Source of the DNA: a virus
Strand: one strand, 5' to 3'
Length of the DNA stretch: 44,951 nucleotides
Virus genome (UHGV): UHGV-0212259
Under the pieces are notes generated by a model. It searched no databases. It had not been told where the DNA came from and saw only the letters and a list, made by a program, of their open reading frames with translations. Shown here one piece after another: positions 1 through 44,951 of this stretch (position 1 is its first letter; the number at the start of each line of letters is the position of its first letter). The position numbers and the translations under genes are program-made.

Positions 1-132
1 GTGCGCTTCTTCGTTGTCCGGTTGAGACGCAACCAGTTCATCCGCTTCTACAACACCGCGAACTGGCATCACCTGGCCGTTAACAACGTCAACGTGTGTG
101 TACTTTTCGCGGATTACGTAATTATCTGCCAT
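1..132 (-). CDS. Partial CDS (N-terminal 44 codons; continues beyond window start); hypothetical late-region protein
   Basis: ATG at 132..130 preceded by AAGGAAAGG Shine-Dalgarno; translation MADNYVIREKYTHVDVVNGQ...; same strand and immediately downstream of capsid/decoration genes. Confidence 0.35.
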   Translation of the reverse strand, partial: MADNYVIREKYTHVDVVNGQVMPVRGVVEADELVASQPDNEEAH

Positions 133-168
133 GACCTTTCCTTATTACGGCCCCGAAGGGCCGTTATA

Positions 169-510
169 TTAAGACACAGTTGCTACAGTGCTGCTGGAGA
201 TAATATTACCATATGCATCGTGAACAACCACTTTATACGTACCAGAATCGGCGGTAGTGGTTGACGCTTTAGCATAGGAAGCAGCGTTTGCCCCGGCGAT
301 AGCGTTGTTGTTCTTGTACCACTGGTAGGAATATGGCTCCAGGCCGCCAGTTACGGTTACGGTCAGTGTCATGGTTTCGCCCGCGGTAACGGAGGTAGTA
401 GCCGCCAGCGCGGATGAGAAAGACGCAGGAGAAATAGTCACCATGTCAATCTTAGCACCCAGGGCGTCAGCGGAGACGCCGGTGATGCGTCGCTTCAATA
501 CGTCTGCCAT
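169..510 (-). CDS. Ig-like domain protein, probable capsid decoration/auxiliary head protein
   Basis: 113 aa; Ig-like signature (LTVTVTGG...YSYQWYKNN...GTYKVVVHDAYGN); directly downstream of the major capsid gene on the same strand. Confidence 0.5.
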   Translation of the reverse strand: MADVLKRRITGVSADALGAKIDMVTISPASFSSALAATTSVTAGETMTLTVTVTGGLEPYSYQWYKNNNAIAGANAASYAKASTTTADSGTYKVVVHDAYGNIISSSTVATVS

Positions 511-529
511 TTAGGAATCCTCTTAGTAA

Positions 530-556
530 ATGAAAAGAGGGACCGAAGTCCCTCTC
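530..556 (-). terminator. Stable hairpin plus U-run immediately after the major capsid gene (terminator/attenuator)
   Basis: AGAGGGAC-cgaa-GTCCCTCT stem-loop at 536..555 followed on the minus strand by TTTTCATTT. Confidence 0.45.
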
Positions 557-571
557 GATTATAGCTTAACC

Positions 572-1621
572 TTAAGACCCGACACCAGTTACCAGGAAGG
601 CAATCGGTACGTGCTTACGCTCAACCACACGGTTCCAGTTGGAGGCGTTCGCCAGGTCCTGCCAGGAAGCGGAGCGCGGGGTGGTCTCGGTGCCGTTACC
701 GGTGATTACTGTGCTGGTGAAGCTGTAGCCCAGTGGGTGCAGCAACCAGGTCTTACGGGTCCACAGGGTTTCTACGCCACCACCGTTACCGCGAGACGCT
801 TCGCGCTCATATTCCAGCGGGTTAGACGGATTGCCTTCGCCATAACCGATAGCGCCGTTGCCGAAGATGATGGAGATGAACTTACGGCTTGGACCAGTGC
901 CGACTACGGTCATGCTGTCGTCAACAATCACACGGTAGCCCTGGTAGGTGGCGAACAGGGTGTCGTTGTCGGCGTCTTTGATGAAGTCGATAAGCTGCTG
1001 CTTACGCGCCTGCGCATAAACGAAGCTGTGCATCGCGATAGCCCCCAGCACTTCGCCGCCGTTGCCCATCAGCGCATCGCCCATAGTCTGGGTAGCGTCG
1101 ATGAATGCGCCAGCGTCGAAGCCCAGAGAAGCAGACACGTCGATAACCATGTCATTCTGCGTATGGTATTCATCGGTAGTGGCTACGTTGTCGTTGTACA
1201 GACCGAGCGCGGTAGCAATCAGACGGCGTTGCGCCTGACGCTGCCAGAAGTTATCCAGACGGGACGCTACTGATTGCAGCGGATTCTGACTGGTCAGTTC
1301 TACAGTCAGGTCTGCCTGGCCGAAGCCTTCGTTCAGATACGCAACGCGCGCCATCATCTCGCCGGTTTGCACGTTACGCGGGGTTGCGATGTCCTGGTAT
1401 ACGTCGTTCGAGTAGTTCGGCTCGATAGAGGTATCAATCGCTTTCCAGAAAGGAATGTTGGCGACGTTGGACGGACCGCGAGCAATCTCGGCGGCGTACG
1501 GAGTCGGGGTCAGAATACCGGACTGGAAGAACGCGGTTTTTTCTACCGGGTCTTCGGTCATGTAAGACGCCAGGACCGGGATGTTGCCAGTTACGATATC
1601 GCCGATAGTGGTAATTGCCAT
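572..1621 (-). CDS. Major capsid protein (HK97-fold type inferred)
   Basis: 349 aa; immediately downstream of the scaffold gene, followed by a strong hairpin; size and position in portal-scaffold-capsid order; no motif-level proof. Confidence 0.72.
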   Translation of the reverse strand: MAITTIGDIVTGNIPVLASYMTEDPVEKTAFFQSGILTPTPYAAEIARGPSNVANIPFWKAIDTSIEPNYSNDVYQDIATPRNVQTGEMMARVAYLNEGFGQADLTVELTSQNPLQSVASRLDNFWQRQAQRRLIATALGLYNDNVATTDEYHTQNDMVIDVSASLGFDAGAFIDATQTMGDALMGNGGEVLGAIAMHSFVYAQARKQQLIDFIKDADNDTLFATYQGYRVIVDDSMTVVGTGPSRKFISIIFGNGAIGYGEGNPSNPLEYEREASRGNGGGVETLWTRKTWLLHPLGYSFTSTVITGNGTETTPRSASWQDLANASNWNRVVERKHVPIAFLVTGVGS

Positions 1622-1623
1622 TA

Positions 1624-2325
1624 TTATTTCCTCAGGGCTTTAAGTTGCCGTTCAAATTCGGCAGGGTTCGATTTATACAGAGCTAAACGCTCCGCTTCAC
1701 TCATGTCTTTAAACGCTGGTGCGGCCCCGCCGCCTTTGCCACCGGAAGCCCCGCCGCCGGAAGCTGCATTTGCTTTAATCAAATGCGAAAACGCTTTGTG
1801 TTCACGCAGGTATTTGCGGAACTGTTCCGGGTCAGTCGTGATTACGTTACCGTCTGCACCAACAAACTTAGTAACCACATCATCACCTTCGAACTCAGTC
1901 TTGACGAACGGTGCAAGGATGTCTACTGCTTCCGGGGTAATAAAGTCACCCGCGAAAGAGCCTAACACCGCTTTACGTTCGCTGCCGAGGATGCGCTCGG
2001 CCATTTTGGAGATGCGACCGTCTTTCTCGGCTAACACCGGGTCATACTGGCTACGAATCGTCTTTTCGAACTCGTCCATCTTACCTGCGGCTTTTAACGC
2101 CTCCTGGTGTGCGCGCTGCCGTTCTTCTTCGGCCTCTTTTGCTTTGCGAGCGGCTTCTTTCTTCTCCGCCAGCAACGCTTCCTGATTAGCCTTAAGCCCG
2201 GCAACCTCTTTCTCGATAAGCGCCTGAACTTCTTCAGCGGTGAACATTTTCGGCGCGTCACCGCCGCCTGTTTTATCTTCTGCCCCAGCTTCTTCCTGGA
2301 ACGGATAACGTAAAAAACGATTCAT
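1624..2325 (-). CDS. Capsid scaffolding protein
   Basis: Ala/Glu/Lys-rich coiled coil (EEVQALIEKEVAGLKANQEALLAEKKEAARKAKEAEEERQ); directly upstream of capsid gene; start placed at ATG 2325 with SD (ORF track extends to TTG 2379). Confidence 0.62.
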   Translation of the reverse strand: MNRFLRYPFQEEAGAEDKTGGGDAPKMFTAEEVQALIEKEVAGLKANQEALLAEKKEAARKAKEAEEERQRAHQEALKAAGKMDEFEKTIRSQYDPVLAEKDGRISKMAERILGSERKAVLGSFAGDFITPEAVDILAPFVKTEFEGDDVVTKFVGADGNVITTDPEQFRKYLREHKAFSHLIKANAASGGGASGGKGGGAAPAFKDMSEAERLALYKSNPAEFERQLKALRK

Positions 2326-2407
2326 AGTCAGTATGTCCCCTGGACGTTGGAACCCGGGCCACCCGGATTTACATGTCAAGAATAAATTATTCCAACATGC
2401 AAGGCAA

Positions 2408-2671
2408 CTATTCCAGAATATTCCTCACGTAATCCTGCAACATGAACACTTTCAGACGCAGTTGCCGCACGCATTCTGCGTTCTGAACGTCGATAGCTAA
2501 ATCCTCGTCCGCGTCGCTACTTGGTGGCGCCAGTTTGCACGGCGGCTGCATCATCGTCGTATCCGGGGATGGAATTGGCGTTGGCGACGGCGCGGGACTT
2601 GAGCTGCACGCGCTCAGGGTCAAAAGTGCACACGCTGCGACCAGGCGTTTTAATGTACTTAACGACTTCAC
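2408..2671 (-). CDS. o-spanin (Rz1-like outer-membrane lipoprotein)
   Basis: GTG start with GAGGTGA SD; signal peptide with lipobox LSAC; Pro-rich mature part; starts inside the i-spanin ORF in another frame and extends past its stop. Confidence 0.6.
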   Translation of the reverse strand: MKSLSTLKRLVAACALLTLSACSSSPAPSPTPIPSPDTTMMQPPCKLAPPSSDADEDLAIDVQNAECVRQLRLKVFMLQDYVRNILE

Positions 2672-2903
2672 GGGTAATCACCTCTGATTTCGTCTTGCCT
2701 TCGTTGTCAGCGGCTGCAGCCTTTGATTCGTCCTGCTGCTGCCGTTGTGTTTTCTTCGCTAACTCAGCCTGTGCCTTCTGCTGCTGCTGCGAAACGAGAT
2801 TCGCCCGGCCTTCGCTCCAGCCGCTGCGATACTGGTAGATGCCGTGTGCGTAAGCCAGGATGATGAAACATGCTCCCGCTACGACAGTTGCTTTAAGATT
2901 CAT
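2517..2903 (-). CDS. i-spanin (Rz-like inner-membrane spanin)
   Basis: N-terminal TM helix (VVAGACFIILAYAHGIY) followed by a Gln/Ala/Lys-rich coiled coil; overlaps the lipoprotein ORF in typical spanin architecture. Confidence 0.6.
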   Translation of the reverse strand: MNLKATVVAGACFIILAYAHGIYQYRSGWSEGRANLVSQQQQKAQAELAKKTQRQQQDESKAAAADNEGKTKSEVITREVVKYIKTPGRSVCTFDPERVQLKSRAVANANSIPGYDDDAAAVQTGATK

Positions 2904-3221
2904 GTTTCTCCTTTCTCGATAAGTAAAGCCCCGCCATAAAGCGGGGCGCTAGTCCTTATCATTTAAACATAGAAACGGCATAATCTCAGTAAACCAGTTA
3001 CTTTTTACACAAGCAATAGACTATGGCCCTTCCGAACGCGTCAGCGTAACTACACTCGGACTTAACGTCCGGCTCCGTTACCTGCCACGCCGCGGTCGCT
3101 TGTTCATACTTCACAAGCTCAGGTGGAGCTTAGCACATTTTTGGTGAAAAGTCAACTATTCGAATAGTTTATTCCAACATTTACAATTGAGTGGAATAAC
3201 CGGAATACATAAACAAATAGT

Positions 3222-3253
3222 TTGCGCACCCCAATATAATAGGGTACTATTCA
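3222..3253 (+). promoter_or_regulatory. Promoter with overlapping palindromic operator (type A: TTGCGC-N7-TATAAT overlapping TAATAGGGTACTATTCA)
   Basis: TATAAT at 3235..3240; 23-nt core CCAATATAATAGGGTACTATTCA identical to sites at 5375..5397 and 38826..38848; first ATG 25 nt downstream. Confidence 0.55.
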
Positions 3254-3277
3254 TTCTATCGAACCGGGGAGGCCGTC

Positions 3278-3379
3278 ATGTTAGTCGTTATTTCAGTAGT
3301 AATTGCAGTTGATGCGGTGATGTTTCTTTGGGCTTGTAGCGGTATTGGTGACATTGACACGGGTAATGGTGAACTATGA
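3278..3379 (+). CDS. Small hydrophobic peptide (33 aa), first gene of a plus-strand insert cassette
   Basis: GGGGAGG SD then ATG; MLVVISVVIAVDAVMFLWACSGIG...; stop overlaps next start (ATGA). Confidence 0.3.
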   Translation: MLVVISVVIAVDAVMFLWACSGIGDIDTGNGEL

Positions 3380-3720
3380 AATATATTAAATTAGCAGTAG
3401 CAGGTGTTGTAGCCGTTTGTTTGAGTGGTTGCGTAAGGTCGTTGCCAGACCCGGCTTTACAGGTTTATCAGGCAGGGGATACAACGGCAACATGTAATCA
3501 GTTACTATCGAGAATCGCCACGACAAAACAAGCTCAAGCCAACGCTACGCACCGTGTTAATAAGCAAATAGGTACTAACGTTGTACTCGGTGTTACAGGC
3601 GCATTCCTGATTGTTCCGCTGTTCTTTATGGACACGGGCGCCGGGCCTTCTATGGACGAGATGACAGCCGGTAATCGTCTGTCGCAGTTACAACAAACAT
3701 ACGACGAGAAATGCAAATGA
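3376..3720 (+). CDS. Lipoprotein with a C-proximal hydrophobic segment; candidate superinfection-exclusion / receptor-masking protein
   Basis: Signal peptide with lipobox LSGC (MKYIKLAVAGVVAVCLSGC); hydrophobic stretch NVVLGVTGAFLIVPLFF; opposite strand to flanking late genes; own promoter and terminator. Confidence 0.55.
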   Translation: MKYIKLAVAGVVAVCLSGCVRSLPDPALQVYQAGDTTATCNQLLSRIATTKQAQANATHRVNKQIGTNVVLGVTGAFLIVPLFFMDTGAGPSMDEMTAGNRLSQLQQTYDEKCK

Positions 3721-3785
3721 CAAATAGTGTGATGTTTTATTTTGTTTTGTGGGTATCGGCTGCGGCTATCACCGCGATGTTCATA

Positions 3786-3816
3786 TAAAAATAAAGCCCC
3801 ATAGCGGGGCTTTTTA
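3786..3816. terminator. Bidirectional rho-independent terminator
   Basis: A-run, hairpin AGCCCC-atagc-GGGGCT (3795..3811), T-run; lies between convergent genes. Confidence 0.6.
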
Positions 3817-4275
3817 TCATTCCGGCTTAGTAACCTTCGCCGCTTTACTGACGGCCTCTACCCCATCGGCATCGGTGACTTTAACGAAGTATTCACCCAC
3901 CGCGTTAACCGTCAGAGACAGAGCCTCTTCCGGGGCGTTTACCACTTCCTTCCCGTCTTTGTACCAGGTCAGCGTATACGGCGCTTTACCTGCCTTAACT
4001 TCGACAGTGATAGTCGCGCTGCCGTCATCCAGTTCAGCGTCTTTCGGTTGCCCAGAGAAATACACATCGCCAGCGTCCGCCAGATACGGAATCTCGTAAA
4101 GCATGCCAGCAGCGGGTAACGCAATACCGGTTTTATCTGCAAACGGCATATCGTCCACTGGCGCACCCAGTACACTTTCGTCTTCAATAAATACCACGTT
4201 CTCGCCAGAGCCAGACACTCGGGCGTACTGGACTACACGACGTGAAGGTACATCAGTTACTTTGAAAAAGCCCAT
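3817..4275 (-). CDS. Ig-like domain protein (second), head-associated auxiliary protein
   Basis: 152 aa; Ig-like signature (APYTLTWYKDGKEV...GEYFVKVTDADG); translationally coupled 2 nt after the head morphogenesis gene stop. Confidence 0.5.
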   Translation of the reverse strand: MGFFKVTDVPSRRVVQYARVSGSGENVVFIEDESVLGAPVDDMPFADKTGIALPAAGMLYEIPYLADAGDVYFSGQPKDAELDDGSATITVEVKAGKAPYTLTWYKDGKEVVNAPEEALSLTVNAVGEYFVKVTDADGVEAVSKAAKVTKPE

Positions 4276-4277
4276 CG

Positions 4278-5321
4278 TTAATCCCCTTTCAGATAATCAG
4301 CAACACGTTTATCGAGTTCCGCCATCTGCTTAAGCGTGAGCGGATTCCCGAAACCATCTACAGATATTACGCGAAACTCTTCCGGCGATATACCGCTGTT
4401 ACGGAAAATCTTACCACGCACCGGGCCGAGCGCCTGGTCCTGAAACCACGCCGGTTGTTGTTTAAGGAACTCGTAGTAAGTGGTGTCTGCGCTTACCTGA
4501 GTGCCGCCGTCCGCGCCCTTAGCCGCACGTTTTGCGCCTTTATCCAGGAAGTCGAACTCGGAACTGATTACCGGGGCCGTGGTACTTCTGCATCCACAAT
4601 GGGCGGGGGGCATCGGCCCTTTACCGATTTCCCACGTCATCCCATCTCTGGCCTTGCAAACGGCTGAGGTCCTAGAATCAAGAGTAGACACCCACTCATA
4701 TTTCTCGATGATGTCGTCGTTCTGACGGTACGTCTCGTTGCGTGCTTCGTTGGACACGTGAGACAGCGCGGTGCGGATTACGGTAGCGGCGTTACGTTCA
4801 GAGATGTCCGCCAGCCCACCAGCGCCTACGACGTTCTTAACAATCTGCCGTGTGGTTTGGCCCTGTACGAAACCCATCTTAACGCCGGTGACCAGGCGCG
4901 CGACTTCGGTTTCGCCCCATCCAGACATCAGTTTAGTGAAATCAACAGGCTTGTCACTTAGCGATAAGGGCTGAAACTCGGCAGCGGCCCACACCTGTTC
5001 CGCGGTAGGTGTAACAAATTCCGCGTTAACGTTGGTGGTCAGTGCCTTTACGTTCCACTCCGCCTCATACGCCGCCAGTTCCTTAAGGTCTTCTGTCAGC
5101 TTTGTTTGCCAGTCACCTGTAAGCCCTGTCAGTGCTTCTTCGAGGTCGCGTAACAGTTTATTCAGTCGCGCAGTGCTTCGCCCGTCGTCGCCGAATAACA
5201 GCACCTGCCGTTTGATTTCGTCCCGCATCTCCTTAATAAACGGTGCGAGGTCTTTCACTTCACCGGATGCGGCGCGTTGTAGCCATATCTGGTGGCTGAT
5301 TAGGGATGTAAGTAAGCTCAT
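4278..5321 (-). CDS. Head morphogenesis / minor head protein
   Basis: About 347 aa directly downstream of portal on the same strand; start placed at ATG 5321 with AGGAGGG SD (track ORF extends to 5378); family assignment by position only. Confidence 0.5.
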   Translation of the reverse strand: MSLLTSLISHQIWLQRAASGEVKDLAPFIKEMRDEIKRQVLLFGDDGRSTARLNKLLRDLEEALTGLTGDWQTKLTEDLKELAAYEAEWNVKALTTNVNAEFVTPTAEQVWAAAEFQPLSLSDKPVDFTKLMSGWGETEVARLVTGVKMGFVQGQTTRQIVKNVVGAGGLADISERNAATVIRTALSHVSNEARNETYRQNDDIIEKYEWVSTLDSRTSAVCKARDGMTWEIGKGPMPPAHCGCRSTTAPVISSEFDFLDKGAKRAAKGADGGTQVSADTTYYEFLKQQPAWFQDQALGPVRGKIFRNSGISPEEFRVISVDGFGNPLTLKQMAELDKRVADYLKGD

Positions 5322-5365
5322 AAGCCCTCCTGTAGTATAGACAGTGTAACGCATAAAAATAATAT

Positions 5366-5397
5366 TTGCAGACACCAATATAATAGGGTACTATTCA
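5366..5397 (+). promoter_or_regulatory. Promoter with overlapping operator (type A), second copy
   Basis: TTGCAG-N7-TATAAT (5379..5384) overlapping TAATAGGGTACTATTCA; identical 23-nt core to 3231..3253. Confidence 0.55.
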
Positions 5398-5429
5398 TTA
5401 CATCAAAACGAGAGATAAGGAATTTAGAA

Positions 5430-5711
5430 ATGGCTAAATATTCAAACAGTAATTTACATATGACATGTGTGCATGTTGATGGTGTTCAAGTAGAGTGCGT
5501 CGCCTGTTGCAGGCCTTCATGCGAAGAAGGCATATTTAAAATAGGGCGCAAGTATTGGCTGCACCACGGGTGGTTGACGCGACCTAATGGGGATGCCGAT
5601 GTAGAACTTTGGTGGGTAGAGTATCATGGTCGCTCATATATCTGTTGGCCCGAAACGAAAAACGGCACCACCCGATACACCTCTTCCAGCAATGGATTCA
5701 TATTTGTATAA
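5430..5711 (+). CDS. Cys/Trp-rich small protein (93 aa), hypothetical; single-gene plus-strand insert
   Basis: ATG with AAGGAA SD; CVHVDGVQVECVACCRPSCEEG motif; flanked by own promoter and bidirectional terminator between head morphogenesis and portal genes. Confidence 0.45.
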   Translation: MAKYSNSNLHMTCVHVDGVQVECVACCRPSCEEGIFKIGRKYWLHHGWLTRPNGDADVELWWVEYHGRSYICWPETKNGTTRYTSSSNGFIFV

Positions 5712-5713
5712 AG

Positions 5714-5746
5714 AAAAGATAAGGCCCCTTAAGGGGCCTTTCTATT
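5714..5746. terminator. Bidirectional rho-independent terminator
   Basis: Hairpin AGGCCCC-tta-GGGGCCT at 5722..5738 with flanking A/T runs; between convergent Cys-rich gene and portal gene. Confidence 0.55.
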
Positions 5747-7215
5747 TACTCCTGTTGTTGCGCCGACTGCGGAATCTCTCCAGCCACCTGAGTAACAGCA
5801 CCCAACGGCAGAGGTGCGTCCTCAATAGCGTTCTGAATGTCCTCGTCCGTCCAGTCAGTTACACCTGCCTTGCGCAACGCAGCATAATAAGCGGTAGCCG
5901 GTAACAGACCCGCGTTAATATCCGCCATCCACTGAGCACGGTCCTGAGCGGTCATCGGTTGCAGGAAGAACTCCATGTTCAGTTTGAACTCAATCTCTGT
6001 GCCTTCGCGCAGCCCAAGCATCGCTGCCACCCAGCGCAACGCATCGGTGTACGCCATGCTTACGTTACGTGCGATTGTAGCCATAACGGACGTATCAGCG
6101 CCGCGTTGTAGACGGGCGGATTCAGCGGTTATTTGCTGCGTCGGCGTGATAAGCTGCGCGCCAATCTGAATGGCCTGATTCTCTTTATCCAGCATGTTTT
6201 GTTTGGCGAGGTTGTTCTCTCCTGCCTGAACCAGAAACGCATTACCGCCGTAACCAATGTTATGGCCTGAACGCGACCCCATGCGAACGCCGTGCGGGTT
6301 AGCCTCTTTCCACTGTTCCATGCTCATATTCTCACCAGGGGCGATGAACAGAGTGGGCTGGCCCACAACGAAACTGGACTCCTCATTGTCTGCGCTGTTG
6401 CGGAAATGCCCGATATTAAGCTCGGCCAACGGCAGCAAAGGCGCATCGTCGATGGTTGCATCGTTGTTGCTTGCACCAATAAACGTGAACGGGATTTTGC
6501 CGCGCAACTGTTCGCCAAGTTCCGGGAATATTTCGATTACGTCACCATGAGCGCCACCTTCTGCATCGAAGCGGTAAATGCGCTGGCGGTAGCGACCATC
6601 AATCAAATCGAGAACGCGGTATTGCTCACCGAATTTTGTTTCGAACTCTGCCCCAGGTTCCGAGTATTCCCATACCTCCCGTAACACGACCATTGTCACA
6701 CGGTTAACCGAACCGACGCGAGTCAATCGCCAGTTGATGATGTTCTCAGCGGTGTAGAATGCGATGACCGGGTTTAATAATCCCGCGTTCTGTTCTGCTG
6801 CCGTTGCCGCAGCTGTCTCCGGGGCGTCCACCAGCAACCCGCCACGGCCAACCGAGTCAATCTCCATTAGCGTATCCTGCGCGTGCTGCCACAGCCCGAC
6901 ACCAGAACCGTCCGCATTGCGTAACAGGTACTCAAGTTCAGGCGGGATAATCTGCTCAGGGTCTTTGCGCATAACACTGCCAACCATCCCCGCCAGTGTA
7001 CGTTTAGTGAAGTTGTAGCAGATAGCGCCGTTCTCGTATTCTTCCTGGCGCTGTGCTGCGTATGTCGGGTCTGGTTCGTTCTTCCCGACGTTGCGAAGAT
7101 AGCGAATAAGGTCGCCTTCCAGCGCGTGGCGTACCTTCTGCCATTTATCGAAGTGATGCAGCCATTCCCGGTGTTTTGTCTTAACACCCTGATTCTGACC
7201 GTTCATAGTTAACAT
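5746..7215 (-). CDS. Portal protein
   Basis: 489 aa immediately downstream of terminase large subunit; canonical position and size; no motif-level proof. Confidence 0.75.
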   Translation of the reverse strand: MLTMNGQNQGVKTKHREWLHHFDKWQKVRHALEGDLIRYLRNVGKNEPDPTYAAQRQEEYENGAICYNFTKRTLAGMVGSVMRKDPEQIIPPELEYLLRNADGSGVGLWQHAQDTLMEIDSVGRGGLLVDAPETAAATAAEQNAGLLNPVIAFYTAENIINWRLTRVGSVNRVTMVVLREVWEYSEPGAEFETKFGEQYRVLDLIDGRYRQRIYRFDAEGGAHGDVIEIFPELGEQLRGKIPFTFIGASNNDATIDDAPLLPLAELNIGHFRNSADNEESSFVVGQPTLFIAPGENMSMEQWKEANPHGVRMGSRSGHNIGYGGNAFLVQAGENNLAKQNMLDKENQAIQIGAQLITPTQQITAESARLQRGADTSVMATIARNVSMAYTDALRWVAAMLGLREGTEIEFKLNMEFFLQPMTAQDRAQWMADINAGLLPATAYYAALRKAGVTDWTDEDIQNAIEDAPLPLGAVTQVAGEIPQSAQQQE

Positions 7216-7227
7216 TTAATAATCCTC

Positions 7228-8478
7228 TTAAAGTGCGAAAGTCACCGGGATGTTGATTACTGGTTTAACCACCGGCATCTCATAAACTACAGGATAGCCG
7301 AGAGCATCTGCCATATGGTCAATGATGCCGTCTTTAGCTGGCTCTCCATTATCGTCGTATGCCTGCTGCTCCAGCGTCTTCGCTATCTCAGGGCATAAGT
7401 GGTCGTTAATCCACAGCTTACCTTTTTCCAGCGCGGTATTCACCGCTAAAACACGGTCTTTAACCGGGGGGTTGGCGGATTTAGCGCGAACATCAAAACC
7501 GGCCTGCTGTAGTAAGGCGATATCAGAGATTGATGCCGAGTTGGTTTTGCGGTTCTTGCCGCTGGCGTCGGGGTAAACGACGATGCGGTGGCCCTGCGAC
7601 TTCCACTTCTCGGTAATTACCCGCACGGTGTCTGGTGTATCGAACAGGCCTTTCAGTTCTGCAACCGCGTGCCAGCCGTCTTTACGCTGCACATACACGG
7701 CGCTGGCGTTCTTCGTAACGTTGAAGTCCTGCCCTATGTACAGCGTGTCCCCCGGTTGAATCGTCTCTTTGCTGCGATGTTTGCGGCGGTCATAGGCGTA
7801 ATACACGCTGCCGGAGGTAAGGTTGACGAACTCACCATTCAGGTACGCGTTAATCAGTTGCGCCGGGTAAGTCTCTGTCAGCGAGCTAATGTAATCCGGC
7901 GGAAGGAATCGCGCATTCTCGTGAGTTGATGCCTGCACCATTGAGTAACTCGGTGTCGGATTCTCTTTGAACTTGGCAAAGACGAACTTGAACCCTTCCG
8001 GCGTCGTGGTAACAGAGATGTGGTTAGTTACGCCAGGAATAACCAGACGCATACGGGCTACAATTTTGTTCCACGCCAGCTCAGCTTTTTCGCGACTCAA
8101 TACGTCCAGCTCATCCACGACCGCAGCCGCGATTTTGAAGCCCACAATCGAACCGGGGTTATCCATCGAACGGCAGATAACAGTACCGAGCACCGTCTTA
8201 CCCCGAGTAACCACAACCTCTTTGTCGCCGGATTTAACCAGCACATCAAGGCCGAGCAGGTTAGCCGCCTCCTCGAATGTTGGGTAGAAGATGTCGCGTA
8301 TGGCCGGGTATGTCGGGCCGAAGTAGCCAAGGCGCGTACCAGGGTGCTTTAGCATAAAAGTAAGCAGGTCAAGGCAGCCGACGAAGGTCTTGCCACTGCC
8401 GAAGCCGCCGACATAGGCCTTGTATTTGTTATCGCAATTCAGAAACAACGCCTGAGGGGCCGATAGCTGGATACTCAT
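7228..8478 (-). CDS. Terminase large subunit
   Basis: 416 aa; N-terminal Walker A-like GGFGSGKTF; start overlaps stop of upstream small-subunit gene; followed by portal. Confidence 0.85.
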   Translation of the reverse strand: MSIQLSAPQALFLNCDNKYKAYVGGFGSGKTFVGCLDLLTFMLKHPGTRLGYFGPTYPAIRDIFYPTFEEAANLLGLDVLVKSGDKEVVVTRGKTVLGTVICRSMDNPGSIVGFKIAAAVVDELDVLSREKAELAWNKIVARMRLVIPGVTNHISVTTTPEGFKFVFAKFKENPTPSYSMVQASTHENARFLPPDYISSLTETYPAQLINAYLNGEFVNLTSGSVYYAYDRRKHRSKETIQPGDTLYIGQDFNVTKNASAVYVQRKDGWHAVAELKGLFDTPDTVRVITEKWKSQGHRIVVYPDASGKNRKTNSASISDIALLQQAGFDVRAKSANPPVKDRVLAVNTALEKGKLWINDHLCPEIAKTLEQQAYDDNGEPAKDGIIDHMADALGYPVVYEMPVVKPVINIPVTFAL

Positions 8479-9020
8479 TCCTCCACCTCGCCCATATTCG
8501 TTGTTACTATTTTACCTACAGGCTCCGCGACACTGAAAATAATCTCGGTCGGTGCCGGTTCTTCGGTGGATTCGACTGGTTTATCTTTGCCAAGACCCAG
8601 CTTAGCCGCGGCAAACGTAGCAGAAATACCGGCGGCCCCTGTCTCGGTAAAGTATGCCTCTTCCAACGCCTGCGCGGTTTCATATGCTTCTGCAAATGCG
8701 GGAATCTCGCGCAACCACAGCTTAATAATCGGGATAGTGACGCCGATGTGCAAGGCAAAACGGGCCAATGACGGTGGTTTATCCTGAATCAGCGGGCGTT
8801 CGTCACCCTTTGACGTAGGCACTAGTTCCCACGACGTGCGGTCGAAGAAACGAATCAATTCGTCGCAATAGTCCGGGTCCCACAACGCGGCGGAATTACG
8901 GGATGATTGATAAAGGCTCTGTTTACCGCGCGGTCGTCTACGGCGACGGTTTGCGCTAACAGCTTCTTCATGTGCCGCTTGCACCACCTCTGGCGATGGC
9001 TGCTTAAGTTTCAGCTTCAT
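8475..9020 (-). CDS. Terminase small subunit (putative)
   Basis: About 181 aa ORF directly upstream of and overlapping the large terminase gene; basic N-terminal region; start placed at ATG 9020 with AAGGGGA SD (track ORF extends to 9059). Confidence 0.5.
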   Translation of the reverse strand: MKLKLKQPSPEVVQAAHEEAVSANRRRRRPRGKQSLYQSSRNSAALWDPDYCDELIRFFDRTSWELVPTSKGDERPLIQDKPPSLARFALHIGVTIPIIKLWLREIPAFAEAYETAQALEEAYFTETGAAGISATFAAAKLGLGKDKPVESTEEPAPTEIIFSVAEPVGKIVTTNMGEVEE

Positions 9021-9112
9021 AGAATCCCCTTGCATATGCGTCTGACCATCAGAGCGCACCAGACGCGCCCTACGCGTCTAAAGGGATTATATAAGGGGAT
9101 TGGGCGGGATGT

Positions 9113-9136
9113 ACAGAAAAGCCCTCCGTAGAGGGC
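9113..9136 (-). terminator. Rho-independent terminator closing the early small-gene block
   Basis: Hairpin GCCCTC-cgta-GAGGGC at 9121..9136 followed on the minus strand by UUUUCUGU. Confidence 0.5.
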
Positions 9137-9293
9137 TTGTGGTGTGGCTATTTTCGGCTTACCACCCATTGCAGTAATTGATTTATGCAATCTGCTTTCG
9201 AAAACCCGTTAAAGGACTTTGAGTAAACACCGTACATCACAGTCAAAAACACCGTTCCGCGGTATTCCTCAAATAAAACATCATCAAACTCAA

Positions 9294-9530
9294 TCATTCC
9301 CCACTCTCCTCTTTAGCAATACGTTGCTCAGTTTTAGTGATGCCCCTGCGCGTGAATAACACCGGGCTTGTCTTAACGTGCGTCATAAGACGGTTGTTAT
9401 AAATTACGTGGCGCTCGCAGTCAACGTCTTTGCTGTACTTCGCAATCGTCATTTCGTTGATGCCGGTTTGTCGGCATGTCTCCGCCATCGTGCCGTATTC
9501 TTTTATCAGGTTCGGAATGCTGGTAATCAT
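9294..9530 (-). CDS. Hypothetical small protein, possible HTH DNA-binding
   Basis: 78 aa; segment GTMAETCRQTGINEMTIAKYSKD resembles a helix-turn-helix. Confidence 0.3.
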   Translation of the reverse strand: MITSIPNLIKEYGTMAETCRQTGINEMTIAKYSKDVDCERHVIYNNRLMTHVKTSPVLFTRRGITKTEQRIAKEESGE

Positions 9531-9745
9531 TCTGCAGCAATCTCCACTATGGATATAATTGCAACCTTCGAGTTGGGTGGCATACGCGAGGCCACATCTG
9601 ATTCAATCGATCGAATATCCTTTACTGTAAGTTTTTCACCTTTTTCTGGTGACGCCGTACAGTTGCCGAAGCCAGTTCCTGCGACGCTTGTCCAGGCATA
9701 ACTGATAAAGAAACGTTTCATCATAAGAAATTCCTCGTTGTCCAC
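9527..9745 (-). CDS. Hypothetical small protein with N-terminal hydrophobic/signal-like segment
   Basis: 72 aa; MMKRFFISYAWTSVAGTGFG hydrophobic N-terminus. Confidence 0.3.
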   Translation of the reverse strand: MDNEEFLMMKRFFISYAWTSVAGTGFGNCTASPEKGEKLTVKDIRSIESDVASRMPPNSKVAIISIVEIAAE

Positions 9746-9888
9746 ATCGCATTCGGATATTTGTTATCGCGGTCCTGCACTACAGCAATCATGTTTCCAC
9801 GTTGCACCAGGCAGACGTGCCGCTGTTGCTCGCCGTTGTAGCGGCGCCAGATTGCTTCTTCGATTGCTGCGTTAATGTCACTGAACAT
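9724..9888 (-). CDS. Hypothetical small protein (about 54 aa)
   Basis: ATG-initiated ORF MFSDINAAIEEAIWRRYNGEQQRH... filling the gap between neighbouring genes; below ORF-track length cutoff. Confidence 0.25.
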
Positions 9889-10138
9889 ACCCAACGCCCC
9901 ACATAACTAACATCCCAACCGCTACACCAATGAGGATTGATACTGTGGTATTAGTCCACGCCCGCTGGCTGCGCAAAGTTTCGGCGTTCTCCAGAATATC
10001 GCGAACACGCATTAAGTGTTCAATCTCCAGTTTCGCGGCGGTCAGTTCCTGAGTTGCTTTTGAATATTTACCGTTAACCCTGTCGAGAGCCTTCTTAAGG
10101 TCTTTGTTGTTCTTCTTGAGTTGCTCGATCTGCTCCAT
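9878..10138 (-). CDS. Coiled-coil protein with C-terminal TM anchor
   Basis: 86 aa; heptad-like coiled coil (EQIEQLKKNNKDLKKALDRV...) then hydrophobic tail VSILIGVAVGMLVMWGVGYV. Confidence 0.4.
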   Translation of the reverse strand: MEQIEQLKKNNKDLKKALDRVNGKYSKATQELTAAKLEIEHLMRVRDILENAETLRSQRAWTNTTVSILIGVAVGMLVMWGVGYVQ

Positions 10139-10140
10139 AA

Positions 10141-10323
10141 CTACCCCACTATCTCGTCACCAAGCCACGCCGTTTCTCGTATATCGTCAACCACACAGGC
10201 GGCGTGCTCACGGCTAATTGCAAAAATGTAGAAGCTGAACTTCTTCCCGTCGGCGTCGATATGGTTAACCGAGTAGGGTTTCCACAAGACGCCATCGATA
10301 ACTACTGGTTTAGGCGACTCCAT
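10141..10323 (-). CDS. Hypothetical protein
   Basis: 60 aa ORF tightly packed in the early gene block. Confidence 0.3.
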   Translation of the reverse strand: MESPKPVVIDGVLWKPYSVNHIDADGKKFSFYIFAISREHAACVVDDIRETAWLGDEIVG

Positions 10324-10600
10324 CTTCTGGTCCGACTACATTGTCATACAGCGGGATTATTACGTCGGCTCCGTTCTTTAAGGCCCCGTTTGCCGTGGTG
10401 TAGTAGGCCAGTGACGAACCACTCTCACCGACGAACAACCCCGCGTACACGTTCGGTTCTTGCATCTTAATAGCCAGTAGCTCTTTAAACGCCTCCAGTT
10501 GAAACTCACCGTTAATTGATAGTTGCCCGCCTAACGTCTGTTTCTCTGACTCAAGCACCAGGATACGGTTCTCGAGTGATGCGATTGTGATTTTAGGCAT
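10310..10600 (-). CDS. Hypothetical protein
   Basis: 96 aa ORF; stop/start overlaps with neighbours. Confidence 0.35.
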   Translation of the reverse strand: MPKITIASLENRILVLESEKQTLGGQLSINGEFQLEAFKELLAIKMQEPNVYAGLFVGESGSSLAYYTTANGALKNGADVIIPLYDNVVGPEDGVA

Positions 10601-10851
10601 TATTCTGCTCCCTCATAAAAATCACCATTTCTGTAATCGCCATCAAAATCGTCGTTAGTAGGAGCAGGTTTGTTCAGGTTGAAGCGGTTAATCAGTTCAC
10701 GACGTGTCTCGTAAAGCGACTCTACCATTTGTTCAGCTACAGCGATTTTAGTATTCAGGACGTGCATCACGTGGCTGATGTCTACGCCGCCGTTAACAGC
10801 CTCTACCATCATCTTTTCGTATTCGCGGTCAGTCATTTCTTCTCTCCCCAC
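10600..10851 (-). CDS. Hypothetical protein
   Basis: 83 aa ORF (alternative ATG at 10833). Confidence 0.35.
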   Translation of the reverse strand: MGREEMTDREYEKMMVEAVNGGVDISHVMHVLNTKIAVAEQMVESLYETRRELINRFNLNKPAPTNDDFDGDYRNGDFYEGAE

Positions 10852-10988
10852 ATGCGATTGAGATACTTGTTCTTGTCCGGCCCAGGGAAACTGTTACGTT
10901 TCATCAGTTCCTCGCGTGTAGGGAACGGGGTGTTACTGACTTTACGGCCTACTCGTAATGGTTGGCTTACTTGACCTTGTTCGCTCAT
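10830..10988 (-). CDS. Hypothetical small protein (about 52 aa)
   Basis: ATG ORF MSEQGQVSQPLRVGRKVSNTPFPTREEL...; overlaps neighbours by a few nt. Confidence 0.25.
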
Positions 10989-11137
10989 TTCTTCTCTCCT
11001 GCGTAAGCTGCTTTCAGTGTTTGCATCGCAGCGAACCAGAACGCGTCAGCGGGGATACTGCTACTAAGGTTACTAACGGCGATACGTGCCATCAGTTGTG
11101 CGTCTTTGAATGCTTCGATATCTGTGATTTTCATCTT
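10985..11137 (-). CDS. Hypothetical small protein (about 50 aa)
   Basis: ATG ORF MKITDIEAFKDAQLMARIAV... about 25 nt downstream of the predicted transcription start of the minus-strand promoter at 11168..11196. Confidence 0.25.
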   Translation of the reverse strand, partial: KMKITDIEAFKDAQLMARIAVSNLSSSIPADAFWFAAMQTLKAAYAGEKK

Positions 11138-11167
11138 CTCTACTCCGTTCTCGTTGTCGATGAAGTA

Positions 11168-11196
11168 AATATAATAGGGTCGAAGGTAATAGTCAA
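11168..11196 (-). promoter_or_regulatory. Sigma70-like promoter (TTGACT-17-TATATT) with operator palindrome overlapping the -35
   Basis: Minus-strand TTGACT (11196..11191), 17-nt spacer, TATATT (11173..11168); operator TGAATAGTTGACTATTA spans the -35. Confidence 0.5.
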
Positions 11197-11218
11197 CTAT
11201 TCATTGCAGAAAATAGAT

Positions 11219-11250
11219 AAAAAAAAATCCCGGCTGGGTCAGGGCCGGGA
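11219..11250 (-). terminator. Rho-independent terminator after the endolysin gene
   Basis: Hairpin TCCCGGC..GCCGGGA at 11228..11250 followed on the minus strand by a 9-nt U-run. Confidence 0.65.
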
Positions 11251-11403
11251 TAAAACTGGAGAGCAGAGGGATGGAGCAGGAGGTGATTTAAGTATCGTCG
11301 GATTAGTCTCAGGTGTCAACCTTTACGGAGAGTGTCAATCACACCCCAAATCACGCCAGTTATCGCACCAGCCCAATAGCCAGGAAAATGAAGTCAAACT
11401 CTG

Positions 11404-11904
11404 TCATTTAACAGCCCTCCCGATAGCCTCAGCCTCTTGCCACGGTTTACCGTCGAACAGGGCCAGACGCCCTGCCGTACGGCGACGCAGGCCTAGTAGC
11501 GGTTTGCCGTTCTGGTTGATGAACAGCGCCAGCTTGGCACGCAGGGCCACAACATCGCCCGAGCGGAGTGCCTTACCCGTGCCGGTGGTAGCTGCAATCA
11601 CACCGGCGCCCGCGTTATACACCAGGTCGCAAACAGCGTCGAACTGCGCCTGTGTCAGTGAATGGTGCGCCACCGAATCCACCGCAGCTACGGCCTTAGC
11701 CATATCGCGATTAAGTAACAGGAGGCCTTGTCCCGGTGTGATAGTCTGCCCGGCCTTAACATGTGGGCCATAGCTTCCGTACCCAATAGTAAGGTACTTC
11801 TCATTTGGCGTAGCACGATATGCAGTTCCACGGAACCCCTCGAACGCAGCGGTAAAATGCAATCCATTATCTGAAATGTTTCGAGACACGCTTATGCCCT
11901 CCAT
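11404..11904 (-). CDS. Endolysin, lysozyme-like glycoside hydrolase (GH24-type)
   Basis: 166 aa; N-terminal FEGFRGTAY...YLTIGYGSYG motif block typical of phage lysozymes; directly downstream of two membrane-protein genes. Confidence 0.75.
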   Translation of the reverse strand: MEGISVSRNISDNGLHFTAAFEGFRGTAYRATPNEKYLTIGYGSYGPHVKAGQTITPGQGLLLLNRDMAKAVAAVDSVAHHSLTQAQFDAVCDLVYNAGAGVIAATTGTGKALRSGDVVALRAKLALFINQNGKPLLGLRRRTAGRLALFDGKPWQEAEAIGRAVK

Positions 11905-12139
11905 ACGACAGCCACGCCTGACGAATCTGGCGCAGCGCGACTAATGTGATTAATGTCTCAGGCAGCGTAGGCGACATGCTGCCCTGTAACAGGTGAATAC
12001 ATCCGGCGGCACAGACGATAGCAGTCAGGATATAGAGAACACGCCCGAACAGCCCGTCGTCCACGCGTTCATTATACACGTTGAACAGGGACGAAGCGCC
12101 CATTGCCAGCATTACGACAAACCAGAATAGCTCAGTCAT
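11867..12139 (-). CDS. Small membrane protein, second holin or antiholin
   Basis: About 90 aa from ATG 12139 (ATGA overlap with upstream holin stop); two predicted TM helices; overlaps endolysin start. Confidence 0.45.
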   Translation of the reverse strand: MTELFWFVVMLAMGASSLFNVYNERVDDGLFGRVLYILTAIVCAAGCIHLLQGSMSPTLPETLITLVALRQIRQAWLSYGGHKRVSKHFR

Positions 12140-12440
12140 GCGGTCCTCCTGGGCGGGCAATATCGCCGCCCGATACGATGCCAGAAAGGCGGGAATAGAT
12201 AGGCATCCAGAGAATGGCAATGATGAATCCGAGGCCAGCTATCTCGCGCTCCCCGGTAATGCCAAACCATTGAGCTGCAAGAGGTGCGCCAAATACGGCG
12301 CAAGTGAAGCCGGTTGCGATAAAGCAGAAGCCGTCGATAGGGCCAGAAATAACGGACTTATGTTGTCGCAGTCCGATAACCCCTCCAGCAAGAGCGGCCG
12401 CCAGAAGCCACCCCGTCACTGTTTCAGTAAATTTATCCAA
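12132..12440 (-). CDS. Holin (multi-TM small membrane protein)
   Basis: 102 aa; TTG start; three hydrophobic segments; first gene of holin / membrane protein / endolysin cassette. Confidence 0.55.
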   Translation of the reverse strand: MDKFTETVTGWLLAAALAGGVIGLRQHKSVISGPIDGFCFIATGFTCAVFGAPLAAQWFGITGEREIAGLGFIIAILWMPIYSRLSGIVSGGDIARPGGPHD

Positions 12441-12499
12441 GATGAATCCTCCAGGTGCGTATTAAGTATGCAGTAACTGGAGGATACCACGGGTAGGAA

Positions 12500-12940
12500 T
12501 TATCCTAATAGTTGTTTGGTAATAATCTTGCCGCCGGTGTTAGTGTCGAACTTCGATGCAACGGCTACGCCGCCATGCGCCGAATATTCGCACTCCATAG
12601 CGGCTAATGCATATGGCGAGCCAGACCCCACGGCGGCGTACACATCAGCAACCGGAATAACTGAACTAAGTGCACAATCCCATGATTTATAGAACGCGAC
12701 TTTGTACACCTTTTCTGTGTCTTTCACGAACACCAGGGCTTCGAAATCGAAGTCATAATGTCTTGCCTGAAGGATATACGGACAATCGATAAGCATAGTT
12801 CCGACTCCGGCATCACCAGCTACCCCGATAACATAGACATCACTCTCATATATCTTTGTGTCTGTGTTGTAACAGTTACTTCCGCACACAACACGGGTGT
12901 CACAGGCCATTGTCTTTCCGTCAAACGCGATTGTAGTCAT
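12500..12940 (-). CDS. HslV/proteasome-beta-like N-terminal-nucleophile hydrolase (putative threonine peptidase)
   Basis: 146 aa; begins MTTIAFDG (Thr directly after Met as in HslV); VIGVAGDAG and AVGSGSPYALAA segments resemble HslV GFAGG and GSGGPYA blocks; similarity judged from memory. Confidence 0.5.
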   Translation of the reverse strand: MTTIAFDGKTMACDTRVVCGSNCYNTDTKIYESDVYVIGVAGDAGVGTMLIDCPYILQARHYDFDFEALVFVKDTEKVYKVAFYKSWDCALSSVIPVADVYAAVGSGSPYALAAMECEYSAHGGVAVASKFDTNTGGKIITKQLLG

Positions 12941-13230
12941 TTATGTCTCCAGATGTATTGTCGTCTCTGCGGTTTCGTCGGAATATCTTCATACCCCAGC
13001 GATTTCCAGTAATTAAATAACCTATTAGCGATAGCTGCGCGTTCCTGTGTTTTGAACTCACCGAGATTCACGGCCTTCCCGTTCTGAAATCCACAGGCGC
13101 GGACCGCTTTGCGTCTGGCCTGAATCTCTGGGTACAGCGAGTTACGGCGGCGCTTATGTATTCTGGTGTTCGCTCTCGGTGACAGCGGCGCAAGGCCGCT
13201 TCGTTTCAGGATGTCAGTTGCAAGAGACAT
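12937..13230 (-). CDS. Small basic protein, possible AP2-like DNA-binding domain
   Basis: About 97 aa from ATG 13230; segment NGKAVNLGEFKTQERAAIANRLFNYWKSLGYE resembles the AP2-like C-terminal region of the two HNH endonucleases in this window. Confidence 0.3.
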   Translation of the reverse strand: MSLATDILKRSGLAPLSPRANTRIHKRRRNSLYPEIQARRKAVRACGFQNGKAVNLGEFKTQERAAIANRLFNYWKSLGYEDIPTKPQRRQYIWRHK

Positions 13231-13517
13231 CACTCCACCCCTTCCACATGTGTAACAGCCCCACAGTTCGCGCACTCGACGTAATCCGGGAACTGGTCTT
13301 TGTATTTCTGTAACTCGGCGTTCACTTCTGCCAGTCTTGACACAAGCCCCTCTATTTCCATATCCGTAGTGGTTATGTAGTCCTGGAAACTGTCGTCCAG
13401 TTCCTTGTAATCTTCGTAACTTATCCAGTCGCCTTCGTCACTCTTAACCAGCTCATGATACGGGTGGCACGAGTTAACACACACAGCTCTAAACTCATAT
13501 CTCTGTACCATAATCAC
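13230..13517 (-). CDS. Hypothetical protein with C-terminal CxxC
   Basis: 95 aa; CVNSCHPYHE and YVECANCGAVTHV motifs. Confidence 0.35.
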   Translation of the reverse strand: MIMVQRYEFRAVCVNSCHPYHELVKSDEGDWISYEDYKELDDSFQDYITTTDMEIEGLVSRLAEVNAELQKYKDQFPDYVECANCGAVTHVEGVE

Positions 13518-13717
13518 TTCTCCTGTTTACCAAGTCGCTTAGGTGAGCATATAGCGCGTACCTCTGAATCGTTGGGCTTGTCGCCCTGAAACAGGAAGTG
13601 CGCGTTCTCTGCGGCGCGTGCTGCAGACTGGCACGCCTCCATCGAATAAAACGTTTCTGCTGCCGCTAGTTGCATCTGGCCCGCAGACAGTACCCAGATA
13701 AAGAGGATGCCGGTCAT
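13514..13717 (-). CDS. Small secreted/periplasmic protein (signal peptide)
   Basis: 67 aa; N-terminal hydrophobic signal-like segment MTGILFIWVLSAGQMQLAAA. Confidence 0.35.
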   Translation of the reverse strand: MTGILFIWVLSAGQMQLAAAETFYSMEACQSAARAAENAHFLFQGDKPNDSEVRAICSPKRLGKQEK

Positions 13718-14412
13718 TCAGGTATAACCCCTCCGCAGTTGTCGCATACTATCGTGTTTCCGTGGTAGGTACCGCAGTGGGCAGGAACGCACTGACATAC
13801 AGGAAGCCCCACGTCTTCCTTACGGCAACCAGATTGCTCGGCTATAACCCCGCATTTGGCACAACGCCTATGCTCTTCGCCGTTAGGGTAATAATATTCC
13901 CACTCATGTTTGCATTTCTGCGTATAGGCTTTCGGCTCATACTCCGGGTCATCCCACTCACGCACACCACATTCGCAGCAAAACCGACTACCAGGCACGT
14001 TGCCCTCGTGGCCTTCGGCAATAAACAATCCTGGAGCGATAATCCAATTGTGGTCGCATTCCTGAGTATCTTCTTTTCGGCAACCGGATTGTTCTGGTGC
14101 ATCCTTACATCCGAGTTCCTCAAGTGCTTTGCTAAGGTATTGGCGACGCATGGTGTCAGTCATTGCACTATTTGCCCGCCGGATGTACCCAATCGCGCCT
14201 TTAGGGTCCAGGTCAACGATTGAACGAAGACACATAACCTCGTTTTCAGCGCAATCCAGCGCACAGGTTAGTTCCTTAATCTGCGCCGAAGCATCACGTA
14301 ACTGATTCTTAAGTGACTGCACTTCATGCGCCAGGTCTTCGCACCGGTTGTTATTTACCTGCTGCCGTAGCTGGTCAATCAGGTACTCGAATACTTCGTT
14401 TTTGTTACTCAT
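13714..14412 (-). CDS. Cys-rich protein with N-terminal coiled coil and internal repeat (probable zinc-binding)
   Basis: 232 aa; multiple CxxC pairs (CCECG, CAKCG, CDNCGG); the nonapeptide EQSGCRKED occurs twice. Confidence 0.45.
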   Translation of the reverse strand: MSNKNEVFEYLIDQLRQQVNNNRCEDLAHEVQSLKNQLRDASAQIKELTCALDCAENEVMCLRSIVDLDPKGAIGYIRRANSAMTDTMRRQYLSKALEELGCKDAPEQSGCRKEDTQECDHNWIIAPGLFIAEGHEGNVPGSRFCCECGVREWDDPEYEPKAYTQKCKHEWEYYYPNGEEHRRCAKCGVIAEQSGCRKEDVGLPVCQCVPAHCGTYHGNTIVCDNCGGVIPE

Positions 14413-14440
14413 ATTCTCTCTCTCCTCTCGTTTGTGTAAA

Positions 14441-14472
14441 TGAATAGTAGTCTATTCTATCTCAGTGTGCAA
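14441..14472 (-). promoter_or_regulatory. Promoter with overlapping operator (type A, minus strand)
   Basis: Minus-strand TTGCAC-N7-TAGAAT followed by AGACTACTATTCA; palindrome TGAATAGTAGTCTATTC at 14441..14457; about 30 nt upstream of ATG 14412. Confidence 0.5.
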
Positions 14473-14479
14473 GTAAATT

Positions 14480-14710
14480 TTATTGGTGTTTTAGTAACTC
14501 GCTTTCACCCGCTCCGGTTATCTGAACCACATCACGAGCAGCATTGAGGTACACGGTTCTTATAAGCCCTTTACTACGGAGGCGTCTGGCGACCATAGTG
14601 CATAACTCATCAGAATCTTGCCACCAGTAACGGTCGAACCTGCCCATGAGCATAGTTCTGCCGTTCGCTATTTCCCGTAGGGTCTCTGCCTGTCGTTTCG
14701 TTAGTTTCAT
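14480..14710 (-). CDS. Hypothetical protein
   Basis: 76 aa ORF with SD. Confidence 0.35.
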   Translation of the reverse strand: MKLTKRQAETLREIANGRTMLMGRFDRYWWQDSDELCTMVARRLRSKGLIRTVYLNAARDVVQITGAGESELLKHQ

Positions 14711-14845
14711 TGTTGCATCTCCTGCAATAATCGCTTCTATTGTTGCGTTCGGTGAAAGTGTCGCTTTTTGACGACACTAATCTAAAGTTGTACGCTGCTG
14801 TGTAGCAGCGTAAGTCACTCAGTCAAATAGTAACCTATTGACCTG

Positions 14846-15046
14846 TTACACCAGTTTCGGCGGTTTAGGCAATTTCCTCCAGTGCGTTATATCCTCGTTG
14901 TCTATGACAGAGTTGAATTCATCCCAACTATCCCACTCATCCGAATCATCATCGAACCATTTAATCTCAACCTCTCCCCCATCAGTCACAAGTACATGAG
15001 AGAAAGGAGCGGGCATCTGCTCACTGCACTTAATCCACTTACCCAT
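14846..15046 (-). CDS. Hypothetical acidic small protein (resembles the phage DUF551 family from memory)
   Basis: 66 aa; MGKWIKCSEQMPAP...WFDDDSDEWDSWDEF. Confidence 0.4.
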   Translation of the reverse strand: MGKWIKCSEQMPAPFSHVLVTDGGEVEIKWFDDDSDEWDSWDEFNSVIDNEDITHWRKLPKPPKLV

Positions 15047-15196
15047 ATCTCACCTCGTATTCATCACAGCTTGCACACCAGCTTTCCACGCCCGCCACGC
15101 TAGACGCGTCTTAACGTTCAGGTACTCTTTCTTTGAACCTTTGTTAACCGGCAGACCCTCGACGACAGCCCACCGTTCGAATGCTTCTCTCACAAC

Positions 15197-15400
15197 TCAG
15201 CCCTCATCGTCATTTTCTCTCCCTAGATATGAAAGAGATGTAATAGCGGCGGCGGTAAATCCATCACAGTCAATCATACGTTTTAGTTTCTCCACATCGT
15301 CCTGCGATTTTATGCGAAACAGTAATTGCGCCACCCCCGCCACCGAGGACCTCCCACCCTCTGACACAGCGTTATAGTGATAAATATATCTATTGCTCAT
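15197..15400 (-). CDS. Hypothetical protein
   Basis: ORF with start at internal ATG (MSNRYIYHYN...). Confidence 0.3.
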   Translation of the reverse strand: MSNRYIYHYNAVSEGGRSSVAGVAQLLFRIKSQDDVEKLKRMIDCDGFTAAAITSLSYLGRENDDEG

Positions 15401-15471
15401 ACCAACCCCCACAACACGTGCACCACACAAACGGCGATGACAATTAAAATAAACTGGTAATTATTCATAAC

Positions 15472-15729
15472 TTAGTCCTTAACCCGTACCCAAAACTCAC
15501 CGTGTGACCAGCACCATAAAAGATTAGGCGTCTCGCGAACCCACCCGTAGTCCTTACGTGCACGAATCGGGATAATACCCTTAGTGAAATAATAACCTGT
15601 TCGCAGAAACTCAGGGTCGCGAGTCGCAGTGCGCCACATGTTATAAAACTGCTCCAGCCCGGAACCCCGGCGCATGACCCGTATTTTATGGTTATATTCC
15701 GCTACTGTTTTCAGTTCAGTGTTATTCAT
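15472..15729 (-). CDS. Hypothetical Trp-rich protein
   Basis: 85 aa ORF MNNTELKTVAEYNHK... Confidence 0.35.
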   Translation of the reverse strand: MNNTELKTVAEYNHKIRVMRRGSGLEQFYNMWRTATRDPEFLRTGYYFTKGIIPIRARKDYGWVRETPNLLWCWSHGEFWVRVKD

Positions 15730-15786
15730 TTACGGCAACCTCCCTCAGAGTCGTCGGCACTGGCGCCATGATTCGGCGCCGTGGGT

Positions 15787-16005
15787 TTATTTAAAGTAGA
15801 TAGCGAATTTCTTGTAACCCGCAGGCTCATTACGAAGCCCCTTACCGATAGCGAAACGTTGTACGTTAATAAAATCATTTTCATCCATTCCGTCGGTGTC
15901 GAACGTAAAGAAGTTGCGCTTGTTCCCGATAATTACGCGCTCTGAAATATCGATGCCGTAAACTTCTCTTATTGCGGAAACCACGCTTGCGGTCGCTTTG
16001 TTCAT
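15787..16005 (-). CDS. Hypothetical protein, first gene of the minus-strand early operon
   Basis: 72 aa ORF about 35 nt downstream of the predicted transcription start of the promoter at 16037..16068. Confidence 0.35.
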   Translation of the reverse strand: MNKATASVVSAIREVYGIDISERVIIGNKRNFFTFDTDGMDENDFINVQRFAIGKGLRNEPAGYKKFAIYFK

Positions 16006-16036
16006 TGCTAAATTCCTTATGTCTCGTTTCGATAAG

Positions 16037-16068
16037 TGAATAGTAACCTATTATGTTGGGGTGTGCAA
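16037..16068 (-). promoter_or_regulatory. Promoter with overlapping operator (type A, minus strand)
   Basis: Minus-strand TTGCAC-ACCCCAA-CATAAT-AGGTTACTATTCA, near-identical to the plus-strand 23-nt core. Confidence 0.5.
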
Positions 16069-16518
16069 GAGATTCATTGAAAATGGTTACGTTGCCGTTG
16101 TGATTCTTCAGGTAGGGTTGTGCCTTTATTCTTATTACTTAGTAACTAAAGGGCAGGCCTTAAGCCTGCCCAATAATCGTTACATTTTTACGGTTGCGAA
16201 TCTACGGCACATTAAGAAAATCAGATACTTAAGAGATATGCCGCCGATGAGAATAGAGCTTGCCCAGGGTAACCGGAGATACTTAGGGAGGAAGTTACGA
16301 TAATTCTTATGTTCAGTAAACTTTCGCTTAACACTTTGCTTGCGCTGCGCGCAGCTGCGTTTTAAGCGGTTTTACAAGGTGAACAGGAATCAAAGTAACT
16401 AAGATACAGAAGCACCTTAAACGAAGATTTTCATAATGTCAATAGGTGCGATTATGTTTGATTTCCCATTATTCGCAATGTATACTTGGTTTCGTTAACT
16501 GATAATGAGGGTTTGAGA

Positions 16519-16689
16519 ATGACACAGAATGAAGTAGCTGAGCGTATCGGGGTTACTCGCCGCACGCTGAATAACTGGTTAAGGAGCGGGAAGTTCCCGG
16601 ATTGTTGTATCCGCATTATGGGTCGCCGCCAGCCTGGTACGTTCGACCCGGAGAAAGTGGAAGCGTGGATTAAGGAGAACGTGAAATGA
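16519..16689 (+). CDS. Small HTH DNA-binding protein
   Basis: 56 aa from ATG 16519 with GAGGG SD; segment VAERIGVTRRTLNNWLRSGKFP is a classic helix-turn-helix. Confidence 0.5.
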   Translation: MTQNEVAERIGVTRRTLNNWLRSGKFPDCCIRIMGRRQPGTFDPEKVEAWIKENVK

Positions 16690-16919
16690 CCGAGTTCCAG
16701 TCACGTGTATTCACGGCGGTCGTTTCATTAACACGTAAAAAAGGGTCGTGCAGCGTTATCGACTTGCGCCGTAGTTATTTTAAGTACTATAGTTCAGCCA
16801 TTATTGAAGGGTCGTTAAAGGCGCTGGTTAAATATGGTGTCGTGAAAAACGTTGGCGGGAAATATAGTGCCGTTGCTGAAGTTCGCGGAATGGCGGCCAC
16901 TTTAGAAGACCTGGAATAA
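16686..16919 (+). CDS. Hypothetical protein (C-terminal ...LEDLE tail)
   Basis: 77 aa ORF translationally coupled to the upstream HTH gene. Confidence 0.4.
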   Translation: MTEFQSRVFTAVVSLTRKKGSCSVIDLRRSYFKYYSSAIIEGSLKALVKYGVVKNVGGKYSAVAEVRGMAATLEDLE

Positions 16920-16977
16920 AAGAAAGCCCCGACGCGGTGAACGCCGAGGCTAAATTACTTGCTGAAGGAAATACAAC

Positions 16978-19218
16978 ATGTCCGATGTAATTTTATCCTA
17001 CTCGTGGTCTCGTCGCAACGCGCGGGCAGAGAAAAAGGATATAAACGTCAGAACTACACACACGGCAACACTGGACGACCTGAAAGAGTTAATCCAGCCG
17101 CTCGATGCTGTTCGTGATGGGATTAACCCGAAGACCGCGCCCGGTTATATCACTGCCGCGTGTGACTCGACGCACAGCACCGTAAAAGACCCGGAAACAG
17201 GAGACTTTAAGCAGGCGCGTAAAGGCTTTTTCTATCGCTGCGACGCGTCTGTAAGCAAATCGTCGCTGGCGTATCTGGACTTCGACAACGCAACGCCGGA
17301 AGAGTATCAGGAAGCGGTGCGCCTGGTTAAGCGCAGCCGCCGGGCTATGTGTCTCTATACCACGGCATCACATACCGATGAGTCCCCGCGCTTTCGCGTC
17401 GTCATGCCGCTGGGCCACCCTGTTGAAGGCGGCGACATCATCCGCGTTCGCCATGGATTGTTGGAACACTTCTTCAAAGGTATGGGCGCCGACCGCAGCG
17501 GTTTTACCCTGTCCCAGCCGATGTACCTGCCGCCAGTTGGCTCTACCGTTATCTGGTCGCGTCGCAACGACCTGATTGACCCGGACGAGTTACTGGAAGG
17601 CATCCCCGCCGTTGACGTTAGCAGCGCATCTGACTACCAGATACCGGAAGAACTACGCACTGCGTTTACCGACGCGTTTGAAGCCCTGGCGTTCGAGTAC
17701 GGTGGCATCATGACGCCGCGCGGACTAAAAATGCCAGCTACACCGGAACACGCAGAGAACTACAGCGACCCGACGCCGCGCTCGGACGACTTCCTGCTGT
17801 GTTTCCCGCGCGAGGGGTATGAAGCGCCGAACGTAACCATGATTCACGACACTGACATCTCGGCGACAGAAGGCATGTCACCGAAAGAGGTGTGGCAGTA
17901 CGCGTGTTACGCTACCGGGCTGCCATTCAGTGAAGTTGCAGAGGCCATCGGCTGGGGCGCCCGTGAGTCCGTTTCATGCAGCCTCGACGACCTGGAAGAC
18001 GATGAGGACTCAGAGGAGGACGAGTTACCGGAACCGGTAACGGCTGATTTCGTCGTCGAAGGGTACATGCCGTCAGATTGCATATGGGGTATCGTCGGGG
18101 AATCTGGAACGTACAAATCGTTTTATACACTGGGGATGATGTACCTTAGCGCCGCGGGATACCGGTTTGCGGGGGCGGATACCCAGCGTTGTCACCATTT
18201 CTATATCGACGGTGAGGGCGGTGCTGCTACACGTACACGTATCGACGCACTCGCGGCTAAATATGGCGTGGAAGGTAAAGATTATGTACATGTTATTGAC
18301 ATGGGCGAAGTCGGCAAACTGAAAAGCCTGATTAAGCTAATGCGCGAAACTGCTGGCGACGAGCCAATTGGGATGGTCGCGTTCGACACCCTCAACCAGA
18401 CGCTGGCCCTGACGATTGATAAGTTTGACGAGAACAGTTCATCAACGGCAATCGGCATGGGTAAAGTTATCGCCATCCTGAAAGAAGTACGCGACGCGAC
18501 TAAAGCCGCGGTAGGTGTTGTCCATCATACGCCGAAGGGGGGAAAGAAAGCCCGTGGCAGCGGGGCACTGTATGCAGGTGTCGACGTGGAACTGACAATC
18601 GAACGTGCAACCGACCGTCAAATAAATGTATACCACTCTAAATTTAAGCACGGGCCTCAACAGAAAACTGTCGGTATGGTTCTGGAGTCCGTACAGTTCC
18701 GTGAAGCCCCGCCGCCGAAAGAATACCGTGCTGTTGAGTTCCTGGGTAGCACCGAGGAATATGGCACAATCGTAAACCTCGACCTGCCTGAGCCTCACAA
18801 GGCGCTTGTGCTGATGCCGTGGGGCTTCGAACCGTTCAAAACTGACGAGGAGAAAGAGCGGGAAGAAGGCATAACAAAGGAAGGTAAAGAAAACGTAAAG
18901 AATGCCGTAAAACGTGGGAAGGATGGAGGACGTAAGGAATCCATACTCGCCGCGCTGGAAGACCTGCAACAGTCTGACGACACCGGACGAGGTTTTACCC
19001 AACGGCAGATAGTAGCGAACTCGGGCGACCACGCCATCACCAACCACCATCTCGAGAAGATGCTGAAAGACGGGGAGTTGATGCTCGGGTGCGATGTTAA
19101 CGGTGAAGTTATGCCAGGCACATACCGGATACCGGAAAAGATGGGTGACAGATTAAGACCGAAGACAATATACGAACCAAATGAAATGCTGGTGGTTACA
19201 GAGGAGGATTTGGAATAG
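16978..19218 (+). CDS. Primase-polymerase (AEP-type) fused to RecA/DnaB-like helicase
   Basis: 746 aa; N-terminal AEP-like motifs (LAYLDFDN, TASHTDESPRFRV); central Walker A GESGTYKSF and VVHHTPKGG; acidic linker; C-terminal TEEDLE. Confidence 0.7.
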   Translation: MSDVILSYSWSRRNARAEKKDINVRTTHTATLDDLKELIQPLDAVRDGINPKTAPGYITAACDSTHSTVKDPETGDFKQARKGFFYRCDASVSKSSLAYLDFDNATPEEYQEAVRLVKRSRRAMCLYTTASHTDESPRFRVVMPLGHPVEGGDIIRVRHGLLEHFFKGMGADRSGFTLSQPMYLPPVGSTVIWSRRNDLIDPDELLEGIPAVDVSSASDYQIPEELRTAFTDAFEALAFEYGGIMTPRGLKMPATPEHAENYSDPTPRSDDFLLCFPREGYEAPNVTMIHDTDISATEGMSPKEVWQYACYATGLPFSEVAEAIGWGARESVSCSLDDLEDDEDSEEDELPEPVTADFVVEGYMPSDCIWGIVGESGTYKSFYTLGMMYLSAAGYRFAGADTQRCHHFYIDGEGGAATRTRIDALAAKYGVEGKDYVHVIDMGEVGKLKSLIKLMRETAGDEPIGMVAFDTLNQTLALTIDKFDENSSSTAIGMGKVIAILKEVRDATKAAVGVVHHTPKGGKKARGSGALYAGVDVELTIERATDRQINVYHSKFKHGPQQKTVGMVLESVQFREAPPPKEYRAVEFLGSTEEYGTIVNLDLPEPHKALVLMPWGFEPFKTDEEKEREEGITKEGKENVKNAVKRGKDGGRKESILAALEDLQQSDDTGRGFTQRQIVANSGDHAITNHHLEKMLKDGELMLGCDVNGEVMPGTYRIPEKMGDRLRPKTIYEPNEMLVVTEEDLE

Positions 19219-19220
19219 GT

Positions 19221-19250
19221 AAAAAGAAAGGGGCGTTAAGCCCCTTCACC
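19221..19250. terminator. Hairpin terminator shared by converging primase-helicase and repressor genes
   Basis: AAGGGGC-gttaa-GCCCCTT at 19228..19246 with A-run upstream (U-run on minus strand). Confidence 0.5.
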
Positions 19251-19451
19251 GAACGCCAGCCACTTGGCGTCTACTTGCAGCACTTCCGCCAGTTTAAACA
19301 GCGTTGCCGGGCGGACGTCCTGAGTTACCCCGAGTGCGAGCTGGTTAATCGCACCCTGGGAAACGCCGGCCAGGACAGCCAGACGGCGCTGTGAGATGCC
19401 GAGTTCTTTACGGCGTTGTTCTACACGAATGCCTAGTTCAGATGGTTGCAT
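19236..19451 (-). CDS. XRE/Cro-type HTH transcriptional regulator
   Basis: 71 aa; LGISQRRLAVLAGVSQGAINQLALG is a canonical XRE helix-turn-helix; encoded divergently from the operator-bearing promoters at 19472..19544. Confidence 0.7.
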   Translation of the reverse strand: MQPSELGIRVEQRRKELGISQRRLAVLAGVSQGAINQLALGVTQDVRPATLFKLAEVLQVDAKWLAFGEGA

Positions 19452-19471
19452 GTCAATTACTCCTTAGTCAG

Positions 19472-19500
19472 TTGATATGTGAATAGTACCATATTAATTA
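19472..19500 (+). promoter_or_regulatory. Promoter/operator, upstream copy of a tandem pair
   Basis: TTGATA-17-TAATTA with palindrome TGAATAGTACCATATTA in the spacer. Confidence 0.4.
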
Positions 19501-19515
19501 TTTTAGAAAAGCCAA

Positions 19516-19544
19516 TTGACATGTGAATAGTTCGCTATTATAGT
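19516..19544 (+). promoter_or_regulatory. Sigma70 consensus-like promoter with operator in the spacer (type B)
   Basis: TTGACA (19516..19521), 17-nt spacer containing GAATAGTTCGCTATT, TATAGT (19539..19544); about 30 nt upstream of first early plus-strand ORF. Confidence 0.6.
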
Positions 19545-19575
19545 TAGCCCATACCAAATGAGAGGAGAGAAACAA

Positions 19576-19725
19576 ATGATTAACAACCGCAAAGCAAAGA
19601 TTCTGTTAGGACTTGATATAGCATTCGGGGTTAAAGAAACTGCGCGCTATCGCGTGAGCAACAATCGTGTTGGCTTCTTCGACAAAGTAACAGGTCAGTT
19701 AGTTAAAACCGTTAAATATAAATAA
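19576..19725 (+). CDS. Hypothetical small protein (49 aa), first early plus-strand gene
   Basis: ATG preceded by GGAGAGAAACAA, the same 12-nt SD context as the next gene. Confidence 0.35.
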   Translation: MINNRKAKILLGLDIAFGVKETARYRVSNNRVGFFDKVTGQLVKTVKYK

Positions 19726-19740
19726 ACAGGAGAGAAACAA

Positions 19741-20202
19741 ATGTTAGAGAAATTCTTAGTATTACTGGAACGTTTCGTAGTTGCACACGAAATTATTGCA
19801 GCGAACAGCGCGAAACAAGTTGTCGTTGCGGAAACTGCAACAATCGAGCCTACTGTTGCACCAAAAGAAATCCCGGTAGAAGGTGAAGACATCGTCGACA
19901 CTCAACCGGCAGAAGAAGAGAAGCCGAAACGCAAGCAGCGTAAAGCTAAAGTAGAGGAACCAACGCCAGAACCGGAAGAAGTGAAAGAAGAAGTCGATTA
20001 CCAGTCTCTTCGTGACCAGATTCAGGCTATCGACGATGCAATTAACGAAGGTCCGAGCGATGCCGCGTGCGATGATTCCGATGAACTGCTGGAAGAGTTT
20101 ACCGGTAAGAAGATGAAGATTGCTGCGATTAAAGACGAAGACCTGGCTGAATACCTGGAGCGCCTGACGGCAATCAAGAACAAGTATTTCGAAGAAGAAT
20201 AA
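19741..20202 (+). CDS. Highly acidic protein with a short basic patch
   Basis: 153 aa; long D/E-rich stretches (EEEKP...EEPTPEPEEVKEEVD...DDSDELLEEF) and KPKRKQRKAK patch. Confidence 0.45.
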   Translation: MLEKFLVLLERFVVAHEIIAANSAKQVVVAETATIEPTVAPKEIPVEGEDIVDTQPAEEEKPKRKQRKAKVEEPTPEPEEVKEEVDYQSLRDQIQAIDDAINEGPSDAACDDSDELLEEFTGKKMKIAAIKDEDLAEYLERLTAIKNKYFEEE

Positions 20203-20245
20203 CTATCTGGCGGCCTTCGGGCCGCTTTAACTGAGGGTCGGAATT

Positions 20246-20518
20246 ATGATTTACCAACTCTATCGCGCCGTAGACAGGCGGGATAACACAGAGGCGCTAT
20301 GGCTATTGCGTGCGCCGTCCGGTGCGCACCAGATGGAAGAGATGGCGTACTTAGGCAAAGTACCGCGGCCTAAAGATATAGGCCGTCACGTGTCGCAGAT
20401 TAAGCGTACGACTTTCGCCAAGCCAGACTTTTATGTCTTCGAGTCGATGTATGGGTGGGCTATGCACTGCGAACATAAGACTCGGCATTTAATTGACCAG
20501 TGGGAGACAAGGGTATGA
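20246..20518 (+). CDS. Hypothetical protein
   Basis: 90 aa ORF with GAGGG SD. Confidence 0.4.
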   Translation: MIYQLYRAVDRRDNTEALWLLRAPSGAHQMEEMAYLGKVPRPKDIGRHVSQIKRTTFAKPDFYVFESMYGWAMHCEHKTRHLIDQWETRV

Positions 20519-21756
20519 TTTTAAAGGAACGCGGCGGCAATAACGATGTACACGCCTTACTGTCACCGTCGGGTGCTAAGAAGTGGCTAAGCTGCGCGGC
20601 ATCACTGGCCTGTGAAAAAGATATTCCTAACACGTCCGGTAAAGCCGCGGTATTAGGAACAGCTATGCACACCATAGCAGAGATGCACCTTAACCAGTAC
20701 ATCAAAGGCACTGCGTTGCCGTTAGAACGCGAGGTCGGTGCTTACGTGCTGGACGAGGGTAAAGGCCAGATTAAGGCGCTAATCAGTCCGATGAAAGGCG
20801 TGGTACTGATTACGGCGGACATGATTGAGCAGGTGCGCAAGTACACCGACTACTGCAAAGCGATTATCGACGTAGCGACTTACGCCAAGCTGGAAATGCG
20901 CGTCAATCTTACTGAAGTATTGCATCCGGGGTATGAAGGCGTTGAGACGTTCGGAACCGCTGACCTTGTTGCCGTTCAGGAACTGGCTAACACCGACGAG
21001 CGCATGCTAATCATCGGCGACCTGAAAACAGGACGGCATCGTGTCGAAGCGAAAGAAAACAAACAGCTTATGCTATACGCTCTCGGTGTTTATCGCCGCC
21101 TCAAGAGACGATATAACATCACAGTTGTTCGTCTGGTAATCTTCCAGCCGTACGCTGGTGGCGCGTCCGAGTGGGACATCTCGGTCGAAGGTCTGGAACT
21201 GTTTGCTAAGTTCGCACAGAAACGCGCGCTGTTAGCCCTTGATGCTTATTTCCGCGGCAAGAAGAACCTGAAAGCGTCGGACTTCAAACCATCGGTCGAT
21301 GGCTGTCAGTGGTGTCGGTTCTCTGAACAATGTGCCGCGCGTACAAAGACGGTTAATTCTGTACTGGCGGAAGAACTGGAGGACGACTTTGCGCTGGAAC
21401 TTACTCCGGAGCAACTCATCGCTGAGTATGAGAAGTTGCCGTTGTTGCGCCAGCACATCGACAAGGTCGAGAAAGCTATGGCCGCCGCGTTGCATTCTGG
21501 CAAGAAAGTACCGGGGTACAAGCTGGTTGAGGGTCGGCCGGGTAATCGCGCGTGGAAAGACGCAGAGAAAGTGGCCGAGAAATACGGCGGCAAGCTGACC
21601 AAAGAAGTGCTCATGACGCCGACCGAAGCGGTTAAAGTAATACCGGAAGAAGAACTGAAAGACTTCATTACCCGTAAACCAGGCGCGCCATGCGTCGCAA
21701 CGGCGGACGACAAACGTCCTGAGTGGAATCAGGTAACAGAGGAGGATTTGGAATGA
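20515..21756 (+). CDS. PD-(D/E)XK nuclease, Cas4/RecB-like (resembles DUF2800-type phage exonuclease)
   Basis: About 413 aa from ATG 20515; GTADLV...IIGDLKTGRH nuclease core; Cys cluster CQWCRFSEQC; C-terminal TEEDLE. Confidence 0.6.
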   Translation: MILKERGGNNDVHALLSPSGAKKWLSCAASLACEKDIPNTSGKAAVLGTAMHTIAEMHLNQYIKGTALPLEREVGAYVLDEGKGQIKALISPMKGVVLITADMIEQVRKYTDYCKAIIDVATYAKLEMRVNLTEVLHPGYEGVETFGTADLVAVQELANTDERMLIIGDLKTGRHRVEAKENKQLMLYALGVYRRLKRRYNITVVRLVIFQPYAGGASEWDISVEGLELFAKFAQKRALLALDAYFRGKKNLKASDFKPSVDGCQWCRFSEQCAARTKTVNSVLAEELEDDFALELTPEQLIAEYEKLPLLRQHIDKVEKAMAAALHSGKKVPGYKLVEGRPGNRAWKDAEKVAEKYGGKLTKEVLMTPTEAVKVIPEEELKDFITRKPGAPCVATADDKRPEWNQVTEEDLE

Positions 21757-22004
21757 TTCGTAAAATGTTCAGAGTAATTGGCGGTTTTGTGGCGTGTATT
21801 ATTTTCTGGGTTCTTATGTCGCCGCTAATGATACCAACATTTATCATAGCGTGCCTTACGATATGCCTAATGCGAACACGCGACATCGAAGCCATCCTGA
21901 ATGACAAATCGTGGAAGACACAGGCGTTACGTTTCATAAACAACATGAAATGGCCAAACAAGTATATTGAGATAGTTGAGAAAATAACTGGCTGGAAGGG
22001 TTGA
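21753..22004 (+). CDS. Small membrane protein (2 TM)
   Basis: 83 aa from ATG 21753 (ATGA overlap with upstream stop; GAGGAGGA SD); hydrophobic segments VIGGFVACIIFWVLM and IPTFIIACLTICLM. Confidence 0.45.
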   Translation: MIRKMFRVIGGFVACIIFWVLMSPLMIPTFIIACLTICLMRTRDIEAILNDKSWKTQALRFINNMKWPNKYIEIVEKITGWKG

Positions 22005-22029
22005 CACCTGAATAGTTAGCTATTATATT
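22001..22029 (+). promoter_or_regulatory. Sigma70-like promoter with operator in spacer (type B) upstream of SSB-like gene
   Basis: TTGACA (22001..22006), 17-nt spacer containing TGAATAGTTAGCTAT, TATATT (22024..22029). Confidence 0.55.
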
Positions 22030-22087
22030 TCTAATCACTGGCCGGGCAGCTCCCGGAGTAAACGAAACTGAAAAGCGAGAAATTAAG

Positions 22088-22714
22088 ATGGGACTGAAAT
22101 TAAATCTGCGTAAAGTAAACACTGCATGGGTTAACGTATTTGAACGCGAAAAAGACCGTGAAAACGATGATGGCTCAATCACCAAAGGCCAGTACAGTGC
22201 AACCATTATCCTGCCGTCGGACCATGCTCAAATCGATGCGCTCTACGATACCGTTTACGCTGTAGTCGAAGAAGCATTAGGCGCAGCCGCCACAGAGAAA
22301 TGGATGAAGTCCAACTACGGCGAAGGTAAGCACATGGATAAATGCGCGATTAAAGATATTGCAGAGCGCGACAATCCGTTTGAAGACTTCCCGGAAGGCT
22401 TCTACTTCAAAGCGAAGGCGCAGAAACAGCCGCTTATTGTAACCTCTAAAAAAGGCGAGACTCAGGTAGAGCAGGACTTCAATGTAGACGGCGAACAGAT
22501 TGAAGGTGAACAGGTTTACAGCGGCTGCGTTGCTAATGTAAGCGTTGAAATCTGGTTCAGCCAGAAATATAAAGTTCTCGGCGTTAACCTGCTGGCGATT
22601 AAATACGTCGGCGAAGGTAAAGCGTTCGGCGGTTCTAAAGTCGCTGCAAGCGTCGATGACCTGGAAGATGATGAAGAAGATGAAGCACCGCGCCGCGAAC
22701 GTCGTCGCCGCTAA
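22088..22714 (+). CDS. ssDNA-binding protein-like (resembles DUF2815-type phage SSB)
   Basis: 208 aa; acidic C-terminal tail DDLEDDEEDEAPRRERRRR; sits between Cas4-like nuclease and DNA polymerase. Confidence 0.5.
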   Translation: MGLKLNLRKVNTAWVNVFEREKDRENDDGSITKGQYSATIILPSDHAQIDALYDTVYAVVEEALGAAATEKWMKSNYGEGKHMDKCAIKDIAERDNPFEDFPEGFYFKAKAQKQPLIVTSKKGETQVEQDFNVDGEQIEGEQVYSGCVANVSVEIWFSQKYKVLGVNLLAIKYVGEGKAFGGSKVAASVDDLEDDEEDEAPRRERRRR

Positions 22715-22732
22715 TATCTGAATCAATTTAAC

Positions 22733-22757
22733 TAAGGCCCTTCATTGGGCCTTTTTA
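22733..22757 (+). terminator. Rho-independent terminator after SSB-like gene
   Basis: Hairpin AAGGCCC-ttcattg-GGCCTT followed by TTTTT. Confidence 0.55.
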
Positions 22758-22768
22758 CCGGAGTCAGA

Positions 22769-23242
22769 ATGGAACATATAAAAGATTTTCTAAGCTACGA
22801 CCGAGAGACAGGGGTATTCACGTGGGTACAGCCTACTTACCGTCGAGGGCGACCGGGAGACATCGCGGGGTGCATCAATAGTAGTGGATACTGGCGAATT
22901 CCGTACATGGGTCGATATTACATGGCGCACAGGCTAGCGTGGTTTTTCGAGTATGGTGAATGGCCCGAAGGCCCTCTTGACCATATAAACCGTGACAGGT
23001 TAGACAATAGGATTTCTAACCTAAGGAAAGCAACAACCGCTGATAATGTGCGAAACGCTAAAAATAAGGGAGCTAGAACAGGAGTTAAGGGAGTAGTTAA
23101 AAACGGCAACCGATTTTACGGGCGTGTGCATTTTAACTACAAAAGCTATAACGCCGGTAGCTACGGAACTCTTGAAGAAGCAGAAAGCGCTGTAAAGAAA
23201 TTAAGAGAAAAACTGCACAAGGAATTTTATTGCCATGACTAG
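22769..23242 (+). CDS. HNH homing endonuclease with AP2-like domain (copy 1)
   Basis: HRLAW...DHINRDRLDNRISNLR HNH core; paralogous to 26331..26828; free-standing, overlaps DNA polymerase start. Confidence 0.65.
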   Translation: MEHIKDFLSYDRETGVFTWVQPTYRRGRPGDIAGCINSSGYWRIPYMGRYYMAHRLAWFFEYGEWPEGPLDHINRDRLDNRISNLRKATTADNVRNAKNKGARTGVKGVVKNGNRFYGRVHFNYKSYNAGSYGTLEEAESAVKKLREKLHKEFYCHD

Positions 23243-25433
23243 TTTATTATACCTGGATACCGAGACGTTCTCTGGAGCGGACTTAAAGAAAGTCGGGTCG
23301 TATGCGTACGCGGAGCACCCAACGACAGAGGTTATAATTTGCACATATGCCGTTGATGATGGTCCTGTAGAAGTATGGGATTGCACTTCCGAACCAGTAA
23401 TGCCAATAAGCCTACGTGTTGCGCTCCGTAATGTTATGCGCGGACGTATGAAAATCGTGGGCCATAACTTTTTAATGTTCGACAGGCTCATCATGAAACA
23501 CTGCTGGGGCTTTGATATTCCGGTTAGCAACACCATCGATACGATGATTTGGGCGTTCCGCCACGCGTTGCCGGGTTCACTTGATGCGTTGTGCGAAGTG
23601 CTGGGCGTGTCTGCAGACAACGCGAAAGACAAACGCGGCAAGGCGCTGATTAAGCGTTTCTCTAAACCTACGCCGAAGAACTATAAAATCCGCCGTTACA
23701 CCGCAGAAACACATCCTGACGAGTGGGCGCTGTTCATCAAGTACGCCGTGAGCGACATCACCGCGATGCGTGAAGTCTTTCATAAGCTGCCGCGTTGGGG
23801 TAACTCCGAGTTCGAGGACCGTGTACTGGAACTTGACCAGTTAATCAATGACCGTGGGTTTAAGGTTGACGTTGCACTGGCGGAAGCCGCGATTGAAGCC
23901 GTGGAGAAGCACAAGGCACAGTTACAGGAAGAAGCCCAACGCAAATACGGCGGCTCGCTTACCGGTAAAGACTTTCTGCCGATTCTGCGTGAACTCGCCC
24001 CCGCGCACCGCATCCACAACGCGCAGAAGTCAACGCTTCATGACCTGCTGGCGGACGATGATTTACCTGACGACGCCCGCACGATTATCGAAATGCGCCT
24101 CGGGGCCGCGTCCACCGCATCAACGAAATATAACCCGCTGCTGTTAGGCCGCTCGTCGGACGACCGCCGTCGCGGTTGTTTACAGTATGGCGGGGCAAAA
24201 CGTACTCTGCGATGGGCGGGTAAAGGCTTCCAGCCGCAGAATCTCGCACGCGGGTACTATCACGATGATGAACTGGATAAAGGCATTTCAGCGTTACTTA
24301 AGGGCCGAGCGCATCGCCGTTTCGATGTGGCAAAACTGACGGCATCTACTGTGCGTAGCTGCATCATACCGGAAGAAGGGCATAAGTTTGTTGTTGCTGA
24401 CTACTCTAACGTTGAAGGTCGCGGGCTTGCGTGGCTGGCTGGGGAGGAAACCGCGCTTGATACGTTCCGCGCCGGGTTGGATATTTACTGTGTAACCGCG
24501 GGTAAGATGTTTGGCATGGACCCAGATGATATTAAGAAAAACTTCAAGGAAATCAGACAGATAGGCAAGGCTTGCGAGCTTGGCCTCGGCTATGAGGGGG
24601 GCGTCGGAGCGTTCGTTACGTTTGCTAAAAACTTAGGTCTTGACCTTATTGAGATGGCAAAAACAATGGACGGTACATTCCCGGACCACATATGGGCCGC
24701 TACCGCACGCGGGTACGAGTGGGCACGTATCCAGGAAGCAAAGCGGCCACCGCATCCAGGTGAAAAGGACGACAGACCATCGTATATCCTTGATAAGAAA
24801 GTGTGGCGTACCTGTGATGCTATCAAGCGCATGTGGCGCGAGTCACACCCGGAAACAGTAGCGTTCTGGCGCGACCTTAAAGACGGAATTTTAGCCGCTG
24901 TGCGCAATCCTGGTCGTGAATTTTGGGCGGGAGCACACTTGCGCAGGAATGGGGAAAGGGCTATCCGCATATGGCGTACTGTAGAATTTGATTCATCCGG
25001 CAGGAAGGTTCCTGGTTGGTGGTTATGCATGGAGTTGCCGTCGGGTCGCATCCTCTCGTATCCGGGAATCGGCGTTAGTGTGACAAAGGAAACAGACGAA
25101 GACGGACGGGTAAACACGAATGTGCGAATCAAGTATCAAGGCGAAAACCAGTTAACCCGCCAATGGACCACCCTGTACACACACGGCGGCAAGGCCTGCG
25201 AAAACATTGTTCAGGCGCTGTGCCGTGATTTACTTGCGTATGCGATGATTAACGTTGAGCTCGGCGGGTATCCTATCGTACTTTCGGTACACGATGAACT
25301 GGTATGTGAAACTCCAGATACGCCGGGTTACACGGTACATGATCTGGAAAAATTAATGTGCGCGTTGCCTGAGTGGGCAGAAGGCTTCCCTCTTGTGGCG
25401 GAAGGTGCGGAGATGAAGCGTTATGCTAAGTAA
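23235..25433 (+). CDS. DNA polymerase, family A, with 3'-5' exonuclease domain
   Basis: 732 aa; Exo I LYLDTETFS, Exo II VGHNFLMFD, Exo III YAVSDI; polymerase motif A VADYSNVEGRGLAW, motif B RQIGKACELGLGYEGG, motif C VHDELV. Confidence 0.9.
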   Translation: MTSLLYLDTETFSGADLKKVGSYAYAEHPTTEVIICTYAVDDGPVEVWDCTSEPVMPISLRVALRNVMRGRMKIVGHNFLMFDRLIMKHCWGFDIPVSNTIDTMIWAFRHALPGSLDALCEVLGVSADNAKDKRGKALIKRFSKPTPKNYKIRRYTAETHPDEWALFIKYAVSDITAMREVFHKLPRWGNSEFEDRVLELDQLINDRGFKVDVALAEAAIEAVEKHKAQLQEEAQRKYGGSLTGKDFLPILRELAPAHRIHNAQKSTLHDLLADDDLPDDARTIIEMRLGAASTASTKYNPLLLGRSSDDRRRGCLQYGGAKRTLRWAGKGFQPQNLARGYYHDDELDKGISALLKGRAHRRFDVAKLTASTVRSCIIPEEGHKFVVADYSNVEGRGLAWLAGEETALDTFRAGLDIYCVTAGKMFGMDPDDIKKNFKEIRQIGKACELGLGYEGGVGAFVTFAKNLGLDLIEMAKTMDGTFPDHIWAATARGYEWARIQEAKRPPHPGEKDDRPSYILDKKVWRTCDAIKRMWRESHPETVAFWRDLKDGILAAVRNPGREFWAGAHLRRNGERAIRIWRTVEFDSSGRKVPGWWLCMELPSGRILSYPGIGVSVTKETDEDGRVNTNVRIKYQGENQLTRQWTTLYTHGGKACENIVQALCRDLLAYAMINVELGGYPIVLSVHDELVCETPDTPGYTVHDLEKLMCALPEWAEGFPLVAEGAEMKRYAK

Positions 25434-25551
25434 ACTGATTATTGCGGTACTGGCGGGATTCGCCGCCGGTGTCTACTGTCACGAGGGGCAATACGGCATG
25501 ATGGTTGCCGTATTATGTATGTTCATCGCAATTTATCTGTGGGTGCTGGAA
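25420..25551 (+). CDS. Small hydrophobic peptide (43 aa)
   Basis: ATG ORF MLSKLIIAVLAGFAAGVYCHEG... overlapping the polymerase stop; below ORF-track cutoff. Confidence 0.25.
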
Positions 25552-25636
25552 TGAAAATTTACTGGTTATACGAAGAAGACTGTCGAATCTGTCCGCGCTG
25601 CGGTATTGAACATACGAAACGTGAGGGGTGCGTATT

Positions 25637-25831
25637 ATGAGTAACAAGCCATTTAGTAAGAAACTAGCTGCGTTAGTGGATATGCCGGAATGGGAATTTA
25701 TCATGGTAATGGGTGATGGGTTCTTTAGTGACGTTTGTGCGGGGTGCACACACAAAGGTGTTTACTATTCGGAACACGACATCTATCAAGCGTACTTCCT
25801 GCGTAACCCGGATGCGGAGCCTTTGCTGTGA
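25637..25831 (+). CDS. Hypothetical protein
   Basis: About 64 aa from ATG 25637 (MSNKPFSKK...). Confidence 0.35.
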   Translation: MSNKPFSKKLAALVDMPEWEFIMVMGDGFFSDVCAGCTHKGVYYSEHDIYQAYFLRNPDAEPLL

Positions 25832-26112
25832 CCCCGGAAGGCAAGATTCAGAAATACGCAAAAGACCGATTCGAGGCCATTGGTGGCCTCGTTCGTAAAC
25901 TTTCCTACGAAGGACGTTCCGGTGCTCCTGACCTGCTGGTGATTCTCCCCGGCGGTATAATCTGGTTTGTCGAGGTGAAGAAAGACGAAAACACGAAGCC
26001 AGACCCGCACCAGTTACGTGAGCACGAGCGGATGCGTAAACGTGGTGCGAATGTTTTTGTCGTTGGTTCGTTTAAACAGGTTGACGACCTAATAGCGAAC
26101 TATTATAGTTAG
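25828..26112 (+). CDS. VRR-NUC domain nuclease
   Basis: 94 aa; PD-(D/E)XK signature GAPDLLVIL...WFVEVKK characteristic of VRR-NUC. Confidence 0.65.
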   Translation: MTPEGKIQKYAKDRFEAIGGLVRKLSYEGRSGAPDLLVILPGGIIWFVEVKKDENTKPDPHQLREHERMRKRGANVFVVGSFKQVDDLIANYYS

Positions 26113-26142
26113 TCATACACCAACAATATAAGGAATTGAGAA

Positions 26143-26334
26143 ATGAAACACGAATATGACCGCAAACCAGCACGTGACATCGTACCTGGCGACATGATTT
26201 TCAACGTTAAGACCCGCCAGCCTGTTGCCGTTGATACGGTGTACGTCGAGTCGAACGGTAAACTGGTTATCGAAGACGTAACCGGTAACGTTACGGCGTT
26301 CGGGCGTAAAGAGTTAGTTCTGGTGGCGAAATGA
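26143..26334 (+). CDS. Hypothetical protein
   Basis: 63 aa ORF with AAGGAA SD. Confidence 0.4.
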   Translation: MKHEYDRKPARDIVPGDMIFNVKTRQPVAVDTVYVESNGKLVIEDVTGNVTAFGRKELVLVAK

Positions 26335-26828
26335 ACAAATTAACAAGAAGGCCTGATATTGAGGAGGCGAAACGTCTTCTTAACTATGACCCCGAAACAG
26401 GTATATTTACACGAAAAGTAAGCATTAAAGGGAGAAATGCGGGGGAGGTAGCCGGAGGGCCAAACGACAAAGGATACATAGTTATTACAGTCTCCGGTGT
26501 AAGAATAAAAGCCCACCATCTGGCATGGGCTTTCGTCTACGGAGAATATCATAACGGTGAGCTTGACCATAAAGACCGTAACAGGGCTAATAACGCCATA
26601 AATAATATAAGGCCAGCAGCCAGGAGCCAGCAGATTCAGAACCGAGACTGCTCATCACATAACACTAGCGGCGCGATAGGGGTTTACCAAATATCCTCTG
26701 GCAGGTGGCGCGCCAGAATAGGCGTCAATAACAAATACATCCACCTTGGCTATTTTGATACTATAGAAGAAGCGTCGCGCGTATACCAAAGAGCCGCGGA
26801 AATATACTTCGGGGAGTTCAAGGCATGA
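26331..26828 (+). CDS. HNH homing endonuclease with AP2-like domain (copy 2)
   Basis: YDPETGIFT...HHLAW...DHKDRNRANNAINNIR; paralog of 22769..23242; inserted between VRR-NUC region and SNF2 helicase. Confidence 0.65.
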   Translation: MNKLTRRPDIEEAKRLLNYDPETGIFTRKVSIKGRNAGEVAGGPNDKGYIVITVSGVRIKAHHLAWAFVYGEYHNGELDHKDRNRANNAINNIRPAARSQQIQNRDCSSHNTSGAIGVYQISSGRWRARIGVNNKYIHLGYFDTIEEASRVYQRAAEIYFGEFKA

Positions 26829-28249
26829 GTAAGTTTAGGCGCAGGGAATATCAGAAAATAATGACGTCGTTTATGCTACAGCACCCACGTTGCAATATCT
26901 GGTGCGGTATGGGCGGCGGCAAGACCTCGTCGACGATGTGGGTTCTCAATCGACTGTTCCGCAATGGCCAACTTAATGACGACGACCGAGTGTTAATCCT
27001 TGCCCCATTGCGAGTTGCATCTGGCACGTGGCCCGCAGAACAAACTAAGTGGGGTTTCCCGTGTCTTCGTGTCGTCGATGCAACTGGTTCGGAGAAGCGC
27101 CGCATCGCGGCGCTGGAGTCAGACGCTAACGTGGTGTGCACGAACTACGAAGTTATCGAGTGGCTCATTGACTACTACGGCAAAGACGACTGGCCTTTTA
27201 CGGTTATCGTCGCCGATGAAAGCACGAAGCTGAAATCGTTCCGCAGCCGTTCTGGCGGGAGCAAGCGGGCAAAGGCGCTCAGTAAAGTGGCGTTCGGCAA
27301 GGTTAAGCGGTTCATTAACCTGACAGGCACACCATCGCCAAATGGCCTCAAGGACTTGTGGGGGCAGAACTGGTTTATCGACGCTGGCGAGCGCCTCGGT
27401 TCTTCGTACACGGCATTCACCGACCGCTGGTTCAACTCGGTACAGAAAGGGAAATCCGCGATGGCGCGTGAGTATCATGCACGCCCCGGCGCAGATAATG
27501 AGATTCACCAGAAGATGAAAGACATCAGCCTTACGATTGACGCCGCTGAGTGGTTCGGATGTGAAGCGCCGATTATTGTACCGGTTGAAATAGACCTGCC
27601 GAAGAAGGCGCGTCAGGCGTACATCGATATGGAGGAGAAATTATTCGCGGAACTGGAGAGCGGAGAAGTCGAAGCGGCTAACGCTGCAGCTAAGACGTCG
27701 AAGTGCCTACAGATTGCATCCGGCGCTGTATATGTATCGGGGCCAGACGGAGAAGCAACGAAAGACTGGGAGAAAGTGCACGACACGAAACTGGATGCGC
27801 TGGAGTCCATCGTTGAGGAGTTACAGGGCGCTCCGTTACTGGTGGCTTATCAGTTCAAGCACGAACTGGAGCGCATCCTTAAGCGATTCCCTCAGGCGCA
27901 GGCGTTTGCCAAAGGTGCTAAGGGTAATAAGCAGATGGAAGCGTGGAACCGAGGTGAAATCGAAATCTTGTGCGTACACCCTGCGTCAGCCGGTCATGGT
28001 TTGAATTTACAGGACGGCGGTCACCATCTGGCGTTTATTTCACAAGGTTGGAACCTTGAGCACTATTTGCAGGTGGTTGAGCGTATAGGCCCTGTCCGCC
28101 AGAAGCAGGCAGGGCACGAGCGCCCGGTGTTCCTCTACCACATCGTTGCTAAAGACACTCTTGACGAGGTTGTCGCCGCTCGTACAGACGAGAAAAGGTC
28201 TGTGCAGGACGAACTACTTAATTATATGAAGAGAAGGAGTAAGAAATGA
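26825..28249 (+). CDS. SNF2/DEAD-like superfamily II helicase
   Basis: 474 aa; motif II VIVADESTKLKS; C-terminal helicase motifs (GHGLNLQ, QVVERIGPVRQ). Confidence 0.75.
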   Translation: MSKFRRREYQKIMTSFMLQHPRCNIWCGMGGGKTSSTMWVLNRLFRNGQLNDDDRVLILAPLRVASGTWPAEQTKWGFPCLRVVDATGSEKRRIAALESDANVVCTNYEVIEWLIDYYGKDDWPFTVIVADESTKLKSFRSRSGGSKRAKALSKVAFGKVKRFINLTGTPSPNGLKDLWGQNWFIDAGERLGSSYTAFTDRWFNSVQKGKSAMAREYHARPGADNEIHQKMKDISLTIDAAEWFGCEAPIIVPVEIDLPKKARQAYIDMEEKLFAELESGEVEAANAAAKTSKCLQIASGAVYVSGPDGEATKDWEKVHDTKLDALESIVEELQGAPLLVAYQFKHELERILKRFPQAQAFAKGAKGNKQMEAWNRGEIEILCVHPASAGHGLNLQDGGHHLAFISQGWNLEHYLQVVERIGPVRQKQAGHERPVFLYHIVAKDTLDEVVAARTDEKRSVQDELLNYMKRRSKK

Positions 28250-28761
28250 TGGATTGCGAGGAGTTACTACTTAAGGCGCATCTGCTGTCACGGGGTTTTG
28301 ACGCGGACTGTTTACGTGTGGTCTTAGGCTCTGGAGTAGCTACGTTTTACCTGTGGGGGTTTGATGGTAGGCTTCGCGGATACCAGCACTACAAACCACA
28401 TGCGGAAAAGAACTGTAAAAACCCTAAAGACGCGAGGTACTTTACCAGAACAACAAGGCCGTGTTTATGGGGGCTTGAGTATTTGCCGGATAGCGGGGTG
28501 GTATTTGTTACCGAAAGCATATTCAAAGCCGTAGCCTTGATGAATTGCGGGTTCAACGCCGTAAGCGCACTGGGGTCGAATATACCAGCCGACTTACGGC
28601 AGCAAATGTCACTTTTGCCGTATGAATGGGTGTGCGCCGGTGACAATGATAAAGCGGGCTTAAAGTTCAGCAAAACATTCACCAGAGGATTTGTATCTAA
28701 CGACCTCGATGAACTTTGTGAGGAAGAAATAACGTATCTTGCGAGGAAATTTACCAGATGA
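28246..28761 (+). CDS. Toprim-like domain protein (putative)
   Basis: 171 aa; acidic motifs VFVTESIFKA and CAGDNDKAG spaced as in Toprim folds; weak. Confidence 0.35.
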   Translation: MMDCEELLLKAHLLSRGFDADCLRVVLGSGVATFYLWGFDGRLRGYQHYKPHAEKNCKNPKDARYFTRTTRPCLWGLEYLPDSGVVFVTESIFKAVALMNCGFNAVSALGSNIPADLRQQMSLLPYEWVCAGDNDKAGLKFSKTFTRGFVSNDLDELCEEEITYLARKFTR

Positions 28762-28895
28762 ACACCATAGCCCCGATTCCTGCATTGCAAAAACGTATCA
28801 AGGAACTTGAGGAGGAGGTTCTACGACTACGGCAGCAAAGAGATGCCGCTAATGCACAACTGGCGTTTGTACTGGAGAAGTTATCAGAAGAGTAG
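28758..28895 (+). CDS. Small coiled-coil protein (45 aa)
   Basis: ATG ORF MNTIAPIPALQKRIKELEEEVLRLRQQRD...; last gene before the bidirectional terminator. Confidence 0.3.
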   Translation: MNTIAPIPALQKRIKELEEEVLRLRQQRDAANAQLAFVLEKLSEE

Positions 28896-28926
28896 AGAAA
28901 AGGCCCCAAACGGGGCCTTAGTTTTA
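28896..28926. terminator. Bidirectional rho-independent terminator between replication block and tail fibre gene
   Basis: A-run, hairpin AGGCCCC-aaac-GGGGCCT (28901..28918), T-rich tail. Confidence 0.6.
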
Positions 28927-30759
28927 AGCTTTTAACCCATATATAATAACTTCAACAGTTATAGCCGACCATGAAGTGTTGCCTTTTGCCGATGACGCAC
29001 ACAAGGAAAAACTAGATAATGTTTTATCTGTAACACTGAACACAGGGCAAATGGATTGCAGCTGACTGAATGTACCTTCAAGCGTAGCTGCAACAGTGTA
29101 ATTGGTGTTCATATTAAAAGGGAGTGTTACAACTGCCGCACCAGCGTCTCCCGAAGTCCTAGATACGGATATAGACCTTCTAATTACAAACTGCCCATTT
29201 CGCAACCCAGATAAAGTGAGATCTGTCCATCCGTCAACGATATCAGATTCTGTAAATCCAATACCAACTTGGTCGTTGCTAGTAATAAATCGCGTACCAT
29301 CATACGTCCTTTTTAAAACTCTTGAATTACTCCCTAAGTAAAACTCTTTAGGCATGGCGCTACGACATGTGACGTTTGTTAAATCAAAATAATTATGGTC
29401 AGCAGCATCCAAAATTAATGTATCTACATTTACTGTTCTAATGTTTTTCAGAACCACTTGTGAGTATGATGTATTCGAAGCCATGCTAAGTAATGCAGCT
29501 GGCGCGGCGGATAAAGAAGGATCGTTGAACGCGTTATGGTCTTCTATGCTTAGCGCAACCAAGCCGTCCACGTAGAATACTGAATCTGCACCTGATTGCT
29601 CTGAGCCGCACCCTTTCATACTGAACGTAGCTAAATCGGTTCCTGCAGGGCCGCCTTTAAAGTAATAACCCCAGCGCGTGGTCTTATCACATACGCAATT
29701 TACTATCGACGAATACCCACCGCCTAAATAATACCCTCGCTCCATCTGGTCCGCATAGCATTCACTGATATTAGTACTCGTCCCAGTCTTCTTGAAAAAA
29801 CCAGTATCTACAATACTGCGCGCGACACATCGCTCTATCCGGCATATCCATGATCCAATGTCGTACCATCCAAATGTGAACCCAGTAAAAAAGCAGTCAT
29901 GGATATAGCTATTCTCGGTTTGCCCAACATAAATAGCGTATTCAGCACCAACTGGTGATTCGAAGCGCAATCCACTAATGCGGCAATACTTACTCTGGTT
30001 AGTGTCATTCAGAACTACCATCGCGGCGTTAACGTTAAAATCATCGCCAAAGGCATCAGGTGCGGTAATTCCAGTTTTTTCCAGAGAATCCATGATAAGT
30101 ACAGCAGCACCTCCGTGCCCTTCAATCTCATAGTTATAAAATCCCTGGTTGCGATATAGCAATGGCTTGGTGATTCGATAGCGCCGGGATGGAATGACTA
30201 GCTTTCTATTGTTAATCTGGCAATAATCCATTGCGGCCTGTATTGCAACTGAGTCATCTGCAACGCCGTCGCCAATAGCGCCAAACATAGCGGGCGTTAC
30301 CACATCTACCCCTTGCGCCACAGTACCACCTTGCGGGAGTCCGATCATATCGGCACCTTGTGCGGACCCTAACTCCGTACGCAAATCCGGGTTTGTCTGC
30401 GGTTTCCAGTTAGCGTTCCCTACCGGGTTAAACGATGCAGGGACAACAACCGGAAGCGTACCTGCGTATGAGTACCATGTTTTACTCACAGGGTCGTAGA
30501 CAACTTTGTCGCGGTCATTAACTGTTAACGTACCGCCAGTGGAGAAATCCCACGATACGGGAGAAAAACCAGCATCACGCAACACGGCGGGTAACGTCTT
30601 CTGGGTCTGTCCCGTAACCTGATTAGTTGCGTAATCGATATCAGCGCCACCAGCAACACCACCGGATTTACCGGTGATAACTTCGGCTTCGAAAATCTGG
30701 TGTTTCTTGGCGGTCTGTAAATCCGCCAGGCTTAAAACGTCACCGCATCCGCTTGACAT
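28924..30759 (-). CDS. Tail fibre / tailspike protein (receptor-binding)
   Basis: 611 aa; last gene of tail block; Gly/Asn/Thr-rich beta-type composition; function by position. Confidence 0.55.
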   Translation of the reverse strand: MSSGCGDVLSLADLQTAKKHQIFEAEVITGKSGGVAGGADIDYATNQVTGQTQKTLPAVLRDAGFSPVSWDFSTGGTLTVNDRDKVVYDPVSKTWYSYAGTLPVVVPASFNPVGNANWKPQTNPDLRTELGSAQGADMIGLPQGGTVAQGVDVVTPAMFGAIGDGVADDSVAIQAAMDYCQINNRKLVIPSRRYRITKPLLYRNQGFYNYEIEGHGGAAVLIMDSLEKTGITAPDAFGDDFNVNAAMVVLNDTNQSKYCRISGLRFESPVGAEYAIYVGQTENSYIHDCFFTGFTFGWYDIGSWICRIERCVARSIVDTGFFKKTGTSTNISECYADQMERGYYLGGGYSSIVNCVCDKTTRWGYYFKGGPAGTDLATFSMKGCGSEQSGADSVFYVDGLVALSIEDHNAFNDPSLSAAPAALLSMASNTSYSQVVLKNIRTVNVDTLILDAADHNYFDLTNVTCRSAMPKEFYLGSNSRVLKRTYDGTRFITSNDQVGIGFTESDIVDGWTDLTLSGLRNGQFVIRRSISVSRTSGDAGAAVVTLPFNMNTNYTVAATLEGTFSQLQSICPVFSVTDKTLSSFSLCASSAKGNTSWSAITVEVIIYGLKA

Positions 30760-30771
30760 ATAGAGTCCTCT

Positions 30772-33327
30772 TTAACTAAAACCGTTGCTGAATCCGCCGG
30801 AGAAACCGCTGCCGTATGGCGCGACGCCGTCGTATTTATAGAATCCGTCGTCATAGTTGTAGCCAGTAATCTTGACCGTGCGGTCGTCGCCCGGGTCGAT
30901 TGAAGAAACAACTATCTTCTGAGCATTATGCCTTGCTTCGTTGCCGAATGAAAACTCAGTTTTTAGTGCGCTATTCCCCGTGTAGATTGCCTCCTCCGGC
31001 GCGGAGAGCATAATCACTTCGCGGTCGTGGCTTCCTTTGATAACAGAAATACTCTGCACGGAGCCATCGCGCTTCTTGAGGATGATGGAGTGGTCGTCAC
31101 CGGGAGTAAACGTAACAGGCTGGGACAGCGTCAGCGTAAGCCCATTAACGGCAACAATGTAACCATCCTGCGGCGCAATGCGTGAGCCTTTAACTACGCT
31201 GATTACCCCTCCGGGCGTAGCGAGCGCACCCTCTTCCGTAGCTTCGAACTCTACGACAACTTTACTTAACGCGTTGCGTTGGTAGCGACGCCACGCCAGC
31301 CAGTATGCCTGTTGGTAGTTACGCACGCCCTTCGATTCGTATTCCTCGGTGTTTGCGCCGAGTTCTTCCGGGATATAAATCGTTTCCTGTACGTTTGTAT
31401 CCGGGTCAATGTACGAGAACGAAAGGCTATCGTATGTCGTGGAATCATTGAACGTGCGCGTCCATTTCTCCGTACCGGTCGTTTTACTGCGGTGGGTGAA
31501 CACCATTTCAGGCCCCGCAACCGGACGGTCGAATCGCAGCATAATAGCGCCTTTACGGTACGCGGTGCAGAACACGGCTTCCGCTATGGTCTGGACGATG
31601 TCCTGCATCGTGGTGTCGTAGTCGTCGAATGTGTAGCAGAATTGCCCGGCCAATTCGCTACCAAAATAGGACTCAATTTCTTCCTGCACAGCAAGTAACT
31701 TGTCCATGTTTGCCGTCGTCAGTTCCAGATTGCCCACTGCAGGGTCGCGCGCCAGTCGAATTAGTGACTGCACAGCCTGGGTATTTGGCGACATTACTGT
31801 ATCGAACACCCCATTGCCTAAGTATTTGTAGCACATCTCGGTCGCAATCATGCGCAGTTCCGGGTTGTCTATGCTGGCGGCACGTGGCGTCTGTTTACGG
31901 GCGCAATGTACGGTAGTTCTGTTGCCGTAGTGTGGGGTGGTGTCGAGTGATTGCCCATAAAGGTTGATGAAGGTTATCTCGTCGCTTACCGTTCCGTCGT
32001 AGTCCTTATCAAAATTCGTTATACGGCGCATACGGGCGCGGAAACGCGATGCGGTAGGCAACTGCCCATAAATGGTCGTACCGACGTAATCCGTGCTATT
32101 ACCGGTAATCGTAGCCTGTACCGTGTAGATATCGCTCAACGGGTTGCGTTGAGAATCAATCATCTGGTACTGGAGTTCTACGGTTACGCTGGTGCGGTTA
32201 TAGCCGCCGTCGTATTTGTAGAGACCGTTTTGCCCTGCAACGTTAACGAGCACCCGGTCAACTTCTCCCCGCACCATGTAGTACCAGTCTGAAAGCGAGG
32301 GTTCATAAGTGTCTTTAGGCCCGATAAACGTGATTGATTGCTCGGTCAGGTTGTAGGTGGTGCTTCCGAGGTTAGGCCATTGGTTAGTACCGCCTGTAGC
32401 TATTCTCACCTCAAAATCGTCCACGTAAAGAACTTCAAACTCCCCGTCTAAAACGGCAACGTCCTTAACCCAAAATTCAGTTAAGACCGCGATGTCTCCG
32501 ACGTTAAGAAACTCGGTGAAGGCGGAATCCCCAGAGCTATCATATATGTAGCCTATTTTAGTTGACGAGTCATAACGAACTTTCCCGTCGGCGCTTGGGT
32601 TAGCCCCAATGTCGTTTGGAGCTTTCAGTACAATACCGTCAACGTCGTCGTTGGAGTATGTCACATAGAGTTTCTGGTCAATGACGTCGCCGATTTGTAG
32701 TTGCGGAGATGTGGTGTTGTTCGGCGACGTATACGGCGCATACACGGCAACAGAGGAACCTGTGATGTCGCTTATCAGGGTGTCACCTTCCGTGACGCCA
32801 TCAGCCTCAATATACAGATGCCCGCGCCCTGCGTCGTAGTATGAATACTCCAGCAAAGCACCGGTGGAGTTGAACGCCTTATACGTCTGCATCAGGTCGT
32901 TAGGGATTGTCTGTACAGTCCCGCAGATGTCATAAGAGCGCTCGTAAGGGCGTGGTTTGTTGGAGCGGTCTGTGAGGCTGTTATTTGGTGATGTTGTCTG
33001 GTTGTTAGTCGCCGTGTAGTTGGCGTTGGTGGCTGTGTTAAGGCCGAACAACTTGGCAATTGGCTTAAGGATAAAACCAAATACCTTACTAACGGCACCA
33101 AGCGCCCCGCTACCCGCTCCCTCAATAATGTGGTACACGGCGTCCTCGTCTTTAAGCGCATCGAAGTCGTCCGTTACGTCTGTATCATCACCAATTTCGC
33201 CGAGGTAGACGCGCACAGGCACGCCGTCAGGAATACGGTTAACGACAAACTCCATCGGCGTCCCGACGTGTTTTGTACGGTCGAAAGCGCCATCAGCGTT
33301 TCGCGTGTAGTGCAGGATTATCGCCAA
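30772..33327 (-). CDS. Tail tip / central fibre protein (host-specificity J-like)
   Basis: 851 aa downstream of NlpC/P60-like tail assembly gene; position in tail module. Confidence 0.55.
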   Translation of the reverse strand: MAIILHYTRNADGAFDRTKHVGTPMEFVVNRIPDGVPVRVYLGEIGDDTDVTDDFDALKDEDAVYHIIEGAGSGALGAVSKVFGFILKPIAKLFGLNTATNANYTATNNQTTSPNNSLTDRSNKPRPYERSYDICGTVQTIPNDLMQTYKAFNSTGALLEYSYYDAGRGHLYIEADGVTEGDTLISDITGSSVAVYAPYTSPNNTTSPQLQIGDVIDQKLYVTYSNDDVDGIVLKAPNDIGANPSADGKVRYDSSTKIGYIYDSSGDSAFTEFLNVGDIAVLTEFWVKDVAVLDGEFEVLYVDDFEVRIATGGTNQWPNLGSTTYNLTEQSITFIGPKDTYEPSLSDWYYMVRGEVDRVLVNVAGQNGLYKYDGGYNRTSVTVELQYQMIDSQRNPLSDIYTVQATITGNSTDYVGTTIYGQLPTASRFRARMRRITNFDKDYDGTVSDEITFINLYGQSLDTTPHYGNRTTVHCARKQTPRAASIDNPELRMIATEMCYKYLGNGVFDTVMSPNTQAVQSLIRLARDPAVGNLELTTANMDKLLAVQEEIESYFGSELAGQFCYTFDDYDTTMQDIVQTIAEAVFCTAYRKGAIMLRFDRPVAGPEMVFTHRSKTTGTEKWTRTFNDSTTYDSLSFSYIDPDTNVQETIYIPEELGANTEEYESKGVRNYQQAYWLAWRRYQRNALSKVVVEFEATEEGALATPGGVISVVKGSRIAPQDGYIVAVNGLTLTLSQPVTFTPGDDHSIILKKRDGSVQSISVIKGSHDREVIMLSAPEEAIYTGNSALKTEFSFGNEARHNAQKIVVSSIDPGDDRTVKITGYNYDDGFYKYDGVAPYGSGFSGGFSNGFS

Positions 33328-33683
33328 AATTCAATCTCCGTGTACGTGTCTCTGAGGTCCGCCAGCCTGTCAAGCCGCACCTGACGTGAAGCAAGCTCGC
33401 AATGACTCACCATCCCGTCGAAGTAAACCCCCGCATGCCACACGATACGACCGCCGCGTCGATACCCCATAAGCACCGCGCAGAAGTTTTCAGGCTTATC
33501 AATCTTCGTAAGCCCCTTCGTGTCACGGTGGCCTTCGTCAAACGCTTCGTTAATTGCCGTTGGGCTTGTAACGTCGAACGCCGGTGTTTCTAACCCGGCA
33601 TCCGCGCGGACAATGCGCACGTGATGCCAGCAATTGCGTTTGCGAAAGTCGTAAGGTATGCCCGTGTAGTCGTTAATATTCAT
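33318..33683 (-). CDS. Tail assembly protein with NlpC/P60-like cysteine peptidase signature (lambda K-like)
   Basis: 121 aa; candidate catalytic Cys in RKRNCWHHV with downstream His residues; position before tail tip gene. Confidence 0.5.
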   Translation of the reverse strand: MNINDYTGIPYDFRKRNCWHHVRIVRADAGLETPAFDVTSPTAINEAFDEGHRDTKGLTKIDKPENFCAVLMGYRRGGRIVWHAGVYFDGMVSHCELASRQVRLDRLADLRDTYTEIEFWR

Positions 33684-34195
33684 GTGGTCAACAGGCCGCG
33701 TAATAACGGTATCTCTTTAGGTGTCATCAGTATACCAGTGCTTCGTTGGTTCAGCATAGGTGTACCGACATCCGCAGAGAACTCACCCTTCTCTTGGTTT
33801 ATAGCCTGCAACTCATACACGACAGGGCCGTCAGCTGGATAAGACAGGTCTGTGCTGACGTAACGGCGAAAAATAAACTTCGGCAACTCGGTGTTACTCA
33901 TCGGGATTTTATCCATCTCATCATCCAGTTGATTGAGAATATCAGGTAGAGTAAACGTCGTCGTCTGGTCCATATCACTATTGTTCGAAGCACCCGACGC
34001 TTCCATCGGGGTTGGTTCGAACGTGATTGTTTCTCCTGTCTCCAGCGTTGCTGTAAGCTCCTGCAACCCGCGCACAAGATAGTACGTCTTTGACAGCAAC
34101 GGGTGGCTGATTTGCAACGTGATGTAGTCCATCTCGCCGTCGGGGTTTGAGGCCAGCTTACGGCGATAGGCTGCTTCTACTGATTCCTGACTCAT
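33680..34195 (-). CDS. Minor tail protein
   Basis: 171 aa between distal tail protein and K-like gene. Confidence 0.45.
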   Translation of the reverse strand: MSQESVEAAYRRKLASNPDGEMDYITLQISHPLLSKTYYLVRGLQELTATLETGETITFEPTPMEASGASNNSDMDQTTTFTLPDILNQLDDEMDKIPMSNTELPKFIFRRYVSTDLSYPADGPVVYELQAINQEKGEFSADVGTPMLNQRSTGILMTPKEIPLLRGLLTT

Positions 34196-34198
34196 AAA

Positions 34199-35596
34199 TT
34201 AACCGCCCACATTAAAGTCGATACGAGTGATGTATTTACTGCCCCACGAAGAATCCGCTTGGGGGATGGCGGCATAACCGTCAACAGCCTGAACGTTTAC
34301 CACAGAGCCGTCGGAATAGGTTATGTCGATGCTTATTGCGCCGTTCATTACTACTTTTGCCGATGCCGCTTGGCGGGTTACAGCAGAAGAATTGGTTATT
34401 ATTGGCGAAGTAGCAAATTCTGATTTTTCTATTTGCATCGCACATACTAATACCCCGCTAACACCGTCACCCGCAAACGACGCAGCCTGGGCATTGTCGT
34501 ACACCCACGATGCTAACAGTAGAGAAGAAGCCCCTCCTTGACGTATCTCCACTTGCTCGGTAAATCTGTACCAACCACCGCCACAGTTAATTATAGTACT
34601 ATTAGCGGCTCCAGAGGATATAGTTCCGTCCTGCAGATTAGCACGACAATCAGAGATAAACCCCACATTATCAGCAGCGCGAAGTCTTGCATAATTATAA
34701 CCATAGGCCTTAGCCACGTAACTGAGGGTGTATATATCTCCTTCCGCAAAAGCGGAAGACACTGATTGCTGTGTGATATGGTTGCCGTTCGTCGTGGTCG
34801 GGGTTAGCGAGAACGTACCGCCGTTTAGAATTACATCTACTGCATCTGACACCGTTGTGTTAGTTTTTGACCACGATGCGTCAGATAATTTCGACGATTT
34901 AATCAGAATATTGCTGGATGCGGATTCCGGCGGCACACGCCCGACAGCAACCCCGTCAACAAACGTAAGAGGCCATTCATTGGCGGCGGACCGCACAAGA
35001 TTACCGTTGCGGTTGATATAGTAAACCTGTGGCCCATCATACACAATGCGGCTATCAAGAGTCGATGCCAGAAGGTTAATCGGCGGGTATCCTGCAGGCC
35101 CTTCATTGCTCCAGATACGCGGGAACGTCGTCTCATAGTTAGCGTATATTTTCAGGAAACTACCCAGGCAGTCACCATAGCAGCCGTACAAATCTGGCAG
35201 ATTGTTAATCAGGCACTGGTTCTCAAGGTCCTGGAACGGTGATTTCTCGGCGGTTGCCGTGAAAGTAATCGTCCAGTTAATGCCGTCTTCGGTGGACTCC
35301 GCGATGGTGGACGTGATTGTTACCTGATAATCCTCGATACCCATGCCGAAGTCGTGCGCCATCCAGAAACTTGACGCACCGCCATCGACTTTCTCAAGGA
35401 ACGACAAAAACGCCTGGCGCCCCATTGCGGATGTAATCAGGGTTACGCTCACCGGAAACACGTCGTAATACGTGTCACGGCCCTGACGTACGCCGCCGGC
35501 CGCTAAATCTACACTCCAGACGTTGTTACGTCTGGTCATCGAGTAACCTTTCGACACAATAGGCTTAAGGCTACGTGGGAAATATAAGTCGGTCAT
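34199..35596 (-). CDS. Distal tail protein (putative)
   Basis: 465 aa immediately downstream of tape measure gene (start/stop overlap). Confidence 0.45.
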   Translation of the reverse strand: MTDLYFPRSLKPIVSKGYSMTRRNNVWSVDLAAGGVRQGRDTYYDVFPVSVTLITSAMGRQAFLSFLEKVDGGASSFWMAHDFGMGIEDYQVTITSTIAESTEDGINWTITFTATAEKSPFQDLENQCLINNLPDLYGCYGDCLGSFLKIYANYETTFPRIWSNEGPAGYPPINLLASTLDSRIVYDGPQVYYINRNGNLVRSAANEWPLTFVDGVAVGRVPPESASSNILIKSSKLSDASWSKTNTTVSDAVDVILNGGTFSLTPTTTNGNHITQQSVSSAFAEGDIYTLSYVAKAYGYNYARLRAADNVGFISDCRANLQDGTISSGAANSTIINCGGGWYRFTEQVEIRQGGASSLLLASWVYDNAQAASFAGDGVSGVLVCAMQIEKSEFATSPIITNSSAVTRQAASAKVVMNGAISIDITYSDGSVVNVQAVDGYAAIPQADSSWGSKYITRIDFNVGG

Positions 35597-37938
35597 TATT
35601 TGAACCCCGGCGCGTTTCTTGTGGCCTTTCTGGCCTTGCTAATCTTACTGTTGCTGTTCAGCAAAGATGCGGCAACTTGCTCCTCGATGATGATACGCAA
35701 ACGGCCTTCATCATCTTGCTCGGTGGATACGTTGCCGATTTGAGAACTCGTGTTGTTTACGATAGTAACATTAGACGGGCCGGAAGAAGACCCGTTTTGC
35801 CCCATAATTTCTTTCATCTGCTGTGCGGTGCGAACACGCGATGCCCCCGCTGGCATGATAACTTCCGGCTTACCGCGTTCGGCGATGGTGGAAGCCTGCC
35901 CAGCGGATAACTGGCCGCCCTGTTCACGCGCGGACCTGATGGCGGAAATCTGCGCCATACCCGCCCCAACAGCAGCAGCAGCGGCTACAGGGGCCAGGAA
36001 CGGGCCAACTACAGGGATAGCCGCCGTGGACTTGTACGCCTCAATAGCCGCGGTGTATGTGGCGATAGTGGCCTGTACGATAGCGAATGCCTTATACGCA
36101 CCAGAAGCCTCACCCAAAGCCGAACCGATGTTTGAAGCCATGTTACCGAAGGCGGTTGCCGTTGCGTCAGCACGCTTGGTTGCGTATTGCTCGTTGATGG
36201 CGTTAAGCGCGGCCTGATACTGCTTCTCACTAATAAGCCCTTGCTCACGGTACTTATCTGCGACCGCCAGTTTCTGCTGCTCCTGGATGTCGAGAAGATC
36301 AAGCTCAGTAGCGTTCTGGCCAATAATCTGAGCCATGAAGTCGTCGCCTTTCTGCTTTTTCTCCTGCCGTTCTTTCTCGCGCTTATCCAATTCTTGCTGC
36401 CGTGCGGTATCCGCCTCCAGCATAATCTGAGTTTTGGCGTTCTCGTATTGTTGGTCGCTAAGAAGCCTATTGCCATAGAACTCCTGTAGCTTGGTTAGCT
36501 GCTGTTCCTGGTTGGCTTCTATTTTCTGGAATACGTCATCATTGAGATGAATCGACTGGTAGTAGAAATCCTCAGCAGCTTTCTTCTGGCGCTCGAACGC
36601 ATCCGCGGCTTTCTTAGCGGCTTTTGCACCAGCGCTATCATCTTCGGATCCGCCACCAGTACCCGTTACCTTAAATTTACTAAGCCCTTCTTCCTTAGCA
36701 GCCTCTTTGTCGATGTCATACGCCGCGCGTTTAAGCGCGACGATATTTTGCTGAGCCTCCACCTGTTCACGGAAACTTTTACGGGTCAGGTCAGCAACAT
36801 CGCGCTGAGTATCCAGTGCCATCCCCAGCTGGAAGTTGATATTTTTTGCTACGTCTACAGATTCACCTGGTGTGAAGGCCGCTTTCACTAGTCGCCCAGC
36901 GTCCTGTGCCCCTTTAACCATATCCTCAAAGAAGCGCTCCATAGCGGTGAATTCTTCTGCGATGAAATCGAGAGCATCGGCGGCGGATTCCGCTATGGTT
37001 GTCGCCGTTTGTTCGCCGCTGTCAGTGATACTTTTACTGCTAAAATCCCAAAGTTCATTCAGTCCGTTTATCGCATCGCCTACGAAGCCGAACGCGGCGT
37101 CAAACGACGTCTCTATGGCGCTGCCTACTTCTGACGCGATGTCGCCCCACATACGCATCTCAGCAGCAAGCTCCCCAGATGCAACCTGTGCATTAAGCTC
37201 CTGGATTAAGTCATCTATGTATCTGATAGGTTCGGCTAGGGCGCCAACATCAAGACTGGTGGCCAGTGTCATTTTTAACTGCGACCATGAGTCGCTGGCA
37301 CTGGCTATAGCGCCGTTGAGTGTGTTGGCCTGGTCCGCCATAGCACCCGCAAAGTTTACGTTACCAATGTTAAGAAGGTACTGCTCGATATCAGCAGCGC
37401 TCTTCTTAACTACCGTAGTGGTGCCCTGGAATGTAAATTCAACATCGTTTTTGTTCTGCTTGGCCTTGATGCCGAACTCTTTAAGGCGCTCAAATTCAAA
37501 TGTACTGGCGTCCGCAACGGCCTCAATCATCTGATTCAGGTCTTTACCCATAGCGGCGGCGGTGTTGCCGTAGGAGCGCAACGCTTCTTCTGATGGGGTG
37601 AGGCCGAGCGCCACAAGTTTACGGAAACCCTCTACTGCCTGCTCGAGCCCGTAAGGAGTGTCGCGCGCGAAGTCTTGCAGGATGCTTAATGCCTGTCTTG
37701 CGCCCTGTGTGCTCCCGGTTAACGTTTTCAGGCTGGCGGACATCTTGTCCAGTTGCCGTTGGGAGTCCACCAGTTCCTGCGCGGCCTTGTAAGCGGTAGC
37801 GGCGACAATTGAAGCAAGGCCCGCTACGGCGGTCCCCGCTACTTTTGCCGACTTGGAGAGATTATCAAGACGGTCCGATGTAGCTTTCGCGCCTTGCTCC
37901 GATACTTTTACAACTAAACTAGCTACATCAGCCATCAT
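35596..37938 (-). CDS. Tail tape measure protein
   Basis: 780 aa; Ala/Gln/Glu-rich coiled-coil; C-terminal Gly/Ala-rich hydrophobic region; follows G/T chaperone pair. Confidence 0.85.
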   Translation of the reverse strand: MMADVASLVVKVSEQGAKATSDRLDNLSKSAKVAGTAVAGLASIVAATAYKAAQELVDSQRQLDKMSASLKTLTGSTQGARQALSILQDFARDTPYGLEQAVEGFRKLVALGLTPSEEALRSYGNTAAAMGKDLNQMIEAVADASTFEFERLKEFGIKAKQNKNDVEFTFQGTTTVVKKSAADIEQYLLNIGNVNFAGAMADQANTLNGAIASASDSWSQLKMTLATSLDVGALAEPIRYIDDLIQELNAQVASGELAAEMRMWGDIASEVGSAIETSFDAAFGFVGDAINGLNELWDFSSKSITDSGEQTATTIAESAADALDFIAEEFTAMERFFEDMVKGAQDAGRLVKAAFTPGESVDVAKNINFQLGMALDTQRDVADLTRKSFREQVEAQQNIVALKRAAYDIDKEAAKEEGLSKFKVTGTGGGSEDDSAGAKAAKKAADAFERQKKAAEDFYYQSIHLNDDVFQKIEANQEQQLTKLQEFYGNRLLSDQQYENAKTQIMLEADTARQQELDKREKERQEKKQKGDDFMAQIIGQNATELDLLDIQEQQKLAVADKYREQGLISEKQYQAALNAINEQYATKRADATATAFGNMASNIGSALGEASGAYKAFAIVQATIATYTAAIEAYKSTAAIPVVGPFLAPVAAAAAVGAGMAQISAIRSAREQGGQLSAGQASTIAERGKPEVIMPAGASRVRTAQQMKEIMGQNGSSSGPSNVTIVNNTSSQIGNVSTEQDDEGRLRIIIEEQVAASLLNSNSKISKARKATRNAPGFK

Positions 37939-38287
37939 TTCTACCCTCGAAAATAGCGTCTAAGCTCATGATGATGTCAGATTCAAACATGCCTATATTC
38001 TGGCCTGAAACGGTGCTGTACGCCACTAAATCCGACCATCTTAACTGTTCACGCGGGTACATCTTGATGCCATCATCGTCCACTCGGCGGGTGAATTTGA
38101 TTTCCCGGTACTTCTCGAAGGTGGTTAGTAGCTCAGGGGGGCATTCTGGCCCGGTGTCCTGCGTTGCTTCCGGCGCGTCTTGCATAACCCCCATAGCAAT
38201 TAGCGCGGCTTTATGCCCGTCGGAGATACTGTCAAACTCCCGCCGTTTGTGGCGAGTTATGAAGTTCCAACGGGCAAACTGGAGCAA
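37928..38287 (-). CDS. Tail assembly chaperone, T-like extension (expressed as G-T fusion by -1 frameshift)
   Basis: ORF in -1 frame relative to G, open from 38320 through the G stop codon. Confidence 0.5.
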   Translation of the reverse strand: MLQFARWNFITRHKRREFDSISDGHKAALIAMGVMQDAPEATQDTGPECPPELLTTFEKYREIKFTRRVDDDGIKMYPREQLRWSDLVAYSTVSGQNIGMFESDIIMSLDAIFEGRNDG

Positions 38288-38292
38288 CGCGT

Positions 38293-38709
38293 CTACTTTT
38301 CCTGCAATTGGTGTAGCTGTTCATTGTGGAAAACAACAACGTGTTCAGCGAGGCGTTTATATTGTGAGAAAAGGGTATTCAGGTTCTCTTTATTAAATTC
38401 ATCGTCGAGACTCCAACCGTTAACTAGTTCAAGTGCTAACTGGCGGTTAAGGTCCGTCGCGGCGTCTTCCATCTTAATATTGTATTCCGAGAAATCTTTC
38501 AGTTCCTCGCATTTATCACGAAGCGGTTTCAATTTACCTAATGCCGCGCGGTACGCAAGTGTAAACGCCCTCATAGCTTTAACAGCAACGTCTGCCTCCG
38601 GTGAAACAACGTTAAGCCACTCCCCTGAATCGGTGCCGTCTTTCAGTGGGATCGGCATACGGGCGCCTTTTTCCGCCTCAGCTTCGTAATAAAAATCGGA
38701 AAGTTTCAT
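38293..38709 (-). CDS. Tail assembly chaperone (G-like)
   Basis: 138 aa acidic protein immediately upstream of tape measure gene; ends QLQEK at the putative slippery site. Confidence 0.55.
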   Translation of the reverse strand: MKLSDFYYEAEAEKGARMPIPLKDGTDSGEWLNVVSPEADVAVKAMRAFTLAYRAALGKLKPLRDKCEELKDFSEYNIKMEDAATDLNRQLALELVNGWSLDDEFNKENLNTLFSQYKRLAEHVVVFHNEQLHQLQEK

Positions 38710-38816
38710 TCTTTAATCCTTTGGTTAAGAGGTTACTGGTTAAGGTGAATGCGCCAGGCGGGAACCACCCGCTTTTCGTGTGCGACACTAGGCGCAAACT
38801 TATTCTAGCACACTAC

Positions 38817-38848
38817 TTGCAGGCCCCAATATAATAGGGTACTATTCA
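38817..38848 (+). promoter_or_regulatory. Promoter with overlapping operator (type A), third identical copy
   Basis: TTGCAG-GCCCCAA-TATAAT (38830..38835) overlapping TAATAGGGTACTATTCA. Confidence 0.55.
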
Positions 38849-38875
38849 CTTACACCAACAACGAAGGGGTTTAAA

Positions 38876-39067
38876 ATGTCAAGTTTACCAGTTTCCTTAA
38901 TTCTGTTTGCACTGCTCGTCTATTTCGCACCTTTCCTGGTTGCGTACTTCCGTAACCATAAAGCGAAGTTAGCGATATTCATGGCTAATCTGTTTCTTGG
39001 CTGGGTTCTTCTACCGTGGGTATTTATTTTAATCTGGGCTTGCAACTCGAACGTTAAAGAGAAGTGA
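38876..39067 (+). CDS. Small membrane protein (2 TM)
   Basis: 63 aa; two hydrophobic helices (LILFALLVYFAPFLVAYF, LFLGWVLLPWVFILIWA). Confidence 0.45.
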   Translation: MSSLPVSLILFALLVYFAPFLVAYFRNHKAKLAIFMANLFLGWVLLPWVFILIWACNSNVKEK

Positions 39068-39105
39068 GCTAGTATAGGACAAATCCTAAACACGAGGAAG
39101 TAAGC

Positions 39106-40236
39106 ATGGCCCGGAAGAAAATAACCGACGAACAGTTACAGGAAGAATTGAACGCCGGTATGAAGAATATCGACATCGCCCGTAAATACGGCATCTCAGA
39201 CCGCGTTATTCGCATCCGTAAAGCGAAGCTGGCTAAGAAAGGCGTAGGCCACGGGCGGGACGTTAGCCACCTTGTGCCAGATGGCTACAAGATTAAAGGA
39301 ACATCGTCACTTGTGGACGAGTTAGGCAACACTAAACTGCAATGGGTTAAGACCGACACCGATGCGGAACGTCAGGTCGAGTTAATGAAGGCCGTAATCG
39401 AGGGCATGAAGTCGGAGATTACCCCCGTTGCTCCTGTTAAAGCCGTTCGCACCAAACGAGACGACAAGCTACTCAACCTTTACACTGTGTCTGATTTCCA
39501 TCTCGGTATGCTGGCCTGGGCCGACGAGAGTGGCGACGACTGGGATATGAAGATTGCAGAAGACCTGTTCTCCCGTTGGTTCGATGCGGCATTCCAGAAA
39601 GCACCGGATGCGGGGACTGGGGTTATTAACCTGCTGGGCGACTTCGCGCACTTCGATAGTCTGGTTGCCGTTACACCTGCAAGCGGTCACGCCCTTGACG
39701 CCGACACCCGTTACCAGAAACTTGTCCGCTACATGATTCGCATGGTCCGCCGTGTTGTCGATATGGCGCGGGTTAAGCATAAAAATGTTCGCTTGCTTAT
39801 CGTGCAAGGGAATCACGACGAAAGTGGCATGATTTGGTTGGCTGAGATGTTCAGTACGCTGTATGACAATGAGCCTCGTGTGCTCGTCGATACGTCACCG
39901 GATGTTTACAAGATGGTGCAACACGGCAAAACGACGCTGTTCTTCCATCACGGGCATAAAGCACGATTCGACGCTATTGAACCGGTTATGATTGCCAAGT
40001 TCCGTAAAGCGTTCGGCGAGAGTGTTTACAGCTACGCCCACGTAGGCCATCTGCACCACCAGAAGATTGTAGAAAGCCGTAACATGATTGTTGAGCAACA
40101 CCGCACCTTAGCGGCTAAAGACGCCTACGCCTCTCGCGGCGGATGGATGTCAGGTCGTAGTGCAAATGTAATTACTTATAGCGCCGAATATGGCGAGGTC
40201 GCACGTTTAACTATTTCACCGGAGATGCTGGGATGA
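39106..40236 (+). CDS. Calcineurin-like metallophosphoesterase with N-terminal HTH-like domain
   Basis: 376 aa; ordered motifs DFH, GDFAHFD, GNHDE, HHGH, GHLHH; N-terminal NIDIARKYGISDRVIRIRKAKL resembles an HTH. Confidence 0.65.
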   Translation: MARKKITDEQLQEELNAGMKNIDIARKYGISDRVIRIRKAKLAKKGVGHGRDVSHLVPDGYKIKGTSSLVDELGNTKLQWVKTDTDAERQVELMKAVIEGMKSEITPVAPVKAVRTKRDDKLLNLYTVSDFHLGMLAWADESGDDWDMKIAEDLFSRWFDAAFQKAPDAGTGVINLLGDFAHFDSLVAVTPASGHALDADTRYQKLVRYMIRMVRRVVDMARVKHKNVRLLIVQGNHDESGMIWLAEMFSTLYDNEPRVLVDTSPDVYKMVQHGKTTLFFHHGHKARFDAIEPVMIAKFRKAFGESVYSYAHVGHLHHQKIVESRNMIVEQHRTLAAKDAYASRGGWMSGRSANVITYSAEYGEVARLTISPEMLG

Positions 40237-40718
40237 AAGATATTGTGATTTTCGATTTAGACGGGACATTGGCGGATGGTACTCATCGTTTACACCTGCT
40301 GCCGAAAGATAACTACAACGAAACATGGGCGTGGAAACCCTTTAACATGGCGTGCAAAGATGATGCGCCGATTAAAGATAACATCGAACTATGTAACGCC
40401 CTTAATCGTCGCTATGCCGTTATCATTTTAACCGGCCGCAGTGATGACGCAGAAAAAGAAACCAGAATGTGGTTGCAGCGCCACCGCGTCGAATTTTACC
40501 AGTTAATCATGCGCAGCAAACACGACAACAGAAAAGACATCGTAATTAAAGAAGAGGTGTTACGTGCTATCGGGCTGGAAAGAATATTGTGCGCATTCGA
40601 CGACTCTCCCGCGGTAATAAAGCATTTCCGCAGCCTCGGCTTAACCACCCACGCGGTTACCGAATACGACTGTAACGGTGGCTCTGCACACTTAAAATCA
40701 CACGGGAGCGATAAGTAA
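40233..40718 (+). CDS. HAD-superfamily phosphatase (polynucleotide 3'-phosphatase / nucleotidase-like)
   Basis: 161 aa; motif I FDLDGTL at residues 7-13, motif II ILTGR, conserved Lys in NRKDIVIKEE, motif IV CAFDD; resembles phosphatase domain of T4 polynucleotide kinase (from memory). Confidence 0.6.
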   Translation: MKDIVIFDLDGTLADGTHRLHLLPKDNYNETWAWKPFNMACKDDAPIKDNIELCNALNRRYAVIILTGRSDDAEKETRMWLQRHRVEFYQLIMRSKHDNRKDIVIKEEVLRAIGLERILCAFDDSPAVIKHFRSLGLTTHAVTEYDCNGGSAHLKSHGSDK

Positions 40719-41272
40719 TGGCTAAGGTAATTATTCTTAATGGTCCGGCGGGTTGCGGGAAAGACACACTTGCTATGGCGCTGGTAGAAATGGGCTTTGC
40801 GAAAGGAACTACCAGTTTCAAGAATCCAATGTTCGATATTGCTTTGGCAGCGTTAGGCCCGGATGCTTACCGCGAATTTCTCGACGGCTACGACGACCGG
40901 GCACGGAAAGAAAAGCCAGAGGGTTTTCTTAATGGGTTGTCCCGTCGTCAGTTCATGATTGCCGTTTCTGAGCAATTCATTAAACCGGTATTCGGTGATG
41001 ATTATTTCGGTAAGTATCTTGCTGAAAACTTGCCAGACGGCAACGAAGTTTTTGTAGTGTCCGACGGTGGATTCGCCAGTGAAGTTGCCCCTATCGTCGC
41101 CGCGGGGCATGACGTGCGAATCGTTCGCCTCCATCGTGACGGCTATACATTTGAGGGGGACAGCCGTGGTTATCTGTATGGCGTTGATGGTGTAAAAGAT
41201 TACGATACCTACATCATACCAGGTGATGTTAAATCGAACGTTATAGACATTGCTTTAAAATTAGGTTTGTAA
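40718..41272 (+). CDS. P-loop nucleotide kinase, dNMP kinase-like
   Basis: 184 aa; Walker A GPAGCGKDT at residues 9-17; overall pattern resembles T4 gene 1 dNMP kinase (from memory). Confidence 0.55.
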   Translation: MAKVIILNGPAGCGKDTLAMALVEMGFAKGTTSFKNPMFDIALAALGPDAYREFLDGYDDRARKEKPEGFLNGLSRRQFMIAVSEQFIKPVFGDDYFGKYLAENLPDGNEVFVVSDGGFASEVAPIVAAGHDVRIVRLHRDGYTFEGDSRGYLYGVDGVKDYDTYIIPGDVKSNVIDIALKLGL

Positions 41273-41302
41273 GAAAAAGGCCCCTAACGGGGCCTTAGTT
41301 TT
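41272..41302. terminator. Bidirectional rho-independent terminator
   Basis: A-run, hairpin AGGCCCC-taac-GGGGCCT (41278..41295), T-rich tail; between kinase cassette and major tail gene. Confidence 0.6.
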
Positions 41303-42482
41303 ATGCGTAACTAATACGTTGAATTACGATAGACGACTGATACTGGTTGCCGGTAGCCTGGCCTTCAATGGACTGAGTGATTGACTCGGGTCCGCCAATC
41401 TCTGGTGTGACCGCCGTAAGCTCTGCGCGTTTTAAACTGAAAGACATAGCCCCGTTTACCCCCGCCAGAATAGAGTTAATCTCTACCTGCTGCTCGTTGA
41501 TAAACTTCTGAATCATCGCCATGTCGTACAGCTTGCCGGAGATGGAGAAGGTGTTAGCTGCGCGACCACGTTCCACGAACGCAACGCTACTGTTGCCGAG
41601 TTCAAACTGAGCAGATGCGCCGTTGTCGTTGGTGATGGTCAGAGTATCGCAACGCAACGGCGTAGAACCGTCGAACACGGACACATCTACAGAAGAGAAC
41701 GGCTCGTCACCAAACGTAACAGAGGAGAAATTAGAACCGGTCGGCGGCGTAGTGAGAATCTCCTGACTGCGACCGATGAATGGGAAGCTGCCAGTTACCA
41801 TCGCGTTAACAGCCTGTTCGATGGTAAAACCAGAAACTTCCACGCCTTTGGTTAACGTGTACGCGTCAGTACCGCCGCACTGGCCTTTGTACCAGGTAAG
41901 GATAGAGAACGTCTTACACGTCTTACACGTGTTACCGGTTTCCAGCGTGTCGCCGGTTTTAGCCTTACTAGTTTTTGTCTCGGTGGTCAGGGTGTGTTGG
42001 ATGCCCGCACCAGTAACAACCTTAGCCTTTACTGCAGTAACAATAAATGGTTTTGCGTTATCGCCTGTTAAATCGGTAAATGCAATCAGGTCGCCTACCC
42101 CAACTCCGTCAGCGATAAAACTGCCGGTAGCGCGTGTGAACGTCTTGCCCGCGGGTGCGACGGTAATCGACAGACTGGACAGGGAAACACCGGATTGCCA
42201 CGTAGAGCCTAAAGCACCAGCTAGCCAGTCATCCTGGCTTTTCGAGCTAAGCTCGATCGCGTATTCACCGCTAACCTGTTTGTTACCGGTGCGGATGGAT
42301 GTAGTTTCACGGCTGCCGTCCAGTTCGTTGGAAGTCAGCGCATCGCGGGTTACGGCAGGAACGCCACCAGTGTTACGCAACGGAGACCAGACCGGGTTAC
42401 TTGGTGTTACGCCCGGGGTCACTTCTGCCACATAGAATTGCGCGGTATTCGCGCCCTTAAAAGGAGTTGTAGCCATATTCAC
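41301..42482 (-). CDS. Major tail (tube) protein
   Basis: 393 aa immediately upstream (in transcription order) of G/T chaperones and tape measure, interrupted only by the plus-strand cassette. Confidence 0.6.
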   Translation of the reverse strand: MNMATTPFKGANTAQFYVAEVTPGVTPSNPVWSPLRNTGGVPAVTRDALTSNELDGSRETTSIRTGNKQVSGEYAIELSSKSQDDWLAGALGSTWQSGVSLSSLSITVAPAGKTFTRATGSFIADGVGVGDLIAFTDLTGDNAKPFIVTAVKAKVVTGAGIQHTLTTETKTSKAKTGDTLETGNTCKTCKTFSILTWYKGQCGGTDAYTLTKGVEVSGFTIEQAVNAMVTGSFPFIGRSQEILTTPPTGSNFSSVTFGDEPFSSVDVSVFDGSTPLRCDTLTITNDNGASAQFELGNSSVAFVERGRAANTFSISGKLYDMAMIQKFINEQQVEINSILAGVNGAMSFSLKRAELTAVTPEIGGPESITQSIEGQATGNQYQSSIVIQRISYA

Positions 42483-42895
42483 AGCCTCTTGGTGAATGCA
42501 ATAAAGTTAATTGACAATGGTCGTTTGGCCCATCCGTTTTCTACAATCAGCGGCCCCAGGCTAACCGATTGAACCTCGGCGCAGATGTCGTTACGTGAAA
42601 ATGACTTACCTGCTTTAAACGCTGTGTTAAGTAAGTCTGCCATTTTATTGATTGGCGCGCTACCTTTCACCGATGCGTAGTTAATGTCTACCTGATAAAC
42701 ACCGGCGCGTTGCTCGGTGAAGAACAAATCGGCCTGTTCCGTATCGGCAAGTAACATGTAACTCGCCAGATAGGGCGTATCGGTTGACGTCGGTGCGTCG
42801 ATGTTTTCAAGCGCGACATTGATGCCGTTGGCAGTTCCGAAGGCTACCAGCGGCACGTCAAACGCTTTTGTTAAGTCCTCAAAGTAGCCCATCAT
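42479..42895 (-). CDS. Head-tail connector / tail terminator-type protein
   Basis: 138 aa, overlapping start/stop with neighbours. Confidence 0.4.
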   Translation of the reverse strand: MMGYFEDLTKAFDVPLVAFGTANGINVALENIDAPTSTDTPYLASYMLLADTEQADLFFTEQRAGVYQVDINYASVKGSAPINKMADLLNTAFKAGKSFSRNDICAEVQSVSLGPLIVENGWAKRPLSINFIAFTKRL

Positions 42896-43287
42896 TTCAC
42901 CTTGTTGGCTTCTTCGTTAATGAGTTGCTGGAAGCGAGACACATTAGTCCTGACAACCCCGGCTGGCGCCTGTTGCGACCAACCATACTCCAGCCGTTGC
43001 GCATACGGCAGATTATTTGTCAGCGTGAATTCGCGCCAGTCTGCGGCTTTCAGCACGAAACTGGTAGCATTTCCGATAGCTATGTTTCCTGATTTATCCG
43101 TAGCGTCTGTAGTTCCGGAGGAAGGAATACCGTCAGACGCCATCCAGTTCATACGGAATCGGCCTGTATCTACCGGACTCGCCTTTATGATAGCGGAAAA
43201 CAGCTTGATAGACACCTGACGCATCACCTTCTCGGGGTTCTTCTTCGCCTTTTCCACGAACTTAGAGACATCGAGCGCGAAACTCAT
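42892..43287 (-). CDS. Head-tail connector / tail completion-type protein
   Basis: 131 aa, position. Confidence 0.4.
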   Translation of the reverse strand: MSFALDVSKFVEKAKKNPEKVMRQVSIKLFSAIIKASPVDTGRFRMNWMASDGIPSSGTTDATDKSGNIAIGNATSFVLKAADWREFTLTNNLPYAQRLEYGWSQQAPAGVVRTNVSRFQQLINEEANKVK

Positions 43288-43730
43288 TTTCTCACCTGAA
43301 TAAAATACGCCACGACATCGTCGTTGACCATCTTCTTCTCAATGGCTTCGATAGACCATTGCTCGCCACCAAATTGTACCTTGTCTTCCATCTTAGGAAC
43401 GACACTGCAATCGGCTTTAACAATCATGTCGCCCGCCTGAATCGTCGTACCGTTTACCAGTCCCGCGTTTACCGGAACCGGAACCGTCTTCAAAGGCAAC
43501 ACTTCGTCGGCGGACCAGACGTATTCACCGAGAACTTCATCCCACACTTTCGAGCCAGCGCGAACCAGAGATACTGTGCTGCCGAATTTGGTTAGCAGGC
43601 GTGTACCCACGCCCTGCATACGTTTGCTGAAAGCGGTGCTCATGTTGACTCCCCGCAAACCGCTAAAAATATAATTAGAGCTGTTGTTGATACCAGCGCA
43701 AACACTGATACCAAAAATTCGTACTTCCAC
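43284..43730 (-). CDS. Head-tail connector / head closure-type protein
   Basis: 148 aa, position. Confidence 0.4.
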   Translation of the reverse strand: MEVRIFGISVCAGINNSSNYIFSGLRGVNMSTAFSKRMQGVGTRLLTKFGSTVSLVRAGSKVWDEVLGEYVWSADEVLPLKTVPVPVNAGLVNGTTIQAGDMIVKADCSVVPKMEDKVQFGGEQWSIEAIEKKMVNDDVVAYFIQVRK

Positions 43731-43770
43731 AAAAAATCAGAGTTAATCCACATATTAATTATTTTACGCA

Positions 43771-44385
43771 TTACGCAGCCTCCAGTCTCGAAATAACCAG
43801 TAGCGCAGATGGTGCTGTGCCCCATGCAGTTACCGTAGCCGCTTGCGGGTATACGCCGCCGAAGTTACTCCCGGCGCTATCCCGCATAATCTGAACGGCA
43901 AACGTCTGGCCTGCGGTCGGGTTAATAACGACGCGAGACTCAATCGGGATTGTGGTATCGGCGCTAACTAGTTTTGTAGCGGCGGGTGAGCCGTACTGAG
44001 CACCGTTCAGAAGAATGCGCGATAGCAAGATAGATGTACCGCTGGCCCCAGTGCGCCCAGCTTGTAACTTGATGCGAACGGTGTAGTTACCTGCGGTGTT
44101 AAACGTAACCAGCCCAGCGGCATTAATCATTACCGGGTCGGATGCACTTCCCTGAGCGGAGCCGAAAGTTAACTGCAATGCCGTATCTACCGCGGTCGGC
44201 GCTTGTGTTACGGTCGATGCAGCACGGAGAACTTCAACCTCTTTAACACCAGGAGTGGCGTAAATAGGTGAGTCTGCCATCTGCGTCATCACTTCGCGTA
44301 GCTTCTCTGGGGTAATAAGTCCGGTGGTGTTATCGGGTAGGTTAGCGCCGATAAGAGTAAACATCTCTGTTTTAGTCTTCGCCAT
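43771..44385 (-). CDS. Structural protein (Thr/Ala/Gly-rich, beta-type), hypothetical
   Basis: 204 aa ORF in connector block. Confidence 0.4.
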   Translation of the reverse strand: MAKTKTEMFTLIGANLPDNTTGLITPEKLREVMTQMADSPIYATPGVKEVEVLRAASTVTQAPTAVDTALQLTFGSAQGSASDPVMINAAGLVTFNTAGNYTVRIKLQAGRTGASGTSILLSRILLNGAQYGSPAATKLVSADTTIPIESRVVINPTAGQTFAVQIMRDSAGSNFGGVYPQAATVTAWGTAPSALLVISRLEAA

Positions 44386-44387
44386 TT

Positions 44388-44900
44388 TTAACCCCGGTAC
44401 ACGTTAAATGAGAAGCCATTGTTAAGACCGCCACACAATAGTGGGCGTAAGGCGTCGTCAGCGGCGGTAATCGCGGTTGTAGCGCCACTGTTGCCGTTGT
44501 TGAAGTAGGTCACTGTCACCGCACCCTCAACACGCTCCGTCTGTACAGCGCGCCCATCTGAGTTAGCACGCACTTCCGTACCAGCGCCATATGTAGCGGC
44601 AGCGATTACCTGCGCAATAATTACCTGCTTCGGGATGGCGTTGTTAGCTACAGGGAAGCCATTCAACGTTACACCAGCACGAGGATACGCCAGAGACTGC
44701 TCGGCGGATACACGACGACCGCACATCTGCGGTTCTGCAAGCCCGACATAAGTAGCGCCGTTGCGCAGGGCAACTTCAGCTGCGGTATCGTCTTCCGGTA
44801 GCTCAAGGCCATAATTAGCCGCTAACGCGCGGGCGTCAGCCAGACTAATGTAACTGTCAGCATTAGGGACGATTTCACCCGTTTCCACGATTAGCGGCAT
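44388..44900 (-). CDS. Structural protein, hypothetical (head-tail joining region)
   Basis: 170 aa ORF with GAGGAA SD. Confidence 0.4.
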   Translation of the reverse strand: MPLIVETGEIVPNADSYISLADARALAANYGLELPEDDTAAEVALRNGATYVGLAEPQMCGRRVSAEQSLAYPRAGVTLNGFPVANNAIPKQVIIAQVIAAATYGAGTEVRANSDGRAVQTERVEGAVTVTYFNNGNSGATTAITAADDALRPLLCGGLNNGFSFNVYRG

Positions 44901-44903
44901 AAA

Positions 44904-44951
44904 TTATTCCTCTGATTTACGGCGACGACGCTTAGCACCACCGCCGTTGTT
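44904..44951 (-). CDS. Partial CDS (C-terminal 15 codons; starts beyond window end)
   Basis: In-frame ...NNGGGAKRRRRKSEE then TAA at 44906..44904. Confidence 0.3.
   Translation of the reverse strand, partial: NNGGGAKRRRRKSEE

Follow-up and report, generated by a model that had tools for sequence, protein, structure and literature searches.

In T7-type acidic tails the C-terminal aromatic residue (Phe) is essential, and in bacteria a single SSB tail peptide, acidic with a hydrophobic residue, can be recognised by many host proteins. T7 gp4 and gp2.5 bind through their acidic C-terminal tails to basic patches on the T7 DNA polymerase gp5 (PMC12593628, PMC12339929), and DUF2815 proteins are gp2.5-type SSBs with an acidic interaction tail (PMC5686142). 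[quoted passage not shown] A phage module, duf2800-gp2.5-polA, combines a PD-(D/E)XK nuclease, a gp2.5-like SSB/annealase and PolA (PMC8093625).

The window analysed here, 44,951 nt of DNA from a Kagunavirus-like siphophage, contains this module (Pfam PF10926, PF10991, PF00476), along with a second helicase (26825-28249) and a primase-like protein (28246-28761). As in T7, a helicase-primase and a gp2.5-type SSB with similar acidic segments occur in one phage, a family-A polymerase is present in the module, and by analogy the presumed role of these segments would be to tether replisome parts to one hub. The nuclease, a 77-aa protein and the helicase-primase (the last on a weak structural model) each end in a short, net-acidic segment at the extreme C-terminus and outside folded domains, as T7-type tails do. 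The locus differs from T7 in that an invariant Leu followed by 0-3 residues is found with no C-terminal Phe or other aromatic residue, and in that the motif is also borne by a Cas4-like nuclease and a small winged-helix protein and recurs in internal copies. In addition, the SSB motif is internal, with the SSB itself ending in a basic Arg run, and the polymerase is only distantly related to the solved family-A enzymes. The bacterial SSB tip (...DDDIPF) likewise pairs acidic residues with a hydrophobic anchor at a disordered end of the protein and is read by one recurring type of pocket, but the sequences are unrelated: there one tail has many partners, whereas here many carriers presumably have one partner, and the internal copies show that no free C-terminal Phe is needed. 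In a literature search of incomplete coverage, we found no description of the motif, nor of a shared tail joining nuclease, SSB and helicase-primase.

The repeat and the proteins that carry its peptide

An earlier note on this DNA had reported an identical 19-nt element at the ends of two replication genes, and both copies were recovered exactly. The element, ACAGAGGAGGATTTGGAAT, occurs just twice in the window, on the + strand at 19198-19216 and 21736-21754, with no extra copy at up to three mismatches, and it was absent from 100 of 100 dinucleotide-preserving shuffles. When one mismatch is allowed, the shared stretch lengthens to GGT-N-ACAGAGGAGGATTTGGAAT. Copy 1 makes up the final six codons and first stop base of the helicase-primase gene (...VVTEEDLE, then stop), and copy 2 does the same for the DUF2800 nuclease gene (...QVTEEDLE, then stop); the translations bear out that both proteins end in VTEEDLE. 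The motif-bearing segments of the module proteins read ...EPNEMLVVTEEDLE, ...RPEWNQVTEEDLE, ...RGMAATLEDLE, ...AASVDDLEDDEE and ...CSLDDLEDDED, and in the structural models of the helicase-primase and the 77-aa protein they are low-confidence and probably disordered.

The helicase-primase (746 aa; 16978-19218, + strand) carries the motif twice, as the C-terminal T-E-E-D-L-E (19198..19215, + strand) and as S-L-D-D-L-E (17980..17997, + strand) within an acidic linker, CSLDDLEDDE, that joins the N-terminal (primase) part to the AAA_25 helicase domain. Linker residues D338 and L339 are invariant among 22 helicase-primase homologues of 59-89% identity, and distant clades have an equivalent, C[TQ]DEDL[MDE]D.P. 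The AlphaFold model of this protein has a mean pLDDT of 53 and was used only to place low-confidence segments roughly; both motif segments fall in such regions (residues 330-380 and 730-746, pLDDT <50 in this low-confidence AF2 model), by which their disorder is weakly supported. Residues 30-37, ATLDDLKE, fit the search pattern for the motif but lie outside the columns conserved at >=90% and were rejected as a motif copy; the model, of very low confidence there, puts a short helix over them.

The Cas4-like DUF2800/PD-(D/E)XK nuclease (20515-21756, + strand; phrog_69 exonuclease) matched PF10926 at 233 bits (cut-off 21) and PF12705 at 40.2 bits (cut-off 22), both above the curated cut-offs. Its DUF2800 domain stops at residue 402 of 413, leaving the motif tail (T-E-E-D-L-E, 21736..21753, + strand) beyond the domain. 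The third neighbouring protein named by the earlier note, a 77-aa winged-helix protein (16686-16919, + strand; phrog_5169), does end in A-T-L-E-D-L-E (16896..16916, + strand), though its codons for TLEDLE are different: ACT TTA GAA GAC CTG GAA. Its AF2 model shows a winged helix over residues 1-64 (pLDDT >90), with residues 65-77 at low confidence (pLDDT <50), and a fold search returned weak generic winged-helix matches only (best E=3.5e-3). Its C-terminus and that of the helicase-primase are alike in architecture alone, each a winged helix followed by a tail; homology to the winged-helix-like C-terminal domain of the helicase-primase was rejected, as hhalign found none (probability 0.6%).

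The gp2.5-type SSB (DUF2815/Enc34_ssDNA-bd by Pfam and phrog matches; 22088-22714, + strand) bears S-V-D-D-L-E (22649..22666, + strand) at the start of its acidic tail, in the context ASVDDLEDDE; the acidic run is followed by the Arg run at the C-terminal end. The pattern FGG.G..A[TS]D.DL[DGSE]DD is kept in most clades that have an SSB homologue, and the Klebsiella 37P2-like SSB has ANDDDLDD, without Ser/Thr. The linker and SSB copies are additional to those that the earlier note had listed.

Specificity and conservation of the motif

Among all ORFs of 30 aa or longer in the six frames of the window, the pattern [ST].[DEG]DL matched six sites, every one within the four replication proteins, and the stricter [ST].[DE]DL matched the same six, with five of them in tails or linkers. 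When the four proteins were shuffled with their composition preserved, the mean was 0.13 sites and none of 20,000 shuffles reached six, counts that are extreme even though the motif was defined after inspection of the data; together with the nucleotide shuffles, they rule out a chance origin of the repeat and the motif. Across 21,091 ORFs from 110 related loci, the C-terminal form of the motif was found on the helicase-primase (89), the nuclease (96), the 77-aa protein (22) and a 62-aa ORF (14), and on nothing else. The 62-aa ORF is from one clade, where it immediately precedes the polymerase gene.

Conservation in homologues had been proposed as the check on the tails, and both were found to persist into distant lineages whose flanking sequence is not conserved. 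The helicase-primase tail is kept in 118 of 120 homologues and in all clades, and the tails remain down to ~26% identity for the helicase-primase and ~44% for the nuclease. Both tails occur in Jerseyvirus, Cornellvirus-like, Dhillonvirus, Edwardsiella eiAU and Klebsiella 37P2-like phages. In distant relatives the tail motif is an island amid otherwise unaligned sequence; in Dhillonvirus, for example, the BLAST alignment of the helicase-primase ends 56 residues short of the C-terminus, and the motif is nonetheless there. Endings vary among D-L-E, D-L-S, D-L-K-D and similar forms, with a conserved Leu at position -2 to -4. A short conserved island in otherwise divergent or unalignable sequence, recurring across unrelated proteins, is what defines a short linear motif, and comparison of these genes shows that the conserved feature is the peptide (...T-E-E-D-L-E) rather than the DNA repeat.

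The helicase-primase and nuclease tails within one genome were more alike than between-clade pairings (permutation p≈0.012), in a comparison of 11 partly related clades in which significance is confined to the residues before D-L. The two tails thus appear to co-vary modestly by lineage.

Codon choice and translational coupling

The earlier note read the second copy of the repeat as a Shine-Dalgarno (SD) sequence for an overlapping gene, and its position agrees with this: AGGAGG (21740-21745), within the codons of the nuclease tail, precedes the ATG at 21753 by 7 nt, and the nuclease stop (21754-21756) overlaps that start as ATGA. The gene opened here encodes an 83-aa membrane protein (21753..22004, + strand) with homologues at the same position in relatives, and we predict that its translation is coupled to that of the nuclease. 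The Klebsiella-phage clade has this ATGA arrangement too. Copy 2 resembles known ATGA stop-start coupling with the SD inside the upstream gene, the difference being that its SD codons double as conserved motif residues, which would place this sequence under a double constraint.

At copy 1, TAG is followed directly by a GC-rich hairpin (19227..19247), with an A-run before it on the + strand, and no + strand gene lies downstream or is coupled to this copy here. The hairpin reads as a terminator for a - strand Cro-like gene (19236-19451), and the same hairpin follows the helicase-primase tail in many relatives. In other relatives an overlapping coupled gene follows the helicase-primase tail, and likewise the 62-aa protein that precedes the polymerase gene.

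In the nuclease gene, the presence of GAGGAGG was strongly linked to a downstream gene with an ATGA overlap (19/21 versus 0/17, Fisher p=1e-8), and in the helicase-primase gene there was a trend only (12/16 versus 13/29, p=0.07). Because GAGGAGG tracks the overlapping gene, codon choice seems to reflect translational coupling. One nuclease allele, AGT GAA GAA GAT TTG GAA TAA, keeps SEEDLE with no SD and no coupled gene, and has a promoter-like site after its TAA. Since SEEDLE survives the loss of the SD, and since the 77-aa protein uses GAC CTG, selection would appear to act on the protein. The suggestion that the element serves translational coupling therefore stands for copy 2 and for the choice of codons; it fails for copy 1 in this window and leaves the conservation of the peptide unexplained.

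A docking tag and its alternatives

We propose that the shared acidic tail is a common docking tag, a short linear motif, on the proteins of one replication-recombination module, and give this reading a probability of roughly 60%. It was the best supported of the three readings offered by the earlier note, on comparative evidence: conservation, tolerance of synonymous change, recurrence in the linker and SSB, and placement in segments that are probably disordered. The motif would be (A/V)-(S/T)-x-(D/E)-D-L followed by 0-3 residues, displayed on flexible tails or linkers of four module proteins, and its carriers may bind one receptor surface in the phage replisome interchangeably and multivalently. 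Both docking and the identity of the receptor are inferred here from the sequences and by analogy. As receptor, the family-A DNA polymerase (23235-25433), the central replication enzyme without the motif, is our leading guess; the DNA-binding groove of the SSB is a second candidate. In a PDB sequence search, the polymerase matched only short segments of Taq, Bst and Klenow-type enzymes, and the 60 matches listed did not include T7 gp5; as the polymerase could not be aligned to gp5, a basic patch equivalent to that of T7 was not located. Under the docking proposal, GAG GAG GAT TTG GAA TGA may have been picked because its acidic codons also form an SD, an A/T-rich spacer and the ATGA start. The nucleotide identity of the two copies would then be a by-product, with the coupled gene following the nuclease here and the helicase-primase in relatives only.

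The two other origins proposed for the repeat start from the DNA instead of the peptide. The element might be purely a ribosome-binding or coupling signal, with the shared peptide an accident of purine-rich SD codons; the AGGAGG 7 nt ahead of the ATG, the association of GAGGAGG with ATGA overlap and the coupled genes behind the helicase-primase tail of relatives are what this would predict. As a complete explanation, however, it appears largely refuted, and we give it the least credence of all: the peptide is retained without the SD in the GAA GAA allele and without a downstream gene in the terminator variant of this window, the 77-aa protein spells it with other codons, and the linker and SSB copies precede no start codon. 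Alternatively, the copies could be a footprint of recombination, whether from recent duplication or gene conversion of a cassette or from repeats around a mobile 2.5-kb segment. The codons of the two tails are more alike than expected (P=0.0037 that two TEEDLE sequences share all codons under genome-wide codon usage), and the genes downstream of both tails vary among relatives. In addition, the final ~60 nt of the helicase-primase gene (19159..19218, + strand; PKTIYEPNEMLVVTEEDLE and the stop) are near-identical DNA in relatives whose helicase-primase is otherwise 27-31% identical, a pattern that marks a sharp mosaic breakpoint between very divergent alleles. But an identical 18 nt is shared by the two tails at just 3 of 45 related loci (3 of 15 if loci are limited to those where the six residues agree), the Dhillonvirus and Klebsiella-phage clades have synonymous differences between their two tails, and gene conversion or a duplicated cassette was rejected as the general cause of the identity. 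We saw no sign of exchange between the sites. Nor do the copies behave as direct repeats of a mobile element, given that identity is rare across loci, each tail is ancient within its own gene family and no downstream gene is common to both sites. This part of the earlier note did not hold up, and we regard a footprint as highly improbable.

Two further explanations accept the peptide but give it another reader. The tails could act in cis as autoinhibitory DNA mimics that fold onto the DNA-binding surface of their own protein and tune its affinity or its ssDNA/dsDNA specificity, with no common partner. The Enc34 ORF6 and T7 gp2.5 tails are precedents (PMC5686142), and every protein with the motif here is predicted to bind DNA. 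Generic charge, though, would not predict an invariant Asp-Leu with a preferred Ser/Thr across four unrelated folds, and it leaves unexplained why the tails of helicase-primase and nuclease vary together by lineage; moreover, cis and trans roles coexist in T7, so that such a role may add to docking instead of replacing it. We consider the cis role on its own unlikely, though by no means negligible. The tail may instead be read by a host factor (a recruited replication protein, a protease or a chaperone) and not by a phage protein, in keeping with the many host partners of bacterial SSB tails and with the fact that every clade found infects Enterobacterales. Phages of the same host nevertheless differ in their tails, as Kagunavirus has TEEDLE and Dhillonvirus TDDDLKD and TDEDLSNE while both infect E. 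coli, and the joint drift of the two tails within a lineage is a better fit to a co-evolving phage-encoded receptor. To our knowledge, the D-L motif is also unlike the clamp-binding and SSB-Ct consensus sequences. A host reader thus strikes us as improbable.

A broader form of the docking proposal, which we put forward tentatively and think rather doubtful, is that a 'D-L box' code organises the replication-recombination machine of Guernseyvirinae, Dhillonvirus, eiAU-like and Klebsiella 37P2-like phages. Helicase-primase, nuclease, SSB and small DNA-binding protein would all plug into one pocket via the same peptide, and the tail would act as a compatibility adaptor for alleles of ~27-31% identity. 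Helicase-primase alleles could be exchanged between genomes because recombination keeps the local 3' end that encodes the tail, which, if true, suggests why very different alleles swap between phages without breaking the machine. Docking through the motif would extend the T7 principle of acidic tails and a polymerase hub to a recombination nuclease, a small DNA-binding protein and internal motif copies. It would also supply a testable wiring diagram for a replisome without prior biochemical study, one that is widespread in phages of E. coli, Salmonella and Klebsiella, among which are many phage-therapy candidates. The sequence is also a clear example of dual constraint by a peptide motif and a ribosome-binding site, and it calls for caution in reading nucleotide repeats at gene ends.

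Beyond these clades, a 758-aa DUF2800 protein (P0253) has an N-terminal extension that might have been a natural fusion to a partner, in which we found no Pfam domain, and a scan of viral contigs with the distant DUF2800 representative P0255 found nothing. The contigs that carry P0255 and another distant representative, P0245, were too short to show the surrounding genes. Among DUF2800 representatives, 71% have net-acidic tails, compared with 3% of background ORFs, and 32% have DL within the last six residues, compared with 2%. By this measure, acidic-hydrophobic tails are common across the DUF2800 representatives.

Acidic tails on replication proteins

The 19-mer ACAGAGGAGGATTTGGAAT was found in exactly two copies in the window, one forming the last six codons and first stop base of the helicase-primase gene (copy 1, 19198-19216; gene 16978-19218, 746 aa, phrog_3228, AAA_25 domain) and the other the same part of a DUF2800/PD-(D/E)XK nuclease gene (copy 2, 21736-21754; gene 20515-21756, 413 aa). 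Allowing one mismatch carries the identity of both copies four bases further upstream, a third copy was absent from the window at up to three mismatches, and the 19-mer did not occur in 100 dinucleotide-preserving shuffles, bearing out the identical gene ends described in an earlier note. The shared tail described there is likewise present: helicase-primase and nuclease both end in VTEEDLE, and a 77-aa protein (16686-16919) ends in ATLEDLE, written in codons that differ from the 19-mer. The window represents a Kagunavirus-like siphophage whose best match, Escherichia phage M01, is 94.7% identical across the replication region.

Nearly all of 120 close homologues of the nuclease end in [TSA]EEDLE, and 118 of 120 helicase-primase homologues (60-96% identity) carry an (E/D/G)DLE-type tail. 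Conservation of the tail, which the earlier note had raised as a question, also extends to distant relatives taken from 110 loci in viral contigs, where x-(S/T/A)-(D/E)-x-D-L plus 0-3 residues is kept on both proteins in every lineage found. The helicase-primase and nuclease tails, respectively, are TTEGDLE and VTEDDLEA in Jerseyvirus, EDDDLSD and ADADLSD in Cornellvirus-like phages, ATDDDLKD and ATDEDLSNE in Dhillonvirus, TNSDLED and KDDDLVD in Edwardsiella eiAU, and ASDEDLNS and ASDEDLS in Klebsiella 37P2-like phages. Helicase-primases of distant lineages are just ~26-33% identical, and the sequence before their tails differs in length and content, so the motif forms an island of conservation. 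Identical 18 nt in both tails occurred in just 3 of the 45 related loci having both genes, so the repeat is not conserved as DNA; the conserved feature is the peptide rather than the DNA. When each of 11 clades was represented by a single tail pair, residues shared across the four positions preceding D-L came to 21 identities within genomes, more than in randomly re-paired clades (permutation p≈0.012), and neither the length nor the sequence of the extension after D-L co-varied significantly across these 11 clades. The co-variation lends modest support to a constraint common to both tails. Kagunavirus and Dhillonvirus, which both infect E. coli, have different tails, more in keeping with a receptor encoded by the phage than with one from the host.

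Acidic-hydrophobic tails are typical of DUF2800 nucleases. Among representatives clustered at 50% identity (n=146), 104 (71%) had a net charge of -3 or below over the last 12 residues, versus 3% of background ORFs, and 32% had D-L within the last six residues, versus 2%. The closest representatives had D-L at this position in 17 of 18 cases, and more distant ones had D-F-x-(D/E)-L-type tails. The combination duf2800-gp2.5-polA is already recognised as a module (PMC8093625). DUF2815 belongs to the T7 gp2.5 type of SSB and has an acidic tail that is unstructured (PMC5686142). Two HNH endonuclease genes (22745-23242, 26331-26828) lie on either side of the polymerase region, the first ending within the polymerase start (overlap 23235-23242), and some relatives have a polymerase annotated as intein-containing or split.

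Codon choice and translational coupling

Given the codon usage of the window, identical codons for TEEDLE in both proteins have a probability of 0.0037, so codon choice is non-random. Among related loci, wherever the nuclease tail has the form GTA ACA GAG GAG GAT TTR GAA TGA, an ATGA-overlapping gene comes next, with at least four different genes occupying this position; the form GTT AGT GAA GAA GAT TTG GAA TAA leads into a promoter-like TTGACA…TATTAT, without an overlapping gene. GAGGAGG was present in 19 of 21 overlapping versus 0 of 17 non-overlapping nuclease cases (Fisher p=1e-8). This association was less sharp for the helicase-primase (p=0.07), whose tail precedes an overlapping gene of 36-191 codons in 16 loci (GAGGAGG in 12) and a stop and hairpin, the window's arrangement, in 29 (GAGGAGG in 13). 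The 77-aa gene has no overlapping downstream gene and uses the genome-preferred GAC CTG. Translational coupling explains the codons, with GAG GAG as Shine-Dalgarno sequence (SD), GAT TTG as A/T-rich spacer and GAA TGA as start, and in the window it would operate at copy 2, whose AGGAGG is 7 nt 5' of the ATG at 21753; for the codons of copy 1, the simplest reading is that an ancestral state was retained. The coupling element suggested in the earlier note thus holds for the codons and for copy 2 but does not account for the peptide, and a reading as a ribosome-binding site only fails because the peptide persists with or without an SD.

Across loci L023, L024, L031, L033, L035 and L050, the small membrane protein whose gene (21753-22004) is coupled to that of the nuclease is very variable, with a C-terminal …WP.(K/E)Y..IVEKITGWKG as the conserved exception, and stays 3' of the nuclease even in a distant Klebsiella-phage clade. 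After the 77-aa and helicase-primase genes (16920-16951, 19219-19247), the stop is followed by AAAGAAAG and a GC-rich hairpin. Both hairpins have a T-run on the minus strand and are therefore read as putative terminators of leftward transcription; an obvious minus-strand gene (19236-19451) lies at the second only.

The D-L motif as a candidate docking peptide

Among all six-frame ORFs no shorter than 30 aa, [ST].[DEG]DL had six matches in the window, all within four replication proteins, and the stricter [ST].[DE]DL found the identical sites; shuffles of each of the four proteins gave a mean of 0.13 matches, with 0 of 20,000 reaching six. Besides the three C-termini, these sites are a helicase-primase copy in the protein's acidic linker (CSLDDLEDDE), one where the acidic tail of the gp2.5-type SSB (22088-22714) begins (ASVDDLEDDE), and an N-terminal helicase-primase site, which we discounted as it lies outside well-conserved columns and is covered by a short helix in a model of very low confidence there. 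The linker copy recurs in distant clades as C[TQ]DEDL[MDE]D.P and the SSB copy in most distant clades as FGG.G..A[TS]D.DL[DGSE]DD (ANDDDLDD, without Ser/Thr, in the Klebsiella-phage clade), and in some clades the nuclease has a second copy at an internal position. The C-terminal pattern was matched in relatives by 89 helicase-primases, 96 nucleases, 22 of the 77-aa proteins and 14 of a 62-aa ORF, and by no other protein among the 21,091 ORFs of the 110 loci. This 62-aa ORF of Klebsiella 37P2-like phages (L050 9392-9581, also L051-L056) ends in …TATDEDLE directly 5' of the polymerase gene, overlapping its start codon (GGAATGA). It has no similarity to the window's proteins detectable by BLAST, and it resembles in role the tail-bearing 77-aa protein encoded 5' of the helicase-primase in the window. 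Another protein, very acidic and 153 aa long (19741-20202; phrog_3127; net charge -20), has a motif-like K-D-E-D-L-A, without Ser/Thr, near its C-terminus.

The nuclease tail falls outside the Pfam domain, which ends at residue 402 of 413. For the 77-aa protein, residues 1-64 are modelled as a winged helix (pLDDT >90) and residues 65-77 as a tail of low confidence, and a fold search returned generic winged-helix matches and nothing beyond. For the helicase-primase, the model is of poor overall quality (mean pLDDT 53); linker (330-380) and tail (730-746) are among the stretches of lowest confidence, and a winged-helix-like domain is predicted before the tail (about 650-729, pLDDT near 80). In the SSB (22649-22714), the motif leads into an acidic run and then a basic C-terminal run (…EEDEAPRRERRRR), an end without the acidic or aromatic tip of usual T7-type SSBs; in relatives (L050 8577-9345, L077 11330-12092 and other loci), this end expands into several blocks, acidic and Arg/Lys-rich by turns.

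The gp4 and gp2.5 proteins of T7 offer the closest precedent: their acidic C-terminal tails bind basic patches of the polymerase, and processivity drops when the gp4 tail is removed (PMC12593628, PMC12339929). By analogy, we suggest that the D-L motif may be a docking peptide through which helicase-primase, SSB, nuclease and the small winged-helix protein would bind one receptor. Our best guess for this receptor is the family-A polymerase (23235-25433), since this central enzyme of replication does not carry the motif, and the groove of the SSB is a second candidate. The main rival, that the tails act in cis as DNA mimics, is compatible with docking, and the two could coexist. For the shared docking tail proposed in the earlier note, sequence comparison gives good support, in that the tail is kept and the motif is confined to proteins of the module; docking itself we infer. 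Acidic docking tails of phage replisomes are a known kind of feature, and we found no description of the D-L motif itself in the searchable literature.

A mosaic boundary at the helicase-primase tail

We saw no sign of exchange between copies 1 and 2, and the idea that the pair is a recombination footprint is not supported. In six loci (L010, L012, L017, L028, L030 and L031), the helicase-primase is only 27-31% identical to that of the window, yet its last ~19 codons (PKTIYEPNEML.VTEEDLE) match almost base for base, with identity dropping sharply ~60 nt 5' of the stop (window 19159-19218). This sharp drop beside a common 3' end marks the tail-coding end as a mosaic boundary. Such a boundary would be expected were the tail required to fit the rest of the resident replisome, or were the conserved segment a source of homology for allele exchange. 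Within one genus, helicase-primase alleles span 97% to about 27% identity, and the adjoining nuclease is at least 90% identical.

Follow-up and report, generated by a model that had tools for sequence, protein, structure and literature searches.

We suggest that a 71-aa XRE-type protein of a Kagunavirus phage binds 18-bp palindromic sites as a dimer and acts as a genome-wide repressor, or damper, of phage transcription through negative feedback. We consider this reading somewhat probable on the evidence of sequence comparison and a predicted fold. The window (the whole stretch of DNA that was analysed, 44,951 nt) is a near-complete genome of a Kagunavirus (Guernseyvirinae) that infects E. coli, and 9.2% of it is non-coding.

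The divergent region and its two palindromes

The XRE gene on the minus strand and the first plus-strand genes diverge from a non-coding gap of 124 bp (19452..19575), in agreement with the region of about 125 bp and two palindromes described in an earlier note on this DNA, except that one palindrome, O1, is imperfect. The features are as follows:

19227..19247, no strand assigned: GC-rich hairpin terminator, aaaggggcgttaagcccctt, from a terminator scan
19236..19451, minus: XRE / 434-Cro-like regulator gene, 71 aa, from its ORF and a Pfam HTH_3 match
19460..19467, minus: Shine-Dalgarno of the XRE gene, CTAAGGAG on the minus strand, 8 nt from the ATG
19480..19497, no strand assigned: O1, weaker candidate operator, imperfect palindrome TGAATAG-TACC-ATATTAA (minus strand: TTAATAT-GGTA-CTATTCA)
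19483..19488, minus: probable XRE promoter -10, TACTAT, inside O1
19500..19527, minus: putative alternative XRE promoter, TTCACA(19527-22)-16-TAAAAT(19505-00)
19516..19544, plus: rightward promoter, TTGACA(19516-21)-17-TATAGT(19539-44), 11/12 to consensus
19524..19541, no strand assigned: O2, strong candidate operator, palindrome TGAATAG-TTCG-CTATTAT in the rightward-promoter spacer
19576..19725, plus: first gene of the rightward operon, 49 aa, an ORF matching phrog_1380 (unknown function)

The rightward promoter serves the small ORF, a '13.88 kDa protein', and NinX-like and nuclease genes. As the earlier note had described, it has the form TTGACA-17-TATAGT with the O2 palindrome in its spacer, and the same palindrome reads TATAATAG-CGAA-CTATTCA on the minus strand. 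O2 is centred at about -18.5, and its final three bases double as the first three of the -10. Both hexamers are invariant in 34 relatives, whereas spacer length differs (17 or 18 bp) owing to an indel in the stretch from the -35 to O2. The 49-aa gene, whose ATG at 19576 is preceded by a GGAG Shine-Dalgarno, is an accessory insertion that occurs at 6 of the 34 loci; where it is missing, the 13.88-kDa gene comes straight after the promoter.

O1 matches the palindrome at five of seven positions in its right half and is nearly invariant, central 4 bp included, in 34 unique Kagunavirus sequences. It ends 28 nt upstream of the XRE ATG, and the promoters that we call type A below likewise lie 27-32 nt from a start codon. 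We assign O1 to the XRE promoter because the Jerseyvirus orthologue of that promoter is TTGCnn-17-TACTAT, reading towards the XRE gene, and because the O1 centre, which makes the TACTAT, is invariant whereas the O2 centre varies. The -35 that would go with this -10 is poor in Kagunavirus. The alternative XRE promoter, which scored 10/12 in a promoter scan and is mostly conserved in relatives, has a -35 overlapping the left half of O2 and a predicted start inside O1. We rejected the upstream member of the tandem plus-strand promoters claimed previously: TTGATA(19472)-18-AATTAT scores only 9/12, its -35 is unconserved in relatives (TCGATA, CCGATA, TTTATA, TTGATG), and it sits within the XRE leader and Shine-Dalgarno region.

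By sequence and predicted fold, XRE is a helix-turn-helix protein of the 434-Cro/P22-c2 type. All of its Pfam matches are to HTH families, with HTH_3 (PF01381) covering residues 11-65 as a single domain (E=1.2e-12; 48.1 bits against a cut-off of 23), and the predicted recognition helix is VSQGAINQL (residues 30-38). Its best sequence match in the PDB is 434 Cro (phmmer, 4.9e-7, residues 6-68), followed by the N-terminal domains of the 434 repressor and P22 c2. An AF2 model places five helices at residues 5-17, 21-28, 32-39, 48-57, and 62-66 with a pLDDT of 84, a confidence that is only moderate because the model was built from a single sequence. Foldseek ranks 2cro first for this model (TM 0.72/0.78, 40% identity), and the predicted structure conforms to the five-helix fold of 434 Cro and 434 repressor. 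Like a small single-domain Cro, the protein has no S24 or RecA-cleavable C-terminal domain; it ends six residues past helix 5, and we found none of the C-terminal peptidase S24 or oligomerisation domain of CI/LexA-like repressors.

XRE is 94-100% identical across 34 Kagunavirus loci, and ACTAAGGAG is conserved in the XRE leaders of Kagunavirus, Jerseyvirus, and Cornell-type phages. At the other end of the gene, the hairpin terminator (stem of 8 bp with five GC pairs; scored on the minus strand, where its T-run lies) overlaps the XRE stop codon and lies between the gene and the helicase-primase stop (19218). Judging by this position, it probably also ends the plus-strand helicase operon.

Recurrence of the palindrome across the genome

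The claim that the same operator recurs across the genome held up. An unbiased genome scan returned AATAG-N4-CTATT as the top palindrome, with 10 exact copies against 0.04 expected. Allowing up to 2 mismatches, TGTGAATAGNNNNCTATT has 11 matches against 0.28 expected, and 11 of 14 near-matches fall within the 9.2% of the window that is non-coding (P about 1e-9). The 12 dispersed sites would be enough for a genome-wide operator regulon of at least 10 sites. Each of the palindrome sites overlaps a -35, a spacer, or a -10, and we classed them by register: type A lies over the -10, type B in the spacer, and type C over the -35. Beyond O1 and O2, the sites are as follows:

3145..3162, minus: weaker type C, CGAATAG-TTGA-CTTTTCA on a TTGACT -35, upstream of spanin-like, scaffold, and capsid genes
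3236..3253, plus: type-A cassette TTTGCGCACCCCAAT-ATAATAGGGTACTATTCA, upstream of a 114-aa plus-strand gene
5380..5397, plus: type-A cassette, identical 18-mer, 32 nt upstream of a 93-aa plus-strand gene at 5430
11186..11203, minus: type C, TGAATAG-TTGA-CTATTAC, upstream of Nin-like and terminase genes
14441..14458, minus: type A, AGAATAG-ACTA-CTATTCA, 28 nt from the ATG at 14412
14824..14841, minus: weaker copy, TCAATAG-GTTA-CTATTTG, beside a hairpin, no clear promoter
16037..16054, minus: type A, CTTGCAC-N8-ATAATAG-GTTA-CTATTCA, heading the leftward operon, 31 nt from the ATG at 16005
22009..22026, plus: type B, in the spacer of TTGACA(22001)-17-TATATT, upstream of Gp2.5-like SSB (DUF2815) and DNA polymerase genes
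26089..26106, plus: type B, CTAATAG-CGAA-CTATTAT in the spacer of TTGACG-17-TATAGT
38831..38848, plus: type-A cassette, identical 18-mer, 27 nt from a cluster of superinfection-immunity, exonuclease, PNK, and dNMP-kinase genes

At the 11186 site, TTGACT is the -35 of TTGACT-17-TATATT, and the palindrome is centred at about -33.5. A 63-aa ORF, an HNH endonuclease, and a DNA helicase lie downstream of the 26089 site. The -10 of the type-A promoters is ambiguous and may be read either as TACTAT with TTGCAx at 17 bp or as TATAAT without a -35. Several sites have counterparts in phage SETP3: the orthologue of the 11186 site lies at 40838, that of the 22009 site has TTAATAG, and a site similar to the 14824 copy adjoins the same hairpin (38733).

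Conservation and the probable binding protein

We compared 34 unique Kagunavirus sequences or loci, 13 Jerseyvirus loci, and Cornell-type phages such as STP-1. Both half-sites of O2 are invariant in the 34 Kagunavirus sequences, whereas its central 4 bp vary (TTCG, CTCG, TTCA, TTAG, CTAG, TTTG), as does the linker of 2-3 nt between the -35 and O2, indel included. Invariant half-sites around a variable centre are an operator-like footprint. The palindrome appears to be dispensable for promoter function, because STP-1 keeps the orthologous SSB promoter (TTGACA-17-TATATT) while losing the left half-site, and because the motif is missing from Cornell-type genomes (0.01 per kb, against 0.37 and 0.32 per kb in the other two lineages).

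Half-site subtype follows XRE type in these sequences. In every one of the 35 Kagunavirus genomes or loci (helix QGAINQ) the sites pair a GAATAG half with a TAATAG half, whereas all 13 of 13 Jerseyvirus loci (helix QSLITH) have TAATAG halves only, with more than 90% T at position 2; this co-variation amounts to only one or two evolutionary events, because it spans two or three lineages. The match between helix and operator is not clean, because the core AATAG is identical in Kagunavirus and Jerseyvirus despite their differing helices, and because the Cornell helix (QSAISH) resembles that of Jerseyvirus yet Cornell-type phages lack the motif. We found no clean recognition-helix/operator code over the three lineages. 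The systematic asymmetry of Kagunavirus sites, with G in one half and T in the other, is also odd for a symmetric dimer, and overlap with the -10 accounts for it only partly. Two sites adjoin the regulator's own gene in all three lineages. As a positive control, the klb_E XRE, which has a 434-like KQQTIQQ helix, has an ACAA-N6-TTGT site upstream. A Cornell-specific palindrome, ATTAS-N4-STAAT, sits in promoter spacers and occurs 6 times in STP-1 intergenic DNA against 0.8 expected, a count for a pattern chosen after the fact; over the whole genome it is no denser than in Kagunavirus, and the unbiased scan gave a weak result. We regard it as suggestive only.

These comparative data leave XRE as the only consistent candidate binder, in keeping with its earlier designation as prime candidate global regulator; our search found no other universally conserved DNA-binding candidate. 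Two further proteins were set aside: the 63-aa ORF (26143..26334), called a 'transcriptional regulator' in EM1, is beta-rich and matched no DNA-binding domain in either Pfam or PHROGs, and most Kagunavirus loci do not have orf16686. The binder may instead be a small DNA-binding protein that escaped recognition.

XRE could also control its own divergent region only, with the other copies bound by a different phage protein or inherited as cassettes without a regulator. O1 and O2 beside the gene are the sole arrangement that autoregulation predicts, and the three type-A cassettes share about 30 identical bp, perhaps through duplication. We nevertheless regard such local control as unlikely: the same 18-bp element with invariant half-sites recurs in three registers, also at type-B and type-C promoters that are not duplicated; the genus-specific difference at position 2 is the same at all sites; and the search gave no rival protein conserved throughout.

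XRE might instead bind the sites to activate transcription, to both activate and repress it, or to serve as a timer that switches on the weak type-A promoters; this would fit the -35 hexamers of those promoters, which are weak (TTGCAx) or missing. The site centre ranges from about -12.5 to -33.5 relative to the promoter, whereas activators normally need a fixed register, and the type-B promoters are already near consensus (11/12), so activation seems improbable.

We give little credence to the palindrome being an intrinsic promoter feature with no dedicated binder, produced by overlapping -10-like hexamers (TAcTAtTAtAgT) or by the symmetry of bidirectional promoters. One half-site does always overlap or abut a -10-like hexamer, and several sites lie in divergent regions. 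Against this, the half away from the -10, TGAATAG, is invariant while adjoining spacer bases vary; the 22009 and 26089 sites lie outside divergent regions; at type-C sites it is the -35 that is covered; STP-1 has orthologous promoters without the palindrome; and the genus-specific G/T difference has no sigma-70 rationale.

A TorI/excisionase-like protein, HTH_17 (16519..16689, plus), might bind the palindromes, for example as an early activator or repressor. It occurs in Kagunavirus and Jerseyvirus (82-90% identical) and is missing from the Cornell-type STP-1, itself without the motif, and its own promoter-like site at 16458-86 has no palindrome. Excisionase-type winged helices, however, usually bind direct repeats as monomers rather than 7-4-7 palindromes. 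Furthermore, Kagunavirus L030 and L017 naturally lack HTH_17 but still have 8 and 5 sites (in L030 a Zn-ribbon ORF occupies its place), and its mosaic alleles (72-100% identical within Kagunavirus) do not track the genus-specific site subtype. We have largely rejected HTH_17 because of these natural absences and think it very unlikely to be the binder. One low-resolution Kagunavirus RNA-seq study lists an HTH gene other than XRE as early (PMC12645636), probably HTH_17, which speaks in its favour.

A host transcription factor is scarcely credible as the binder: the motif superficially resembles AT-rich enterobacterial operators, with nothing direct in its favour, whereas it differs systematically between E. 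coli and Salmonella phages, whose hosts have nearly identical regulators, and is missing from Cornell-type Salmonella phages, and we know of no E. coli operator consensus with TGAAT-N8-ATTCA spacing.

A proposed one-protein loop and its relation to known systems

Repression by XRE, the reading that we favour, would work as follows. An XRE dimer most likely binds the 18-bp 7-4-7 operator TGAATAG-N4-CTATT(A/C)(T/A). Occupied O2 would block the rightward promoter between its -35 and -10 and also cover the -35 of one candidate XRE promoter; occupied O1 would cover the -10 or the start site of the XRE promoter. The presumed order is that the strong O2 shuts off the rightward replication/recombination operon first, and that the weaker O1 silences the XRE gene once the protein is more concentrated. 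As O2 and O1 overlap core elements of both divergent units, with a geometry (O2 in a spacer, O1 on a -10 or start) that would suit Cro-type operators on own and target promoters, it is natural to read the protein as repressing its own gene and the facing operon alike. The same operator appears to be embedded in about 10 other sigma-70-type promoters at three registers, which makes XRE probably a genome-wide repressor or damper. The genes behind these promoters are those for replication, accessory clusters on the opposite strand, the leftward operon of small and lysis genes, and the genes for packaging and the head.

The autoregulated Cro-like circuit proposed earlier thus stands in part: the protein is Cro-like by sequence and palindromes lie on both promoters, but a cI-like partner is missing. 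The XRE gene does not diverge from a cI-type repressor, as in the lambdoid arrangement; its partner is the replication/recombination operon (49-aa ORF, 13.88-kDa protein, nuclease), and we found no second repressor in the window or in relatives. The 'switch' of the earlier note, in the sense of two repressors, lacks a cI-like partner, an S24 domain, and a lysogeny module. We propose a one-protein negative loop, not a bistable switch, because there is no partner repressor or integrase.

On lysogeny our results agree with the earlier note, which had seen no integrase or obvious lysogeny module in the window and had pointed to integrase and partition genes as worth a genome-wide look. Neither was found in the window, nor was a lysogeny module; for integrase, this covers the annotations of SETP3, EM1, and STP-1 together with Pfam and PHROG scans of otherwise unaccounted ORFs. 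No integrated prophage copy gave a megablast match in 5,426 complete E. coli genomes, no prophage or bacterial-genome copies of note emerged, and the 450-bp non-coding stretch 16055-16485 contains no iterons or repeats. Guernseyvirinae are reported to be virulent (PMC9409062). Separately, one deposited 'plasmid' from a clinical E. coli isolate, 44 kb long, is a complete Kagunavirus genome, a record that is compatible with a silent episome and is explained equally well by contamination. Our literature search found no paper describing these operators.

The protein resembles 434 Cro in its length of 71 aa and in being a single-domain HTH protein without a cleavage domain, and its gene likewise adjoins palindromic sites overlapping divergent promoters. 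The 434 operators are 14 bp long (ACAA-N6-TTGT) and form three-site arrays at OR and OL, between cro and cI. In contrast, the Kagunavirus site is 18 bp (7-4-7), with two copies at the gene and about 10 elsewhere and no cI partner, and the recognition helix is QGAINQ rather than QQSIQL. Sequence and fold also match the DNA-binding domain of P22 c2, whose recognition helix, SNVAISQW, is similar to VSQGAINQL. A P22 operator spans 18 bp, made up of two 7-bp arms that end in AG and, between them, four central bases without contacts; the Kagunavirus site shares this geometry, with invariant arms and a variable centre, and differs in arm sequence. Unlike c2, which has a C-terminal dimerisation and RecA-cleavage domain and maintains lysogeny, XRE has nothing beyond the DNA-binding domain, and its phage has no lysogeny module.

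By analogy with lambda-type Cro, the predicted small dimer would lower early promoters and its own synthesis by promoter occlusion. The lambda Cro fold differs from that of XRE, and here there is no competing CI, no bistability, and no confinement of targets to the immunity region. The conserved inverted repeats of phiC31 and the 'stoperators' of mycobacteriophage L5 gp71 are genome-wide repressor sites of temperate phages, and the Kagunavirus arrangement would resemble them in that a single phage regulator has at least a dozen cognate sites scattered through the genome. In L5 the sites are asymmetric and work inside transcription units, and the phiC31 and L5 proteins belong to other families; Kagunavirus sites, unlike these, are palindromic and lie in core promoters of an apparently strictly lytic phage. 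The regulators of phiC31/L5 regulons maintain the prophage, and we found no lysogeny functions that XRE could serve in this way. Finally, XRE matches the fold of restriction-modification controller proteins (C.AhdI, C.Esp1396I), and, like them, may form small dimers that autoregulate through palindromic boxes, strong and weak, on their own promoter. A C protein governs just one operon, which it activates and represses according to its concentration, and no restriction-modification system is involved in the Kagunavirus case.

It is not obvious why a strictly lytic phage would have a repressor that acts on almost every promoter. One doubtful extension is that a single Cro-sized brake may hold an infecting genome in a reversible, silent episomal (carrier or pseudolysogenic) state and also confer genus-specific superinfection immunity, with position-2 G/T defining immunity groups. 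If XRE does silence the whole genome, this would bear on carrier states and superinfection immunity in supposedly strictly virulent phages. Kagunavirus and Jerseyvirus are among the most often isolated phages of E. coli and Salmonella, and Guernseyvirinae are used in biocontrol, therapy cocktails, and synthetic-biology chassis work, yet safety assessments routinely flag their 'transcriptional repressor' gene although it has no known target. An 18-bp candidate operator, about 12 promoters, and a genus-specific variant would turn that annotation into a testable regulatory map. The map would give engineers a compact orthogonal repressor/operator pair (Kagunavirus versus Jerseyvirus), and it would account for how transcription might be timed or limited in a lytic phage that depends on sigma-70 and has no known RNA polymerase modifier.

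Architecture of the divergent region

As the earlier note had described, the XRE HTH gene on the minus strand diverges from the rightward genes across a non-coding gap that holds two palindromes, here termed O1 and O2. The features of this region are as follows.

19227–19247: GC-rich hairpin that overlaps the XRE stop codon, between the XRE gene and the helicase-primase gene (end at 19218)
19236–19451, minus strand: XRE open reading frame, 71 aa (Pfam HTH_3, E = 1.2e-12)
19452–19575: non-coding gap of 124 bp between the XRE gene and the first rightward gene
19480–19497: O1, TGAATAG-TACC-ATATTAA, an imperfect copy with one degenerate arm
19516–19521 and 19539–19544, plus strand: rightward promoter TTGACA-17-TATAGT, 11/12 to consensus in a promoter scan
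19524–19541: O2, TGAATAG-TTCG-CTATTAT, both arms consensus; it fills the promoter spacer and gives the first three -10 bases
19527–19522 and 19505–19500, minus strand: candidate alternative XRE promoter TTCACA-16-TAAAAT, whose -35 would be overlapped by O2 and whose start site would fall at O1

The reverse complement of O2 is TATAATAG-CGAA-CTATTCA, and both this minus-strand reading and the placement of the downstream palindrome in the TTGACA-17-TATAGT spacer are as previously stated. Among 34 unique Kagunavirus versions of the region, TTGACA, both O2 arms, and TATAGT are invariant (34/34). The linker of 2–3 nt between the -35 and O2 is variable, with an indel that sets the spacer to 17 or 18 bp, and the central 4 bp of O2 are TTCG, CTCG, TTCA, TTAG, CTAG, or TTTG. 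O1 is nearly invariant in these versions, centre included, and its central bases make TACTAT on the XRE strand. Because the Jerseyvirus XRE promoter (TTGCnn-17-TACTAT) has O1 in the type-A register (defined below) and the same leader as Kagunavirus (ACTAAGGAG...ATG), we assign O1 to the predicted XRE promoter rather than to a further plus-strand one. Under either XRE promoter candidate, both operators would touch the XRE promoter. The tandem plus-strand promoters of the earlier note were thus not borne out: the upstream one, TTGATA(19472)-18-AATTAT, scores only 9/12, and its -35 varies in relatives (TCGATA, CCGATA, TTTATA, TTGATG).

The first open reading frame of the rightward operon (49 aa, 19576–19725, plus strand) is present in only ~6 of 34 related contigs, and contigs without it have the “13.88 kDa” gene directly after the promoter; it is a small accessory insertion just 3' of the regulated promoter. 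The two site centres lie at 19488.5 and 19532.5 in the window, 34485.5 and 34540.5 in SETP3 (related locus L002), and 10168.5 and 10232.5 in STP-1 (L004). Kagunavirus centres are thus 44 bp apart, Jerseyvirus centres 55 bp, and Cornell-type centres 64 bp (~4.2, 5.2, and 6.1 helical turns), so that helical phase is roughly kept, which with three data points only could be chance.

Genome-wide distribution of the palindrome

A megablast search with 18000–22000 matched 449 phage records. Escherichia phage M01 ranked first (95% identity), and after it came numerous Kagunavirus and Jerseyvirus genomes of 41–45 kb; on the strength of these matches, we take the 44,951-base window to be essentially a whole Kagunavirus (Guernseyvirinae) genome. 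Genome-wide, the extended pattern has 11 matches against 0.28 expected. When every 5-mer arm was scanned without bias at spacers of 0–8, AATAG-N4-CTATT was by far the most over-represented palindrome (10 exact copies versus 0.04 expected), the others enriched being GC-rich terminator stems only. Eleven of 14 near-matches fall within the 9.2% of the genome that is non-coding (binomial P ~1e-9), and a twelfth runs over the final codons of the gene upstream. Relative to predicted promoters, the sites occur in three registers.

Type A (3236, 5380, 38831, 16037, 14441, and O1 in the XRE direction): yTTGCAx-N8-ATAATAG-nnTA-CTATTCA, then 27–32 nt to the start codon
Type B (19524, 22009, 26089): TTGAC(A/G)-N2-palindrome, whose last three bases begin the -10 (TATAGT or TATATT); centre at ~-18.5
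Type C (11186, 3145): central bases and right arm form the -35 TTGACT; centre at ~-33.5

For type A, the best cross-lineage reading would be TTGCAx-17-TACTAT, centred at ~-12.5; TATAAT without a -35 is a possible alternative. Genes downstream of the sites include those for replication and recombination, the leftward small-gene and lysis operon, packaging and head genes, and three opposite-strand accessory clusters, one of them encoding superinfection-immunity, exonuclease, PNK, and dNMP-kinase functions. A few promoter-like sites lack the motif, an example being TTGATT(16458)-17-TATACT before the operon of HTH_17 (a second small HTH gene) and helicase-primase.

Several other arrangements were observed. 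A ~33-bp promoter/operator cassette, yTTGCrsrCmCCAAT-ATAATAGGGTACTATTCA, is present in three copies (3221–3253, 5365–5397, and 38816–38848) with identical 18-mers, each before an opposite-strand accessory gene or cluster set among the structural genes; it resembles a portable promoter, under regulation, for moron-like genes. At 14790–14841, as at 38700–38750 in SETP3, a weaker palindrome copy with no obvious promoter adjoins a hairpin conserved in both genera (tacgctgct...agcagcgta), and might act as a regulated terminator or as a roadblock. The ~430-bp non-coding stretch that separates the leftward type-A promoter from the HTH_17 gene (16055–16485) has a strong hairpin (16151–16171), a GC-rich palindrome near 16340–16354, the palindrome-less TTGATT-17-TATACT, and no iterons; it may hold an immediate-early promoter or origin region. 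Two HNH homing-endonuclease genes (22745–23242 and 26331–26828, both plus strand), one also with an AP2 DNA-binding domain, interrupt the replication module, and the presence of both varies among relatives.

Candidate binding proteins

Annotated relatives name the XRE gene “transcriptional repressor,” “DicA,” or “helix-turn-helix protein.” Its top PDB match is 434 Cro (phmmer, 4.9e-7, residues 6–68), followed by the DNA-binding domains of 434 repressor and P22 c2. A single-sequence AF2 model has five helices (pLDDT 84), and Foldseek ranked 2cro first (TM 0.72/0.78, 40% identity), with SinR, HipB, R-M controller proteins, and P22 c2 lower; the protein has no S24 or oligomerisation domain. P22 c2 operators are 18 bp long, with 7-4-7 geometry and non-contacted central bases. 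The sites here share this geometry, which fits their invariant arms and variable centre.

Two recognisable small DNA-binding proteins are encoded in the genome, XRE and the TorI/excisionase-like HTH_17 protein (16519–16689, plus strand), and XRE is the only candidate found in every palindrome-bearing genome. We lean toward XRE as the protein that binds these sites and mainly represses. A TorI-like gene has been noted in these phages (PMC9409062), and the HTH_17 gene has been described as a genus marker. Its distribution is mosaic, with 72–100% identity within Kagunavirus and 82–90% to Jerseyvirus, and Kagunavirus loci L030 and L017, with 8 and 5 sites retained, lack it. Unrelated ORFs stand in its position in these two contigs, which at L030 (12559–13144) encode a 149-aa protein and a 47-aa Zn-ribbon protein. 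We rejected orf16686, absent from most loci, and a 63-aa ORF (“transcriptional regulator” in phage EM1) with no DNA-binding signature. As a control, in the unrelated Klebsiella phage klb_E (L003), a divergent HTH gene pair flanks ACAAAC-TT-GTTTGT (34290–34330), a 434-type ACAA-N6-TTGT site just upstream of XRE that matches its 434-like KQQTIQQ recognition helix.

We compared 51 related loci from IMG/VR. By XRE type, these comprise 34 Kagunavirus (94–100% identical), 13 Jerseyvirus (~51%), four Cornell/STP-1 (39–41%), and one other, and motif density per kb is 0.37, 0.32, and 0.01 in the three named lineages. The identity within Kagunavirus is unusually high, as would be expected if a dozen sites constrain the protein. 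Most Kagunavirus sites combine a GAATAG arm with a TAATAG arm (35/35 genomes or loci), and in Jerseyvirus position 2 is T in >90% of arms (13/13 loci). Half-site subtype follows XRE type, and the TAATAG arm is forced in type-B sites, where this position coincides with the -11 A of the -10 hexamer. The case for XRE has weak points: the lineage argument draws on two or three clades, and the recognition helices QGAINQ, QSLITH, and QSAISH have no simple mapping onto AATAG, AATAG, and none.

The palindrome does not appear to be a mere promoter part. It has 0 matches in the STP-1 genome, where the orthologous SSB promoter is kept (TTGACA-17-TATATT, then the same conserved leader) with GAATTAT replacing the left arm, and Cornell-type genomes do without the motif. 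Bidirectional-promoter symmetry does not account for two type-B sites, which lie outside divergent regions. In the Cornell type, the XRE gene comes first in the helicase-primase operon and shares its strand. The inverted repeat in the promoters of these phages is another and weaker one of 5-4-5 form, ATTAS-N4-STAAT, with a right arm that overlaps a TAATAT -10 (STP-1: 10157–10241, 13478, 14399, 26311, and 33031). This statistically soft repeat is suggestive of a diverged Cornell-type operator.

Proposed circuit and phage lifestyle

We propose that an XRE dimer on the 18-bp operator would occlude RNA polymerase. Occupancy of O2, with both arms consensus, would shut the near-consensus rightward promoter, and O1, with one degenerate arm, would limit XRE synthesis at higher concentration. 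The variable site register (-12.5, -18.5, and -33.5) argues for repression over activation, and the weaker operators (O1, 3145, and 14824) suggest graded occupancy. An autoregulated Cro-like global regulator, as first put forward, is the best available reading and has comparative support, but “switch” does not suit it: because a partner repressor is absent, the circuit would be a negative loop and not bistable.

In line with the earlier note, which saw no integrase or obvious lysogeny module in the window, no integrase or partition genes were found in annotations of relatives (SETP3, EM1, and STP-1) or in Pfam and PHROG scans of otherwise unaccounted ORFs. A megablast search of complete E. coli genomes in RefSeq (5,426) detected no copy, and species-representative genomes gave no convincing prophage. 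The BASEL paper and a genome-mining study of Salmonella phages (PMC9409062 is one source) treat such phages as virulent and mention the TorI-like gene, not an XRE regulon; our literature searches found no account of these operators or of the XRE protein's targets. CP088689.1 (L065), a Kagunavirus genome that is complete, circular, 44,086 bp long, and ~91% identical, and that matches window 18500–21000, was deposited as “plasmid pC16EC0033-2” from a clinical E. coli blood isolate; it could point to a carrier state or pseudolysogeny, or else to a culture contaminated with phage.

A Kagunavirus RNA-seq study with a non-synchronous experiment (PMC12645636) places an HTH-domain gene (008) early and a “specific DNA binding” gene (004), which adjoins an AAA-domain gene (005), in the middle class; from gene order, we infer that 004 is XRE and 008 is HTH_17. 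The regulator could serve to damp sigma-70 transcription as infection proceeds, to confer immunity against related phages, or to support a dormant state. A repressor with palindromic operators in promoters is of a known kind; its reach across the whole genome of a lytic phage that lacks an integrase is the unusual part.

Follow-up and report, generated by a model that had tools for sequence, protein, structure and literature searches.

Two putative AP2-HNH homing endonuclease genes and a stand-alone AP2-like protein in a Kagunavirus-like coliphage genome

Described HNH homing endonucleases and the phage genome under study

I-HmuI of Bacillus phage SPO1 (PDB 1U3E), the type member of HNH_3, is the product of a gene inside a group I intron; its C-terminal domain is of the helix-turn-helix type, and it nicks a single DNA strand. 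Its catalytic residues are D74, H75 and N96 (PMC12724721). The I-HmuI-like HNH genes of lactococcal Skunavirus phages group according to where they are inserted, and they bring about marker exclusion (PMC12724721). AP2-HNH homing endonucleases form a family known from phages, cyanobacteria and ciliates (Magnani et al. 2004, cited through PMC10448857). The Vibrio phage ICP1 has 'IPA-HNH' genes, and nuclease genes were found there at the boundaries of inter-phage exchange (PMC10448857). SegG and MobE of phage T4 are intergenic; where a genome does not have them they cleave the adjacent gene, and they are mobilised together with flanking markers (PMC2790892; PMC10448857). For the AP2-HNH class, a literature search that was not systematic turned up neither a mapped target site nor a solved structure.

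In this study, we analysed the phage genome UHGV-0212259, the whole 44,951-bp stretch of which is called the window below. Two of its genes, HNH1 and HNH2, encode proteins that align to I-HmuI; unlike I-HmuI, they are free-standing and intergenic, carry an AP2 domain instead of the helix-turn-helix domain and, in the case of HNH2, have Gln at the position of N96. Their domain order, HNH N-terminal and AP2 C-terminal, is that of the AP2-HNH family as cited in PMC10448857. Like the ICP1 nuclease genes they lie at boundaries of inter-phage exchange, but they are canonical HNH_3 proteins whereas the ICP1 HNH domains are too divergent for Pfam HNH_3 (PMC10448857), and they occupy other insertion slots, in Guernseyvirinae. 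They share with the Skunavirus genes the free-standing state, the variable number, the location in a siphophage replication module, the correspondence of phylogenetic group and insertion place, and the D74/H75/N96-type residues (PMC12724721). The phage group and host differ, however, AP2 is unmentioned in the text of PMC12724721, and marker exclusion was shown by experiment in those phages. SegG differs from both proteins in being a GIY-YIG enzyme and MobE in being an HNH enzyme without AP2, and the cleavage sites of SegG and MobE have been mapped.

UHGV-0212259 is a Kagunavirus-like coliphage. The 7.5 kb around the HNH genes matched 469 phage records, almost all of Salmonella and Escherichia siphophages, and the fetched relatives with full taxonomy were Guernseyvirinae (Kagunavirus, Jerseyvirus). 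The nearest record was that of Escherichia phage CR01 (95.8% identity), followed by M01. Since complete genomes of relatives are 40-46 kb long, the window probably corresponds to an entire phage genome of this kind. We fetched 74 IMG/VR loci around the polymerase gene (fetched loci have numbers beginning with L below) and mapped the orthologues of HNH1 and HNH2 onto them. The records of CR01 (L001) and M01 (L089) contain many frameshifts; their polymerase gene is split into 3 to 6 CDSs, and HNH2 of CR01 (L001 4871-5367) has a 1-nt deletion inside a G-run. These frameshifts are most likely sequencing errors, and apparent pseudogenes in both records are not trustworthy.

We consider it likely, at a probability of about 0.8, that HNH1 and HNH2 each represent an independent, free-standing homing endonuclease gene of the family that joins an I-HmuI-like HNH_3 domain to a C-terminal AP2 domain, a reading drawn from sequence and structure comparisons. 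As such they are ordinary members of an established architecture, several GenBank relatives already annotate these genes as 'HNH homing endonuclease', and the understanding of homing endonucleases is unchanged. The additions to what is known are modest: a clean signature of recent gain, the replacement of Asn by Gln in the HNH2 clade, and the placing of the family of a small core protein, P3, in the AP2 fold.

Architecture and catalytic residues of HNH1 and HNH2

HNH1 (22769-23242, plus strand) encodes 157 amino acids and HNH2 (26331-26828, plus strand) 165 amino acids. The initial annotation had described these two reading frames as paralogous AP2-HNH homing endonucleases sharing several sequence blocks. 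Its coordinates are correct and the blocks are present (YDRETGVFT/YDPETGIFT, AHRLAW/AHHLAW and DHINRDR/DHKDRNR). The similarity also survives formal alignment, being 37% identity over 156 residues, end to end (BLASTP, E 2e-19). The ATG at 22769 was taken as the start of HNH1; it is preceded by GGAG 5 nt upstream and is annotated as the start in four of five further HNH1-positive records, the KMB36 record having a shorter ORF. A TTG at 22745 was dropped as a start because it lies inside a terminator hairpin whereas the ATG has both the GGAG and the annotation support.

Both proteins were above the gathering cut-off of Pfam HNH_3 (PF13392, 24.8 bits), HNH1 with 56.5 bits and HNH2 with 33.9 bits (E 2e-8), and both matched phrog_99 'HNH endonuclease' (1e-58 and 3e-60, respectively). 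The N-terminal beta-sheet and the HNH core of HNH1 occupy residues 1-96, and an I-HmuI-like fold, that is, an N-terminal sheet followed by a beta-beta-alpha-metal core, was found. The AP2 domain lies at residues 108-153 of HNH1 and 116-158 of HNH2. Pfam AP2 (PF00847) gave 32.0 bits for HNH2, below its cut-off of 33.3, and no match for HNH1 or P3; it is listed in the precomputed annotation of cluster P0043 (98% identical). Tests more sensitive than Pfam did support the AP2 fold and homology: HNH2 matched the second AP2 domain of Arabidopsis WRI1 (E 2e-7), and the C-terminal domain of HNH1 superposes on solved AP2/ERF domains at 1.3-1.4 Å. Like the plant and apicomplexan AP2/ERF domains (AtERF1, 2GCC; TEM1, 7ET4; WRI1, 7WQ5), these domains consist of a three-stranded sheet and a helix, whereas AP2/ERF proteins, unlike HNH1, HNH2 and P3, are eukaryotic transcription factors. 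Sequence comparison in the case of HNH2 and structure comparison in that of HNH1 thus bore out the AP2-HNH architecture that had been claimed; in both proteins an I-HmuI-like N-terminal sheet is followed by the HNH core and, after a linker, by the AP2 domain.

The word paralogous is acceptable in a loose sense, given 37% identity, but not in the sense of a duplication. At least 12 lineages of the AP2-HNH family are present in related phages, with mutual identities of 28-48%. In this identity matrix HNH1 and HNH2 are not each other's closest relatives, which indicates independent invaders and rules out a recent duplication as their source. A profile search in all six frames found no third HNH copy in the window; a weak match at 42225-42569 (E 0.13) was treated as due to chance.

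Small HNH proteins of phages also include packaging-associated enzymes that assist the terminase in cutting concatemers (HK97 gp74-type or GVE2-type). Small size and an HNH domain in a phage are all that HNH1 and HNH2 have in common with them, and such a role is extremely improbable: the family is I-HmuI-like HNH_3 with AP2 and not the packaging type, the two genes lie in the replication module away from the terminase genes, most relatives lack them, and no fixed location beside terminase or portal genes was found.

The catalytic residues bear on whether the two proteins are active. In an alignment of 46 homologues, D79, H80, N88, R94 and N104 (HNH2 numbering) were invariant. The core residues of HNH1 are D71, H72, N80, N84, N93 and N96, among which D71, H72, N80 and N93 correspond to D74, H75, N83 and N96 of I-HmuI, all kept. 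Those of HNH2 are D79, H80, N88, N92, Q101 and N104; D79, H80 and N88 are kept, Gln101 replaces Asn96 of I-HmuI, and the invariant N104 follows three residues on. Of the 46 homologues, 37 have Asn and 9 have Gln in the column of Asn96. Loss of catalytic residues had been named as grounds for giving up the initial annotation; HNH1 shows none, and HNH2 shows a single conservative deviation, Gln101 in place of the metal-binding Asn. Because Gln101 occupies a metal-ligand position of I-HmuI, activity of HNH2 is less certain. However, even HNH2 orthologues of only 62-68% identity still have Gln101, which marks it as a variant that is maintained and not as a sign of decay. In the HNH2 clade the HNH metal site may exist as an active 'H-N-Q' variant, a suggestion that we regard as tentative.

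The ratio dN/dS was 0.02-0.04 for HNH1 and, for pairs with enough synonymous change, 0.06-0.17 for HNH2; such values indicate that both proteins are maintained by selection. Synonymous divergence between HNH1 copies reaches 0.6, so HNH1 is an old resident of this phage group and not only a recent invader.

It could be argued that HNH1 and HNH2 are relics that have lost catalysis or homing and that, as passive cargo, they move only through general homologous recombination, a frequent event at the module boundaries of these phages. Gln101 at the canonical metal-binding position of HNH2 would fit such an idea, as would the frameshifted copies in L004, L061 and CR01. Nevertheless, the D-H pair and the two Asn residues are invariant, the low dN/dS values and the conservation of Gln101 in distant orthologues point the other way, and sequencing errors probably account for some of the frameshifts, since the polymerase gene is also broken in CR01 and M01. 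Taken with the distribution of the genes, to which we return below, these data make relics rather unlikely, and maintained homing endonucleases are the preferred reading.

A different lineage of AP2-HNH proteins, encoded upstream of the SSB region (L008 2183-2680, L012 253-750 and L056 2430-2927), shows RH where the DH dyad is expected, and its Asn pair is missing (IRHKNKDR...RRGSIAHGT). From its sequence, this lineage may be a catalytically inactive derivative that has retained the AP2 domain.

Insertion slots, exchanged tracts and linked alleles

The initial annotation had also proposed that the two genes are mobile elements at recombination-active junctions, and had suggested a survey of presence and absence among relatives. 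HNH1 DNA was found in 6 and HNH2 DNA in 42 of ~470 related Guernseyvirinae records, counts that contain duplicate RefSeq/GenBank entries; 36 of the HNH2 matches cover at least 80% of the gene. In the 77 fetched loci, an HNH1 orthologue, where there is one, always lies immediately upstream of the polymerase gene, and an HNH2 orthologue always immediately upstream of the helicase gene. This also applies to distant copies, in phages whose polymerase or helicase is 64-72% identical to that of the window: L076 has an HNH1 copy of 68% identity in the usual slot next to a polymerase of 64% identity, and L054 and L075 have HNH2 copies of 62% identity in the usual slot next to a helicase of 71% identity. 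Further lineages of the family fill other slots of the replication module, namely after the helicase gene, after the polymerase gene and upstream of the SSB gene. Both genes are therefore polymorphic for presence at a fixed site, with clean empty sites.

The upstream boundary of the HNH1 cassette is an invariant hairpin, AAGGCCC-TTCATT-GGGCCTT followed by a T-run (22734-22758, plus strand), located 3' of the gene for a Gp2.5-like SSB and annotated as a terminator in the fBC-Eco01 record. This boundary was recognized from the sequence, the alignment and the ends of the matching segments; similarity to the window stops at 22758 in CR01 and at 22756 in M01. The empty slot 1 reads ...GGGCCTTTTTAC-TAAGGGTC(G/A)AAAATAAT-ATG, where ATG is the start of the polymerase gene, and the occupied slot reads ...GGGCCTTTTTAC-CGGAGTCAGA-ATG(HNH1)...CATGACTAG. 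The DNA polymerase I gene (23235-25433, plus strand), the putative target of HNH1, starts 8 nt before the end of HNH1 and overlaps its stop. Slot 2 lies between a 63-aa ORF (phrog_4879; 26143-26334, plus strand), the stop of which overlaps the HNH2 start, and the DNA helicase gene (phrog_62; 26825-28249, plus strand), the putative target of HNH2, the start of which overlaps the HNH2 stop; the overlap is ATGA at either end. The genes on either side of slot 2 are separated by 2 nt in fBC-Eco01.

Both slots receive other genes as well. In relatives, slot 2 is a hot spot that is empty or contains HNH2, another HNH lineage, a Dcm-type C5 methyltransferase gene or a second C5-methyltransferase-like gene of ~225 aa (L003 4959-5888, L004 8096-8892, L007 8350-9026 and L005 5819-6313). 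In slot 1 (22759-23234), small Cys-rich ORFs replace HNH1 in some relatives, with 92 aa in Golestan (L003 1723-2001) and 55 aa in L008 (~4834-5000). In Salmonella phage fmb-p1 (L088 1501-1605), the first 35 codons of HNH2 alone are followed by unrelated DNA, with no helicase gene downstream on the same strand; a rearrangement or an error of assembly or annotation is the probable cause.

Unrelated genes in the same slots, including the two methyltransferase types and the small ORFs, indicate general hot spots of exchange, which is what one would expect if the HNH genes were passive relics. That each lineage keeps its own slot even in distantly related phages argues against this.

Another interpretation is that the nucleases serve the phage, either as weapons against co-infecting relatives by way of marker exclusion, with or without copying of their own genes, or as helpers in replication or recombination. 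Their long persistence under purifying selection, their position in the replication module near the polymerase, helicase and VRR-NUC genes, and the documented marker exclusion by I-HmuI-like HNH enzymes in Skunavirus (PMC12724721) are in agreement with it. However, most related phages have neither gene, so an essential role is impossible, and marker exclusion and homing come about by one and the same molecular event, the difference being more one of emphasis than of mechanism. A primary function of this kind is quite improbable, and we continue with homing as the preferred explanation. The VRR-NUC-type gene, which encodes a nuclease resembling Holliday junction resolvases (phrog_93/phrog_5702; 25828-26112, plus strand), lies between the two HNH genes and could take part in repairing HNH-induced breaks.

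The comparison of the window with its nearest relatives delimits the DNA that came with HNH1. Between the window and CR01, the 1338 bp at 21421-22758 differ by 2 mismatches, the 488 bp at 22759-23246, which hold HNH1, are missing from CR01, the 216 bp at 23258-23473 and the 220 bp at 23498-23717 have 80 and 23 mismatches, respectively (103 in total over 23258-23717), and the 878 bp at 23718-24595 have none. The recently exchanged tract of ~960 bp thus consists of HNH1 and the first ~480 bp of the polymerase gene, between flanks nearly identical to CR01. M01 gave the same mismatch pattern as CR01. Because the slot is empty in CR01 and M01, the two nearest relatives, a gain in the lineage of the window is, by parsimony, most likely.

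The DNA exchanged with HNH1 includes a distinct polymerase allele (YLDTETFS...GHNFLMFDR; 23235-23717, plus strand), recognized by its mismatches to CR01 and by linkage. Two main alleles, only ~67% identical, were seen for the first 85 residues of the polymerase, a segment that includes the beginning of the exonuclease domain. Allele A (95-100% identity) is found in all 10 close HNH1-positive genomes and HNH1 in none of the 34 genomes with allele C, counts that are phylogenetically non-independent. Four HNH1-free genomes have an allele that is a sister to the linked one (91-93% identity). In all identity profiles the HNH1-linked tract stops near 23500-23700. An attempt to read the target site from the sequence was given up, as the empty site TAAGGGTC(G/A)AAAATAAT is identical in HNH-free genomes on both polymerase allele backgrounds.

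As judged from these alignments, the ~960-bp tract is the signature that homing with co-conversion would leave. Plain homologous recombination between co-infecting phages, with no cut, could also produce an exchange of this length. The asymmetric co-converted tract of ~480 bp fits the T4 model of SegG and MobE. It is one-sided, with none upstream and ~480 bp downstream, which suggests a cut inside the 5' region of the polymerase gene.

The linkage of HNH2 to its neighbour is a shorter and weaker signal than that of HNH1, and the 5' region of the helicase gene varies throughout the genomes. Comparison of the loci revealed a helicase 5' variant in the first ~50 nt of the gene (26825-26875, plus strand), AGGCGCAGGGAATAYCAGAAAATAATGACGTCGTTTATG, encoding MSKFRRREYQKIM. 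Its ~10 differences include amino-acid replacements (MSKFRRREYQKIM versus MSKF(Q/I)RREYQKLM). The full variant is present in 7 of 7 close HNH2-positive loci and in 0 of 44 HNH2-free loci, figures to which the same phylogenetic non-independence applies; two HNH2-free recombinants, L034 and L071, have only its 3' part. Among the fetched loci we found no near-identical pair with and without HNH2 of the kind that the window and CR01 form for HNH1. Linkage to a flanking allele, as co-conversion would create it, was nevertheless seen for both genes. Together with the presence/absence polymorphism and the ~960-bp tract relative to CR01 and M01, it upholds the proposal of mobility at recombination junctions.

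On these grounds, the following mechanism may be proposed. Each HNH protein would act as a monomer consisting of an N-terminal beta-sheet region that binds DNA, a beta-beta-alpha-metal nuclease core and an AP2 domain which, on a flexible linker, would provide sequence-specific DNA binding. In the core, the Asp-His pair would include the general base, and the Asn residues would serve structure and metal binding. During co-infection, the enzyme would cut or nick the DNA of an endonuclease-free relative near the empty slot, HNH1 at the SSB/polymerase junction or the 5' end of the polymerase gene and HNH2 at the 5' end of the helicase gene. Recombinational repair templated by the carrier genome would then copy in the endonuclease gene and adjacent sequence (co-conversion), and the carrier genome itself would be protected by the insertion or by the linked sequence differences. 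For cleavage activity, target site, the choice between a nick and a double-strand break, and direction of transfer, we infer this mechanism from the precedents of I-HmuI, SegG and MobE. Since I-HmuI is a nickase, nicking is a real possibility for HNH1 and HNH2.

HNH1 and HNH2 mark points at which this phage group swaps DNA, namely the starts of the polymerase and helicase genes. These points are relevant to phage taxonomy, to the reading of mosaic genomes and to the engineering of therapeutic Kagunavirus phages. The window and CR01 form a ready natural experiment on AP2-HNH homing and co-conversion, and the defined empty-site and occupied-site alleles provide substrates for such an experiment.

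In-frame insertions were also observed in the two neighbouring genes of relatives. A LAGLIDADG intein is present in the Walker A motif of the helicase (GSGK|C...THN|T) in L016 (7940-10405), L035, L044, L062 and L063; its site corresponds to ~26923 of the window, in the P-loop, ~100 nt downstream of the HNH2 slot, and the window lacks it. Among ~55 loci, 7 have HNH2, 5 have the helicase intein and none has both; as the expected overlap is only ~0.6, these figures are too low for mutual exclusion to be claimed. An insertion of ~294 aa with intein hallmarks (GKA|C...HN|C) is found in the polymerase in L055 (6347-7230), L056-L063, L065, L067 and L068; its site corresponds to residue ~447 of the polymerase of the window (~24575), which has no insertion there.

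The stand-alone AP2-like protein P3

P3 (12937-13230, minus strand) is a core protein of 97 aa that the initial annotation had compared with the C-terminus of the endonucleases and explained as either a decayed endonuclease or a domesticated DNA-binding protein. In pairwise comparison, the resemblance is weak: P3 matched HNH2 over a stretch of 17 aa (E 0.011) and gave nothing significant with HNH1. With an AP2-only profile searched in six frames, P3 was the best match in the window after the two HNH genes (E 0.015). Family comparison gave a clearer result. A library-wide profile search placed 63 clusters at 50% identity, mostly of 90-140 aa, in the P3 family, and the alignment of 57 members matched the AP2 part of the HNH family with an hhalign probability of 96.9% (E 1.8e-10, 48 columns). 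AP2 was the sole Pfam family matched by members of the P3 family, 13 of which matched it (best E 1e-5), and the family profile found the solved AP2 domains of WRI1 (1.3e-5) and TEM1 (5e-4).

In the window, the AP2-like part of P3, comprising strands 2-3 and the helix, lies at residues ~40-72 (13015-13113, minus strand) by the family alignment. Unlike AP2/ERF domains, and relative to its own family, P3 of Kagunavirus has lost the first AP2 strand (GV...W) with the conserved Trp. Orthologues in Jerseyvirus, Cornellvirus, phiEap-2 and Jilinvirus ep3 have the complete GV...W.A...LG.F.T..RA..A signature. Both termini of P3 are strongly conserved, carrying motifs that AP2/ERF domains do not have, MSLATDIL at the N-terminus and DIPxKP at the C-terminus.

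A short beta-hairpin with a helix is a small element, and the likeness to AP2 might be a chance match. This is very unlikely in view of the 48 columns aligned at 96.9% with 57 members, the restriction of Pfam matches to AP2, the detection of the WRI1 and TEM1 domains, and the full signature in orthologues of sister genera. The AP2-like assignment of P3 thus stands, with family profiles as its support.

A tblastn search matched P3 in 495 phage records, as expected of a gene that is core to Guernseyvirinae, and P3 shows no trace of an HNH domain. Its core-gene distribution, its own conserved termini and the lack of any HNH trace argue against a decayed endonuclease, and this half of the earlier explanation was rejected, whereas a domesticated DNA-binding protein would fit. 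P3 belongs to neither mobile element. Profile comparison shows it to be a conserved AP2-like protein that stands alone and most likely acts as a DNA-binding factor, and this assignment offers DNA binding as a lead to function for two PHROG families labelled 'unknown'. A more tentative idea, which we consider possible though on balance doubtful, is that the P3 family arose by domestication of the DNA-binding module of a homing endonuclease. If so, a stand-alone AP2 domain with its own MSLATDIL and DIPxKP termini would have become a phage regulator or an origin-binding protein, and the Kagunavirus branch would be further reshaping the AP2 domain through deletion of its first strand. Adjoining the P3 gene downstream, at 12500-12940 on the minus strand, there is a gene for an HslV-family peptidase-like protein (phrog_1040), which is unusual in a small siphophage.

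Follow-up and report, generated by a model that had tools for sequence, protein, structure and literature searches.

The window analyzed here, a 44,951-nt stretch of viral DNA, is the near-complete genome of a Kagunavirus, a K1G-like siphophage of E. coli. Within its tail module, a plus-strand unit of four genes lies between the tail tube gene and the tail assembly chaperone frames, both on the minus strand (Table 1), as the first-pass annotation of this DNA had described for the unit and for its flanks. An ATGA overlap joins the stop of ORF2 to the start of ORF3, and a TAATG overlap joins the stop of ORF3 to the start of ORF4. The four proteins matched PHROG families with E-values of 7e-23, 6e-165, 9e-66 and 2e-45 (ORF1 to ORF4), and a 2.65-kb block has matches in 362 deposited phage records. 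Thus, these are genuine genes and not chance ORFs. Outside the metallophosphoesterase (MPE) gene, the GC content of the cassette (0.45-0.49) is slightly lower than that of the flanks (0.50-0.56), a small difference that speaks neither for nor against horizontal acquisition. Searches of NCBIfam and PADLOC with the cassette proteins gave no meaningful matches, PADLOC returning none for all four.

Table 1. Genes and features of the cassette and its flanks (positions in the window)
Feature	Position	Strand	Length	Description
ORF1	38876-39067	+	63 aa	T4 Imm-like superinfection immunity protein, two predicted TM helices
ORF2	39106-40236	+	376 aa	HTH-fused Mre11/SbcD-like metallophosphoesterase (MPE)
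ORF3	40233-40718	+	161 aa	PNKP-type HAD (DxDxT) phosphatase
ORF4	40718-41272	+	184 aa	T4 gp1-type, dNMP kinase-like P-loop kinase
Tail tube gene	41301-42482	minus		Pfam Phage_tube_2 8e-38; flanks cassette
Tail assembly chaperone frames G and T	38293-38709 (G), 37928-38287 (T)	minus		Flank cassette
Candidate control region	38830..38846	+		TATAAT (38830-38835) overlapping palindrome AATAG-N4-CTATT (38833-38846); putative promoter
Bidirectional intrinsic terminator hairpin	41277-41296	both		Between convergent ORF4 and tail tube gene

The cassette had also been credited with its own promoter/operator (38817..38848) and a bidirectional terminator (41272..41302). The terminator was borne out: a terminator scan scored the hairpin on both strands, with 8 pairs (6 of them G-C), a loop of 4 and T-rich tails on either side, and inverted repeat arms lie at 41270-41284 and 41289-41303. 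The promoter/operator was borne out in part: the TATAAT is a perfect -10 hexamer overlapping the palindrome, and positions 38790-38850 are nearly invariant across 17 relatives. However, there is no good -35 at 16-18 nt from the hexamer, and a consensus sigma-70 scan did not report this site, so the exact promoter did not find support; near the cassette start the scan gave a single different, weak plus-strand site at 38849-38877, and promoter-like sites in the region showed no excess (5 found versus 4.8 expected from shuffles). An Rfam int-alpA RNA motif lies on the opposite strand of the intergenic region upstream of the cassette, within the conserved 38790-38850 stretch. Published transcriptomics of one Kagunavirus places the Imm gene in a "late" class, on a time scale and annotation too coarse for operon timing (PMC12645636).

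The four cassette proteins

The domains first read from the sequence, namely a two-TM peptide, an MPE with an HTH, a HAD phosphatase and a P-loop kinase, proved right by Pfam, PHROG, profile and structure comparisons. ORF1 contains two hydrophobic stretches in its 63 residues and matches Pfam Imm_superinfect (PF14373) with an E-value of 3.9e-13 and 49.5 bits (cutoff 27.9), and phrog_1039, "immunity to superinfection," with an E-value of 6.9e-23. As a small two-helix membrane protein scoring above the curated threshold, it falls within the T4 Imm family and is predicted to have exclusion activity. In relatives, its slot is taken by variants of Imm or by a 108-aa signal-peptide protein that is unrelated to it.

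For ORF2 and ORF4, sequence searches of solved structures were insufficient and structure prediction was required. With ORF2, the sequence search of solved structures gave nothing useful and the best MPE matches of the profile were insignificant (E 0.5-0.7). An initial homologue search returned only proteins of at least 96% identity, while a search of 50%-identity representatives followed by a profile search yielded a diverse, foldable alignment. ORF2 consists of an HTH (approximately aa 8-44), which is kept family-wide, a beta-hairpin/helix linker and an Mre11/SbcD-like binuclear MPE domain (approximately aa 119-376). All five binuclear-metal motifs (DxH, GD, GNH[D/E], H and GHxH) are present; D130, H132, D179, N236, H237, H282 and H317 are invariant in the homologue alignment, and H315 is nearly so. 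The predicted fold is closest to Mre11/SbcD, with DNA nucleases as the best structural matches, and its closest structural relatives included neither lambda phosphatase nor the Pnkp phosphatase domain (the 2',3'-cyclic phosphodiesterase MPE clade).

ORF3 matches Pfam HAD_PNKP with an E-value of 7.1e-20 and 72 bits (cutoff 27.6) over model positions 2-140 of 143, and phrog_415 with an E-value of 9e-66. Its PDB sequence matches include Pnkp1 (4xrp, 2.5e-6) and T4 Pnkp. Comparison of the family profile by hhalign gave 97.8% probability (E 7e-13) with T4 Pnkp and 88.9% (E 2.4e-6) with T5 Dmp. ORF3 residues D8, D10, R19, R69, D102, D123 and D124 align with T4 Pnkp D165, D167, R176, R213, D254, D277 and D278, the phosphatase residues of that enzyme according to published mutagenesis. 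All seven are invariant in 15 homologues except D123, which is conserved in at least 90%. ORF3 is thus a PNKP-type HAD protein with putative 3'-phosphatase activity, a substrate preference made less certain by its similarity to the 5'-dNMPase T5 Dmp.

ORF4 carries the P-loop GPAGCGKD at aa 9-16, the GxxxxGKD form also seen in T4 gp1 (GVKRSGKD), and G14, K15 and D16 are invariant among 50 homologues. It matches the PHROG dNMP-kinase family with an E-value of 1.9e-45. Searched by sequence against solved structures, ORF4 gave P-loop matches only, and its profile aligned with gp1 over just the N-terminal 72 columns (hhalign probability 63%, E 7e-5). The predicted fold is nearest that of T4 dNMP kinase rather than polynucleotide or other P-loop kinases. 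ORF4 is a putative dNMP kinase, which would phosphorylate dNMPs to dNDPs. The T4 dNMP kinase gene is likewise placed among structural genes.

Conservation and gene linkage

The cassette is already known: hundreds of phage genomes carry it in their routine annotation. It spans the full 2.65 kb at 88-94% nucleotide identity, with position and orientation kept, in dozens of Kagunavirus genomes on deposit. It is also found in other Guernseyvirinae (K1G, K1ind1-3, BUCT825, RP180 and Jersey-like Salmonella phages), among which only the first gene varies. In T1-like phages (Drexlerviridae), the order MPE-HAD-kinase is kept just upstream of the lysis genes at 40-50% protein identity (PMC13164509). Among 80 IMG/VR loci with the kinase, a HAD gene precedes the kinase gene on the same strand in 65, and 25 have the HTH-MPE as well, the HAD-kinase pair often occurring without it. 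The HTH-MPE is itself found in approximately 2000 of 50,697 phage records from very different phage groups, and at 50% identity its members fall into more than 4600 clusters; it often stands alone, as in lambdoid prophages, where the nin region and lysis genes flank it, and is labeled "DNA repair exonuclease" or "DNA polymerase II small subunit" by PHROG and depositors.

In Marinomonas podophages, the kinase homologue adjoins an unrelated MPE and lies between endonuclease VII and DNA ligase genes, an arrangement that argues for a functional MPE-kinase link. The hhalign likeness of that MPE to the ORF2 family is limited to a short catalytic-motif stretch, and we treat it as an analogy only. A close relative of the window, 93% identical and with 75 annotated genes, encodes its own DNA polymerase, helicases and exonuclease. 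Among these 75 genes, no Rad50/SbcC partner, no ligase and no other nucleotide-metabolism gene is annotated; the cassette itself has no ligase either, as had been observed before.

Candidate functions of the cassette

From the gene structure, family and fold assignments, intact catalytic motifs, start/stop overlaps, conservation and linkage, all of which are observed, we infer substrates, a reaction order and a biological role for the cassette. Drawing on sequence, structure models and analogy, we favor, tentatively and at slightly under even confidence, a host-DNA breakdown and dNMP salvage operon residing in the tail module, to which a superinfection-exclusion gene was added. The HTH-MPE would bind and cut DNA, most likely the host chromosome, in the manner of T5 A1 and mycobacteriophage Gp48. 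Cuts made by enzymes of the MPE superfamily can end in a 3'-phosphate and not only in a 3'-OH. The products of the P. putida MPE carry mixed 3'-PO4 and 3'-OH ends (PMC7826289). The HAD protein would strip 3'-phosphates off the fragments or nucleotides, and the kinase would turn the dNMPs so formed into dNDPs that serve the phage DNA polymerase. The Imm-like protein, in its swappable slot, would separately stop DNA entry from superinfecting phages. T5 A1, a predicted metallophosphatase, is necessary and sufficient to digest the host chromosome, and T5 Dmp, a HAD 5'-dNMPase, acts on the dNMPs released by A1 (bioRxiv 10.64898/2026.04.02.716235); Gp48, also an MPE, disrupts the integrity of the host genome (PMC12287305). 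The authors describing the T1-like phage KanT1 independently guessed at "enhancing nucleotide supply" (PMC13164509).

The same genes might instead be neighbors with no common pathway, which we consider rather unlikely: the HTH-MPE would serve as a replication, recombination or DNA-maturation nuclease (an Mre11 or PolD-DP1-like exonuclease) on phage DNA, the HAD and kinase would separately tune the nucleotide pool, and Imm would be an unrelated moron. The wide and often solitary occurrence of the HTH-MPE, its database labels and the frequency of HAD-kinase pairs lacking it are consistent with this. However, the MPE stop overlaps the HAD start, gene order persists in T1-like phages despite their divergence, an unrelated MPE adjoins the kinase homologue in Marinomonas phages, and the close relative has no annotated Rad50/SbcC partner. 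Also unlikely, and a little more so, is a split polynucleotide kinase-phosphatase, in which the HAD would take off 3'-phosphates and the kinase would act on 5'-OH ends, with the MPE trimming ends or opening 2',3'-cyclic phosphates; sealing would fall to a host ligase (LigA at DNA nicks, RtcB for RNA), and phage DNA or defence-cut tRNAs would be repaired. The nearest characterized relatives of the HAD protein are indeed RNA/DNA-repair polynucleotide phosphatases (Pnkp1 and T4 Pnkp), with which its catalytic residues align in the T4 case, and the HAD-kinase pairing echoes the kinase-plus-phosphatase architecture of Pnkp. Moreover, the Marinomonas kinase homologue has a phosphoesterase on one side and an ATP-dependent DNA ligase on the other, an activity set matching bacterial Pnkp (kinase, MPE phosphatase and ligase; PMC3675462). 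Against this, the ORF4 model is nearest T4 dNMP kinase rather than polynucleotide kinases, ORF2 is nearest DNA nucleases rather than RNA-repair cyclic phosphodiesterases, and the phage RNA ligase of T4-type repair is absent from the 75 genes of the close relative. The first-pass interpretation is partly supported: the domains were read correctly, and RNA-repair-type end healing, the function that it favored, has weak support.

A further variant, which we regard as quite improbable, pairs the HAD with the gp1-fold kinase in ligase-independent end healing, the kinase having been recruited to 5'-OH ends and the HTH-MPE acting on 2',3'-cyclic or 3'-blocked ends. If true, this would constitute a new polynucleotide kinase class and a new anti-defence module, by which small siphophages could counter host nucleases whose breaks carry 3'-P/5'-OH ends, the ligase of the host finishing the repair. 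Very unlikely, and the least probable of these readings, is a counter-defence in which the MPE and/or HAD would hydrolyze the cyclic oligonucleotides or related second messengers that carry immune signals in CBASS, Pycsar, Thoeris or type III CRISPR. The DNA-nuclease matches of the MPE fold, its family-wide HTH and the PADLOC result all count against this earlier suggestion, which would also leave the linked dNMP kinase unexplained. A rewiring of the dNMP pool for a modified base, likewise proposed earlier, was rejected because the close relative has no base-modification or thymidylate-synthase-like gene.

Should the host-DNA breakdown and salvage reading prove right, it would identify the genes with which small virulent siphophages of the T1-like, Jersey-like and K1G-like groups break down the chromosome of the host and supply their own replication; several of these phages are therapy candidates and synthetic-biology chassis. 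Since the HTH-MPE family is very large, one good biochemical study would annotate many genes.

Comparison with known systems

ORF2 differs from the Mre11/SbcD nucleases and the P. putida MPE in having no Rad50/SbcC partner and in carrying an HTH plus beta-hairpin module in place of the capping domain. ORF4 is just 21% identical to T4 gp1 (PDB 1DEK) and lacks a stretch of approximately 55 residues in mid-protein (184 aa versus 241 aa); in addition, the "DTR" segment of gp1 is "DGG" across the ORF4 family, the Arg of "PDTRQD" being replaced by Gly ("SDGGF"). The HAD domain of ORF3 is the Pfam HAD_PNKP domain, as in T4 Pnkp and the bacterial Pnkp1 and Pnkp-Hen1 proteins, and here too the phosphatase gene has a kinase gene linked to it; ORF3 residues align with D165, D167, R176, S211/R213, D254, K258 and D277/D278 of T4 Pnkp (PseT). 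Unlike T4 Pnkp, ORF3 is free-standing at 161 aa, carries an extra 15-residue insertion and is linked to a kinase of the dNMP-kinase rather than the Pnk type; unlike T4 Pnkp and Pnkp-Hen1 RNA repair, it has no RNA or DNA ligase partner encoded with it.

The closest functional precedent is the A1/Dmp system of phage T5. There, as here, a phage MPE and a DxDGT HAD phosphatase share one transcription unit, A1 lying two small genes from Dmp. The ORF3 family is detectably related to Dmp and has an HR...P...N.AC..D insertion after motif I, as Dmp does, while its core is nearer T4 Pnkp. ORF2 has an HTH, unlike A1, and the hhalign comparison of the two (8.7% probability) showed no detectable homology except in a single brief segment at the GNHD motif, making A1 an analogue and not a family member. 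The kinase shares the operon here, whereas T5 excretes nucleosides, a difference that suggests salvage. If so, the cassette would be a counterpart to T5 A1/Dmp that recycles host nucleotides rather than excreting them.

Layout of the cassette and its host phage

A nucleotide search with the 2.65-kb block 38700-41350 matched 362 phage records, 237 of them Salmonella phage records. The top match was Escherichia phage BUCT825 (94.4% over 100%), and many Kagunavirus genomes (K1G, K1ind1-3, RP180, and others) were also found. The window is a near-complete, permuted genome (~45 kb) of a K1G-like siphophage of the subfamily Guernseyvirinae. Its ORF map has the same layout as a 93%-identical relative with 75 annotated genes, in which the replication module (helicase-primase, exonuclease, annealing protein, DNA polymerase, helicase, and primase) lies on the plus strand and the head, tail, and lysis genes lie on the minus strand.

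The first-pass annotation placed a four-gene plus-strand unit between the minus-strand tail gene and the G/T chaperones, and the ORFs were indeed present there, with stop/start overlaps at ORF2/ORF3 (ATGA) and ORF3/ORF4 (TAATG). The bidirectional terminator it proposed was also borne out, as a G+C-rich 8-bp hairpin at 41277-41296 scored on both strands in a terminator scan. The two tail-chaperone ORFs (37928-38709, minus strand) match positions 1-138 and 143-259 of phrog_15027, a single 259-aa PHROG family, of which they are the N- and C-terminal halves; this split fits the programmed frameshift usual for G/GT. The cassette is already known: dozens of near-identical genomes in the databases, back to K1G, carry it with annotation, and all four proteins fall in known families.

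Features of the cassette, its flanks, and the HAD comparison
Feature	Position	Strand	Size or remark
ORF1, Imm-like	38876-39067	+	63 aa
ORF2, HTH-metallophosphoesterase (MPE)	39106-40236	+	376 aa
ORF3, HAD phosphatase	40233-40718	+	161 aa
ORF4, gp1-type kinase	40718-41272	+	184 aa
Tail tube gene	41301-42482	minus	flanks cassette
G and T tail-chaperone frames	38293-38709 and 37928-38287	minus	flank cassette
ORF3 insertion (aa 18-35)	40286-40337	+	HAD family comparison
T5 Dmp	124-858 of T5 locus L092	minus	compared for insertion

Upstream region and exchangeable first slot

A promoter/operator had been proposed upstream of the cassette. In its favor, a perfect TATAAT at 38830-38835 is overlapped by the palindrome AATAG-N4-CTATT, and 38790-38850 is almost invariant among 17 relatives. 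However, there is no good -35 at the right distance from the TATAAT, and this site was absent from the output of a promoter scan, which counted no more sites in the region than in shuffled sequence. The element is therefore a plausible candidate. The Rfam int-alpA RNA motif (RF02996) matches 38734-38798 on the minus strand, just above threshold (36.4 bits; gathering score, 35.8). It agrees with the consensus at nearly all conserved nucleotides, and the MFE fold is the consensus structure, an outer stem enclosing two hairpins, with a z of only -1.6. The tail-chaperone start codon follows 25 nt downstream of the motif, which may be a leader of the chaperone/tape-measure transcript. Because the motif falls within the near-invariant intergenic region of the 17 relatives, that region probably serves the minus-strand tail operon, in addition to or in place of the cassette. 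On the plus strand, the second int-alpA hairpin plus TTTT (38758-38776) forms a terminator-like element just before the candidate promoter.

ORF1 matches Pfam PF14373 (3.9e-13, above cutoff) and phrog_1039 (6.9e-23) and is, by homology, a member of the T4 Imm superinfection-immunity family. Comparison of relatives L010, L016, L017, L021, and L024 with L011-L015, L019, and L022 revealed that this first slot varies: its occupant is either an Imm-like 2-TM protein, with an N-terminal half of one of two kinds, or an unrelated 108-aa protein that has a signal peptide (MRKLVLALG...). Upstream of the slot, the intergenic sequence is nearly invariant. The slot thus has the look of a diversifying site for superinfection-exclusion genes or morons.

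Enzyme families and gene linkage

The three enzyme assignments made at first pass were upheld. ORF2, read as a metallophosphoesterase with an N-terminal HTH-like extension, matches phrog_704 ("DNA repair exonuclease") at 6e-165 and Pfam Metallophos below cutoff only. Its N-terminus carries a helix-turn-helix, and the binuclear-metal motifs D130xH132, GD179xxH182, GN236H237, H282, and GH315xH317 are all invariant or nearly so in alignments of 51 and 56 diverse members. The family comprises 4623 clusters at 50% identity and occurs in 2002 of 50,697 phage records. ORF4, likened to T4 dNMP kinase (gp1), matches phrog_139 ("dNMP kinase") at 1.9e-45 and has the P-loop GPAGCGKD, with G, K, and D invariant; its similarity to gp1 is weak at the sequence level, and gp1 has DTRQ where the ORF4 family shows DGGF.

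ORF3, whose motifs had been compared to the 3'-phosphatase domain of T4 Pnkp, matches Pfam HAD_PNKP (7.1e-20; 72 bits versus 27.6) and phrog_415, and among solved structures Pnkp1 and T4 Pnkp are closest to it in sequence. A 15-homologue profile matched the T4 Pnkp phosphatase domain with 97.8% probability (E 7e-13) and T5 Dmp, a 5'-dNMPase, with 88.9% (E 2.4e-6). ORF3 D8, D10, R19, T67/R69, D102, K106, and D123/D124 align with T4 Pnkp D165, D167, R176, S211/R213, D254, K258, and D277/D278. After DxDGT (motif I) the family has an insertion with invariant H18-R19-x-H21-x-L23-P24 ... W34 ... N38 ... D44, which Dmp partly shares whereas T4 Pnkp lacks it. The insertion occupies the position of the HAD cap and may decide between mononucleotide and polynucleotide-end substrates.

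In 65 of 80 IMG/VR loci encoding a kinase homologue, the HAD gene lies upstream of it in the same orientation; the HTH-MPE is present as well in 25, and Imm in 11. T1-like phages carry MPE-HAD-kinase in the same order, directly before holin and endolysin genes. In Marinomonas podophages the kinase homologue is flanked on one side by genes for endonuclease VII and an unrelated phosphoesterase and on the other by that for an ATP-dependent DNA ligase. Phage CPP1m (4957-7531 of locus L088) encodes, in this order, a 5'-3' exonuclease, endonuclease VII, a 337-aa metallophosphoesterase, the kinase homologue, and the ligase; its metallophosphoesterase has no detectable homology to ORF2, and by sequence this is a second, independent MPE pairing with the ORF4 kinase family. 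The HTH-MPE is also found alone, for example in lambdoid prophages between the nin region and lysis genes. In lambdoid-type phages (metagenome contigs L007/L008, from JGI, and L009, a Burkholderia pseudomallei prophage), it sits between the nin/RecA-dependent-nuclease region and lysis or terminase genes, the classic late-operon moron position. L007/L008 carry an Acb2/Tad1-like sponge gene ~1.4 kb from it.

Possible function of the cassette

End healing by a split Pnkp, favored at first pass, would fit the clear Pnkp affinity of the HAD and the kinase-ligase adjacency in Marinomonas phages, but the fold of the kinase, an MPE that resembles nucleases, and the absence of a ligase make it unlikely. 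That the genes are neighbors with independent functions, a reading supported by how often the MPE and the HAD-kinase pair occur without each other, is possible but doubtful, and degradation of immune signaling nucleotides, essentially without support, is very improbable.

From family assignment, linkage, and analogy, we tentatively read the cassette as a pathway from host-DNA breakdown to dNMP salvage. The ORF2 nuclease would cut host DNA, the ORF3 3'-phosphatase would clean the cut products, and the ORF4 dNMP kinase would move them on toward dNTPs that the phage polymerase could use. Judging from the 75-gene relative, phages of this type have no further annotated nucleotide enzymes. The mycobacteriophage MPE Gp48 disrupts host genome integrity (PMC12287305), and a P. 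putida MPE cuts single-stranded DNA in both orientations, leaving a mixture of 3'-PO4 and 3'-OH ends (PMC7826289). T5 A1, a predicted metallophosphatase, is necessary and sufficient for host chromosome digestion (bioRxiv 10.64898/2026.04.02.716235). Together, these precedents point to DNA breakdown. In the T5 locus, A1 is encoded two small genes from the HAD dNMPase Dmp. The dNMP kinase gene of T4 itself also lies among structural genes, and thus the location of the cassette is not odd.
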